The translations under genes and the position numbers were made by a program. The notes below the pieces were generated by a model. It had not been told where the DNA came from. It did not search any database and saw nothing but the letters and a program-made list of their open reading frames with translations. From Lepidodermella squamata (Eukaryota; Animalia; Gastrotricha), in NCBI GenBank assembly GCA_047495785.1, contig JBLDXI010000017.1, positions 3,596,001 to 3,660,000 on the forward strand: 64,000 nt of DNA, written 5' to 3'. Positions 1-64,000 of the stretch are shown here, piece by piece. Numbering within the stretch: position 1 is the stretch's first letter; every line of letters begins with the position of its first letter.

Positions 1-509
1 GTCGTCGTCATCCTCTGGGAACTCACTTCCTTTCTTGTAATGTATGGCATTATCGTCTTTGTCGTCATCAACAATAGCATAATTCGAATCCAAAATATAC
101 GAGATATAACCAGATCGCATAATCAAATCGCAAGACAAATCCGTTGGGCAGCTGTAGAGAGAGCAAAAACGTTTCTAGAGAATATAAATATGGTCAACTA
201 CCAATTGCAAATGGAATGCTATGCTACCTGTTGGTGCCACACGGCAACTGTACATTGCTCCTCCGATTCACAGCAAAGTCTAACATAATATATTTACATA
301 TAAGATCAGCTCGTGAAAGTGCGTTGATTGCATTACCTCTGACAAGCAGACGCCGAAATGTCAAATCTGCGATCGATCAGCTTGCCTGCCGCACTTGCAA
401 TTTCAACGGCAAAGCCTGAATTGCCATCACCTCTGCATCGAGTGTTAGAGGCGCAAGATGATGTCGTAACTTGGAAAATTAAAGTCGCGAGAAACAATGC
501 TAATTTCAT
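1..509 (-). CDS. Secreted/membrane MANSC (MANEC)-domain protein, 5' part only (exons 509-337, 279-228, 174-<1)
   Basis: Spliced translation MKLALFLATLIFQVTTSSC (signal peptide-like) ... SACQR|LCCESEEQCTVAVWHQQ|KRFCSLYSCPTDLSCDLIMRSGYISYIL. This has the MANSC pattern C-x3-CC-x5-C-xVA...C-xL(Y/F)xC...C...GYxSY of the LRP11/SPINT1/KIAA0319 type. Introns of 57 and 53 nt are GT-AG and keep the frame. Not in the ORF track. Confidence 0.75.
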
Positions 510-1825
510 CGCGCGGTGTCAAACTAATATCTAACAATACCAAATAGCAATTAGCTTTTCATAACCATATAGCGCATAGAGCGAGTAAATCAAGAGCGCA
601 CTTGATGCTTGACGGGTAGACGCAAAACGCTGTAAGCTAGTTTCTTCGGCCGATTTAAATGCAATGTAAAGAATAATAAAGAACGAAGCCAAACAAAAGT
701 GTAAGATAGCCAAAAGATATACATAAAATCTAAAGGGCATTTACCAAGCAGAGGGCAGAGGTGTTAGACAAAACAGAAAACAGACACTAGGCACGCTCTA
801 ATTTGGCAACGCTACGCCGTCGATCAAGAATTGTCTATACACTTCGAAATTTAACCGCCCAAACTTTTGTCAGGTCCTAGTTCCCAAGTCACGACATGCA
901 ACCAAACTACAATAAAGCTACCTTCAATCGATCAACGATTTGTCCTCACGAAGAAATTCGCGCGCTTTTCTCAGGCAAGCGCAGTAAATTTGAAAAGTTT
1001 TAGCCCTTGACAGAATTTTTGTCGGCACGTCGGTCAACTATTATTATAATCTAAACCTATTAAAATATAATTATAAAATGTTGGTATTAGTATTGGCTTC
1101 ATTGACGACCTGAGCCGCAGCCCTAAACGTCAGAAAGCCCGAAGTCGTCTTCCTGTTGACCACTGCTACAGCAACACCACTATTCAACGAACAGTTTTCT
1201 ACCGTGGCATGGCGGCGCGGAATAACGCAAACTGCTTCATCCGGCAAATGAACTCGTTCAAACACACGCGTCAAGCTGCCTACGTCGTCAAATTCGTAAA
1301 ATAACAACTAGGAGAAATTATTTTATTAGATCCGTAATCTATGCTTGTGATTAGCTTTTTGTACTCTATTGTGCCCCCCTAAAGATTGTTGAAACCAGCC
1401 CTTACGCTGACCTTATGATCAATGGTCATACCACTGAGTAGTTCGCGGTGTATATGGCTTGTCATTGCCCTACCATACCCTATCATATTCAGTTCGACAA
1501 CTATACAACTCATATTCCCTTCCCTGCCTTCGGTCTGCGGCAAAGAGAAAGGTCTGCAACTTTCTTGCATCCACCAACCACTGGATGCTGGAAAAATTCC
1601 ACCTCATGCCTGACAAGTACTGCCATTTAATCACTTGATTAGGCTATACAAGATTTCTACAATAGGTATATCAGTAAAAATATCAAAAATCTCACAAGAT
1701 TAAATAGTCTCGAGTACCTAATTGACTCAATATTTATAATTAATATCATTGTATTACTATCAGAGCAAAACTAGAGTTCCACCTTACACCACGATATTAC
1801 GTTCTTTTCTCTAGTAAGATTTATT

Positions 1826-2961
1826 ATGGATTCTTTTTCGGGCAAGCCCACTGTCCGATGTCAGCTCGGCCGCCATCTCGCAGAGACTCCATACACTCAT
1901 GGCGTTTCCAGCTCGGATGCTCATAACCGAGCAATTAAATCTGAGCCATCTGATGCGGAGTTTCGAAGAGCTGGAGGCACTCCAAGTTCTGCTCTCGAGA
2001 ATGGCTCGAAGCGGAGCACGCGAGAGCAACCTGGTGCTTCAAATAGTGGCAGTGGACCTCGCTTTGTTGATGCCCCCGTTATGATCGGTGAGAGCGACAA
2101 TTATTCCAATGAATATACAATGTCTGACGAAGGAGAAACAAATGCAACGGAAATGTCAAAACAGCCGACTAAAGCTAATCGGCGGGTGCTAACGCAGCGA
2201 TATCAGCTGGATCAGATGAGAAATATCAAAAAGAGAATTTCCACAGAAGATTGGATCAATGAACAGCTCGATAAATTGATTCAGTCTGCAAGCCAGGTGC
2301 TCTAATATGATTTTGGCTAGATTGATATAATATTAGATAATAATAAATACCCAATAATGGTATGCAGTATCAACATTTAAAATTAGACGCAATTTAGTAA
2401 CGGTTAAATGGTTATAATGATGAACTGCAACATTTTGTACGGCTCTCGGGATCACTAAAGAGATTTTCCCCTAAAGAGGTTGTTCACATTCCTTAATAAT
2501 AAGGTAGGTACTAATAATAAATAAACCATTTTACAAATACCCTCCCACAGTTTCACATTCTTATGTGTGTAAGAACAGGGCCATAAAAACTAAGAACCAT
2601 TTTATGTGGCATAAGTCAATGAATGGAATCTAATCCTGGAATCTTTGGAACCAACATTCAAATCTTCTTTTTCTTAAATTGCGTAATTTTAATAAACTTG
2701 TACCCCCTATACAGGGTGTTCATGACTCATCTGCTGGCGAATTGAATTCAGAGCTGGCAATCGACTTGGATGAATTATTGGCTAGTGGTGGAGATACAGA
2801 AAGGCGGAGTTATCTAGAGGTTAGCTTTTCATCTACTTACATTACTGAATTTCTTAGCGATATTATGTTCTGTGCAGACGAAGCTGCGCAATGTTTTAGC
2901 CTCAAGCGAAATCGTGGAAGCGTTTGTAACCGAATGCATCGAAAAAATTCATCTGCTGTGA
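1826..2961 (+). CDS. PPP1R14: PKC-potentiated PP1 inhibitor, CPI-17/PHI-1 (PPP1R14) family (exons 1826-2296, 2715-2819, 2878-2961)
   Basis: RRVLTQRYQLDQMRNIKKRISTEDWINEQLDKL matches the family motif RVTVKY..L.KRL..E.WI..QL..L, including the phospho-Thr. ELAIDLDELL matches EIDIDELL, and EAFVTECIEKI matches EAFISGLLDKI. All introns are phase 0 GT-AG. Confidence 0.8.
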
Positions 2962-3842
2962 CGATATCGAATACAGGATTAGTCCAGATACATGATTCTT
3001 TCGTTTGAAATTCTTTGAATTGCCGCGCCTGTCTGATGATGGCGGTGATATAGCACGGTGCTTTGCATGAAATTCATGAATGAGAAATGAAATGAGGAAT
3101 TTACAAATGACTTCTGTCCAACTCTGATAGATAAGAACCATAACATAAGAACCCGCAACGACCACTATTCTCTGTCCTTCGTCCAACCCTATCCTTCGTG
3201 TACCTATTTGGCGGATGCTAGAGGATTCTGAGCGAACGTATCCTCGGATATAGTACTGTAATAAACGAGGTGTGCCATGTGAATGAGTGTCATTTTATGC
3301 TTAAGTAACTGCGCTCCATTGACGGCTGTTAATGCTCGATCTTCTCGCTTATCTGTTGTTCTTCAGGATATTTCTTTCGAAATTTGGCATTCATTTGTGA
3401 TGTACCTAATATTGATTCTTTTGGCTTCCATTGTTTTGAGGTTTGACATCGGAAATAATTTCTATTCCGGCAATGTTACTTTACCCTTGGCCATCGCACA
3501 GTTTTCACTTTGTACCCACTGCCATCCAAACTGAATTCGAAACATCATCGACCAAAAACATGGCACGAAAGAGCAAGATCATGTTTTTAACTGGAATTCA
3601 TATATTTTTTGTCAATAACGCACTACGACAGCAACTTACCCTATAACTAATAATTATTATTGTTTGTGCATGAGACTTCCAGCCAGCCAAAACAATATTA
3701 TTTTGCAGTCATCTCATCAACGTGAGCGGCTTCCGATGATATCAATAGAATAAAAATGGATATTTTGGAGTAAAATGTCATTTGTTGAAAGAACGATTTA
3801 CTTGAGAAACGACAAAACTAAATTGAACACTTTTATAACAAA

Positions 3843-4680
3843 TTATTCGGAAGTAGTTGCTTTCGCTGCCTTGTTCAGTGGATTCTGAGGCGATTTCTGC
3901 CATTCTTTCCAGATCATCTCTTTCAGCTGAGAGCGACGCATGTTTGGATATTCCATTTTCAGCTTGGCCATCATGGCCTCCTCGAAGTCCTGATGCGCTT
4001 TTTTCATGCGCCGCTCCGGATGAGCATCACCTTCGTCATCCCTGATATACAATGAGTCATAAACAACCATCAGTTTAGGCATAATTGGAGACTTACCCAA
4101 GTAACACAAGAGCTTGATCAACGTTTCGAGCCGAACCGTCACCTTCATTGAGGCTAAGAATTCTGTTAATGTTCTCTTCAAGAGGAGGAAGCTCTGAGTC
4201 AGATTCCTCGTCTGGTTTCCGTTCTTTGGGTTTAACAACATCAGTTGCGCTAACAGATGACGTCTCCTTAGCTGTTAGGAGGCCCAATCTCCTCTTCTCT
4301 TCCAACTCAGCTTTTTCACGAGCCTCGTCAATCTGAGCCTTTGTTGGACGGGCGGCAACGGCGGATTTCGGCTTTGCTGCTTTGAGTTGCTGAGCTTCCA
4401 TTTCCAACAGTTTCCGGTTCTCTTCACGTCGCCGCAATTCTTCCTCGTGCTTTTTCTGCTTCTCATCACGGCGTTCTAGTTTCTTCTGCAAATTTTTATC
4501 ATCATCTCTGAAAGAATTTACAGCAATTAATTTAAAATTAAATTTGAAGTTTCAAGCTAATTACTTCCAATAAGCATCTTCGGCTTCTTTCTGCTTTTTC
4601 TCAGCGGCAGCAACTTTCTTTTCATTTTCTCTAGCTTTGGCCTCCGCAGCTTTGCTGTTGGTACCCCAGTTCCGCGGCAT
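3843..4680 (-). CDS. CCDC124: Coiled-coil domain-containing protein 124 (Lso2/Oxs1 family), 3 exons
   Basis: N-terminus MPRNWGTNSKAAEAKARE...EDAYWK|DDD; C-terminus HPERRMKKAH..FEE...LKMEYPNMRRSQLKEMIWKEWQKSPQNPLN is diagnostic. Introns at 4508-4564 and about 4042-4096. Confidence 0.95.
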
Positions 4681-4743
4681 TATTTTGATAATACTTCTAA
4701 AAGTGATGATCTGATAATGAAAAATGAGTTAAATATTAGTTCT

Positions 4744-5355
4744 TCAACTTTTCACAACCGTAACGGTCCGATCAGCGTAATTTGAAATCACCGTCAGCTT
4801 AAGCGCTGCCAACGCATGAGAGCCCAGAATATTCAAATCCTTAAAATGACTACCGGGTGGCGACAAATAAACTTTGACCATTCCGACATTATGGATGTTT
4901 ACGTTACCAAAGCCTGGAATGTTGGGAAATAAGCCGAATGCTTTGAACGTGGATTTGCTTAGATAAGTATGAGGAGAACTGGTATTCACCAGGAAGAATA
5001 CATTCACAGGATTCGAGTCTTTCCACTTCACCGTTAAATTTACCATCGAGCGACAATTGTCACCAAGCATGAAGCCTTTCACAGGAAATGAGGGCGAGTC
5101 CTTCGATTCGGACAAATACTTGATTCCCAAGGTAGGGCCGACAGATGATTCTAGCATCTGAGAGTAAGTGATAAGGTTACTAATAATTATTCGAAGTTAT
5201 TAGCTATGAATCACCTGCTCGCTGATGTCAGAAAGGAATATATCTTGATCGAAAGGGCCAATTTTCTGAGATGACAAGGAAATCGGCAAGTTTCGAGCAA
5301 TATACTTGAAATTGTTCGATGATTTCAACATTGCAGAAGCCAAACGATGTAACAT
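4744..5355 (-). CDS. Retropepsin (clan AA aspartic protease)-fold protein, about 184 aa, with a substituted catalytic motif and a possible mitochondrial presequence (exons 5355-5215, 5157-4744)
   Basis: VFFLVNTSSPHTYLS aligns to the FLVDTGSPxTxLS active-site motif, and NILGSHAL to the ILGxDFL motif. The N-terminus MLHRLASAMLKSSNNFKYIARN is basic, Ser-rich and has no acidic residues. One 57-nt phase-0 GT-AG intron. Confidence 0.65.
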
Positions 5356-6693
5356 TATGAAAACTGTGTAGTAAAAAGTCTAATCAAGTGAATATATCAA
5401 AGTATAAAGAATGTTAACATAAAGCGAGACATTTGTGTCAGGCAATAAGTTATCAACACTCGTTCACTTTGGAAGTTCGATAAGGCCCAAGGCCCGCCCA
5501 TGGTCAGTTGAAGTTATCACGTATCAGTGTCAAAACAGAATAAAACGAACCGCTATGTGATTGCCAGTTTGGTCGCGATCGAAAGTTCAAGGTACCGTTA
5601 AAACGCGACAACTTTTCCTATGCGAAAATTCTAACATACGCATTCTTGCCAAGAATCCGAAGTTCTTCTGAACTCGTCGGAAATCCGAAGAATAATGTAT
5701 AGCGTTGGCACTAAAAAAAATTGAAACAAGTCTGGTGGCGTCGACTTCATCTCAGCGATTGCTTCTCAGCCTCTCTTTTCGGATAATAGGCAAACAGTTT
5801 CTTCAGGGGATCCGCCATACAGCACAGAATTTTGCATCACAGTCGTCAAACGAACCTGTCTTCGCAACTTTCACCACTCGTCGAGCTCTCGCGCAGAAGG
5901 CTAAAGCGCGCCTTTTCGCTTTTTTCAAATTTTCAAACATTCTGCTCATAAATTCTTGGTAATTAACTATACCTTATTTAAATTTCGTATAGGGTTGTTC
6001 ATTTTTTGTTCAAGGACAACGCGCACCTAATTTGAATCCTTGATTGAAAATTCGCTTGGATTGATTGATTGGATTCGTCAAACCTTACTCTGAATCTTGC
6101 TAATTTTACCAATTGGGACTCAGATGTGCAGTATTTCATATATCCAAGTTCGACTGCATGAACACGAGGCACAGCTATAGCTCTTTTAAGTACTTCCATT
6201 CTTGCTTGAAGTTTTACTTGACCGCAGATAGAGAATAACAAAAGACTTCCATTTTTTACGGTTTGCAAAATCCAGCAAAACCCCACCCTGTCAGTACTCG
6301 ATACTCCAACTACCAACTACTAATATTAGTTGGAGTTAATTATTTGACCTGACGGCTTGCTGTCTTTGAACATTGAAGCTAACTGGGTAAATTTTTCGCG
6401 AATATGTGTAACAAATCCGGTTGTCACACGATTGCATTGATCTATTTTTATCTCGTCGTGTCTACTAAAATTGCTTGAGCGTTTTTACAGCGATTAATTG
6501 ATAGCTATCTCAAAGTAATTTTTCCTCTAGGCGACCCAAGACCCAGTTTAGATTTTAAACTGGCCACAGTTTTCAATCAACTATTGTGTTAACTGCTAAC
6601 TGCTGCGCATGGAACGCTTTTAAAAAATCCAGCTGCTAACGTCGCTTATGTTGAACATTCTTAATTTTAGGCTCATTTCAGAGCATTAATTAT

Positions 6694-9600
6694 ATGTCGA
6701 GCGATCGCACTAACATTCTTGTTGCTGCGAGGTAATGCATTTTGCCACCTTACGTGATTTGTTTCATAATTGTGTTTATCAGAGTGCGGCCTCTCAATGC
6801 GAAAGAAGGTACAGAACCTGCTCTACGTGTGACGCAGGGAGATCAAAGCAGTTCAATACACGTGGAGAAGTGTGGCATAAATAAGCAGTTCAATTTTGAT
6901 TTCGTCTTTGGTCCTGACTCAGAACAGCATGATGTGTTCAACGTTGTAATACCGCTCGTTGAGAGTATATTAGATGGATACAACGCTACTGTTCTTGCTT
7001 ACGGTAATACAACAATTTGTTAACATTGGTGCACAATTAATATTCATGTATTGCGGAAGGTCAAACTGGGAGCGGGAAAACTTTCACAATGGGAACAGAT
7101 GCTTTATCTCTTGCCGAGAATGGCGGCGCTGACGCTTTAAGTCGTCGTGGTGTCGTTTCTAGATCAACAGATCATTTATTTTCCATGATGGCAGGTTTGT
7201 TGCTCTTCAGTCGTATTTCGTATAGTTTAGTGCCGAATAATTATCAGAACGTCGTAGCCGAGCATTGGCTGCTGGCCAACCCGTTCCTGAGTTCTCCGTC
7301 TCGGTAGTTTTTGTGGAGATCTATAACGACGATGTCATCGATTTGTTAGCCGGCAAAGACAAAAACTGCCATCCTTCCGCTCAGAGCAATGGCACATCCA
7401 ACAATATTCCAGGATTAAAAAAATCTTCCACAGGTTTGATAGCGTTATATTCTTCTTTTCGCTCTTTTAATGTGGTGAACTTCAATCAAGTTGTAAAATC
7501 AAAAAATGTGCCTGCAAAGAAAGCTAATGTGCGATGCACTGAAAATGGAGATATTGTCCTCGATGGCATCACAACCGTCGCTTGCGATTCTTCTTCCTCG
7601 GTGTTATCGTGTTTACAAGAAGGATCGCTTGCCAGGCGAACAGCCACAACGGCTTACAACGAACGCTCAAGCCGCTCCCATGCAATTTTTACTATTGTGG
7701 TCAATCAGCATCGGTTTATTAAGCCAGCAAAGTCAAACAGCGGCGGGGGGAGTACCGAGCCGGAATCTGATGCACTAGACGATCTTACCGATGAGGTATT
7801 TTTACTAATTTCGACCATACTTTGAGATCACCCGATTTTACAGGTTTTGGTGGCTAAAATGCACTTCGTCGACTTGGCGGGGTCTGAAAGGCTACACGAT
7901 GCCATTGTATGCTCTGGTCAAGCAGCTCAAGAACGGTTTCGCGAAGGCGTCAACATCAACATGGGTTCGAATGGAGTGATACTTGATTGAAACCTTGGTC
8001 AATAGCAATTTTTGTTCACAGGGCTTTTGACTCTTGGCAAGGTTATCAGTTTGCTGAGTGAAGGAAAAACCATGTCTCAGTACGTACCGTATCGAGAATC
8101 TAAGCTCACAAGATTACTTCAGGTATTTTTCCTGCCTTGATTCCCTTCAAATATATTCATGTTGCGTTAATTTCTCACCTTCACAGGACTCTTTGGGTGG
8201 CAATAGGTATGTTTTCATTAATCATAATCTATTCCTTATTAATGTTTATATTTTCAGCCGAACTTTGATGATTGCCTGTGTTTCGGCAGCCGAGTGCTAC
8301 ATGGAACAAGTACCGAAAATAACTTTTATAATTATTTTATAATACCATTTTCTTATTTTCAGTCGATCAATACGCTGCAGGTCGGAGAGCTTGCTTTCAT
8401 CGCATGACAAAGTTATCCCATTTGATTATTTTTAGTATGCTACAAACGCCCGAAAAATAAAAAATCAAGCAGTTGTCAACAGGTTTGACTTCATTCTTGA
8501 TAAAAATTCGGTTGAATGTAGGATGATACTCTTAGAGCGTCATCGGTGGCACAACTTCGCGCCGAAATAAATATGCTGCGAAAACGTTTGGAGTCGCGCA
8601 ACGGAGGCGCTGACGTTGAGACGCTCGTCGAATTGGGTCGCCTCCGTCAGGAGAATGAAGAACTCCGATCTCAATTATCATTGCTGGTTAGCTATTGCCA
8701 TCTTGCCTTTCTTATCTTTATTAAAGCTACAAATTCAGGAGCGCGAAAAACACGAGCGAACAGTGCGTCTTCGAGAAAACTCAGCCCAGACAGAAGCGTT
8801 AGCGGATATTGTGTCTAAAGAAGCAGCGATTCTGGTAGCTTCTAAGCTTAGGGCAGCCAAGTCACCGGAAACCGGCGACTCGACGCTGACCGACAGCAAA
8901 CTAATCGCGACCAACAGTTTTCGGCATTTGTATGACAAAATTGTCTCGGAACAAGCTGAGATCATCGCACTCAAAGAGCAAATGCCTTCGAACGGAATTT
9001 TCTCCCCCAACCACTCAGCACGATTTTTGTCAGGAAATCCCGACATTGAGCGGGTACGTGAGCGGAGAAGAAAGCGTAATACCGAAATGTTACTATCTTC
9101 GAACAATAACTCTTTTCGCTCGAGCGGTATGAGCATGAACAGGTAGGCCAAAGTTTGCCCGATCGCCATGCAGTAATTTTTTTCCTAACAAGTGTATCCG
9201 AAAAATCGGATATGACGCCTCAACCGACAACGCGACCCGCCAACGGTGAATCCGGCGGAACCTGGGATGTCATAATGACTGTGAGCTCCATTGGGGCAGA
9301 AGACGAAGACGACGAATACCGCGACCCAACATACGAACCCACCCCTCTAAAACAGCACCCTAATACTCGAAATCGCCGGCGATTCGAATGCGTGGAAGAT
9401 GACAATGGCAATCGCCGGTTGACACGAGCTGCGAAGAACTACGATCCAGAGCCAATGTTTAGCAAGAAGAGCCGCATTGACGAAGAACCTGGTGACGAAA
9501 ACGACGCTCCAAACCGCGAATTCTGTCGGTGCCATGGACTGTGCAAAATTGCTCGTTGCGCATGTCGACGAAACGGCTTAACTTGTTATCATGGTGAACA

Positions 9601-9785
9601 CGGTAAGATAAAACGTAATTTTTAAGGAAGCTCTGCTGAACTCAGATTTTATAGGATGCAATTGCGACGCTGAAGTTTGCAACAACAAAGGATCTGAAAC
9701 CGATAAAATTAGCAATAATACGTCCAACGAAGCAATTAGCATCGCAGGAGGGGAAAAGCAGGCGAAAAGCCGACGACGAGCTTGA
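6694..9785 (+). CDS. KIF4: Kinesin-4 chromokinesin (KIF4-like), about 15 exons, about 780 aa
   Basis: VAAR|VRPL, P-loop AY|GQTGSGKT, switch [12 protein letters not shown], switch [24 protein letters not shown]|DSLGGNS, neck ARKIKNQAVVN. The C-terminal Cys-rich CRCHGLCKIARCACRRNGLTC..G|CNCDAEVCNNK is typical of the KIF4 tail. Confidence 0.88.
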
Positions 9786-12700
9786 AAAAGACATGATACT
9801 ATTGTTGCGGTCGATAATGCGCTTTTACATATGTGGTCAGCGCGAGGGCGTGTGTTTGTCATATTAGTATTCGTATCCGTAAATATTGCGACTGAGTCCC
9901 GGCTTATTGAATTCGCCAGTTTCAGGTTGAGGTAATTAGCCATTTCTCTCGTCCCTTCACTTGTTGTAAATAACAATCGCCGATGTTTGCGAAAGCGTGC
10001 TTTGAATATACATGTTTTCTTCCCTTCTTTGTTGCGTTGCATACTATCGAGCTACTTAATTTTTAACGCTTACCCCAATACTGGTCACTTTGCGGATCGA
10101 AACTATTTCAAGATGCTGTTTTTTTCATCGACCAATTAGCGAAGTTATCGTATCTTTCCGGTGTGAGCAGCATTGGCGCCGGTGCGCTTATTTATCCAAT
10201 TATTATTGATAGTTCTATCTGCGCGCAAAGGAAATTAAAGCGAGTATTTGATTCGCGAGTTAAATATCGAATAGTTGTTTACGATTACGGTGCATTAGAT
10301 TCATTTTTTTATCCCCTTCGCGCGGTCAAGTTCACTTGGCATTCTACTGCCTCGCTATCTCTACTTCGTCGAATCAATGCCTCGCTTTTCTAATTGCCTT
10401 ATTTAATTTCGCACCCGCGACTGAATTTCCCTATGGAAATGCTTTAGCCATGTAATAAATTCATTTAAGCAAGCACTTGAATCTAGTAAATAGACCGGCA
10501 ATTTATCGAACTGATCATCTTTGATCGTCGATTTCCGCAATTTTACACTCGTTCACACCTCTCTCGCTTACAACCTCTCTGTTGATAACCATAAAACAAT
10601 TAGTTCTTGGCATCGCACTTGAAATGTAATGCGGTTTCTGTAAATATGTAAGTAACTAGTTGAATGTAATAAACTGAATTTTATCAAGTTCAAATAATAT
10701 GTTCTTTTCCTTGGTTTTTTGCGCCACCGCTACGATTTCAGAGGACGGAACCTGGAGATGAGATGAGGTGCAAATTTTTTCGACACTTCTCAATAAAAAA
10801 ATATACGTGCAAATTGATTCATGCCCCCTTCTCATTATACTTGAGTGGTCTTTTATTTCGCACCAAATTAACGACGCACTCATTGAGCGTGTTCTTCGCT
10901 ACTATGGTTGCTCTTGGTCCGAATTCGGCCCAATTATCCGCGGGCGAGGATTGGCGTTAAGCCTATCGGCCGTTTCCGAGGGTAAGTTTCTGTATAAATT
11001 ATCGCCAATCATGTCTATCGTGTCGTACAGCAGACCCGCGTGGCCTACCGAACAAACAATGCACATCGACTGAAGGCGAGGCATATCAATTCCGGCTAGC
11101 GACTGACCTGTCAAACAAACAAAGCGACAAATCGCCTGCTGGTGAGACAAATAAACAATCGCACTCCGGCTGCTGTTCAGATGCGAATCGATGACGCTGC
11201 ACCGGGTTGGATGTCATGACCAACGTACCTGTCTCGTGGTATAACATTTAGACATAGGTAGTCGGTTCATCGGGTACGAATTTTTTCGTGTTGCACACTC
11301 CGGCTTGTGTCATTTACATACGCTCGCGCGCTTGTCATTACCGGTAATAGGTATGAAAGGCCGCCAGTAGCAATCTTTTTTTAGACTGGCAACAACTAGC
11401 AAACAGCTGCTCTTTTTGTCTCTTTGATACATTGAGCCTATTGTGGTTTCCGCCTTGCGTTTTTGCTGTCATCTTGTGCCTTATGTTGCCGGGATGATAA
11501 TGATAGCCCTTGAGATGCAAACATACCACCCGCCGCTATTCATTTAGGTAAGAGCAAACGAGTGTAGTGATATGACCCAACGCGGCTACTGTTCCACCAT
11601 AAGACTAGCTATGCTCCCCATACGTCAATGCGTTTTTGTCAGCATAATTCGAGGAGAAATACACTTCATGTCCAAAACACTTTCTTCCGCGCTCGCCTGG
11701 CTACCCTGGCCCATTCTCTCAGGGCTGCTGCTGAGTGGTAATGGGTGAAAAACAGCACAAGGCGTGTCATTACTCACACGTTGACCGGCCGCCCCTCCTC
11801 AAGTTCTTACGGCCGAGCGGGCTGTTTTATAGCTTCTGCAGTTGTCTCTGTTGTTGTTATTGTTGACCGAACTGTTGAAGGACTATAAACCGCGGCGTAA
11901 CGGCCATTCGCACGACAAACAAGGCATGCCTCTCGTGCGCTGAACATGGCCGTGAATGAGAGCTCAGCGCTCGGCCACCTTGCCCATGCTACCTGCGCCT
12001 CGAGATGTGGCTCGGCTTTTTACGCAGAAGTCGACGCGAGCGGCTGTCACGTCGACGTTCTCAATACTATTTTCCCAGCTAATCACGTCTTTTTGACAGC
12101 GATCCTGTCATTGACAAGATTTTATCTTTTAAATGCTTATGGGTGCTATCGCTATTCATATTCACTTTGAAATTCGTATATTATTTTTTTACGTAAATTT
12201 GAGCTGCTTCTCGGCACACTGTCATTTGAAACTGAAACTACGCGCGGGATAGCACCGTTGACACACGACATGCTACATGACATGTGTCAGGCGCAAATTC
12301 CGCTCTCGTAAGTCACTGCCACCTGGTAGGTTGCTTTTTTGCACTTTTGCGCGTAAGTACAACGCCAATTTACTCATAGAGACCTAATTGAACGCGTTCG
12401 CCACGTTATATTTACGCGCCTCAAGCTCAGCGCAACTCCGTCGCTTCTAACATATATTGATTATTCACCCGAGATCTATTATGCCACCAGTGCCATCTGT
12501 CGATTCTGAGGACCAATAGCAGAGATAACCTATGAACTTGGCGCATAAGCCACTCGGCTGTCTTATTCCCACATCGCTGTATACAGATGTGTTAGCTAGC
12601 TGCATGGAGGCTACAAATTTCATCCCTCCCCATTGTCATTGCTGTGCTGAATGAAACATTTTAATGGTCGATAGCGCACGTGTTTTTCTCACGCAACTCA

Positions 12701-14802
12701 CGAAATTTTGCACCTTTTTCTGCAAAAATTCGACAAGCTGCTTGCCATTTGATTTCGCTACAATACTATATCTCTGAATAGCCTTTCAATTACGGCTAAT
12801 GATTAGCAGACGCTGGTCGGCACCCTATCTTCCGCCAGCCCATCCTCGACTGCGTTCGCCAGCGTCCTGTTTGTTTAGCCTATCGCACTGCACTTTGCGC
12901 CTTGCTACAATTCGATTGCTGCGCTGTTTGTCTTATTGGCGGTACTTACCCTAGCTGAATTTGTTAGTAATTAACCGTCCAATTTTGTAGTAATGAATTA
13001 CTAAAATAGTACACATTGCCGTAGTATTTGCGCATCGTCCGCGGCCTACGTGCGCCCATTCATTCATGTTGCTGGTTCTATTCGAGATCAAATCGATACG
13101 TCGTGTTGCGTCGGGTCCACCAACAGCCCTCCGCTATATCGACATTTGTTGCTGCTACATAAATCTTTTCAACACCGCTCGCCGCAAAGTGCCACGCCTC
13201 CTATTAAAGTTGCGCTCTGGGAGCTATCAACACTATTTTTATTGAATAATGGCCCACGTTTGTGGCGGCGTTAATTTTGCTCTTAATGCAAAACACAGCC
13301 TGCCCTCGGCGCCTATTTGCGTTAACTGATACTGCTAGTTTCATAATTACGTATAGTTTGATGATGTTTGGTGCCAGTCAATTTTTGACCCAGCGTCCAG
13401 CTACCCCAGAAGGCACTAGGGCGAGCACAAGAGTAGCGGTTTTGTTTATTGAATACCATCTTGTATTGTTTTGTCGGGTGAAAAAAGGCTCTGTTCATCC
13501 CTCACTTGATCTGTTTTTGTTTACGGGCGAGTCGTCGCTTGGCTCTTGACGGCGCTTGGCCAAGCGTGTCCTTGTTTGCTCTGTGGGTTGTGTCGACGCA
13601 GTTCACCGATATACACATGCCGCAATTTGTTTTGCGGTACGCGCTGTTGCAAACGAAAGGCCCGCCAGGTTGCAAGTCGCCTTCCGCTACAGTCACCAAC
13701 ATCCTGTTTACCCGAGTTTTCTGCCGACGTCGTCGAGAGAGAGATGCCTGTTTTCGGCGATGGTGGCGGAGATGACTGGTTGCGGCTGTTATCTGCAGCA
13801 GTTTAATCATATCCCTCACAAAGAAAGACCTGTGTGTGAATTTCTCATGGCTGCCTCTTATGAATCTGTGCCGCTGGAATTGCCGACGTTAATTACCAGC
13901 GTTCTGTAAGCCGTTTACGTGACAGAAGGCCGGCGAAAATGTGGACACCACGTCAAGGGTCATCAACGGCTCTTATCAACCACGGCCGTGCATTACCAGC
14001 GCACCTGTGAGCCTGGTGCCCTCTGCGGCTGTTCACTTCGGGTAAATCGGCGCAGCGATAAGCTAATTTCAGCTGCGACGTTTATAGATACGGCTATAAA
14101 CCGACGATTGCTGATTTATTTGGCCGCTGGTACCCGCGCTGTTTTGTTTTTCGATTAGCGTTTATTGCCGCATGGCACATGTCGCCGCCGCGCTAGTTAT
14201 GAATCGGCTTTATTATTATTTTTGTCTCGCTTAATTAGCTGGTCGACTGCAAAAAGCGATGCAGGTGATATTATTAACATGAGAATAATTTAGCTAGTTG
14301 CCACGGCCTCGACACGGAAATAACTAATTGCCGCGCTGGCCAATCTTCGTCATAATCATCATCATCATCTCTTCATCATTGCTTGTTCCGTGTTTCATCG
14401 CTTTGTCGCGTGTGTGCGTGACGAGGCGCAGTTGCGGCCGTTCAACACGGCATCTGAAGCTCATTAGCACTCAAATTATTACAAGTTTTTCGCGTTGGCA
14501 ACAACAAGCGCTTGCAGACTTGCGCCTGTATACCTGTATCGCGCACTTTGTCGACGCGCTGTTTTTTCTCGACATGTTTTGTTTAGCCTGTTTTTCGCGC
14601 AACATGTTCCACGCTGCCTTGATATAACCAACTGAACTTGAAATTTCAACTTACTTCACACTTTTCCTTCTTATATTTTTCTTGCACCTGAATCTTTCGA
14701 AGTTCTTCCGAAGTTTCGCTGTTTCATATTTCCTTTCTTTCGTTTTTACGGTTCAGATTTTTAAATAACGAATGTCTTAATTATTTGCGGTAATTTATTT
14801 CA

Positions 14803-17800
14803 ATGCGGGATACGTCGTTGGACAATTCGACCGACGACGAGGGCCGTGTATTTCTTGTGAAGGTCGAGCGCGGTGTGACGATCAAATCGTGCAAATCGCC
14901 CGAAAACAATGTGGTCATCAGCCGAATGGTCGCCAGCTTCACCGGGTCCCTGCCTTCCGATGACAGTGAAAACCAGTCGAATGGAAACCCAAGGCCAGCG
15001 CCGAGACAGCGCCGTCAGATTTTGGCAAACATCGGGCAACCGCCGAAAGCGAGTCGCGTCGCTTGGAGGCGGCGCGGAGTTGAATCGCGGTCGCTTGACC
15101 GTGGCGGCGACGGCAACCGGCTTGCACCAAGCGCCGGCGCCGCTTCAGACGACGAGCAAGAGTTCGAGCAGCTGGCGGCTGCGAACAAACGCGATGGAAG
15201 CGAGTGTAAATTCCGGTGAGTTTGCATGTTACTAATGAAACCCGGTATAGCTTGCGTGTGGAACCGATTTGGCGCCGCGGTGTTGTTATTTCGGCGACGG
15301 TAAACAGTTTGCGCATGTGTGCGGGTCGGTACAGGCAAACGTGTTATAGTTACCGAAGCTGTAATTTGTTCTCGGTTTGTTTACGTGTACGCGTTAATCG
15401 CGCTGTAAAATCTCCCAGCCGCCACACGTGGTGTTGCACGCGGCTGGCTACACCATTCGCAAGATTTCAGGCTCGTGTTGCGGCTGGTGCTGCACATCAT
15501 CTCACTACACTGATAATAATATCTTCTTCAGAGTGGATAATTCCACCGCCGCCTTAAGCTGCCTGCGGGACAAGTTGCTTTTAATCCATTCGAACGTGTC
15601 TGAACAACGTCTTATTTTTGGCGAAGGCTGATCGCCGGCTAACGTGCGAAAGACTTCATTACTTTTTCAGCGAACGATAGAATATACATGCGCTTAGCTT
15701 CAGGGCCGATACTGGGCGTTCATTCAGTTCATACCGTAATATAGATTGGGTTGGGTTTTCTTTAGTGTTTACGCATCAGCGTTATATCTGCTTTTTCAAT
15801 CTTCGCTATATGTGTCTGTTGATTGCATTTATTGTTGTGGCACGTTTTCTTCGTTGCAGTAAAACAGGAAATTATTCATTATTAACACGAGATAACACAC
15901 AGCGGCTGTTGGTTTTCGCTCACAGCAGTATTCATTATTTTATCGTTGGCTTTTCTGCCAGTTTGAAGCGTTTTCGCCGCGCTCACCTTTTTGTTTACGC
16001 GTTTTATGATGTTGACAAACATAACTAGTTGCCAAATGTTCGCACAGTAGCATTTCAGGGGTTTCTTACTAGTCTTCCACGGATAAATAAGAAATTTTCC
16101 ATTGCGTCTACCACTGCAATAATTTAATCCAGGTATTACTGTTTATCCGCTGTCTTTCCGCTGCGTTTCGCGGCAGCAAGTGCCTCAAATGTATTTAAAA
16201 TAGATTATTACCGTTTGCTGTAAATTTCTTATTACATAGTATTTTATTATCGTTTGACCCTCAACTGAGCAGCAGCAGCCGTTTATTACAACTGCGACAA
16301 CGTGTTAATGTCGCAAATGCTGGTTTTTAAACACATATATTACACACCTTATCTCTTAGCCCTCTTGAACCGTGATATATCCTGCGTTGTTTTATCATTT
16401 TCAAATTGCTCACATAACACGGCGGCTGCCGCTGATATTATACCTACCAAGTACCTGCGTTGTGATTCTACGTTTTTATTCGGTGATTCATGCGCTAATT
16501 AATTTGCCGGAGCTATGAAACCAGCTTAGAATTCCGTTGCTTTTTATTGAGGGGTGGAGGCTAGTTATTTTTTTCACCCCAGCCCAGTCAGTGCAGCAAA
16601 AAACAACTCGGAATTAGGGGGTGGTAAAAATCTAAGCCTGCATTAGCGATATTGCATTACCCTAATTCGATCAGTTTTTTGTTCATGAAATTTTTCGGAG
16701 TCAAGAATGAACTCAAAATGAGAGGACACTTTCTAGTGCCAATTTGCTGCGCTTTTTCGATGAAATCATCGAGTTTTATGTCGAGAGTGGCGTGGGAGCG
16801 TGTAAGACAATGAGGCACGTGCGTCTTTGAAAATAGCTTACCTGCTTCTTTTAGGGCTCTGTGTGACATACGTGGGCGTTTGGCCATGTGCCTCGTAATG
16901 AGCCTCTCATCTCGCCATGCCGGCCGGCGCTGGGCATGCGTTTTGCCGTGGGACGCACCCATTATTATGATATCACAAGCCGTTCGCCGACGGTCGGTAG
17001 CCGTCGTACACGTGATGGGACAAGCATATTGCCACCGTTTTCTAACGTACCTTGCTTGCCCCATTATTCGCCGCATTTGATTAGCTGGCCGAGCATTCAG
17101 CAATCTGTCTTTTAGCTATTATCTGCCATCTTTTATTCAGTACTTGATGCGTTGACGCGGGCGTCGCTGCTGCGTTCGGGCATTGATGCAACCCTGGCCG
17201 TGCAAAAACACGGCCCGTTGAAGCTCATCGCCAGCGACTTGTTCTTTGAAACGGCCGAAAATGGGCGCGCTTAGGAAGGCGATGACATGGCAAATAACAA
17301 GCGTCGCACGGCCAATTAATAGCGTACAAACATGGGCGGCCGTCTTGTGCACCTCGCCGCATCTATTTGTGTTTGCTTGTGCGTCGAGTAATGGTAGCTG
17401 ACGCTCAACTGCCAGCTCTTGTCATTTAGGTATATAGGGCTCGTAGTTTTTAGTGTCATCTCAATAACATCATGCGTTTGTAATACCGCTCATGTGCATT
17501 ATTACCCGCCATCCGCTAGTCCAGCCAGCGCGTTTTTTGTATTGGCAGTGCGACCCGCCTCACCTCGCCTTTGTCTTCGTTGTGTTTCATCATTATATCG
17601 CATATTCCCCTACTACTACTACTACATCATCCTACTCCGCCTTCTCGTCCTCCTACAGCTGCTGCGACTTTTTTCGGTCCGTTCGTCTAAAGCCGCGCAT
17701 TATTGCGCCTCTGATCCGCTATTATCACCCCGCCGTTCGCCGCGGCCGGTTATCTCTTTCTGTCACATCTGTGCCAACGCCGTCGGCCAAGCGCGACTGA

Positions 17801-20800
17801 GAGCTTGTCAACAGCAGGCCAGCCGTAGTCAACGCGTTCGCGCGATTCTACGTGCTTTTTTGCCTCTGCCGATGTGTGCACGACCGCGCTTTTTTAATGC
17901 GCGCGCATCTTCGAGTCGTGTGGCGTAGCCGAGCGCATCGCCGCCGCCTAAATCCTGCTTGACGTCGCATATGTTTTGGTGACAGTGTAGTGGGCAAACA
18001 ATCGCCGCGCGCCGGCAGTTTTCACCTATACCTTAGTTTTCGACGTGTCGACGCCATGTAATTGTTATTTTTCGATTTCTAGAGACGACAACTCTCGCCG
18101 CGAGTTTATTGAAAAGTTGCGCCATTTCGAGCGCTTGACGGTGCAGCAGCCAGCAGGCAAAGCCGAGTCCGCGGCCAACCCCGAACAATCAAAGCCGTTG
18201 GCGAACAATCAGCAAAATTCGTCGGCACCGCTAGCTCGCCGCCCACCGCCTCCTCCCCCCGCCGCCCCGCCTAAGCCGCCGTACCAGCCTCACCCCGAGA
18301 TCGAAAACCGCTTGCGCTTCTTCGACGCTGCTTTTGGCCGCCATCCAAGCATCCGCGATCGTCAACTCGAAAGTCTCACCAACCCGCCTTCAAACGACAC
18401 CATGTCAGCCTCAGCCGTGTCGATGCAGCCCCGGCTTTTACCCGGGTCAGGCCTTAGCACAGCCGATGACAGTGCCATCATTTATCCTAGTCGAAAGCCG
18501 CCATCTACTGATATCATGTCCTTCTCAATGACTGCAGGCACGTCGCCGGCTGGTAAAAGCCGCATCGACGTTCTGAACCGTATTTCAAACCAATTGCTGT
18601 TAAGCTCATCGAACCAACCTGCGCAAACTTCCACCGCACCGCAAACCTCCGAAAAACCACACCCACCCAGTCGGGTCAACTCGAGCCTGCAAGCCACAGA
18701 AGCTGAGTTGCGGCGCGAACTTGAGCATCTCGATTTGATGCTGAGCTCGATCAAGGACAACGCGTCGGGCGACGCCGCTGCAGCTGAGCCGACATCGCCG
18801 CTCGCTTCGATAGCGCGGGTTGGTTTTAGCATTAATTTTTAGCTTATTTGGCAGTAGTTGTTGCCAATTGCGGCGATCCGCTCTGCTAGGCTTATCGCTC
18901 CACGGTTTTTACAAAATTTCAACTACGCCTCATGCGCAAACACATACGCTTCGTTTCTTTATCGCCGTCTACTTGTTCGCTCCCCCGTTGTAGTAGTAAG
19001 AAAGCATTTCGCTAATAATACTAATAATAAGCCATTTCTTTATATCATAATTTATCGCGACCGCGTACTTGCTGTTTACACAACACTTTATTTCATCTCT
19101 CTGTTTGCATCATTATTATTCGTTTCCAATTCACAGGAGCGTCGCCACTCTGTTGCCACTGGTGCCATGTCGGCTGCTAATGGCGGATCGCGAATTCCCC
19201 GCATCCAGACCGTCACCATTGTGCCGCAGCTGTCTCGCTCCGTTGTCGTTCAGGGATCGCAAGTGGTCTTCGAAGCGCCGCGACTCGCGCCGGCCAACCT
19301 CCGGACAGAAATTCAAAATTTCCGAAAAACGCCTGCAGGCGAGTCATCGACCACCGTTACACCTGCAGTGGAAGAGGCCCCCCTCCAGCCGGCCTCTATC
19401 AATTCATCTGAAGTTACCAGTCATGCGGAATCCTCACAGAATGATGCTCAAGAACCGCCGAAAGTCAGAGAACGTTTCGGTAAGTTACCTAAATATGCCA
19501 TTTCGCTATCCCTAATCATTTTACTGATTGTTATAGAACCATCTCCTTCACCTGTTCGTGGGCTGCAAACCAATTCAGAAAGATCGTCTCCTCTCATATC
19601 AAGAGGAGATTTATCGCATTCGCCATCTCCATCGCCGCCGACAGTCGCTGGCGCTGTTAACAAGACAAGGCGAGTAGTCCTGGTTCCTCGGGCTAAACTG
19701 GTTACATCCGGATCTGTCGCGGCAGCTCAGCAATCATCCGGCCAGACTGATAGTCAAAAGTCCTCGCCTGTGCCCAGTCAAAACAGTCAAGATGACCAAG
19801 TTAGTCAAGCGAGTGGGCCATCAAAGCCGCCGGCTGAGTCTCGGGTTGAGCCCGATCCCAGCATGTTATCTCCATCGTCGTCCGCGTCTTCGACTCACGC
19901 CATGTCAGAGGTGAATAATCTTCCTCCGCCGCCGACGCCCTCGCCACCCTCGCGAGATAACGTATCATCAGACGCATCGACCCCGCCTCCGCCGGATGAC
20001 AAGGCGAAATTGCGAACAGAGATCGCCATCGAGGTGGCCCAGGACACCCCCATCGGCCCGCAGCAATCGATGACAATGCCTAATTCAAGCATTGTCATGA
20101 CGGCCGTGATGGAATCGAACGGGCATCACACCTACGATGTAGGTCAGCCGAGCCCGAGCCTCACGCCATCGACAACAAGTAACAGCGACAGCAACGGCGT
20201 GCTTGCCCCTGTAGCTCCGGTCACCAATTTCAGCCATCATCACCAGGCCGGTCAAATGACGGGGACGCACGCCGGCATTTCGTCGCCGATTATCACCTCG
20301 CACAAGCTGCACCAGCAGACGCTGCGTGACATCTCAACCCTGCGGCATTGCTTGATCGACATTGAGACGCAACAGCAGAATATTTTACAAGAAGTGTCTG
20401 CGTTGAGAGCCGAGGCTGCAGCCGTTAACGAGGTCGAATCCATCCGCGAGGCGATTCACGCCGCCGAGCTACGTTTCGAGTTGGAAAGAGAACGGGCAAA
20501 CGCTAGGCTAAATGCTGCTCGCAATAAGGCTCACGCGGCTGCTCGTGACGTTCAACATCTGGAACAGCAACGGCTGGTTGCTAATCCGACTGATAGTGGG
20601 GATCCATTGGATGATGAAAACGATGAAGCTACTTTAATGGAGGCTCACCAACAATTAGGTAAAAATACAATTTAAACCAGAATTCGTGTTTTTACAGTAT
20701 TTTTTTATTTAGCATCGCTGCAGGAAGACGTAGCTGATGCGGATTTTGAACTCGTGGAAGCCGAGACGCGTTTCGAGTCGGAAAGGGAGCGCCTGCTAGC

Positions 20801-21890
20801 TCGTCTCAGTGTAGCAACTGAGGCCGCCGTTAGTGCTTCGTTACTGGCGAAGAACGGCGGGGCTGCCGGGCTTATTGGCGGAAATTCCTCCTATGACTAC
20901 TGGATCCGCCGCCTGACCGAACATTACCGGCAGCTTGACGGTAAACGACAGCTGATCGAGCGTAACCTGTCCAAATTACAGGCCTCGTTTAATAACGGAA
21001 GTCCAGCATCGCTGTCAGCGCAAAACAACGGATCACTGAATAAAAGCAGCAGTGGTGAATGCTCACTTTCAATCGGTGGCAACTCTTCGAACAATGATAA
21101 GGATGCTTCAACACAGGAGAAACCCGGCGCCGAGTTTGACTCGAGCATGAATAAAAATATGACTGGGGATTCGAATTCATGCTCAGATGGTGCTCAGGCC
21201 GAGTCGGGGACGTCGTCTCGCCCCGTTTCTCTAGGCGAGGAACAGCATCAACTTCAACCGATTACTAAGCCCACTACCGCGATGAACCATGAAACTACAG
21301 TGAAGCTGCGTCCACACCCCAAGCAGGCCTCTAAAATACCGCCTTCTGACCGGCCCCGCACGCTGTTTCTTCCCCAGCCCGATAACGTCGCCCTCGATCT
21401 TCGTGAACACCTCGACGCCTTGTCTCACGATTGGCGATCTTGCAGCCATGTAACAATGTCAACTGACGGCTCGGCGTGTCGCGGTTGGTTACATAAAATG
21501 ACAAGCCGAGTGCCGGCGATAGTGCGGCAGTGGTCGCGACGCTGGTTCGTCTTTGATCGCCAGCTGCGCCAATTGCTGTATTTCTCAGAGAGTAACGAGC
21601 ATCATCCTCGAGGTCAAATCGCGTTCTCGGGCATCTTAGACGTCTATGTCGAAACTGCGGTGGCTGGCTCGTCGTCGTCTTCCGGGCTGCGGACTCATCG
21701 CCCGCCCAATTCGTGTTCGAACCTTTTAATCGTCGTGCAAACTGTAGATCGGCGGCTGATCCTCGCTGCCCCATCGCCTCAAGCTGCTCGCATATGGGTA
21801 GACGTACTGTGCACGGGTGCGGCTGGCAATCAGTCATACGACGCATCAACACCACCTGATGAGAGTTATGCCTTGGGTGCGAGAGCTTAA
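14803..21890 (+). CDS. PHLDB: Pleckstrin homology-like domain family B (LL5/PHLDB) protein, about 1260 aa (exons 14803-15215, 18083-18818, 19137-19479, 19537-20658, 20713-21890)
   Basis: C-terminal LDLREHLDALSH...CRGWLHKM...WSRRWFVFDRQLRQLLYF...RGQIAFSGILDVYV...APSPQAARIWVDVLCTGA is the PHLDB-type PH domain. Coiled coil DFELVEAETRFESERE. Splice phases are consistent; the first exon is the least certain. Confidence 0.85.
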
Positions 21891-22489
21891 TTGCCCGCTA
21901 CACCTGAAATCAACCACAAATGGTCTCTTAATCTTTCCGAAGTCGGCGATCGAATGAATTTACTGTCGAGTTTGGCGGTGCTATAGAATTCAAGGGATAT
22001 CTGCATTGCTGTGTCTCTGTCTCAAAAACAATGACTGGCTACGATTCCATACGCGTTTGCCCTCACGTGGGCCGCTTTTCTCCTCATCTTTCTCGGTTAA
22101 CCACGGAAGCGCTTTGCTGTCTTGAGTGTTTCTATATTCTATGTAACAAAAATATATGCTATTGTTCGCGTCATTTTTCTGACTAAGTTTTACGTCGCGA
22201 TTTTTATTTGCTGCAATTCAAATGCGTTTATGCTGCTCTATGAGCGAGCTGAATTGATGAGCGTTAACATAGTGATCTTATGGCTTAACTGCACCACTTT
22301 TGTTATTGGCTGGAATGCAGCCAAACTAAGAGAAAACGAAAAAAATAAAAACCATTTTGATTCATCATGCTTTATTGCTATGAAAAAATCGAATAAGACT
22401 GGGTTGATGTTTCATGAAACAATGGAATACTTTATATCAGAAGCAGTTGATAAGCAGAAGCACCAAGTTAGGATGGAAATGATTAGTGA

Positions 22490-23882
22490 TCAAATTTTGC
22501 GATTCGCTTCAACTTTCTTGCAGTAAGCGGCAATGTCTGCTGATGTTTGCACCAAAGATTTCGACACACCTTCCAACAGACTGCTGCAAGTGCTGAGCTG
22601 AGCATCTAGCTGGGCTTGGCTTTTCTCGACAAACGCCATAGCATCGACAATTTGTACAGCTTGATTGTGCACTTCATTTAGAGCTGTCAGCCGATCGATG
22701 ACTTTCGGCAAAACTTGGACGTGCTCCGCGCTAGAAGACAGAAGCTCGTATAGGTTTAACAATTTCTGCATTTTTGCTGTGTCGATTTGCTGACCATCGC
22801 CCGACTGCTGTGTAGTAGCTTGTAACCGCGCCAATACCGAGGCGAGGCGAGCATCAATAAGGTCCAGTTTTGCTGGATCCATCAGTGATATCTTCGACTC
22901 CAATAGCGATAACTGGTCCTGAAAAATAACAACAATGAAGATGCGACAAACAAATAACACAAGATCTAACTAGAACGCCTTCGGCTTTTTGACTCCCAGA
23001 AGACACGTGAGATCCGGCTGATGAGTTAGTGTTTCCCAGCAATAGCTCGATGCGGCTGAGCCGCGATTCAAGCTCCACAGCCTTTGAAAGTTGATATTGC
23101 TTGTCGACATCAGGGTGGTGGTACAACCGGTATACCGGCGCCTGACCGGAATCGCTCCCCGTCGTAATTGTGCGTTTTAGATCTGCGATAGCTTTGGGAT
23201 CGGTCGGCGGAAAAGTAAGTTGCGTCGTAACTTTGTCGTTAACGACCGCGCCAACACGCCGCCTCAACTTGTCAACCTTCCAAAAAAGCAATCACTGAAC
23301 TGACTCAAACAAAACTTCATGACGCGTTTACCTCTTGAATAATATCAGGCACGGATACGTCTGTCTTACCGGAAGCCGATAGCTGGCTTGACAGCTCATC
23401 CAACTCGGACATGATTCGATTGAGTTTCTGCGCAGAAGTTTCCTCCTGGGAAATAAGTTCAAAGCCAGAACCATATCCGGAATTTTTAGCTTTGACAGAG
23501 GACTCGGAAAAATCTGCTCATATTAGAGGATGAACATTATGCTTCTAAAGAACATCGTTCACTAACCTGTGCGATTAGCATCCAAAAACTTGTCCTTCAG
23601 TGTATTTCGAACATCGGTAACAGACGTGTCGATCTTCGCGACTGCATTGTCATCGCTCTTGTCCTGGTAAAAAAAAAGCAAACGATTTTATAAATGGAAA
23701 GTTACGTTAATGTTTACATTCAAATTGTCGGTGGGAGCAGTAGAAGGTTCATCTGCAGTTTCGTACACATCTGGAGATCCCCAGTCCTGAAGAAAGAAAT
23801 AATGTATGTAATACCAACATGAGCCTGAACTACAAAAACTAACGATTCCAGGTAAACCTTCGAGCATACGTGGAGTAGCCAT
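22490..23882 (-). CDS. DCTN2: Dynactin subunit 2 (p50 dynamitin)
   Basis: MATPRMLEGLPGI|DWGSPDVYET, DFSES..GYGSGFE..ETSAQKLNRIMSELDEL, AVELESRLSRIELLLG, LESKISLMDPAKLDLIDARL and LPKVIDRLTALNEVHNQA all follow dynamitin motifs. Several short GT-AG introns. Confidence 0.93.
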
Positions 23883-25826
23883 ATTTCAATCGATAACTTC
23901 AGCTAACGAAGATAACAAAACATTAATTATAATAATGAAATAAGCGAAGATTCTTATGTTTGTATCAGATCCCAGAGGAGATCACATCACGTTAGCTCAC
24001 ACATCACGTTCATGACAAAAACAGTTGCCTAATGGACTATTGCCAGTAGTTTACTATTGCTAAAATTCGCAATAACATTAGATTTAGCTGATCTCGAGCG
24101 CTGTGAGCGAGAAACTCCCTTTGTCTAGGTGGCCTCTGCACCATAAAAAAAACTATATGATGTGAAATAAAGGAAATGGTGAAAAACACATGTGTCTTCC
24201 ACGTGATTAAAATAAAATAGAAGCTCGACCGAAGGCTTGCAGATCGAAAGGGCCCTCTTTTGTAAGAGGTGCATGCGATAATGGTCCTGTTCAGGGGTTG
24301 AGGACCGGGGTGCCTAATCGGAAATCGTAATTGAAAATATATAAGGATGCTGCAATTCCCACAGATGAAGAGTAGAAGATCTGCTGTCTGCTAGCGACTG
24401 TACCTACTGGGGCTGCTGGCGACCGAAAACAACCTATTTTAGAAACAAGTCCACGGCAGCGCAGCAACTTTGAGACACTCAAAAAACGCAGGGAGGGACA
24501 GAGAAGGAAAAGAGCGGTCCGCGGGAAGTTTCATTCAAACCCGACTAAACCCAATAAAATAATAATTTATAATAATGTATAAATAACTATTAATATTATA
24601 AAATGAGTAATCGCATACATTTTTAGATAAAACTGATTGTTTTATTTGCGGCATGTTTTAATTTACAAAACGTTTTTTGCACGACGCGTAGCGTTTATGC
24701 TGTCTGTTATAGCCCTGAATGCTTCCTCGCTTTCAATCGTTAACAAGGTCACTCAAACCTTTAATATTCACTTACGGCCGACTTCGTCAATCTCATTTTA
24801 CCGGAAGAGCTTGCACGAAATGATGCAAGAAAAACCGCGTTAACATCTGAGTTGATGGGTTTGGAAAACGAAGTCGCTGTGTCGCACGTCTAGGGACATT
24901 GCGCGAGCTGGAATCTGGTATTCATTTACATACTCATGATTGGGGTTTGGGAACACTCGAAGAATTCATAAATGTTAAGATGTGGTAACCACCTTGCAGC
25001 GTACATCGCAAGGATGTTACAGTTTCCAACCATTTGGCTCAGGACTGCGCGAACAATGAACGCTGTCAGGTGTGGCCAAGCACGCAACTAAAAATTCTAC
25101 TTGCGAGTTATCAACGGTGTTGCATCTGTGGCGGTGGGCATCTCGCTAAACAAAGGCTTGTCTTTCGCTTCGACCGTCGGCCGTCGGCCGTCGGCTGTCT
25201 GAACCTGAAGTATCATGGGAAACACCTAAGACATATGAGGGACAATTTTTTGGGAAATTCTTAGGTAACGATAACGGTATCACGACTACTTTGTAAGTGC
25301 TAGCAATACGACTGAAAATAGACTCAATGGTGTGTCGGCATGCAAAAACCGTCTAAAACAACTGTACTCGATTTAATCATAAAGTAGTCGTCGAGGTTCA
25401 AAAGCTTAGCTTGTGATCGAATTTTGCCAAGGTCGCAAGTATAAGAGCAAGTATAGCCATAACACCAATGGACCGTTTTCCAATCTTCTCCACAGAAACA
25501 TTTCGAAACGGGTTTATGATTGACGATATCAGGCAGAGCCGAGCGTTGAATCACTTCATCTGTTATTTCTTAGCAATAGCGACTCGGGTTTCAGGTATTT
25601 GGCTTTCTCAGCCGTTTATTTACCTATCAAGTCAATTCTAAATCACGGGTATCACTGGTTAACAAAATGCAAAACGTAATCGCAAAATCATCCGAAAAAC
25701 GAACATTATCAATTATCAAACTAGTACACGGGGAACAAAATTGTCGCTGACGACTCAAATGTCAAATAAAACGCATGCACATCTAGCATGCCAATATCAA
25801 ACAGAAATAAAACCAAAACCGACAGT

Positions 25827-28800
25827 TCACGAATGCATGATCTTTTGGCACCACTTCCCGTAGGCAGCAATGAAAGCGCAATTTTCAGCAGCGTATTCCT
25901 TTGACGGCACCATTTCAGCAGTAACGGAATGTAACTGACTAATCAGAGAGGCCATTGCCAAAGAGTAGCTGTCGCTTTGGGTTTCCCGGTGAGCGATTTC
26001 CTTTGAAGTGACTACTCGATCGGCAAGATCTAAGGAGTAATCTGTATCAACTTCCGCTCCTTCAGGGCCGATGAAAAGCGAGCGGTAAACAGGAATGGAT
26101 CGCTCAGCGGGCTCAACTAAGGCGTTTTTAAAGTTAAAGAAACATGAAAAACAACTCAAGAGCGGACGTTTAAAATAACTTACCAACAACAGCTGGATCC
26201 ACCGTGGTCTCCATTTTTTCATCGGGTTTATTCTCTTTCTCTGGCACTGGCGCGGCTGGCGTTAGTGTGGGAGTTAGTGTGCTTCTCTTGGGAGTTAGTG
26301 TGCTAGTTCGGCTGCTATCGACAGCTTCAATGCCAGGAACTGAAGGCTCAGAGGGTGTGGATCCAGTTGAGGCCCTTCCCCCTAGCATCATCGCCATTCT
26401 AGAGATGCCTTCGCGTTGTAAACCCATTTTTTTCTCGATATCGGTGAGGGCCAGCTTGAGAACCTATACATTCACGTTAGTAAACTAATGACAAACTCAG
26501 CTGAGTCAAATAACCTCGGCTTGCGGGGTTCGAATGGGCAATCGGCGAACCTCCGTTACATTGAGTTTGGCTAAATCACCAATCGTCTTGATACCTCCAG
26601 CTCGAAGCATAGCTAGCAGCCCATGTTGGCTACAACGGCATCAAAGCACTTACAAAATATCACATTATTCATTTTTCGCTTACAACTGAACACCGGGAGC
26701 AATTTGGGGTAAAATTTCGCCAATAGGCCTAGTGCAATTGACAAGTGCCGGATAAATAGCCGCGTTTTCATTAACAACCGCGACATTATTGGCTTGATTC
26801 GATTCTCCAGTAACGCGAGGGCTCGAAATCACGGAAACATCGACCTTTGTTTCAGCTTTCGCCTGGTTTTGCTCACCCAAGGCGGGTTCTTTGACGGCAG
26901 GGTTAGCCAGTGTGATAGGGACAACTGGGGTAAGCTGAGCTGAAGCGTTCTGCTGCTCCCGTTCGGCTCTACGAGATGATCGCCACGACATAAACACAGA
27001 ATCATGATTTCCCGAGGCGTTGATCGGAGAAATTTCTTTAACGTAGGTTTTCGCGGAGAAACTAACATGGCGCGTCTGGATCATACATAGGTAATATTTT
27101 GAAAATTGAAAAACTGACGGTTTGTACTTACCTTTCGTGCGGGCGATGGCGTGTCAACTATACCGAAACTAGCCGCATTAGGTGCTGCGGTTGACTGAGG
27201 CCTTTTGAGAATGCCTGGGCTGGATGGTGTCCCGCGAGCAGCTCTCATGATTGCCAGGGCGGCTGCGTTTTGTTGTAAGGGTGAGCTGCAGCCGTTAACG
27301 ACATTGGAGGTGGAAGTCGAAGTGGCGTCCATGGGCTCTACCCCGGAACCAGCCGCCTGGGTTGGCGAAGTTTGCGATGCAAGTACAACAGCATCACCTT
27401 CCGTAGCAACTGGTTTTTCTCCTAAGAATACAATTTTTGGAAAAGGTTGAGGCCACTAATAATGCAAATTACCTGTAGGCGATGATGAGCAAATAACGTC
27501 ATCTGAAGCTTGAACGACGCTTTTCTCGTTAATAGCACTGTCTTCAATGACCGGCTCAGTCGGATCGTTGATAACTTCAAGGGACGACTCGACAATATCC
27601 GGCGAACTAGGGCTCTCCTCCTCCAGCTTGTGCGCAGCTTCAGCCGAGTCTGCGACTAGCAGCATGGCATCGACGTCACCCAAATCCTCTTCGACATCGG
27701 ATGGGCTTTCCGAGGCAATCGTTATGTCCATTTGCAATACCGTGTTGCTTTCTGTGGAATCGCTCGAGAATAAATCAAGCGATGACGAGTCCTGGACTGC
27801 ATCTTGGACAGGCTTCTCCTCGTTGCTGTTGTGCAGTTCTGTCAGTGGCGCAGACACGACCGAATTGACAGGAGAAATGATCTTTTCGTCAGCCGTAGGT
27901 TTATCCTCGTTTTGCGAGTTCTGCGATTCCTCAATGACGACAGGCTCTTTGTCCATCTCATCTGTCTTATCTGTAGCTGGAGGCAATTCAGCGCGAGTCA
28001 CCAACGGGCAAAGTTGTCGAGAAGCAACGATGCGGCTTCTTTTGTTTCGAGAAGATGGCCTGCCCTTGTCAATAGATGAATCCGAAGTATTTTGCAGAGA
28101 GGACTCGACGATAATGGTTTCCGATGCTGATTGCGACTCGGGGTCCAAAGTGTTGAAAAGAACCGGAATGTCATCTCTAAAAGTTGTGATTTTTTGTAGA
28201 AAAATTCGATAAAATTGTCTCGCACTTACTTTCGCTCCGTCATGACTTCCAGCTGATGCTCTGTTGCCTTCAGCTTTCTCTTCTTAGCCGACTCAAAAAT
28301 GTCTTGGCTAGCTTCGACAACGACGAAATCAGAGCTGTGTTCCAAGTCTATCGGAGCTGAGCGCTTTCCGAGGACACTTGACGGACGCTTGGTAGACGCC
28401 GTGCTGGCAGTTGACCCAGCAACCGATGCGCGACCACGACCAGTTGTCGAAATCGTATTCGGGCGCCGAGTAGGAGGCGAGAACAACGGCGAAGATGTTG
28501 CGCTTTTAGCAGTCGCCTGGGACTTACCCCTCGATGGCGATGTCAGTAGACTGCCAAACATACCAGCAGTTGTCGCTTGCTCTTCGCTTTTCGTAAGCGG
28601 TTCATCTTTGTTGATTTTCGCTGCCAGCGAGTGGCGTTTCGCACGAGTGCGACCGGTCGAGGCTTCCTCCACCTGGCTCGATGACTGCTGCGTGTCAGGC
28701 ATCAGAGCACAAGCTTGGAGCATTTCCGTTCCGAAAGCCTGCCTATCTTTGCCGGGCGGCCAAATTTCTTTGCTGATTTCGCGCGCGAGTTGCTTCATAT

Positions 28801-31800
28801 CTGTGACTTTGCTGTTGCTCAATTGGGAAACCAAATCAGAGAAACCTTTCGACAAGGGCGAATCCTTATTAGCATCTGAATCAGCAGCAGTTGTCAGAAG
28901 GGCATTTTTAACATCTGTGAAGCGGTTGAGAATAGTCAGAATGCGACGCGCTCCCTCGCTGATAGCTTCACAAATCGAAGATTTCGAAAATTCGTTGCTA
29001 TTTAGAGGCGAAAGACAAATTGTTCCAGCATCAGCGGATTCAACTACTTTCACGCAAGAGGCTAGGAGCGAAGTCGCCACGGGAATTAAGGTGGATGCTA
29101 TTCCCGAAAACTCGTTGATGCTTGTCTCGCCAATAGAAGCACTCAGGGATTCGAAACAGCCGATGAAACACTGGAAAATATGCATCACAGCCTTGAACAT
29201 ACAATGCTAGAAGTAACTAACCTTCAAGTTTGAGCAAACAGGAAATCCGAGAGGGGCACAAGTTGTGGCAGTGGTCTTTTTGCTTTGCTGATGAACGTGT
29301 TCGGCGAAGGTCACAACAGCACTAAGCGACTCGGAAGCCTCTTTACAAGTTGCAGTTACGCACCGGACGAAGGCATTCGAAGCTTCAGATTGTTGCTGGA
29401 CGGTTGAAGCTCGGCTAGTTCGTCTAGTTGCCGTTGTTGACGCGGCGATTATTGCTTTTTCTCGAATCGATTCAAAGCAAAGCGAGGCGAAAGTTAGAAA
29501 TGGCAAAGGCAATGAGCCCGAAGATGTTTCAGCTGGCTTCAAGCTCCTAAAATCGTTAATATTTCGGGTCAAAGTTTAACGCAAAATATTTTAGAGCTTA
29601 CTTGAGCAATTTCGCGCACAGCCTTGCAACTGAACTGCTGCTGCGGGTGAGTCGCGGGGTATCAGTGTCGGGAATGTTACAGAATGTGTCGAACAACTGA
29701 TGCCACCTCTTGGCAATATCCGAAAGTAGCTCTTTGTCGAGAAGACGGCGACACGTTGAGCACTCACACGGCACCACTTTGGAACCGTCTCCCGGTTTCG
29801 GCACTATGCGACAGCAAGACGGTCCATTTGCAACGGGACAAAGGCGAAGAAGCTTGAATGGCACAGCCAAGAATGATATGAAAGCTGGCAATTCGAACGC
29901 TCCAGCACTCTGGAAAAAAATATAATTATTTCGAGATTTAATTGTTAAGAATTGAAGCAAACATCAGCAAGCCATCCATCGCACAGCTCAGCCACCCTTT
30001 GCCAGTTATGAACCCAGCAATATATGACGTAGGATGGCGGAACTGGGTTTTGCTTAGTAGCGATTGCGTTGACTGATTCCAGCAACTTCCAATCGGTTTG
30101 CTGAGCTGTAAGACCCGATGCTGACTTCCTCACCGTTGACAACATTTTCATCAACGCCAACTCGATGCAAGCGATTTGGGGCGACGGATCAGCAGAATTT
30201 GCGAGGGGTGAACAGGCATTTTTAGGACCACACGAAGCGGCGCACTTCGAAACAAGGTCAACCAGACGAGTCAGCAAATCCATTGAGTGATTGTCTGACG
30301 ATATCTGATCAGATCCAACAATATAAGCCGAGGACGGCAGCTCGGTAACAAATGATACCGCCATCCCCTGTAAAAAGATATGAAATTTTAACGAATCGAG
30401 CTAGGTCGCTAGTAGAACGAACAGTCAGAATGGCAGGGTCGATAGGGAGTAAAATACAGCTTCTTAGTATCGTTTCCAGATCTTTCCAGTGTGGTGCCCC
30501 AGAATTTTGCGAACATTCGACGCTTGAAGCCAGCCAAAATAACATCGAGGAGAATAAGCGAGATATGCTCATTCCTATTCCGGAGTACGCTGTAGCATCG
30601 AACTGACTGGATGGAAAATCTCCGGTTGGAGAAGGTAGCGCGGCCGATGATACGGTTTTAGCAAATTCTTCGAAATAAGCTACTAAACCGGTCGATAGGC
30701 ACGCCATGAAATCAGCTTCGCTCAAACCAAGATGGGTGGCTTTAGCCAAGTTTTCACCTAAAATAATTCACTGCGTTTCATGTTAAGTTAAATTCCAAGC
30801 TCTCACTGAGTAATTCACTAGTTGGCATTATCTGATGCTTTTTCTTCAACCAGTTGCCGAGTTTATCGAAGCTGTTACTGCCAAGGCAGGTCATCAAAAG
30901 GCAGTGTAGAACGTCACAGGACGCGGTGATGAGATCATTGCGAACTTTCCCGTGGGTTGAAGCGATTACTGTAACATATAGAGAAGTCATTATCAACTGA
31001 AAAGTGTTAACAGTTAACAAGAAGCTCACGTTTTCCGAAATCCGAAGATGTGTAGTTCTTTGGAGAGGCGACTGTCATCAAAGGTGGCGTAGGCTTGAAA
31101 TTAATGGTATCGCCGGAAACAATTGAAACTAATGGCGCGACGACTTGGGTGAAATTTTCAGGATTAGAAAAGAAAACACAATCGGCATGAGATATCTTAA
31201 CAACGAAGTGCCACCATGCTCTAATTTTTGCAGTCATCAGCTCTGGCGTTCGCAGTTTCGAGTTGGTCAATGACGGCCCAAAACCGGAGAGAATCAGCTT
31301 CCTATGTCGGGAACTGAGTATCACCGCTGGGCACAAACGTAATAGCAACCAGGTACATTAGGAGCAGGATAAATCTTACTTTTATTCTCAGCGAAGTTAT
31401 CAATCAGTGCAGTCCAGACGGTGAAAAAGGACAACGCAGCATCGTGTATCAGCGATTTAGCCAGATAAGTGGCCCAGGCGAGTACAACGTTAACCAAATT
31501 GGCAGAATGTAAGACTTCACCGCAGGATGGTATGAAGATGAGCAGAACTTCACTGACCAGGTGATGAAGGCTGGCAGATCGTGAAAGGTTTCTGATCTGG
31601 TTGCGAAACTAATTAAAACAGAAATAGATAAAGAGATGAACATCAAATTCAGAAAACCTGTTCATTATCCACACTTTTCAAAAGCTCGGATTTCTGTTCT
31701 CGCGAAAAACGGCGAAGGAGAGCTTTGGTAGCTTTGATTAGGCCAACAACAACAATTTGCACGTTTTCGTTATTGTGCAATAATAGCTGAACTGCACTCA

Positions 31801-32440
31801 AATAACTCGCGAAGAAATCTGCAGATGGATGAGCCCGAGAACAGTCGGCATTCTCAATTTTGAGCCACAAATCCGAAAATTGGCGTCTCTGAAAAAATAC
31901 AAGGATTACATGGAAAAATAGAAATTTAAGTCCAACCATTGCAACAGTTAGACTAGACTGTTGAACAACAAATGCCACGCAGCATTGAACAATCAGCATC
32001 GTTACGCTGGAGCTATCACACTTGCATGAATGCATCACATTCAAAAACTTGACAAATCTGATTAAAAAGAAATTCCATTGAAGGGCAAAGGAAAACAACA
32101 AAGAAAACAAACCGATCGATGACCTTATCTTTCAAGACTTTTAGGCAACGGTAAGTCAGCTTCAGTATGGCTTCCCATTCAGATACAGAGGTCTTATCGC
32201 TTAGATTGCTGAGATCATTGACCAAATGAGTAAACAATTCATCCGCATGATCGCTTTCAAATTCCTCGTGGCTGTTGACGAAAAATTATTGCTTTCAAAG
32301 AACAATCCAATAAATACATACCTAGCGATTTTCTGATAAATCCGCATCCGAACAGAGAATAAAGTCGCATTCTTCAACTTTGTAATACAGTTGTCTTTTT
32401 CATGATCGAGCATTTTAACCAACTCTTCTATCGAAAACAT
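25827..32440 (-). CDS. RIF1: Telomere-associated/replication-timing protein RIF1 (multi-exon; start at ATG 32440 or 32413)
   Basis: N-terminal HEAT-like exons (e.g. KIRAWWHFV) and LKATEHQLEV. PP1-docking SPGILKR and ARK|TRHVSF (SILK/RVxF). C-terminal IYPALVNCTRPIGEILPQI and GLLAMLRAGGIKTIGDLAKLNVTEVRRLPIRTP match the RIF1 CII domain. Confidence 0.9.
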
Positions 32441-32981
32441 GATAAAAAAATTAAAATGAACTCTGTGCATTCGAAACGTTTTCCTGAGGCTTTAGCCTGT
32501 CAGGATTAAAGTTTCCGATGATTAAACTCGCAATATTCAACAATAAAATTCAAAAGTGAGGTGACTTATTAAAATAGAAGTTCTTTTCTTGGCGAAGTGA
32601 CACGAGTATACGAGCCTTAATAAGCATACTGATTCAAGAGGGCAATACCCATACACAGACTGCTTCCGCATTTCGTTAATTCGTAAGCTAACTTGGTGGG
32701 ACAAGGTGAGCTTCGAGACTAGGAGAAATAACACCCAACGTCCAATGCTCGTTGACAGGTTGCAACAAGATCTTTTGCATTTTGTAATACAGTTTATACT
32801 CCAAGCGTCGAGTAATAAAGCTCGGCAAATCCCAGAATTGCATCAATCGCATCAATCTAGGTATGCTGTTTCGATTTACCCACAATAGAGGGCTTTTGGG
32901 TTCTGGGTAACGTTACTACGATCTAGAGTCGATTGATGACATCTCAGGGTTTCGATTTCGGGGTTGACTGCTGCGGAGATC

Positions 32982-33109
32982 GATGGGTGTGATCGAAAGA
33001 TAAACCGTAGCTAACTATAAGTTTAACTAGTAGTTAGGCTATCTCTCACATACAAAAGTTCATAGTTAACTTATAGTTAGCTACGGTTTATCTTTCGATC
33101 ACACCCATC
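32982..33109. mobile_element. 128-bp MITE-like element with perfect terminal inverted repeats of about 42 bp
   Basis: GATGGGTGTGATCGAAAGATAAACCGTAGCTAACTATAAGTT ... AACTTATAGTTAGCTACGGTTTATCTTTCGATCACACCCATC. ATC lies directly on both sides (possible 3-bp TSD). Non-coding interior. Confidence 0.8.
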
Positions 33110-33963
33110 ATCGTCTAAGATTTCAATCTCCCGCTACTTGAATAAAAAATGTTTCACTTATAAAAACAATCAACTAATACATAATTTTTAATAAATAATC
33201 TGATCTTTCGCAAATCTGCTAAAAAAATAGTTTGTGCAGATCTCTTTTTTTTCGTTTTGGCTGGTTTCAGGTTAGGGTCAGTTTGGAGTTTGGAGTTAGG
33301 AGTCTCGATTCAGCGTTTTGGCTCTCGTTGCTCGTTGCGGTTTTCTTCCATTTTTCATGCGTTTACTCAGCATACTGTAAGAAATTCAGCGCGCTATTCC
33401 CTTAAACGTAATGCATTGAGCCATAAAAAAGAAGTAACGCGCTACCTTGACGAAAATAACGATTTAAAAGTACGAAATTCATCCGAGAATCGTTTAAAAT
33501 GGGACATTTCAACGTAACTGCCAACGGTCGCTCACGAGCTCCATATTTATTTTATTCTTTTGCGTATTCGGTGTCCGATCTCCGATCTACCTATCCACTT
33601 CTTAGGCTTTGATTCGTCATATTTATTATATCACATCTCTCAATAAATTGCTAGACTAGATGCGGATTGTGAGTCATTACTGCTAGTTTTACTCGGTTAC
33701 TCCTGCTAAACAAATTTAGTTAGAATTCCGATACAGAAATTGGTAAGTTAGTGCCGATTTTGAATCATGCCTGCCAATTATCGTGAGATATGCGTCTAGC
33801 GCTGGCTCTAATTTGTTTGTTCTTGAGCGTTTAGTTGATGATCTCTTATCTTTATTTTAATTCATTGCCATGAGTCATGACGCCTCTTGATATTGTTACT
33901 ATGTCTTTTTAAATGTTACTGTTTTTTATTATAGATGTTGTTATAGTGAAATCATGTTCTATA

Positions 33964-36706
33964 ATGATCGGTAGCAACAGCGATACAACACTTACAAAAG
34001 AAATGCCACCTGATATGCTGGGCGGTTGCTGCGTTTGCTCTGATGAAGAAGGTAAGATTCCTTTGCGGGAAATCATGTTCAATATTAATTTTATTCATAA
34101 ATTTGTATTATAGGCTGGGCAGATAACTCACTCGTTTATTGTGATGGAGAAGGATGCTCGGTAGCAGTCCATCAAGCATGCTACGGTAAGATATTGCTGT
34201 AATGCTGTTAAAGTTCTCTATCATGTTGTTATATAGGAATTCTAAGAGTGCCTGAAGGAAACTGGTATTGCCGGAGATGTGAAGCAATTAGAAGTGCGAA
34301 ATTGACCCCGGCAGAAATTCGATGTGAACTGTGTCACAATAAAGATGGTGCCCTGAAACCTACAGACTCAGGAAAGTGGTGCCACGTGTTATGTGCCTTG
34401 TATATACCTGAAGCGACTTTCGGAGACGTTCAAGCTATGGAACCTATAATTTTAAGAAATGTGCAAAAAGAAAAATTCGGTCGGCAGTGTTCTATATGCA
34501 ATGGAAACCAGGGAGCATGCACCCAATGCAGTTGCAGTAGTGCCACCAATTTGAGCAATCAAGGCAGGTCAGGAACGTCATGTACGGTTTCGTTCCACGT
34601 GACTTGCGCTCAATATCGTGGCTTACTCTGCGAGTTGCAAATTGGCGGCACAACTAGGTCTGTTGATACGAATATACGTGTCATTTTAATACGGGCTATT
34701 TTATAAATCTAGATATCCAGCGTATTGCGATGAGCATATCAAAACCCTTAAACCTGGGTTGAAGCTAAAGCGATTGCCTCCATACAAAGGCCCTCCAGGT
34801 CACCCTCCTAATTCTCATGCTGCAGAAACTCCTGCTCTTCGACCTCGAAGGAAAGAAAACAGTGAAAAGACAAACGGCGGTTTATCGCCGCCTCCTTCTG
34901 GAGCCGAATCTAGTGATAACCCTTCTCGTGCCACAAGATCAGGCCCTGTCACCAGCCCGGAGGGTGAGTTGCTAGTTAATTATGATTGTGCTGTCGTCAA
35001 AATTAATTTTAATCGTTTAGGGAACGCTCACCAATCCTCATCAAATAATGATAAGGATTCCGCGCGACATTCGGCTATCACAGACAAGGAAGCTGAGAAA
35101 GAAAGAAAGAAAGCTAAATTATTGAAAAAGCGGCACGCCGAACAAATGAATGGGCAATCATCTTCGGAAAAGCTATCAACTTCTTCCAAATCACTCTCAG
35201 ATATTGAGAAGAAATCTAGAGGTAGACAAAAAGGGTCTACATCGAAAAAACACTCGGCTTCAGTTTTATCTGGCGATGTTAAAGCTAGTCCAGTTTCACC
35301 CGCTGGCAATGGCCCAAATGGGCTTGTATTTTACGGCCAGTTGAGCGCTGAAGCGGCAATCCGGGTGCGTCATGCATCCGGAAAAGAATCGGGGAAAACA
35401 GCATCAGGAGAAAGTGGCGCAGCAAGCCATAACCAAGGGTCAGGCGATGATGGCAACGGCCATCCTGCTAATGGAAAAATTGATCTCTGGTCCGTATTTT
35501 CTCAAAAGAAGTCAATTCATGGTCCGAATGTTCCGTCCATTTCATCGGTGCTACCCAAACCGGAGCCTAATTCGCTGGAGGAGCTGCTCGATGAAACTTT
35601 CTGGCAAGAAACCGGACGCTTTCTATTGAGTGAAATTCAGCAGTCAGCACCCGCCGACATTGTTGAGCTGTTACATGCCCTCTATCAAATAGAGTTGGAA
35701 AATCAGCAGCTCGAGGCGAAAATTGCCACCATGTCTTCCGCAATCGATGCACAACGCTTGACAGCAGCACGGCTGGCCGTGCCTCTCAATTCTAACCTTC
35801 CGAATTTCCAAGCGTCCAACCAAGGGAATGCCTCGAATGGCAGCGCGTCGAACAGCAGTAACTCAAACTTGCCGCAACAGCAACAATCAACCTCTAGCAG
35901 TCAGGCTAATCAACAACAACAACAGCAACAACAGCAACAGTCTTCGCATCCGCAACAGGCCGCAGCAATACAAGGATTGCCTTTTCTGTTCCCCGGCCAC
36001 ACTGTGACTAATGGTGTTCCTCAGGGTCATCCAACTCAAAACCAAAGTGCCTTCCCTATGAAAACAGCACCCGTATCGAACCCCTCTAACCCACCTGCGA
36101 GTCAACAAAATTCAGGCCAGAAGTCGCTTCCCGCTGCCATACCAACGCCATATGTCATGCCCACTGACATGGCTGCGATGCAGCAAATGCAGTTCCAACT
36201 GTACCAGCATCTTTACCAGCAGCAGCTGCAGCAGCATTTACAGCCGGCTACCAGTACTGGCACAACCCCTCTTCCCCAACAACCCAAGGTAATTATCACT
36301 TTGATTAAGCTAGATTGATGTGATGAAATATAATTTCAATTTCCAGATGGAAGTAGGGAATGCATTTGGAGCTATGTCCCCGCCAATGCTACCTAACCAG
36401 ACCCCGCCCTCGCAAACGTCATCAGCCGCAAGCGTGTTGTCCTCGCTGTCTGGTTTATCGGCGCAGCAACAGCAGCAGCAGCAACGGTCACTTCCGTTGA
36501 AGCTGGTCGAACCAGCGCCTAGCGCTGCAGTTGCCGCGAATTTGATACCCGTTGGCTCGGGTGCTCCGGCGATGCCCCCAGAAGGAGTTCTCGCCCCTCC
36601 GCCGCCGCTCCTCGCTGGTGGCATTATGCCCTCGACGTCTCCTGTGCCGACTGCGAAGAAGCCAACCGCCGAACCAGCTACAGGCAGTGTGACAAAAGTG
36701 GAGTGA
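33964..36706 (+). CDS. MLLT10: AF10/AF17 (Alhambra/ZFP-1) PZP-domain chromatin protein, DOT1L partner
   Basis: MLGGCCVCSDEE|GWADNSLVYCDGEGCSVAVHQACY|GILRVPEGNWYCRRCE..RCELCHNKDGALKPTD..WCHVLCALYIPE is the PHD-Zn knuckle-PHD module. OM-LZ motif SLEELLDE..W..FLL..DIVELLHALYQIELENQQLEAKI. Gln-rich C-terminus. Confidence 0.93.
35870..35960 (+). repeat. CAA/CAG poly-glutamine coding tract in AF10
   Basis: caacaacaacaacagcaacaacagcaacag encodes Q10 inside a Gln-rich segment. Confidence 0.8.
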
Positions 36707-37936
36707 TGACGATAGCCTAGTTTCTCCAATTATCACTGATGTTGCTTTACTATTCGTTCGATACTTTTTCTACCAAGGGTTGTAAAAAAGCTGTCTTGCA
36801 TGTACATTAAACACCGCTAGATTGATTTATTGTAAATTCCACGCCGCGGAAAGCGGCGCCTGACTGGGGTGTTATCCTCAGGTAGCAAGACGGCAGTTGT
36901 TGCCGCGCCGACACAACGATGCTATTGAGAACTGTTTTCCGTTTGTAAGTTTTTGTGTTTTCTCACCATTTTTGGAGTTTTATTTGGCTTAATTCGAAAC
37001 AATTTTTTGATTTTTGTTTGAATTTTAATACGACGATGACAAATAATTTCTCGCGATGTTGAATATTGATTGCTATCGATTGATTGATTGATGAATTCGG
37101 CCGATAGTTGATTGTCAAGTCTGTGGCCCAGCCACATTCCATGTTTTAAGGCTGCCCGTCTCATGCGGCCGGATATTTTTGATTTTTGTTGTTTATCTTG
37201 TACATTTCAATGGCTACTTGCTGATTGACAAGTTCCACGGTCGTTAACGAGGCGCTTCTATTCTCCTTATCCTTCATTTTCTTCTTCTTCACCACTTCAG
37301 CATCCAGCAGAACTTGCAACCGCCGTTCTTCTCGATATAAGGAGTAGTTTTCCACCGCGGAGTCATTTGCGTACGTCTTCCGGATTATTATAACTCTCTC
37401 TCCATTGATAAAACAGGTCACGACATGCAATTTAATGTTAATGTCCCGTGTCCTGTAACAACAATATTGATGTCTCGATGCTACTAATTGAATGTATTAA
37501 TAGTAATTCAGATGCTTACCTACTACCGTCTTGAATGTGTATCATCTTTTTTACGACCCATGCACGTGTAGCACCGACGAGCGCTATCATTGTTCAGTGC
37601 TTTTGTCTCGGCCTCACATAAAGCTCATTTTCGTTAACTTTCTTTTCCGCCGTCACGTCACGCGCTATCGTTCGTTCGTTCATCTCTCTCTGCTCCAAAG
37701 TCATCGCTGTATAAGGTTGACTCTCATAAGAAAATCTGAGGAAATTGCCGTCAAACGGGTCTGCAAGATTGCCATTATCACACATGACATGAATCGGAAT
37801 TATTAATATTATTAAAGTAATAAAAGTCATGCATGTACGCAATATGCCTCGGTTTTTTTGAAATGAAGAAAACATTGCACGGGAAAGAATTCTTTATTGG
37901 CACTAGATTGTTCGGTGTTTCATCAAGATTCATAGC

Positions 37937-39074
37937 TCACAGACGCTTGCTCTTCTCGGCAGCTTTTTCGTAGATCATCGAGGTGAACGGGCCCTCGAAT
38001 CGAAGTGCTACCTGATACCAGAAGAAAACCCATACGGTACAAGCTAATCCGATCCAGCTTTTAGACCTGAAAAACGTAATATTATGGGTTTTCAAAGGCG
38101 TTAGCCGCGCAAATAAAACTAACAAGAGACTGTAGCCGCAGAAAATCATGGTCGATCCAACATACCTGGCGAAGTAGAACAATGAAGTAGCATGCTTCAA
38201 AATTCAGTGAAAAAGAAAATTAATCGAACTTGAATGAATTCTTCCTAAATTCAATGAAAAAACTGCGGCTAAACTCAAGAAAACAATTAATTTTCGTCCG
38301 ATTTGAACCTAATGACGCGATTTGAACCGCCAGCTCTAACCAAACCCCAAAGACCCTGAATTTTACCTACATGGTCCTTCGCAAGCGCTACCTTTCCCTT
38401 TGAATTGAACCCTAATTTAGTTACAGTTACAGTTAGTTATGCTTTTAGTTACAGCTTGGTTTAGTTACAGCTAGCAGAATGTTTCGAGTGGAAACCAAAG
38501 AAAAAGAATACATACATTGGGTCGTTAACAACATTGAAAGGGAAAGATTCGACTTTCTCCTTCATCAAGATGCCGAAATAGTCACCGAGGTAAGTTCCAA
38601 CGACGCCAAGTTTATACATTGAGGTAAGGACGAATGTTGCACCAACAGCGATGAGAGCGTATCCCACTGGTGGAAGGAAGGCGATGCCTGACAGTAATTT
38701 GCTTGGCGAATGAGATTCCATTGCAGTATGGAAGCTGAATAAAAGTTGAACCGCACTTTGCTTGTATTCTGCAGTAATGGCGGAAAACTTACAGGTAGTC
38801 CCTGAAGGAAGAACCGCTAAAGATAGTTAATGCCAACACGTAAACGGCACGGCGAGCATTACCACAACCGAAAAGATAGGTCAAAGCTTTAGTATAATAC
38901 TCCAAACGCGCTGTTAACAGATGCTCATTTCAGGAAATGAAGGTGCATTTTGAAATAAAACGAACCGACCGTATTCCAGAAAATTGGCATGAACATGACA
39001 GCAGCGAACATTCTGAGCACAGCCGGGTGCTGCCAATCAATTTTCGTTATCTCCTCAACGACTTGTTGATACAT
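37937..39074 (-). CDS. PEMT: Phosphatidylethanolamine N-methyltransferase (PEMT/Opi3 type)
   Basis: FMPIFWNT|VARLEY, LTSMYKLGVVGTYLGDYFGILMKEKVESFPFNVVNDPM|YVGSTM, YQVALRFEGPFTSMIY. Five GT-AG introns. Confidence 0.95.
38417..38472. repeat. Degenerate short tandem repeat (TTAGTTACAG/GTTACA units) in the enlarged PEMT intron
   Basis: ttagttacagttacagttagttatgcttttagttacagcttggtttagttacagct. Confidence 0.55.
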
Positions 39075-40164
39075 TTCTGAGGTTTACTATTAGATAAATA
39101 TACTGATAACAGACGTAAAAATTAACAGCTGAACATCAATTTGTGGCGATTTGAGTTTATTTGCATGACAAGCAAAAAACAGCTGGCTGCTAATGCTAGT
39201 TTTTTTCAGCATGGCACGAGCTAGTAGTTGTTTTTTGTATTGATAGTGTAGCTACACTACCCTCGAAACAGCTAATCAGCATTCACGTTTTTTTGGTCCC
39301 TGTCGTTATCACAAAAAGCCGAGCCCTCGGAGTGCAAAACGCCAATTTTTATTTGAGATTGATGGTAAAAGCAATAATTATTACTTTTCGTTTTTTATCA
39401 TTATTATTTCAATCAATCATCCTGCAAACAAGAAAAATCAGCATCGGATGAGTGAATCCGGCCAGATCTCAGAATAAATAAGAGATATAGAATATGGAAA
39501 CGGTTGGTCCAATTTTGTATTATCTCAACAATGATAATTTCGCATAGTAAAGAGAGTAATAAAATGAGATCGAGTTGCGCTGCGACGCGCGGCATTTCCA
39601 GCCATTCGTCACAACTTTCAATGTTAAAGGTATCACAATTAAGAGGTGGTGATGCACACCCACGCATTCAACGGAGTCGGCTGGCCGTGTCGTGAGTAGA
39701 TAGGCTTGTGAGAAGATCAACGCGGTGGAAAATATAGTAGCAATTGTACCGTTCACACAGAGGGTGAGATGTGCGAGCCTGATGAGATGCCTTTCAGAGA
39801 TCAGCGAGTATAAAATGAATAGTAACGTCGAGGATGAGGAGTTTCAAAGCCGAAGGAAAACTAGCAGGTATCAAAAACGCCGAATAAGAAACTGGCACGC
39901 AGCATCACATAATCATCATGGTAATCTATAATTAACAATAGCAAGCCAACTAATGTTCAATAGCAACAGAAGAACCTCAAAATTGACAGCAAATTTGCGT
40001 TCGAAACGGCTATTAGTCATGAGCGCCGCGGAAGAAAAGTAGTCGGTAGTAAAAAGTAAAATGGAATGTTTGACCTTTTTGTTACCGTGGCAATGAGAAA
40101 ATCAACCACAAAATAGCTAAATTTCTTATCGATCGGAAGGTAAAAATTAGACGGTGCACAGTGT

Positions 40165-43100
40165 TTACAACTCGCCCCAGTCGTTCGACGGCGGCGGTGC
40201 GGGTCGTGAGGTGCTACTCGAGTACCGACTACTCGACGGCTGGTACAAACTGGACGAAGGCGTCGAGTACAACGACTGCGTTACCGGCATGCAGTACGCC
40301 GAGCTAGACGACTGACTCGGTTGCTGGCTAGAATACCGTGAGGCGCCGACAAGTGGCGACGGGCGCATGTAGCTATTCGGCGGCGCAATTTGCGACGAAA
40401 CTGGCAGAGGCGCCGGCCTGATACTGGTCGGCGCCGACGGTTGAGTTCGCGAAGTGCCGATCACGCTGGTGTAGTGACTGCTCGGTTGGGCGGTAAGTCT
40501 GTCACCGTCATTCGCTGGCCGGGATCGGGATGAAACTTCGCTGAGGCGGACACTGCCCGGCGAACTGGTCAGCGACGAGCCCCCGGTAGAAACAGCGTAA
40601 GAACTCGTCCGCTGCGCCGGCGGCTGTTCATTCAGCGGCATCAATAAACTTTGATAGCCCTCAGCAGCAGCCTTGTGCAGGTTAGCACTCCGCGCCGCTC
40701 GTTCCGACGTCACATTCGAGGAAACAAGTGGAACGAGGTCTCCCAGTGCCCTGTTGCTAGCCGAGGGTTGTGTCGACTGGCGCAACGAACGAGGGCTCTC
40801 GTAGCCGCTAGCTACCGAGATCGCGAGCTGTTCGTGCCGGCTTGGCGGTTGTTGACTAGGCCGGCTGATTGGAGCAGCCGGGCGTGAAGACTGAGGTGCA
40901 GTCGTGCCCGCCGCACGATTCGACTGCTGCGGAACTGGGCTACTACTACTGCCGTGTGTTGAAGACTCGAGAAGAGGTGTCACTCGGTTGTCATTGCCAG
41001 ACATCGCAGACTCGCTGCGTTTCGTCAGCTCCACCATCGAGCAGCGCAGCAAACGGTGGTACTCGCAAAGCTGGCTCGGCTTCATCAGCGGAACCGGCGG
41101 TCGCGGCGACGTTCCGCTGACGATTGACGCGGCCGCAGCTGCGGCGTGCGCCGCCAGGTCGATGTTGGTGAGCGAAGGTACGCGATTCGTAACGGCGTCA
41201 GTGCCTGCGTCGACTAGGGCCAGCGTTTCGTCGGCAGACAGCAGGTTGAGTTCGCGCTCGCGTTCGATGCGGAACGCCTCGATCATAAGATCGCGATCGG
41301 CCTGCATGTTGTACATGGGGCCCTTGCGGCGCGCCTTCAGTTTCGGCGATGTCGTGTTCAAGTTCTGCTTCGGCACGTCAAGATTAACGGGGGTCGGCGA
41401 CTGAGCTTGGGCTGTAAGACTCGGCTGACTGCCAGCGTTGTCCTCGGCTGGTGGCAACGGATGGCCGAGCAGTTGCATCAACCGACGCCGGCTTTGTGGG
41501 CTCAATTTCGAGCTTAGGACCTCACGAGCATTCGACGCCAAGTTGACTGGCGGGAGTGGCGGCGGTAGAGGTACCTCGATTTTTCGCGGTTGCCGGCGAG
41601 GCTTGGGCGGCTCGATTGGTTCGACCGGAGCCGGAGCAGCCGGGACGTCGGTCATGGTACCAGCCGAGCTCGTTGCAGCAAGTGCCTCTTTCACAATCTT
41701 CTCCGCATCGTAGCCCTCAGCAAATCCTGGAGGCGGAGGTGGCAACGGCGGTGGAGAAGCCGATGTCCTATCGAAGAAAAAAATTAAATAAATTCGAAAC
41801 CCTAATTTAATAAACCTCATACCCAGTTTCTCGGCACTCTTTATCCTGTGACGTCAAAACATTCGTTTTCTGAGACTCGATTGGTTTGGTGGGCTGTAAT
41901 AGCAAACAGAAATATTAGTTAAAATTCATTCAAAGCTGCAAAAAGGCACTTACCGATTGCAGTTCGGCTGATTCTGAGGGTTGTTCTTGAACGAACGCCG
42001 CACGGCTATCCAAGCTGCGAGCGCGGCGAGGAGGCCGTCGCTGTTCAAACGACTCGAGCAGTTCAGCTACGCGCCGGCGTTGTTGTTCGATAATTTCCTC
42101 CGGAACGTCAGTTTGAACCGCCATGCTCGACCAGGCAGTGGCGGAATCGGGCGTGCCTAGCGGCAGGCGGATCTCGCCAGCCTGGACCAGGCGCAGCGCC
42201 TCTTCTACGAGTTCAGTTTGTACAGCCGTAGTTGCCCACAAACTAGACGTGTAGCCCCCAGATGCAGGTGAAGACCGGCGGCTGTCGCGATGCTGGGCAC
42301 GGAGAGCAGATTCAGGAATGGGTGAAACACCCTGGCTACTGATACCAGCTCCATAGCCAGGCGAAGTGGCGTACTCGCGGGTACTCCGTCGAGTTGGCTG
42401 GCTTTCTTCCGCGCTCGAAGTGTTGATAGACAGCGGCAGTTGAACATCGACCGGGTCTGTATCAGCCGATTCTGAAACGTGGCGGCGAGTCGGAAGCCGC
42501 TTGGCAGAAGTCAAGCCAAAATCGACGCTACCAGTTGCAGAGGCTTCAGCACCCGCCGTCGCAGCAGCCGGATGTTCGACGAATACGAACGTGATTGAGT
42601 CTTCGGACGGCGCGTGGCCAACGTTGGGCGACTCATCGCGGCGCCGTCGGTCGTCCTGGCTGCGAGCGCGTCGATGCAGCTCGCTAATGTGCTCATCACC
42701 CGGCGCCGCCTCAGCAGCTGACGCGCTTGAGGAGGATTGACGCCGAGCCCTCGCGCGCTCGTGATGCCGCACCGCTTCGTCAGACTGGGCGTGTTCGCTA
42801 GGTGGCGGTTCGGTTCCGGTCGCGTATTGCTGGTAGAAACGAAGCAGGACGTCTTCCGGCCAGCCAGGGACTTGCCCTGCCGATTGCTGCCAGAACCGCG
42901 GGCTGTCCGAGGTACCCAGACTCACGTCACACGCAGGTGTACCTTTGCCTTCTCTCAGCGAACTACTGCGAGCCCGATCAGGATCCGGATCGGTGCTTGC
43001 ATCGACCAAACTACGGCCGAATCTAGCGTCCCATAGGCGTTGCATGTCCTCATCGATACCGGAGGCTTGGTTAACTTTAGTTGTTTCGTCAGTACCAGTT

Positions 43101-46100
43101 TCAGTACCGACAGCGGTCGTGCGAACGATTTGCGCATCGGTTTCTACCGCCCGGCAGCGACTCGCCCTTCCATCGTCTGTACCGATAGCAATCGAATGAG
43201 ACTGCCCAGTCAACTCATCGGTTCCAGACAGGGTCGACTGCATCATAGGCTGCAGTTGCATGGGTGATGTGGCGAAATCGACTCCACGGCTTTGTGATAG
43301 CTGCAGCGAGGCAACTCGAGGAGACTGCCCAGTCACAGACGCAGGGGACGCCGGAGATGAGGTGACAGTTGGGTTGCGAATAACCGAGCTTACTCGACTC
43401 GACTGCTCGGCCGACACGGCGCCATGGCGAGGTGCGAGCATGTCGACGATTGAGTCGGTAATAGTCGGCAATGGTTCCTGGGACGAAGAGACGTCAGTGA
43501 TGGACAGTGACAAAGATGTCGAGCTCGACAAAATAGTCGGGAAGCCACTCGAAGCGTTCGCGTCCGACATTCGCGACACCGCCATAGTCGGCGTGGTAGC
43601 TCTGGCCTGATTGTAAAACGACCGCTCACCGACTGCCATTTGCGCAGTTTCCTCAAAGCGAGGGCTTGTTCGATTATAGTCAGCAGCAGCAAGACGGCCA
43701 GGCGAGATTTGAGGCTGGGCCGGCGCTGCTACCGGCTGCGCTGATCGAGGAGATAGCCGCAAAAGGCTATCTTCAGCTGGCGCTTGATGTGCCTCGGCAA
43801 CTTGGTCACGCTCTTCAACGTAATCACCGTCCTCAGAGGCTATAATGCTGTTGGTGGCCACAAGCTGGACAACTGGGCTGAAACGGATCGGCCGAGGTGT
43901 GACTGTTCGCATTAGATTGGCGATACTTGGTGGAAGGCCGGCGCTGTCTGAACGAGAACTACTGCCACCCGTGACGGCGGAGACGCCAGCCAAGGCCATG
44001 GCGCATATAGTGACTGAAGCCTCCATCAACAGCGACATGAATTCAGCGTTTAGCTGCGAGCGTCTCGCGGCTACGTCTCGAGGAACTTGAGCAGTAGCGT
44101 CTTCCGTCAGTTCCACATCCTTAGCAGAAGCACCACTACTCGGTTGTAGCTGTTGCGCGGCAGTCAAGGCCGCCTGGTTGCGGAATCCCATAGGCGGCAA
44201 AAGCCCGGATGGCGGTCTCGGTGGTTTCGACGCGGTCTTCGCATGCTCCACAAACATCTCTGGCGGTGGTAGCTGGCCAGAAACAGAACGCGGCCGTTCG
44301 GCTGGCTCGATTTCCGTCTCCGATCCAGAGGTTTGACGCTGGAGCCATTGCCAACAACTTTTCGCATCACCTTGGCCCATTTGGAAGCCAGCAGATGCTT
44401 CAGATGTTGGCAGAACGTTCTCGGCAATGCGAGGTACCATAAAGTAAGGCAATGGCTCGTTTTGACGCGTAGCTTCTTGCTGATTTGGCGATGAAGACGT
44501 CGACCGGCCGCCGCTGATACCAACGCTTTCGAGCTGGCGATCAGATGACAGAACCCTTTGCAGGAGAGGTCGGCCTAAGTCACCGCTTAGCTGCACCTGT
44601 TGTCTCGATGATTCATCCAGCAAAGACCGCAAGCCGCCTGGAGCGGAGACCATATTGTCAAGACCAGCTCGATCCTCCTCGCCGAAGTTTGAAGCCGCCA
44701 AACCTTCGGCGCTTCCGGGTGCAACGGCGAAATCTGACGGATGCGACGTCGCGTCGCCCGTCGCAACCGGACTGGCCAGAGGACTCGTTGCGGTTTCACC
44801 GCCAACAAGTACTGGCCGGCTCCGTGGCGAGGAGAAGGGAGCTGGAACTGAGATAACGGTCGCCTCTTCCGGTAGGCTATGCTGGCTGCCGAAGCGAACC
44901 GGCGATTTAGATGGCGAAGGCTGCGGGCTCGATGACTGTGAAGCGGTGAGCCGCGGTGAGAAGGACGCGCCGGTAGCGTGCGGATCAGCCGATTTGCTGC
45001 GAGGCTGCTGAGTTGTCTCCTCAGATCGAGAGTCAGCTAGTCTCGCCGACATCGGCCGGCCGTACCGCCGAGAGCCCGATAAGCCTTGCTTAGGCATGCC
45101 GAGCATCAACATCAGCAGTTGCTCATGTTTGGCGATCTCGGTTTGCCTTAGCCGCTCGGTATCAGCGCTGGTTTGTTCAGTCGTTTTCTGCTCATCAGCC
45201 GCAATTGCAAGTTGGTCATCACCTGCAACTGTCTTCATATACTGGTCTAAAATGGCTTCAGCGTTTTCACTGCCGAGAAGGTTGTCCAGCTGCTCCTCAG
45301 TGATAACGCCATGCTCGATCAGAGCGTTCACGATATCGGCAGATTCAGTTAAGGAAATCGCTGCCGGCTGCTCTACGTCGGGACGTGGCGATAGGTCAGA
45401 CCTGACACGGGGCGAATCAATCATTGGTGACTTCGATCGCAATAGGTCAGATCCGCGATTTTCTGAAATCGGCCGCCCAAACACCGCTTCGTTTGAGTCC
45501 TCGGTAAAGCCTGGGGGCGCTGGTATTTCCGAAAAATCGATTTCTTGTCTACCAGACAGCAGCACGCGATCCGGTGATTGAGTTCGTGACGATGGGCCGG
45601 ACAATTGCTTTAACGGTAGCTTAGCAATACTTTCCACCTGGCCGCGATCACTTGATGGCGATCTAGAGCGAATGAAACTGGACGCCTCGGGTTGTTCGTT
45701 TGAACTTGACCTACGGCGAACAAGCTCTTCAGCCGCCGAAAATTCAGGCGGAGGCGGCAAAGGTGACATGGGAACCTCTGACGACAAGCGACGAGACGCG
45801 ACTCTATCACCAGCTTCAACCGACGAAGATCGGCTGCTTGGTGTGAACACGTTCTGAGAACTCGAACGACGCGCCTGAGCTAATGATGGCGGCTCGGCTG
45901 AAGAACTTCGCGCACTACGAGATTCGAGGATCACCGCAGCTGGCGATACGGCTGCAACCTGTTGAAGTAAAGCTGTAGTCTCTTGTACGCTTTTCAGGAT
46001 GTCTTCAACGGAGCTGCTCACGGTTTGCGGCTGGGAAGTTCTCGGCGACGGCGCTTGCAGTGGTAGCGCGACGTCAACCGAGCGTGGAGAGATTGATTCA

Positions 46101-49100
46101 CGAGACGCTGCAAATGAAGTTGGCTTATCAGCCTTCACTTCCAGAGTAAAAGGAACTGTCTCATCCATAACAGCTGTGAATCTGTCGGCATCGCTGGAAA
46201 CACTGAATTCGTCCGAACTAGATTTCAAAGGCGAACTGGGAGCCTTTTCGGCAGTCGGTGAGTGTGGCAGACTTGATGGTTGGGCGCCAAACGGAATTTC
46301 TATGCTAATCGACGTCACAGGTCTTAGATCGTGGGCAGAGACCGGTCGTTGAATCGGCCTAGAAACGTCTGGGATGTCGCCACTAGCTGACGATCGAACT
46401 GACGAGCCGGCTGATAACTCCGCTGGCATGAGTAACCCAGCGGCTGCAGCAGTGGGCGATGAACGGTCACTCATTCTAGCAGAATCAATTTGGTTTTGGG
46501 AAGTCGATAGACCAGGCTCGTCCGGTGATTTCACTGAACGAGTAAACTCGGATGAAGCGGCTTTGTAAATCGTGCTCGATGGCGACAAAGGCCCAGCTAG
46601 CCCCGACATGCTGCGAGATAGCGAGCGATCGCCCTGCGAGATGGTCGGCGAAGTCGCGGCGATTGATGCGACGGTTGTGCTGATTTGAGGCTCGCTTCGA
46701 TAACACTCGCTGTTACAGCTGCACGAGCAACTGCAACTCGTGCTGCCCGACGTTGTCGTCATCGAACACTGGCAACTGGCACACGCAGCGCTGCAGCAAC
46801 TGCACGTTGTGCAGCGACGTGAACTCATAGTTGAAATTGAGGCAGGGCGGAGGTCGCCTTGTAAGTAAGCCGGCGCGTCTGTGGCGGCTGAAACAGCAGG
46901 CCAAAGGTTCCGATCAGCGCTGGTACTGCGCCTAGCAGAGCGAAGAGATGGATCGCCGAATTCGTCCTGCTGCCTCCTACTCAGCGAAGAGCTCCTCGGT
47001 GAAGATGACGAGCTTTTCGACTCGCCGGGCCGCGCGACCGAGGGCGCCAGGTGCGAGCGTCGAGTTGGCGCGGCTTGTTCCCCTGAAGTCATTGCAGTCG
47101 ATGACAACGGTAGGGCGTTGATCTCTGCCGGCGAGGAAAGCGGCTGCGCGAGTGGTGCTTCGTCAGTCGCAGCCTCTTGAATTCGCAGAGAGGATGACGA
47201 TGCGGTTGGCAAGGTAATAGTGAAGGTTTGCCCGGAAATCGATACGTCAACCTCTAGCTCTTCAAGCGCCCCAGACGAGGATCGCCGCACTGGGCTGGCG
47301 ACAGCCACTCGTTCCAAGGCGGAATAGCTGCTCGACAGGCCTCTGCTAAGAACAGGCATGTCTTCAACTGATCTCGGGCCAGGTGACGAGGACCTGCGTG
47401 CAAGTCCGATCAAAGCTGCAGGGTCCGATTCTGACAGTTGACTGATGCTACTAACTCGGTCTGTCGAAGACGACCGCCTAGAGCTGGTTAACGGATTCAA
47501 GCCGCCTTGCGACGTGGGCCCAGCGGCAATCGCCAAAGCGGTAGCAGGAAATGAAGATGACGTGGCAAGGTCGGAATCGCTCTGCCCAGACGAGCCACTC
47601 CCGGCCGTTATATCGGTGGTGAATCTCACACTCGGGGATGGAGAGCGTCTTCGGCCGATGGAGGACGACCGTGAATGACTGTCACCTCGTTCTCGCGAAG
47701 ACGCACGTCGACTTGAAATTCCGCTGGGCGGCAAAGCAGTTGACGGCTCTGCGGTAGTCTGCAAATATTCGCCAGAGAACAGCGGATGGCCAGCTTCTTG
47801 AGAATCAGTCGACCTGCTTTCAGCTTCCGTCCTCTCAACCTGTTGAGGTATAGCGTAGCCTGGAGACGATGAACGAGATGCCGACGCGCGGCGTGACCCA
47901 CTCAGCGGTGTAGCGGGCCGAACGAGATCTTCGCTCGGAATCGAGTCTGATGTGATCCTTTCAGACGAGGGTGATCTCGATCGCCCAACGGTGGCCGCCC
48001 GTGGCAGGTATTCCTCCGGCACAAAATCTTCGGTTTGATAGCGGCCGGAAGAAGCAGATAGCGGTCGCACTAAGCCCTCTTGGGAAGCACTTCGACTCCC
48101 TACGGGTGATTGCGCGACTTCTCCACTACCGCGGCTTTCGTCATATCTTCTAGCAGCAGTTAATGGCAAATTTTCACTAGACAGTGGTCTAATAATTCCG
48201 GAAGATAATTGGTCGTCTGAATAACGTGGTGCCATGCGAGAGCCGCTATCACTCGCTATGCTGGCGTTCGAGCTTCCTCGCGACAAGGAACTTTGCTTTT
48301 CGCTGGCCGAAGACAATGGCCTTTGTTCTGAACTGCCAACAGCAGCTTGTGGCATTAGCGGAACTCCCATTGGTGATGCAGACCGAGCCCTGATAGGCGA
48401 AGCAAGGCTAGTCTCTGAGCTCCGGCCCGATGGAGGCCGAGAGCCGGCAGTATCAACCTGCTCGAGTGAGCCTCCGCGAGATGGCGACCTCTGACCTAAG
48501 GAAGAAGCAGAGCGGCGCACGGTAGGGTCAAGGGCAGCATCTGCAATCACGGTTCCTCGCAAGACATCGCCTGGGGAAATGGAACGGGACCGCGATGCAT
48601 TTTCAGCCGATTCTTGACCTTGCCTTGACGCAGGTCGTCCAGTTGCGGCTTCATACAAGCTGCCACGTGACGAAGCTCTGCCGAGGCCCGTTTGACTGGG
48701 AAGCTCTTCTTCGGCTTGGCCTGTCTCACTTGATCGAACTCCGGGTGAAGCTGAGCGAGACCTGACACTTTGCCGCGACAGTGGCCGCTCGACAACTTCC
48801 CCTTCGAAGGTTTGTAGTTGTACAGGACTTGAAAGTTCGGCAACGCCAGCGTCTGTAAAAACGGCGTCTGGCAACTCAAAACTGACAGAGGAAGCTGAGC
48901 TTCTCGGCCTAGCAAGTCCAGGCGAAGGTGAGCGCGATCTTAAGACAGCGAGTGGGCTAGTTTGTTCAACGCCATGCCTTGATGGAGGCCTTCCAACGAC
49001 AACGTCTCCATAAGAAGGCGAATGCTGAAGTTCCTGAGGTAGATCCACATACCTCATATCGGCTGATAAGCTGCCGATAGGTGAAACTCTCAGAGCACCA

Positions 49101-52100
49101 GCTGGAGAAGGAGAACGCGATCTCAATCCTGCAACACTTGGCAATTCAGTTTCGTGCCTTGACGGGGGTCGATATGGGTATTCGTCTTCGAACTGACGAT
49201 CGGTAGAACGCTCTGTTCCTCCAATATTAACTCTGTCTCCAGCGGGATAAGCTAATCTTTCTAGATTGTCCCCGTAAGAAGACGAGCGTGACCTGGCGGC
49301 AGATGCAGAGGGTGATCGCGTTTTTTCATCCGCTGACTGGCGTTCGCGAGACAGCGATCGATCCCTGGAACCAGGGAGTGAAAACGCCTCCACGCGGCTG
49401 CCTGCTTCAGACGGCGATCGTGATCTGATTAGAACACGCTCAGCTTGCCCTGAAGGAGGTCTACTGCCAAAGTTTTCAGCAAAGACCGCGTCTGGCTGAA
49501 GGGATTCTGCCTGGTAACCGGCAGGTGACGGTGATCGAGATCTTACAGATCCAATGAACCCAGCCACATCAGTATGTCCTGGGACATTCTCGTCCCTTGC
49601 CGACGGTGATCGGTGCTCACTAGACAGTGATCTATCCCTTGAACGCGGGAAATCGGTAGAAGCGACGCCTTCAATTCGGCCGCGGTCGGACGACCTGGAT
49701 GTCGGACGACCAAACGCCCACTCTTCGTTTGTTTCATACCGAGGTCCACTCTCTATTGAGGTAACCGACATGCGATCGCCAGAGGCAGACATCGGTCGAC
49801 TTCTTGCGACAAGCTGGCCATCAGATGTAATCAGACCATGAGGGGATGGCGAACGAGAACGCATAGATCTCTCTCCAGCGATATTACTCGGCTCATCAAA
49901 TTGAAAGTGGCTAGGCGATGGCATCGATCCAGCAGAAGAAGGCAAGGCGAAAGGTCCTGCTTGATCACGACCAGGGGAGGACAAGCGGGATCTAACAGGC
50001 GAACGTGTGCTGGCCTCAGCCGGAATATTGCCGCCCTGGTCACGGTCTTGTTCAAGCAAATGCGACACAAAATCTCCGTGAGAGAGATATCCTGGTGAAG
50101 CCGATCGCGATCTCACCGAGCGAGAGCCTGTAGCCTCCGTGCCAGGTCCGAACGATGGTTCTTCAGCTTCTGCGCCGCGTGAAGCAGGGCGATTTTCAAA
50201 ACCGCCGAGTATTGCTGTTGACTCGGGAAGAGTACTTATGTTGCGCAGTGTTTCATTGCCAGGAGACACCGACCTAGACCGAGCATCTCGGCGGCCAGTA
50301 TTTTCCAAGCTGTGTCTCGACGGGGTACGGCCGGCTACTGGAGTATCATCTCGCGTGCTCAACGAAGAAACAGAGCGGCGATTCGAGGCGCGTTCTTCTT
50401 TACCAGTATTGTCGCCGGAATCTCCGAGACCCGTGTCGTACAAAACAGTACTCGCACGAAGAGTCGAGGCCCCGGGAGAGACAGATCGACCAGACAGCGT
50501 GATACTCGATTCGAAGCCCTGGCGAGCCGCGATAGATGCATCGCCAATAGAGCTCTCTCGGGATGCAGGTCTCTGCCGAGACGGTGTACCAGTCGAGCGC
50601 CGGCTGTTGTCCTCGAAAGACTCTGACTCAGCCAGCGGCACTCCAGAGAACTGTCCTGGCGATAATGACCTCGATCGAGTTGGTGACAAGATTCGCTGTT
50701 CTGAAAACGTCCCAGGCGAAGTAGTGTCAAGGCGAGACCCAGCGGGTGAATCATCGATACGCCCGTCTTTTTTGGGTGTTTTAGCTCGATAGCGATCGGC
50801 TGAAGGCGAACGGGAACGATCGGCTATTCTTCTGGGAGACGTAGATCGGCGGCGATAGTCAGGCAGAGTAGGAATCATTCGAGCTAATTCTTCATCACCT
50901 GACACCTCGGCCTGATCGAGTCCGCCAAAAGAAAGAACTCGGCCTTGCTCCATCGCAACGGCGAAGCTGGGCGAAACGGTGCGCAGCCCCTCAGCTGCAG
51001 CTGACATAGGTCTATCATCGTCGATGTCGTAGGCGGTAGGGTAATTGTACGCCGAATCCGGCGAGAAGTCTTGGAAAGATTCAAACCTCGAGCCAGATGA
51101 TCGACTCCGCGGAGGAGCTCCAAAGCTTGATTTTAAGGCTGATGTCAGGTTGCCTGTTGATCTCGTTCTTCGGCCTCGCGAAGGTGGGCTTTCATAGGCG
51201 TAAGTCTGTAGGCGTAACGACCCATCAGCTTCGCGAACAGGCGAGGACGGAGTGGAGGCAAAGTCTACCATTCTCCGTTTGGACGGCTCCGCTGATGAAG
51301 TTCGACGAAAACGCGATGTCGTCAGTTGCCGCTCGCTGCCCATGCGTTCGAAAGAAACGGCAGATTTCGGCCGTCCCCGAACAGGTGGTTTCTCAGCTTT
51401 CTTCACAGCGTGGATCAATTCGTCAGGAATAAGGTCAGGAGCTTCAGACGTCACAGCCGCAGTTGAAACACTCTTCCTTCGAGGCGACGTAGCCAGCTCA
51501 ATGATCTGCTGAGGCGATAGTGGCCCAGATGCAGTGCTTATCAACGGAACGCTGCTAGTTCGCGTGGAAATGACGTGCGAAACTGGTTGGCCATCGATTT
51601 CTATGTACGAAGCCGCGATTGGCAGGTTATCGGCCGAGTGGCCCATGCCATCGAACACGGTTTGATCGACTCTCACCGTCATAGGGCGGTGACTCCGATC
51701 GGGAGCAAACGTTGTTGTTGACGACATTGTCGCAACAACCACGTTGCGCTCAGTGTCAACACAGCCTTCGCTTGACGTTCGAACAACCACATTGCCGCTT
51801 GGAGTAGTCATCGACGTAGTAGTAGTGGTCACATCGCGATAGGCCGGTTGAACGGTTACCAGAGCGCCTTGACTGGTAGCCTTCGAGCCACCAGACGGCT
51901 TTTTGGAATCAGAACTCTTAACCAGCTGTCGACCGTCTACCGACTGGCTTCGACGCCAATGCGGGTAAGCAGGCAGTAGCTTCGCCCCAGCAACGGCTGG
52001 TGTGTAAGAGTGCCGATGCGGACGAGCTGGTTTAACTTGTGGTTCTTCGTCACTTGATTCAAGCTGGGTGGACTCTGATTGCTCGCGAGATGCCGACCGT

Positions 52101-55100
52101 TTGGCGCCTGGCGATTGTTTAAATTGACGATACGAAGGTTTACCGCGCCGATTAGGATCAGCGGATTTATCCAAGCCGCCGAGTGACGTTGAATGTTGAC
52201 CTATCGCAATAGGGTAGCTAGCATTTTCCGCATTTGGCGTCGGAGATGTCATTGGAAGCATGAATTGTTGTTCAGAAGTAGCTCGAGTCGCAAGCGAGCT
52301 CTGAGGCGGCATCTGACCCTGGGGTCGCGGACGAGATGTCATACGGAAGTGATGCACTGGTCGACTAGCTATATCACTTTCTGACCCAACCCGTGGGTCG
52401 GTGGACTGACTGCGGCGAGACTGTGACTTCGGAGGGAGACCAGAAGCTTCGTGAGTTGCTTTCGGTTCAGATGGCTGTATTTTAACCGCTGCTGATTGAG
52501 CTGTTGGTAATACGATTGTGTAAGTTTCACCGCCGATGGGAACCTCCATTTCCAGTTCTTTACCGAATGAAGTTTTCACATATGTTGGTGATCTTGGTGA
52601 TCTCACAATAATAGGCTCTTCTTCAGTGGTTGGCGAGGTTATCACGGTCAGCGGCGCATTCGGGTCACGTAGCGGACTTGGTTCTTGAGCACGGACGTCT
52701 CCCCAACCCGAGGTTCCCTTGCAAACATCCAAAACTGACTCCGCTGTTGACGTCAAATCAACACTACGATCAAGCACCACCAAAACAGCAGGTCGCGATG
52801 CCAGAGCTTCGCCGGTGAGGCCACTTGAACTCTGCTGGGGTTGCGAGGTGGTCGAAGCTGGGTTTTGGCGGCGTGCATATTCAAGCGATACCTCAAATTC
52901 GTTTTGATCGTTAGTTTCCAGGGCAGTCAAAACAGATCGACAGAGTCGGAGTAGAGTTTCATCGGTCGACGTTTGACTAGCCGCGGGTTTTTCTGGCGCC
53001 GACATCTGCGCACGGAAATTCATTTGCGCTGCGTCATCGCCAGTGAGCGAGGCGAGACGAAGCGGGGGCACCAGTGATGGGTCACGGTCTTCGCTGGACG
53101 AACGTCGCAAGTCCGCTAAAGAATCGCTCGGCAGACGAGATGAGCCGCTAGTAGAATGGCTCGTCCGTGACTGCGGGCGCTGGTCGGATGTCCGCGTGTC
53201 TTGGCTGCGAATTCGACTAGATACAGGCAGGGCCGAGCCGACAGGTACGGGCGGGGTGGCGCCGGAATGGCGGCTCGCAGCGCTGTGAACTGCATCGTCC
53301 TCGTCAGCGTCGTCGACGAACGCAATCGACATAGCAACAGCAGAACCGGGTTGATGTTGCGATGGACTGAACGACGACGACGTAGCCGACTCTGCGGTGC
53401 TAACTCGGACGCTAAGTCGGTTTTGACAGCTGCAGTCGGTGGCACTCGCAGAACAAGTACAAGTACCAACGCATGAGGTACAGTAGGTGCACGATGCGCA
53501 GGACGTGCAGCTGCAGGAAGTTCCGCGGCGGCTTGACGAAGTTATCGTAGCCGGTTGGATGCTCAAGCCAGGCAAATCACCGGCTGACGATTGGCGCCGG
53601 CTTATCACTGTCGAGGCTGAGCCGCTGCTACTACGACGCTGCGGGCTGGTGATTGCAGCTTCTTCGAGAGGCGGCGCCTGGCGCTGCCGGGGAGATATTG
53701 ACGCCACCGCAGCGGCGACCATGTCATCCAGCAACGCCGTATGGGAACGCTCCTGGGCCGCGGTCACGGAAGCGTAGGGCGGCGGGTGGTGGCGGTCTTC
53801 CGAAATTGATGAAGCGATGGAAGACGGTGCCTTAGCGGCGCGCATAATGAGGTCGTTGTTGCGGCGAGGTAACTGATCGGTGCTTGGCAATGACGGAATG
53901 TCGACATGCGGCGGCGAAGTGGCACATTGTTGCACGGTGTGTCTCAACTCTGGCGAAGCGTTTGCCGAAGCGTGCCGTCCGGTGAATGAACCCTCATCGC
54001 TGAGCCGTTCGTCCGACTCGCCCGCAGAGTTGACATGCAGTGGAATGTAGGGCGGCAAGCCTCGTGTTCCTGCTATTTGAATACCGGACAACTGCGGCGA
54101 GGCTGTTGTAGACCAGGCTGTCGAGGGTGGGGTCGAAGAGGTCATGTCGAGTGAGTACGGCGACAACGACGCTGATGATGAAGGCGGCTCGGGTGGCGCC
54201 GCTGATTTTGATTGAGGGTGCTCACGCTGTAGCGTACTTTCGATTTGCTCCAAATCGATAACGAGGTTCTGATTTTCGGCACTTGCATTCGCCATTTCGG
54301 AAGCACTGTAAAGCCGCGGGGCCGACTGACTCGTCGGTAGCGGTACTGTGAGAGAGAAAACGCCGAATCGAGGCGCCCTTTTCTTAGCACTAGCTGCCCC
54401 ACCCCGACCACGTTTCCGCACCGCTGCGACTGCTGGTTTACTCGCGGCTACGTCATCAGCCGCGCCGGGTGACTCGCTGTCCTCGAAGCTCTGTTGATGC
54501 GAGCGCGGCCGTTTCCCGGCAGCTGTCGATGACGGAGCGCCGCGCCCACGCCGCGAGCCTGACGTAGCTGGTAGCAGTATTGCACCTGAGGAAGTCATAG
54601 ATTCGCCTGGCTCCGATGTAACAGAAGACCTGACAGCACTGGCGCCCCTACCAACTTCACCTTCCAATCTAGCAGTCGGCGCCGTTGCCGCGCTGGATGC
54701 CGGCCGAGTCGCAGATCGAGTGCGTTGAGGTTGTTCATACGCCGGCAGCATCACTGCTCGCCGTTCGGGCCGTTTCGGCGCTTGCTGAGGCCGACAGCAC
54801 TCGCAGGATTCTTCGGCGGCTGGGGTTCGGCGACCCACGGGGCCACCACTAGGTGCGTGGCTGGGCATGGCGGGTAGCAAAACTGCGTGTTGCGACGAGG
54901 GAAGAGGCGAAACCGGTTGAGGAACGGGTGAAACTGGCGGGAAATTGCGAAGCGAGCGGGCGAAAATGATGTGAGCCATGTCAGGCGGTTCGGTGGATCC
55001 ATCGGCTTGCGTTCTCCGGCCAACACCACCCGCTCCACCTCCACCGCCGCCGCCACCCCCGCCACCACCAGGGTAGTGGTGTTGCGGCGGAGCACCGCCA

Positions 55101-56403
55101 GCCATGAATGGACGAGGTGGAGGAGAAGGTGCAGATTTTTGAGCGAGAGGTTGTCGCTGTGCCGATGATCGGCCTGAACTAGTCCGGGCAAGGTTGAGCG
55201 GCTCAGCAGGCGTAGCGGCGATCGGTACAGTAGGTAAATTGGAGTCACACGGTGACCCGGACGACCTGCATGACGCAAAATGCGCACGAGGTCGTTGTTG
55301 CATTATTTCTGCAGCGGCTTCTAGGTCCTCAGCGACTTCTTGAAGAATGTCGATAAACGAACACGAGAAACACGTGCACGCCGATGATACAAGCAACGAG
55401 TGGCGGTGCTTGCAGACGGGCTCGGCCGATTGCTGCTGCTGCTGCTGCTGCGCCGATTCTTGACTGTCAAAGTCATGCAACGACCCACAGCTTCGCGTTC
55501 GGCGCAAGTTCTGACCAGTCAGGTAGGCGTGTCGGCGATGAGCGGCACGGCGTCGCAACTGGCTTACCGAGGGTGTTGGAAAACGCGATGAAATGCTTGA
55601 CACCACACGGGCAGCGTGAAGCCAAGCTAGCGGAGCTGGGATTTCTGAAACAACACAACCGGAACGTCATTTCACTATATAAAAGGCTAAGAATTAGCTA
55701 GAAGCAAATACTGACACATTTTGCACGTAGAATTTCAATGTGAAAATGTATGACAGGTATAGTGAATATATAATAATACCTACTCCTGCTTCATTGCATG
55801 GAGGGGGAGAAAATCGAAAAACGTGAATCATTATTAATATTCACAACCTGCCAACTACGGCGGTCAACACTACGCCCTATATTTTTCAAATAAAACTAGA
55901 TATTATCAAAAAATTCATAATAACGCACTCCCAAGGGATATTGCCAGCGAATTTAACTCATTCATATTGTCTCACTCCCAAATTCAAACTAGGTTATTTC
56001 TACTATTTGTACCTTTGTCAACAAATGAAGTTGAACCGGTGGCTTCCGCTAGATTGAGGCCGGTGTCGAGCAACGATGCGGTGTCTCGTTCCTCGGGGCT
56101 ACCAGGTGTGAAAAGTAGCTGCGATGATTCCGAGTTCCGGGTTTTCGAGAAACCGAGCCTGAAAAAAGCAAATCATATATTATATTTTTTGGCGAATTGA
56201 GCATATTTAAAAGTTGAATCATAGAATTAAATGTATTGAATGAAATTAAAATTCGAGCTGAAAGAGGAAATCACACTCGAGATGTAGTAGCTACCAACTA
56301 ACCCGACGACCGACCCGACACTGCCATACAGCGTTAAGTATGGCCCGATGCGGGTCGAGGGCGGTACGTTATTGCGACAACACGACGAAAGCTGGCAACC
56401 CAT
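40165..56403 (-). CDS. Giant Ser/Pro/Arg-rich disordered protein or STARD9-like kinesin tail (exons 56403-56303, 56158-56013, 55644-41954, 41893-41823, 41767-40165; about 5200 aa)
   Basis: The 4558-aa stop-free ORF is bounded by acceptor tttcag|55644 and donor 41954|gtaagt. It splices in frame through a 71-nt exon to the terminal exon ending NDWGEL*, and the upstream 146-nt exon also joins in frame. It lies directly downstream of a STARD9-type motor+FHA, matching the giant-exon layout of STARD9. Confidence 0.85.
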
Positions 56404-59147
56404 GGTGCTTAGTAGCACTCAAAAAGTCGGTGGAGATGGATTCGATGGGCACCTCATGGTTCGGCACGACGCCAAGGTCGGCCTCGCCGAAATCATTCGG
56501 GTGACGAGCAAAACACCACCATCAGCGGCGCATTCTCGTTTTAATATTATTAAATGTTAACGGTAGTAACTATATTAATTCTTCATTAAATGAAAAATAG
56601 GTAGGTAACAAGTCGCCGGGTCGATTTTCAGCCGAGAGAAAGTACGTGTGTGTGATTGACGGCAAAGACGGCCCCGTTAAAAGGCTACTTGAGCGAAACA
56701 AATGAAAGAAAAGCAAAGCCACGAGCCAAAAATGCCTCGAGCCACAAGAAGGGATAACGATCGGCAACAGACATATATAGAGAGCTAAGCGCGACTGAGC
56801 ACTTTAAAGCGAAATTGCAGTAGATAAAGTTAAGGCACAAGTTAGGCATTGAAATATTTAATAGCAGCAAAGATCAGCTATTGACAAGCGATATAGAGCG
56901 ACGTCGATGAGTCGTGAATGTAGGCCGGTCGATGAGCCTACCGTGCCAAGTAGTGATGATGAGCCACTTGCGCCTGTCAATGGCTAGGCAAAAACGGGAG
57001 AGTTATTCGCTCATCACGCAACTATAATTTGCAAAACACCGCTGCGTTTCGCCTAACCAGATGTATTCACGCGAAATTACGGCACAGTTAGCGCGCCCCG
57101 CGTCAATGAAACGCCGCAAAAACTGAGAAAACGCGCCAGTGTTGCTTCCAAGAATAAGCATACTTCACTTGACACAAAAACCGCACGAAAACTCGGTTTG
57201 TGTAATTAAAAAAGAAAACGAATGAAAACAGACGCTGCTGCAGTGAGGGCAAGTTCTTATCTTAATGTTTATAAATTACGAGAACGAGTCAGTGAATGAT
57301 GCGCCCACCAAATCGAATGCTTGTGCCCGGCAACGCGTCAAAACGGGGGCGCAATTTCACGCGAGCGCGCGCGTGCACCAGCCGATAAAAAGCGCTTCAG
57401 GCGTAACGGCCGCGCAAAAACAACTTGTCGTCAAGTGCTCGACATTGAGACGACGAAGACTTGTGCATCGGTGCTTGTTGGCCAAAAGTCAAGCACGTCA
57501 TGTCACTCGCTGTGGCTTGATCGGCCTTGATTAAAAAAGGCGCGTTAAAACAGGGGAAATGGCAGTGGACCGTAAACACCGTCAATTGACGAGAATTTCT
57601 CGGCGCGCATTGACGCTCGGGTCGAATTAATTACACCTGTATGGCGCGCGTATAGTAATTAAAACCGGCTGGTGAGAGAGGGGGTGGATTGGAATGGTGG
57701 CGATGAGCACTAACCCGTATAAATATTTTTGCAAGGCCGGTTTCGCGAGCAAAGTGTGAAAACAAGGGTGCGATGAACGCGGCCTCGCGTCTCGAGTGCG
57801 CCGCCGAATCGACGCGGATAATTGTAGTCAAACAGGTAAGAAAAGCGGCGGGTGTGGTTCTTTAGTTCAACTAGATAAATTACGCATATATATCGGTGAC
57901 CATAAGATGAATATTCAGGCAACTGCGATGCTTTTGCTACGAATTTTAAATGACACGATGATGAATGGGCAGGTAGGGCCGCATGCGCGAATCAGCGGCG
58001 GCTGCATCAAGCGCGTGCGCGGAAGTAACTGAGAACGCAAAACAAAGTGACAGCGTGCGCAAAAACAGCCAAGACAACATAAGTGTTTGAGGAGAGAGCA
58101 AACACAAACAAGCAAAATGTAAATAGCAGATCGATTTTTCGCAGCAATTTCTGCGCCCGATCAGCGCGCTATTAGACAAGCGCGTGAAATAATGTCTCAA
58201 AAAGCGGCGCTCGCGGTGTCTCTCGTGCGCTTTCACCTGCGCGTGTTTTGGCGCGCCGTTTGAACAGGCGCATTAATTTTGCAATAACGTCTTGTTATTG
58301 AGTTTCGCTATGATTATCGGCACAATATTCTGGCATCTAATAAGTAAAACATGTCGCATGCGAGTAGGCAATACACCTCGAATGGCACTTGTTGCCGTCG
58401 GGCGGGTGCATTCATCGGAAAAATCATTACAGCGCGAATCACGCTGACCAAGTCGATCGGGCAAGCGGCGCAAAAATACGACTAGCTCGACATCAGCCGC
58501 GCGCCTGTGATTAGTCGCCCGTCGAGTACACAATGGCCTAATACTATTATGCTCAAATCAACGTATCGCCTCGCGCCCCGAGTTGTTTTGTAAAATAAAA
58601 AAGAAAGCGCTGCAAAATAGGCAAAACTGCATTCGAGTCCAACACGGCGGCGACCTTCTTGTTTATTTATGAGCAAGCTAGGCTCGCCACACTCAAGCTT
58701 GCCGTTCTAGCTATTCGATAAAAAATCATGTCTTCCGAGATTTCGTTCAAGCTTTTCCGGTCACGCGTAAACACGAATTTAGTAATAGGTAGAGGCATAT
58801 ATAGTAAAAACATTTTAGCAAAAGATGTCCGCGGCAAACCTTTGTTGAGAATTTCCTGTCGAGCGACCGCAGATAACGTTGAGCGACTGGGTCGAGGCGA
58901 AAGGCGACGAGGCCGGTACGTCTTCGGCAAGTGGCGACGATGCGTAGGCAGCAAACTGGCGATTGAATCGGCTGCGAGTCGGCCCGAGAAAGGCAGCGGC
59001 CGAGTCAAGCGAGAGGGTTGATACGGAAGAAACGGACGATAAGTTTGCGCAACTCTGCAGGAAAAACAACCGGTTAGAGCGAGCGATAATGGCAAACATT
59101 TTAATTAGCCTAGAAAATTACGGTTCTACCGAGACGATATAACGCAC

Positions 59148-62100
59148 CTGTCTGAGACGAGCGGCTTCGATTGGGTTGTTGAAGCGAAAGACGTTGGTGT
59201 AACCTAGCACAAGTAAATCTCCTGGGGATGTGAAATGAAAGCTATTTTCAATGAACTTGACGGGACTAATTTCCTACCGTGAGATAGGTGCGTCGGTTCC
59301 GAGACGGGAGATCCGTTCAGAAGAATTCCGGTCGACTGATGAGGTATAAGCGCCAACCGGCCATTCAAACTTTGCACAGAGCAGCATTCAGCCGCAACAC
59401 CAGGTCCGCGGAGTCCTGTGAGAAACACGATCCAGATCGATAGCTCGCATTTTTAATATTAAAAAAAATGGCGCTTCACGCTACATTTATTCAAAGAATA
59501 TTTGCTCAGTGCCGTGAACCAACGCGCACAAAAAATGAATGGCAAAATCATCAGGCAATCGAGTATTCAACCCGAGATAAATCTCTAATGATCCAGGGCG
59601 TAGTAGCATGCATTCGAGTATTTACTTAATTCGAGATTTTTCATCGAAAAAAAACTATGTAGCGAAGCAGCTATTGTTATTACTGATGCGCCGGGCAAGC
59701 ACCGGCTTAGGAAAAGTGTTAGATTTGCAGCTTACAGGTGGCGCAATACTTATTCACACAAAAATGCAACTTTATTGGAAAAAATTCGGCAGTCATTGCT
59801 CCTCAAAACAATAGCAAAATTGTCGTTGCGGCTAAAAACCCGAGCACGATATGTGCAGGTGAGCTATGCAAATAGGCAGGCGCGCGATCAGTCGAGTAAG
59901 CTGCATATTTAAGTGGGCGGTAATCGAACAGCAAAAAGCAAGCGACGGGAAAAGACTCTCGCCAAGACCACAAAACAACATGACAAAGAGCAATGACGAG
60001 CACCTGCTGTCATGTTTATTGTTTGAATGCACATATCGGAGCCGATCGTGGCCGAAGTGACGCTGTCTAGTGGCCTGGAGGATAAATAAAAAACTTGGCC
60101 TGGCAACGGTCGCGAGGTTTTGCGAGCAAACACGCGCGATTTTGCTCTCTATTTAGGCGCAATATCGTAAAATGGCGACGACAGCAAAATAAAGGTGATC
60201 GAACGCTTGCTAATAAACAAAGCGTATTCTCGCAGCAAAAACAATAGCCACATCAGGCTCGCGCGCGGCACCGGCATCACATTATTAATCGGCTATCGAC
60301 TAGGCGATCCTATTTTGTTAGCAAGAACGCAATTGCGCACGATATTCTAAAGCAACTTATTTTTTCCCGGCGAGAAAAATTTGATAACCAATTTTCCACA
60401 ACACACGTCAACAAATGAGTTAAAAAGGTAGACAACAGGACGCAAGGCGGAATGAAGAAAAAACGAGTCAATGGGTGGGCAGAAGGGGGTTTCGAAAAGC
60501 CAATTAACTCAAGAATGCAAATCGCTGGTTTGGGTTGAAACGGAACATCTATCGCTGCGATTCAGCGGCTGATAATGATACGGTGCACTTCGCAAAGTGG
60601 CTTATAAATTTGACACGCTTTTGAATCAACAGCCCCTCTTTTTTGGGCCCGTCGAACCGTGGCCCGCACGTGTCAATCATAGAGACAAAAATATTTACGC
60701 GCGTTATTTGTCAAAGCCGGCGCACCAGTTGCCGTGCAGAGCGAATGCGGGCTGGCTTACTTAATTGAAAAGTGACCCGTCAAAACCGACACAACCCACC
60801 CGGCAATGAGCCGGTAACCAAGCTACATGTAATGAGATCTTAGATATTTCCCATCGAGCAAACCAGCGATCAACAATGAATAAACACAACTGCTGAAAAG
60901 TCTACTCACCGATATCGGCATTCGCGTCCGCTCCCAGCAGGGTCTTCCCACCTTCGTCAAGGTGGTAAATCAGAACACCAGTGCCGGTAACGTCATCTTC
61001 ATCCAGCGCAACCCTGTAAAATAAAATGGGACATTGCGTAAATTGAAATATTTGAGCATGAAAACTCCTAGCAAGCAAACTAGAACATTAAGATGGGCTC
61101 ACGTGGATCAATATTCAATTTTTAATTTTGAATCAGATTTTTTGAAGTCAAATCCATATCAATATAAAATGAGGCCAAATGACTATTCACGTTTATTAGC
61201 TAGCGGCTAAAATGCGGTTAAAAACGCATTAAAATACCAAAAATGTATTCAACTCACAGATGAGGAAGTTGGCTTTCGACGATAACCGCTTGGCCACGGC
61301 GATCAGAATTCGGCCGTCGAATGCAGAGAACTGGCTCCTGTTAAATTAAGATCAGACAAACATTAATTCCAAGCTTAGACGTTACATAACTTGAGGCTAC
61401 TGAAGTCTCACAACACTTCACCTGTTGGCCGACATTATTTTGCCGGCAAATCTGAATTGAAAATGCGGAAGAAGCGGTGGAACCAGAACGCGGCAAAGAC
61501 GCGGATCTGTATCCACTGCTCGTTGACTGCGACGACAGATTTACGAACATGGTGTGGTAAAATTATAGTATATTAAAAGCTGACACGGCTAATGAAACTT
61601 CGTTTTTTTACGTATACAAGCTAGAAAATAATAGTCAATGGCGCACAGCGCTTAACTTGCACTAATTGACATAAATAAATAGGTAACTAAGTTAAATTGT
61701 CGTTTTCTGCGATTCAAGCGGCTATCACATGGCTTAAAAGTAACGCGTCATGACTGGTCACTTGACGCAAGTGGTCACTTCTCAATGGCGTATGGCGGCT
61801 ATATGAATTTTGTCCGCACTCGTCAAAAAGCGCACAGTGATGATTTTTGACGCGAAGCCAAATAGTTGCAACATTCACAAGCGCGCCCAGGTGCTCTGAG
61901 CCCTTTCTGCTAGCGCTAAAAATGGAAAACGCTATCTAATTGCACCCACATAAATGCAAGCTGCCGCGACTTAGGAAGTGCCAAAACGTCGAACGCTATC
62001 TTGACAATGCTAATGCCGCGATATAAGCGCAAATAAAATCAGTCTGAATTTCATTGTCAAGATTGAAGCCAGCAACGTAAAGTCAAATAATCAGACCTAT

Positions 62101-63802
62101 TTCATATTTTATACTGCCACTACGAGTTTCTACAACACAGATAATTCACATGCCTTTAGAGACACCTGGCAATTACCAGCCTTAGTCTCTCTACCGTTGG
62201 CCCGTGACTATCGGAACAGCGACAGGTGAAAAATAAATGGATGATACAGAAATCTCCACTAACAAACCTGTTTATTTTCACCGTAAAAGAACCACTTGTC
62301 GATCCAGCATTTTGTCAATTTATCGGCCATTTGCTCACTGCACTGTAGCCGCTCAGTAATTGTACTCTGTAGGCCTAATCCCGAGTCCTGTAACGCAAAA
62401 AACTGTCTTATCCGAATGAAACTCAATACTAACACTAACCAAGTGAGTTTTCGCTAAAATTTCTCGCAGACGATAAATTTCTTGCCGAAGTTCGCGAATT
62501 AGTCTGACATTTGGATCCTAATTCGATCGATGAAAAACAACGTTATAACAGCAAATAAACATTTTTGCGGATCTACCTCATTCACAGAGGGAATATTAAC
62601 GATTGCTTTAGCTCGTTGAGCGTACAGAAGAGTGCTGAGCGATTCTGTGTAGTTCGACGAGGCTGGCGATATGGCTATTGTTTTTCAGAGAAATATTTTC
62701 ACATTCTTGAAGTTTCGGCGTTTACTTACTAGCGACCATGACGGTTTTCGCTGAACCGCCCAGTGATCCCCGCAGAAGCCAAGTTAGAACAGAATCGCGA
62801 TACGGAATAAACGTGGGCCGCTGTGGTTGTTGACGCGCCGGCGACGACATGTAACCGGAACTACTCGACGCCGTAGCGATCGAATCCAAGTCGGTTGGAC
62901 TGCTATTAGCGCCCCGCTCGGCTATAACGGCGTAAACATGAAAATAAACAAACTGATGAGTGTCACAATGTTAAACACTTACCCAACGCCGTAATTACAT
63001 TTCCGAGCGTTATTAGCGAGCGATTAATATTGCTGCCTTCTTTCATCCGCTCTTTCGTGTAAACTTCGTTTGGCGAGCCTCGCTCGGATCCCGCTAAATC
63101 GACCAAATTAACACGACTCACCATTTCAGAAGGCAGGCCATCGACGATTGACGCCTGGCTGAATGTTATCTGAGCAACGGGCAAATATAAAATAAGCCAT
63201 AAATAAGCAAATATGGGATCAACCTGAAAGATGGCATGACTCCGACTGCTGTATGCATGCATGTGAGTCGCGGCGGTTATCCTAACAAAAATTAAGGCGA
63301 AATTACGTATGCTTTTCTTCCACTTGTCGAATTAACCTTCTCTGATTTCCCTTGTCAATCAATTTCCGAATTTCATTCAAATCACGAACAACGAAAGTAG
63401 ATAAATCTGTAATTGACGAAAAACTCAATGAAATAGCTCAGTGAAGCTCATTGGCGAACCTTCAACAAATGGCCCGGTTTTCGGATGCTCGCGAACTTTT
63501 AGCGAAAACCTCTCTTTGCCGACCGGACTCCGCAACAGATCGCGAACGCGTTCGTTGTAAATTTCGTAGTAACTAGCTTCAACCTTGTAAGTAACAGCAG
63601 TTTCACTATCAGCAGCAGCCATCGTTTCATCGAACACGCGTGAGAAGATAACTTCACAAATGCGTGGTGTCAAGCCCGGATTTTCATTTGTTCCCATCAT
63701 TGTGAACGTTTTTCCTGTTCCGGTTTGACCGTACGCGAACAGGCAAGCGTCATAACCATCGAACGCCGACTGCAAGATGTCAAGCCCCAAATCCTGGAAC
63801 AC
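59148..63802 (-). CDS. STARD9: Kinesin-3 motor and FHA domain, STARD9/KIF16A-like; 5' end lies beyond the window
   Basis: [35 protein letters not shown] and [38 protein letters not shown] are closest to STARD9 ([19 protein letters not shown]). FHA domain LPHL|[21 protein letters not shown]...[11 protein letters not shown]...[20 protein letters not shown] spans exons at about 61337-61259, 61013-60910, 59415-59278 and 59221-59148. Confidence 0.85.
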
Positions 63803-64000
63803 CTGAGGAAAGACAATGGATTTTCATGTTGTATTTGCAATTTTAGCTCAGTTTTGTTTACAACTCATCGCGGATGCCGCGATGGCCGAAATAATCAAAA
63901 ATTAATCAAGTCAAAACGAACTTGCGCCCTTGCATTACTTCATAACGTAAAAGCTCACTGATGTCGTGCGATGCATCCCTCTAGCATCGAGGCTGCACGC

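Follow-up and report, generated by a model that had tools for sequence, protein, structure and literature searches.

A candidate alternative first exon for a motor-less, lipid-anchored form of a giant STARD9-type kinesin gene

The minus strand of the 64,000-nt window (i.e., the whole stretch of DNA that was analysed) carries a giant kinesin gene whose 5′ end lies beyond the window and whose recognizable parts are collected in Table 1. The kinesin-3 motor exons are followed by FHA exons, an assignment made by tblastn with the scallop orthologue, residues 511-629 of which (its FHA region) match at 61039-59127, and then by a linker exon, from which a long intron leads to a short exon, termed here the shared exon, that can be entered from two different upstream exons. 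A further intron of 368 nt separates the shared exon from the giant exon, an open frame of 4,558 aa that is rich in S, A, P and R, has no Pfam domain and constitutes a very long disordered region. The first-pass annotation of this DNA had placed the candidate first exon described below between the FHA exons and the giant exon; to this context we add, as a correction, that the linker exon comes after the FHA exons.

Table 1. Features of the giant kinesin gene on the minus strand of the window, in the order in which the gene is read (a slash marks an exon edge, here and in the text)
Feature	Position	Strand	Basis or remark
Kinesin-3 motor exons	about 63802-62292	(-)	Pfam Kinesin match, E 3e-33
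FHA exons	about 61340-59127	(-)	tblastn with the scallop orthologue
Linker exon after the FHA exons, 215 nt	59054-58840	(-)	ends in phase 2, CAAAG/GTTTGC; donor of the kinesin form
Long intron (kinesin form), 2,681 nt	56159-58839	(-)	encloses the MGC exon; presumed site of its promoter
Stretch of higher GC content before the MGC-exon ATG	56404-56535	(-)	GC profile; putative 5′ UTR and core promoter
Stop codon TGA in frame with the MGC-exon ATG, 15 nt before it	56419-56421	(-)	
MGC exon, candidate alternative first coding exon, 101 nt	56303-56403	(-)	read directly; 33 codons and 2 nt; MGCQLSSCCRNNVPPSTRIGPYLTLYGSVGSVVG
Short AT-rich intron from MGC exon to shared exon, 144 nt	56159-56302	(-)	28% GC
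Shared exon, 146 nt	56013-56158	(-)	reachable from the linker exon or the MGC exon; conserved ES(S/Q)QLLF
Giant exon, 13,691 nt, about 4,563 codons	41954-55644	(-)	S/A/P/R-rich; without Pfam domain
Last small exon(s) and terminal S/P-rich ORF	40168-41893	(-)	stop near 40168; without START domain

Exons of a phosphatidylethanolamine N-methyltransferase (PEMT) homologue (38464-39083 on the minus strand; Pfam PF04191, E 5e-18) lie directly downstream of the giant gene. On the opposite strand, the window holds a second kinesin motor-like coding region (6766-8122), which was matched by tblastn with a scallop STARD9-like protein at 27-30% identity, as well as a GC-rich stretch (18045-21890; 53% GC) with three consecutive long ORFs of 265, 605 and 378 aa that may represent a single-exon gene or a mobile element.

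The best full-length matches to the motor are giant STARD9-type proteins from molluscs, echinoderms and fish, which are named STARD9 or KIF16B-like, are nearly all 4,000-6,500 aa long and have their motor at the N-terminus. Like STARD9 (KIF16A), the gene specifies an N-terminal kinesin-3 motor, then FHA and a very long serine-rich disordered region; unlike STARD9, which ends in a C-terminal START domain, neither this gene nor the mollusc orthologues tested were found to possess one. START was detected in echinoderm orthologues and in none of those from oyster or scallop. In the window, neither the giant nor the terminal ORFs gave any Pfam match (though a START domain split over very small exons could escape such a search), and the ORFs downstream of the giant gene belong to the PEMT gene. 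The tail, when compared with the tails of mollusc and echinoderm orthologues, yielded no BLAST match at E 1e-3. Because no START domain was found, the name STARD9, under which the locus had initially been annotated, is appropriate for the motor, the FHA region and the presence of a giant disordered tail only, and this tail bears no BLAST similarity to those of the orthologues. Mammalian StARD9 is a lysosomal kinesin, and the paper describing it makes no mention of StARD9 isoforms (PMC10203878).

The long intron of the kinesin form contains the segment with which we are mainly concerned, termed here the MGC exon after the first three residues of its peptide. Its ATG (56403-56401) stands in the context agcaccATGg and, because of the in-frame TGA at 56421-56419, is the first possible start in its frame; the peptide opens MGCQLSSCCR, and the exon ends in phase 2 at the donor GG/GTTAGT (56303), of a type (GTTAGT) that is also found elsewhere in the same gene. 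Nothing else in the window repeats this exon. The short intron that follows it leads to the acceptor ttttttcag/G of the shared exon, and the frame that joins the MGC exon, the shared exon (56158-56013) and the giant exon (from 55644) is free of stops and specifies a protein of ~5,200 residues. The first-pass annotation had reported a strong-Kozak ATG at 56403 between the FHA exons and the giant exon with a stop just upstream, a donor at 56303 in phase with the downstream exons, and a tail of about 5,200 aa; direct reading of the start, stop and donor, together with the joined frames, bore out each of these points. Because the linker exon also ends in phase 2, the kinesin exons can skip the MGC exon without loss of frame.

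The GC-richer stretch upstream of the ATG would be the putative 5′ UTR and core promoter of the MGC form, as judged from its composition and position. Four ATGs (at about 56533, 56524, 56496 and 56456) lie within 130 nt of the MGC start and, should the 5′ UTR include them, would act as upstream ORFs and hamper translation from 56403.

An ATG followed by a usable donor can arise by chance in an intron of this size. The 2,681-nt intron contains eight ATGs whose ORFs hold an in-phase GT, only one of which, that at 56403, has a donor of the form GTNAGT or GTRAG, and composition-preserving block-wise shuffles yield 0.66 ATG-ORFs per intron that have an in-phase donor of this strength. Requiring the N-myristoylation pattern as well reduces the expectation to 0.008 per intron, a post hoc criterion that was chosen after the peptide was known. 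A codon-usage log-likelihood, trained on the giant exon versus the introns of the same gene, gave the MGC exon an intermediate score, in the top 2% of intron windows and in the bottom 2% of giant-exon windows. With 0.66 chance candidates per intron and an intermediate codon score, the window alone does not settle the status of the MGC exon, and both values would be in keeping with a chance ORF that overlies conserved non-coding sequence, for example an enhancer or a splicing element. What settles the matter is conservation in a second species.

The 113-aa motor exon, used as query in an exhaustive HMMER search, led to this relative: P0001, from ENA metagenome assemblies, is 89% identical to the query, and all other matches are at most 67% identical. 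Four contigs (L001-L004) carry the relative's copy of the gene, two of which, L001 and L002, reach into the tail. All statements about the MGC exon that follow come from one related species, i.e., from a single comparison, and the gene on L001 could in principle be a paralogue.

A tblastn search with the 33-aa peptide matched L001:17222-17314 with 68% identity over 31 aa from the Met, and the corresponding exon (17222-17319) sits between the homologue of the linker exon and the tail, the same place that it occupies in the window. It starts ATG GGT TGT CAA CTG TCG TCG TGT TGT CGC, which again reads MGCQLSSCCR, the ten residues being identical with three synonymous changes among their codons. 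The L001 exon is 98 nt long, is preceded by an in-frame TGA (at -21 to -19 relative to its ATG) and ends in phase 2 at GG/GTAAGC; the intron after it, 99 nt and 26% GC, runs GTAAGC...TTTTCAG to the acceptor TTTTCAG/A. A search for the same exon in related species had been proposed at the outset as a check, and in this relative the exon is present with its MGC residues intact.

The two exons differ at 35 of 96 bases, with 8, 7 and 20 of the differences at first, second and third codon positions, respectively, and eleven codons differ synonymously only; pS is 0.79 (saturated) versus a pN of 0.23. At the peptide level, 21 of 32 residues are identical, as opposed to 12.2 ± 1.9 in permutations that scattered an equal number of changes at random, none of 200,000 of which reached 21. 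The conserved residues fall into two blocks, MGCQLSSCCR[ND]N and RI[GR]PYL[TA]LYGS, and the five residues between them are wholly different. When the interval from the linker exon to 56158 was compared by blastn and tblastx, the MGC exon was the sole conserved island in 2.3-2.7 kb, with similarity that starts within 3 nt of its ATG and stops at its donor. Its peptide, at 68% identity to L001, is better conserved than the shared exon, at 48%, and the start of the giant exon, at 53% (56% over the N-terminal 400 aa). Moreover, the motor introns have been lost from L001, together with the one after 56158, such that the homologue of the shared exon is fused to the giant exon, yet it keeps the short intron after the MGC exon.

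A non-coding element beneath a chance ORF does not account for this pattern: 20 of the 35 differences would not be expected to gather at third codon positions, nor eleven codons to change synonymously only, nor the frame, start, upstream stop and donor phase all to be kept, nor the permutation test to return no case in 200,000, and we consider such an element very improbable. Because of the coding-type substitutions, the sole conserved island, the retained intron, and the conserved start and donor phase, the MGC exon is very probably coding and translated in its frame. The comparison supports a real protein-coding unit under purifying selection, whose ATG starts a conserved coding block; this onset of conservation and the in-frame stops upstream lend indirect support to the Met as the translation start.

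Outside the MGC exon, several further features of the two copies were observed. The motor region is a single uninterrupted ORF in L001 (10001-10927) and is broken by at least four short introns in the window (63802-62978), a case of marked intron gain or loss between two species with an 89%-identical motor exon. At the start of the giant exon (54443-55642 on the minus strand of the window; L001:17534-18733), conserved blocks (PLAWLHAARVVSS, CFSCSF.DILQEVAEDLEAAA, SLRNFPPVSPVP, KRPERRAVMLPAYE and SGAILLPATS) are separated by diverged low-complexity sequence, and a poly-Gly run is kept in both species; the tail probably has short linear motifs or small folded units at these blocks. Upstream of the MGC exon, the 8-mer TGATGGTG occurs at -121 in the window (about 56520-56527) and at -119 in L001 (about 17103-17110), where the probability of such shared placement by chance is roughly 0.08; it overlaps one of the upstream ATGs and may, as a weak suggestion, mark a conserved upstream-ORF start or an element of the promoter or UTR.

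A coding exon at this position need not be a first exon. It could instead be a cassette or poison exon of the kinesin mRNA, with an acceptor located before the ATG: the window offers a weak AAG/ (56410-56408), four bases upstream of the ATG, which would let the phase-2 linker read on in frame as ...S-T-M-G-C..., as well as an AG at 56419-56418, which would give a premature stop. An AAG, however, makes a poor acceptor, and the in-frame option is not conserved, L001 being without any AG in the interval from the in-frame stop to the ATG; the conserved stretch opens at the ATG rather than upstream of it, and a poison exon would not be expected to experience purifying selection at the amino-acid level. 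Because there is no AG between its stop and its ATG, the exon in L001 cannot be an in-frame internal exon. On the absence of this acceptor the cassette reading was rejected, and we retain for it, and for a poison exon, only the slightest probability.

Whether a first exon at 56403 serves a second form of the kinesin gene or a gene of its own depends on the linker exon. The counterpart of this exon in L001 (14848-15074) ends CAAAG/GTATGT, also in phase 2, and similarity between the species ends exactly at the GT of the donor; read-through past the donor is unrelated in the two, running RFAADIFC and then a stop in the window as opposed to RYVLL and then a stop in L001. Splicing to 56158 is open in frame from the linker exon and from the MGC exon in both species, and because the linker donor and phase 2 are conserved, one tail is accessible to both a kinesin form and an MGC form. 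The initial claim that the MGC exon is in phase with the shared downstream exon thus stands for L001 as well as for the window.

These same observations bear on the possibility that the locus is split, with the kinesin-FHA gene ending a few codons past 58840, the tail belonging to a separate gene that always starts at the MGC exon, and no motor-carrying giant protein being made. Consistent with a split, read-through from the linker stops after 8 codons in the window and after 5 in L001, a spacer of 2.3-2.7 kb is large for genes this compact and has been kept by the intron-poor relative, and the tail shows no BLAST similarity to the tails of mollusc and echinoderm orthologues. The read-through codons are not conserved, however, whereas CAAAG/GT is conserved exactly where similarity ends; the phase of the linker equals that of the MGC exon in both species and joins 56158 in frame; the best full-length matches to the motor, almost all of 4,000-6,500 aa, display the same layout of a head and a giant tail; and it would be a coincidence for an unrelated giant gene to lie downstream in the same orientation and phase. 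The conserved phase-2 donor of the linker favours an alternative isoform over a split gene, and, because of this donor and its phase and because of the layout of the motor's relatives, one gene with two 5′ ends is the reading that we favour; a split gene we regard as unlikely.

The one sequencing run that holds the region (n = 1) consists of DNA contigs from another haplotype, in which the introns are covered and no joints occur. This haplotype has two synonymous SNPs in the shared exon (56122 and 56140); its MGC exon is free of SNPs, which is uninformative at an expectation of 0.6.

On balance, the segment 56403-56303 is somewhat more probably than otherwise a genuine and selectively maintained alternative first coding exon of a motor-less, lipid-anchored form of the gene, an assessment that is derived from the sequences of the two species. 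Under this proposal, an internal promoter within the 2,681-nt intron would give rise to an mRNA that starts at the MGC exon, which would be spliced from its donor (GG/GT at 56303) to exon 56158 and produce a motor-less protein of about 5,200 aa; this protein would have in common with the kinesin form everything from exon 56158 onward. In the kinesin form, the linker donor after 58840 would be joined directly to 56158, with the MGC exon skipped.

The lipid anchor is proposed from the resemblance of the N-terminus to known acylation motifs. Proteins of the G-alpha-i/o/z class and several Src-family kinases are myristoylated on Gly2 and then palmitoylated on Cys3, and Met-Gly-Cys-x-x-Ser accompanied by further cysteines is the form used by G-alpha-i/o/z and by Lck/Fyn-type proteins. 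In the window and in L001, the initiator Met is directly followed by Gly2 (ATG GGT), position 6 is Ser, and Cys3, Cys8 and Cys9 are present and invariant. The peptides of both species match the regular expression for N-myristoylation substrates, G-{EDRKHPFYW}-x(2)-[STAGCN]-{P}, which we take to be PROSITE PS00008. An MGCxxS signal with nearby cysteines had been recognized in the first-pass annotation; the pattern match and the conservation of all three cysteines now extend this to two species. By analogy with the established enzymology, the MGC N-terminus is predicted to be dually acylated: Met1 would be removed, N-myristoyltransferase would acylate Gly2, and DHHC palmitoyltransferases would then acylate Cys3 and probably Cys8/9, which together would give the long disordered tail a stable attachment to a membrane.

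The peptide might, however, be translated from ATG 56403 and yet not be lipidated, or not dually so, its conservation then reflecting a binding or sorting motif such as YL[TA]L. The myristoylation pattern is short and permissive, and acylation does not involve the second conserved block, RIxPYLxLYGS, both of which agree with such an interpretation. Set against them are the match of Met-Gly-Cys-x-x-Ser and the extra cysteines to the form seen in G-alpha-i/o/z and Lck/Fyn-type proteins, and the invariance of the ten N-terminal residues despite saturated synonymous sites, and we consider this alternative improbable.

The shared exon (56060-56130 on the minus strand of the window; L001:17432-17500) is otherwise poorly conserved and retains the core ES(S/Q)QLLF. 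Within it, ES(S/Q)QLL fits the acidic dileucine signal [DE]xxxL[LI], and YL[TA]L of the MGC exon fits YxxPhi, both amid diverged flanks. The two would be compatible with an endolysosomal destination, the compartment in which mammalian StARD9 operates (PMC10203878); we attach little weight to this because such motifs arise easily by chance.

Returning to the dually acylated form, its joint existence with the kinesin form would amount to a motor-or-anchor switch, in which the same scaffold of ~5,200 residues is fitted either with a kinesin-3 and FHA head or with a G-alpha-i-type anchor. One scaffold would then exist both as a form transported along microtubules and as a form held at a membrane, and the anchored form, perhaps endolysosomal, might tether the partners of the motor form or compete for them. 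We put this switch forward tentatively, as a possibility that falls short of an even chance.

We searched for counterparts of the MGC exon more widely. In the oyster orthologue locus (L005), there was no tblastn match to the MGC peptide and no ATGGGNTGY on the gene strand. A relative search based on P0001 returned none closer than 63%, and a profile of two conserved tail blocks found no relative in JGI metagenomes. A degenerate DNA pattern for MGCQLSSCCR was without match in metagenome contigs and prokaryotic genome contigs, and a look-alike search of the ESM Atlas with the 33-aa peptide gave no usable match. Because the oyster locus is without an MGC-type exon, the exon appears, as far as can be seen, to be specific to this lineage.

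Several known systems share parts of this arrangement. The opening MGCQLSS resembles both MGCTLSA, the N-terminus of G-alpha-i/o, and MGCRQSS, that of G-alpha-z, and with these proteins and the Src-family kinases (Lck, Fyn, Lyn) the peptide has in common Met-Gly-Cys as the first three residues and Ser as the sixth. Outside this motif the sequences are unrelated; in the MGC form it heads a disordered tail of ~5,200 residues rather than a GTPase or kinase and is followed by Cys8, Cys9 and the RIxPYLxLYGS block. MARCKS, BASP1 and AKAP12/gravin are N-myristoylated disordered scaffolds, and as such resemble the predicted product in combining a long, mostly disordered polypeptide with an N-terminal acyl group at the membrane, but they are unrelated in sequence, far smaller, and not isoforms of motor genes. 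In function, the closest analogue is headless myosin-X (Hdl-Myo10), a natural isoform that arises from an internal start of a motor gene and keeps the tail without the motor (PMC6345916, PMC5725431); it localises to the plasma membrane and does not perform the motor's task (PMC6345916). This form differs in belonging to a myosin rather than a kinesin, in binding membranes via domains of the shared tail rather than a lipidated first exon, and in having been shown experimentally, whereas the MGC form of the kinesin gene is deduced from sequence.

In the literature, we found no paper on a lipid-anchored or natural motor-less isoform of STARD9 or of a kinesin, and the kinesins called "motorless" there are, to go by titles and abstracts, apparently engineered constructs. 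The arrangement proposed here combines known kinds of element, namely an alternative first exon, a headless motor isoform and an SH4-type anchor, in an exon swap that we did not find described for any kinesin.

If both forms are made, a single swap of first exons turns a transported scaffold into a membrane-fixed one. If the split-gene reading alone is true, the locus would represent the fission of a giant motor gene, with the tail gaining a lipid anchor. To our knowledge, little is understood of what the huge disordered tail does in STARD9-type kinesins, and the candidate form, if true, would provide a handle on this question: a natural version that is motor-less and membrane-anchored suggests that the tail acts at the membrane on its own.
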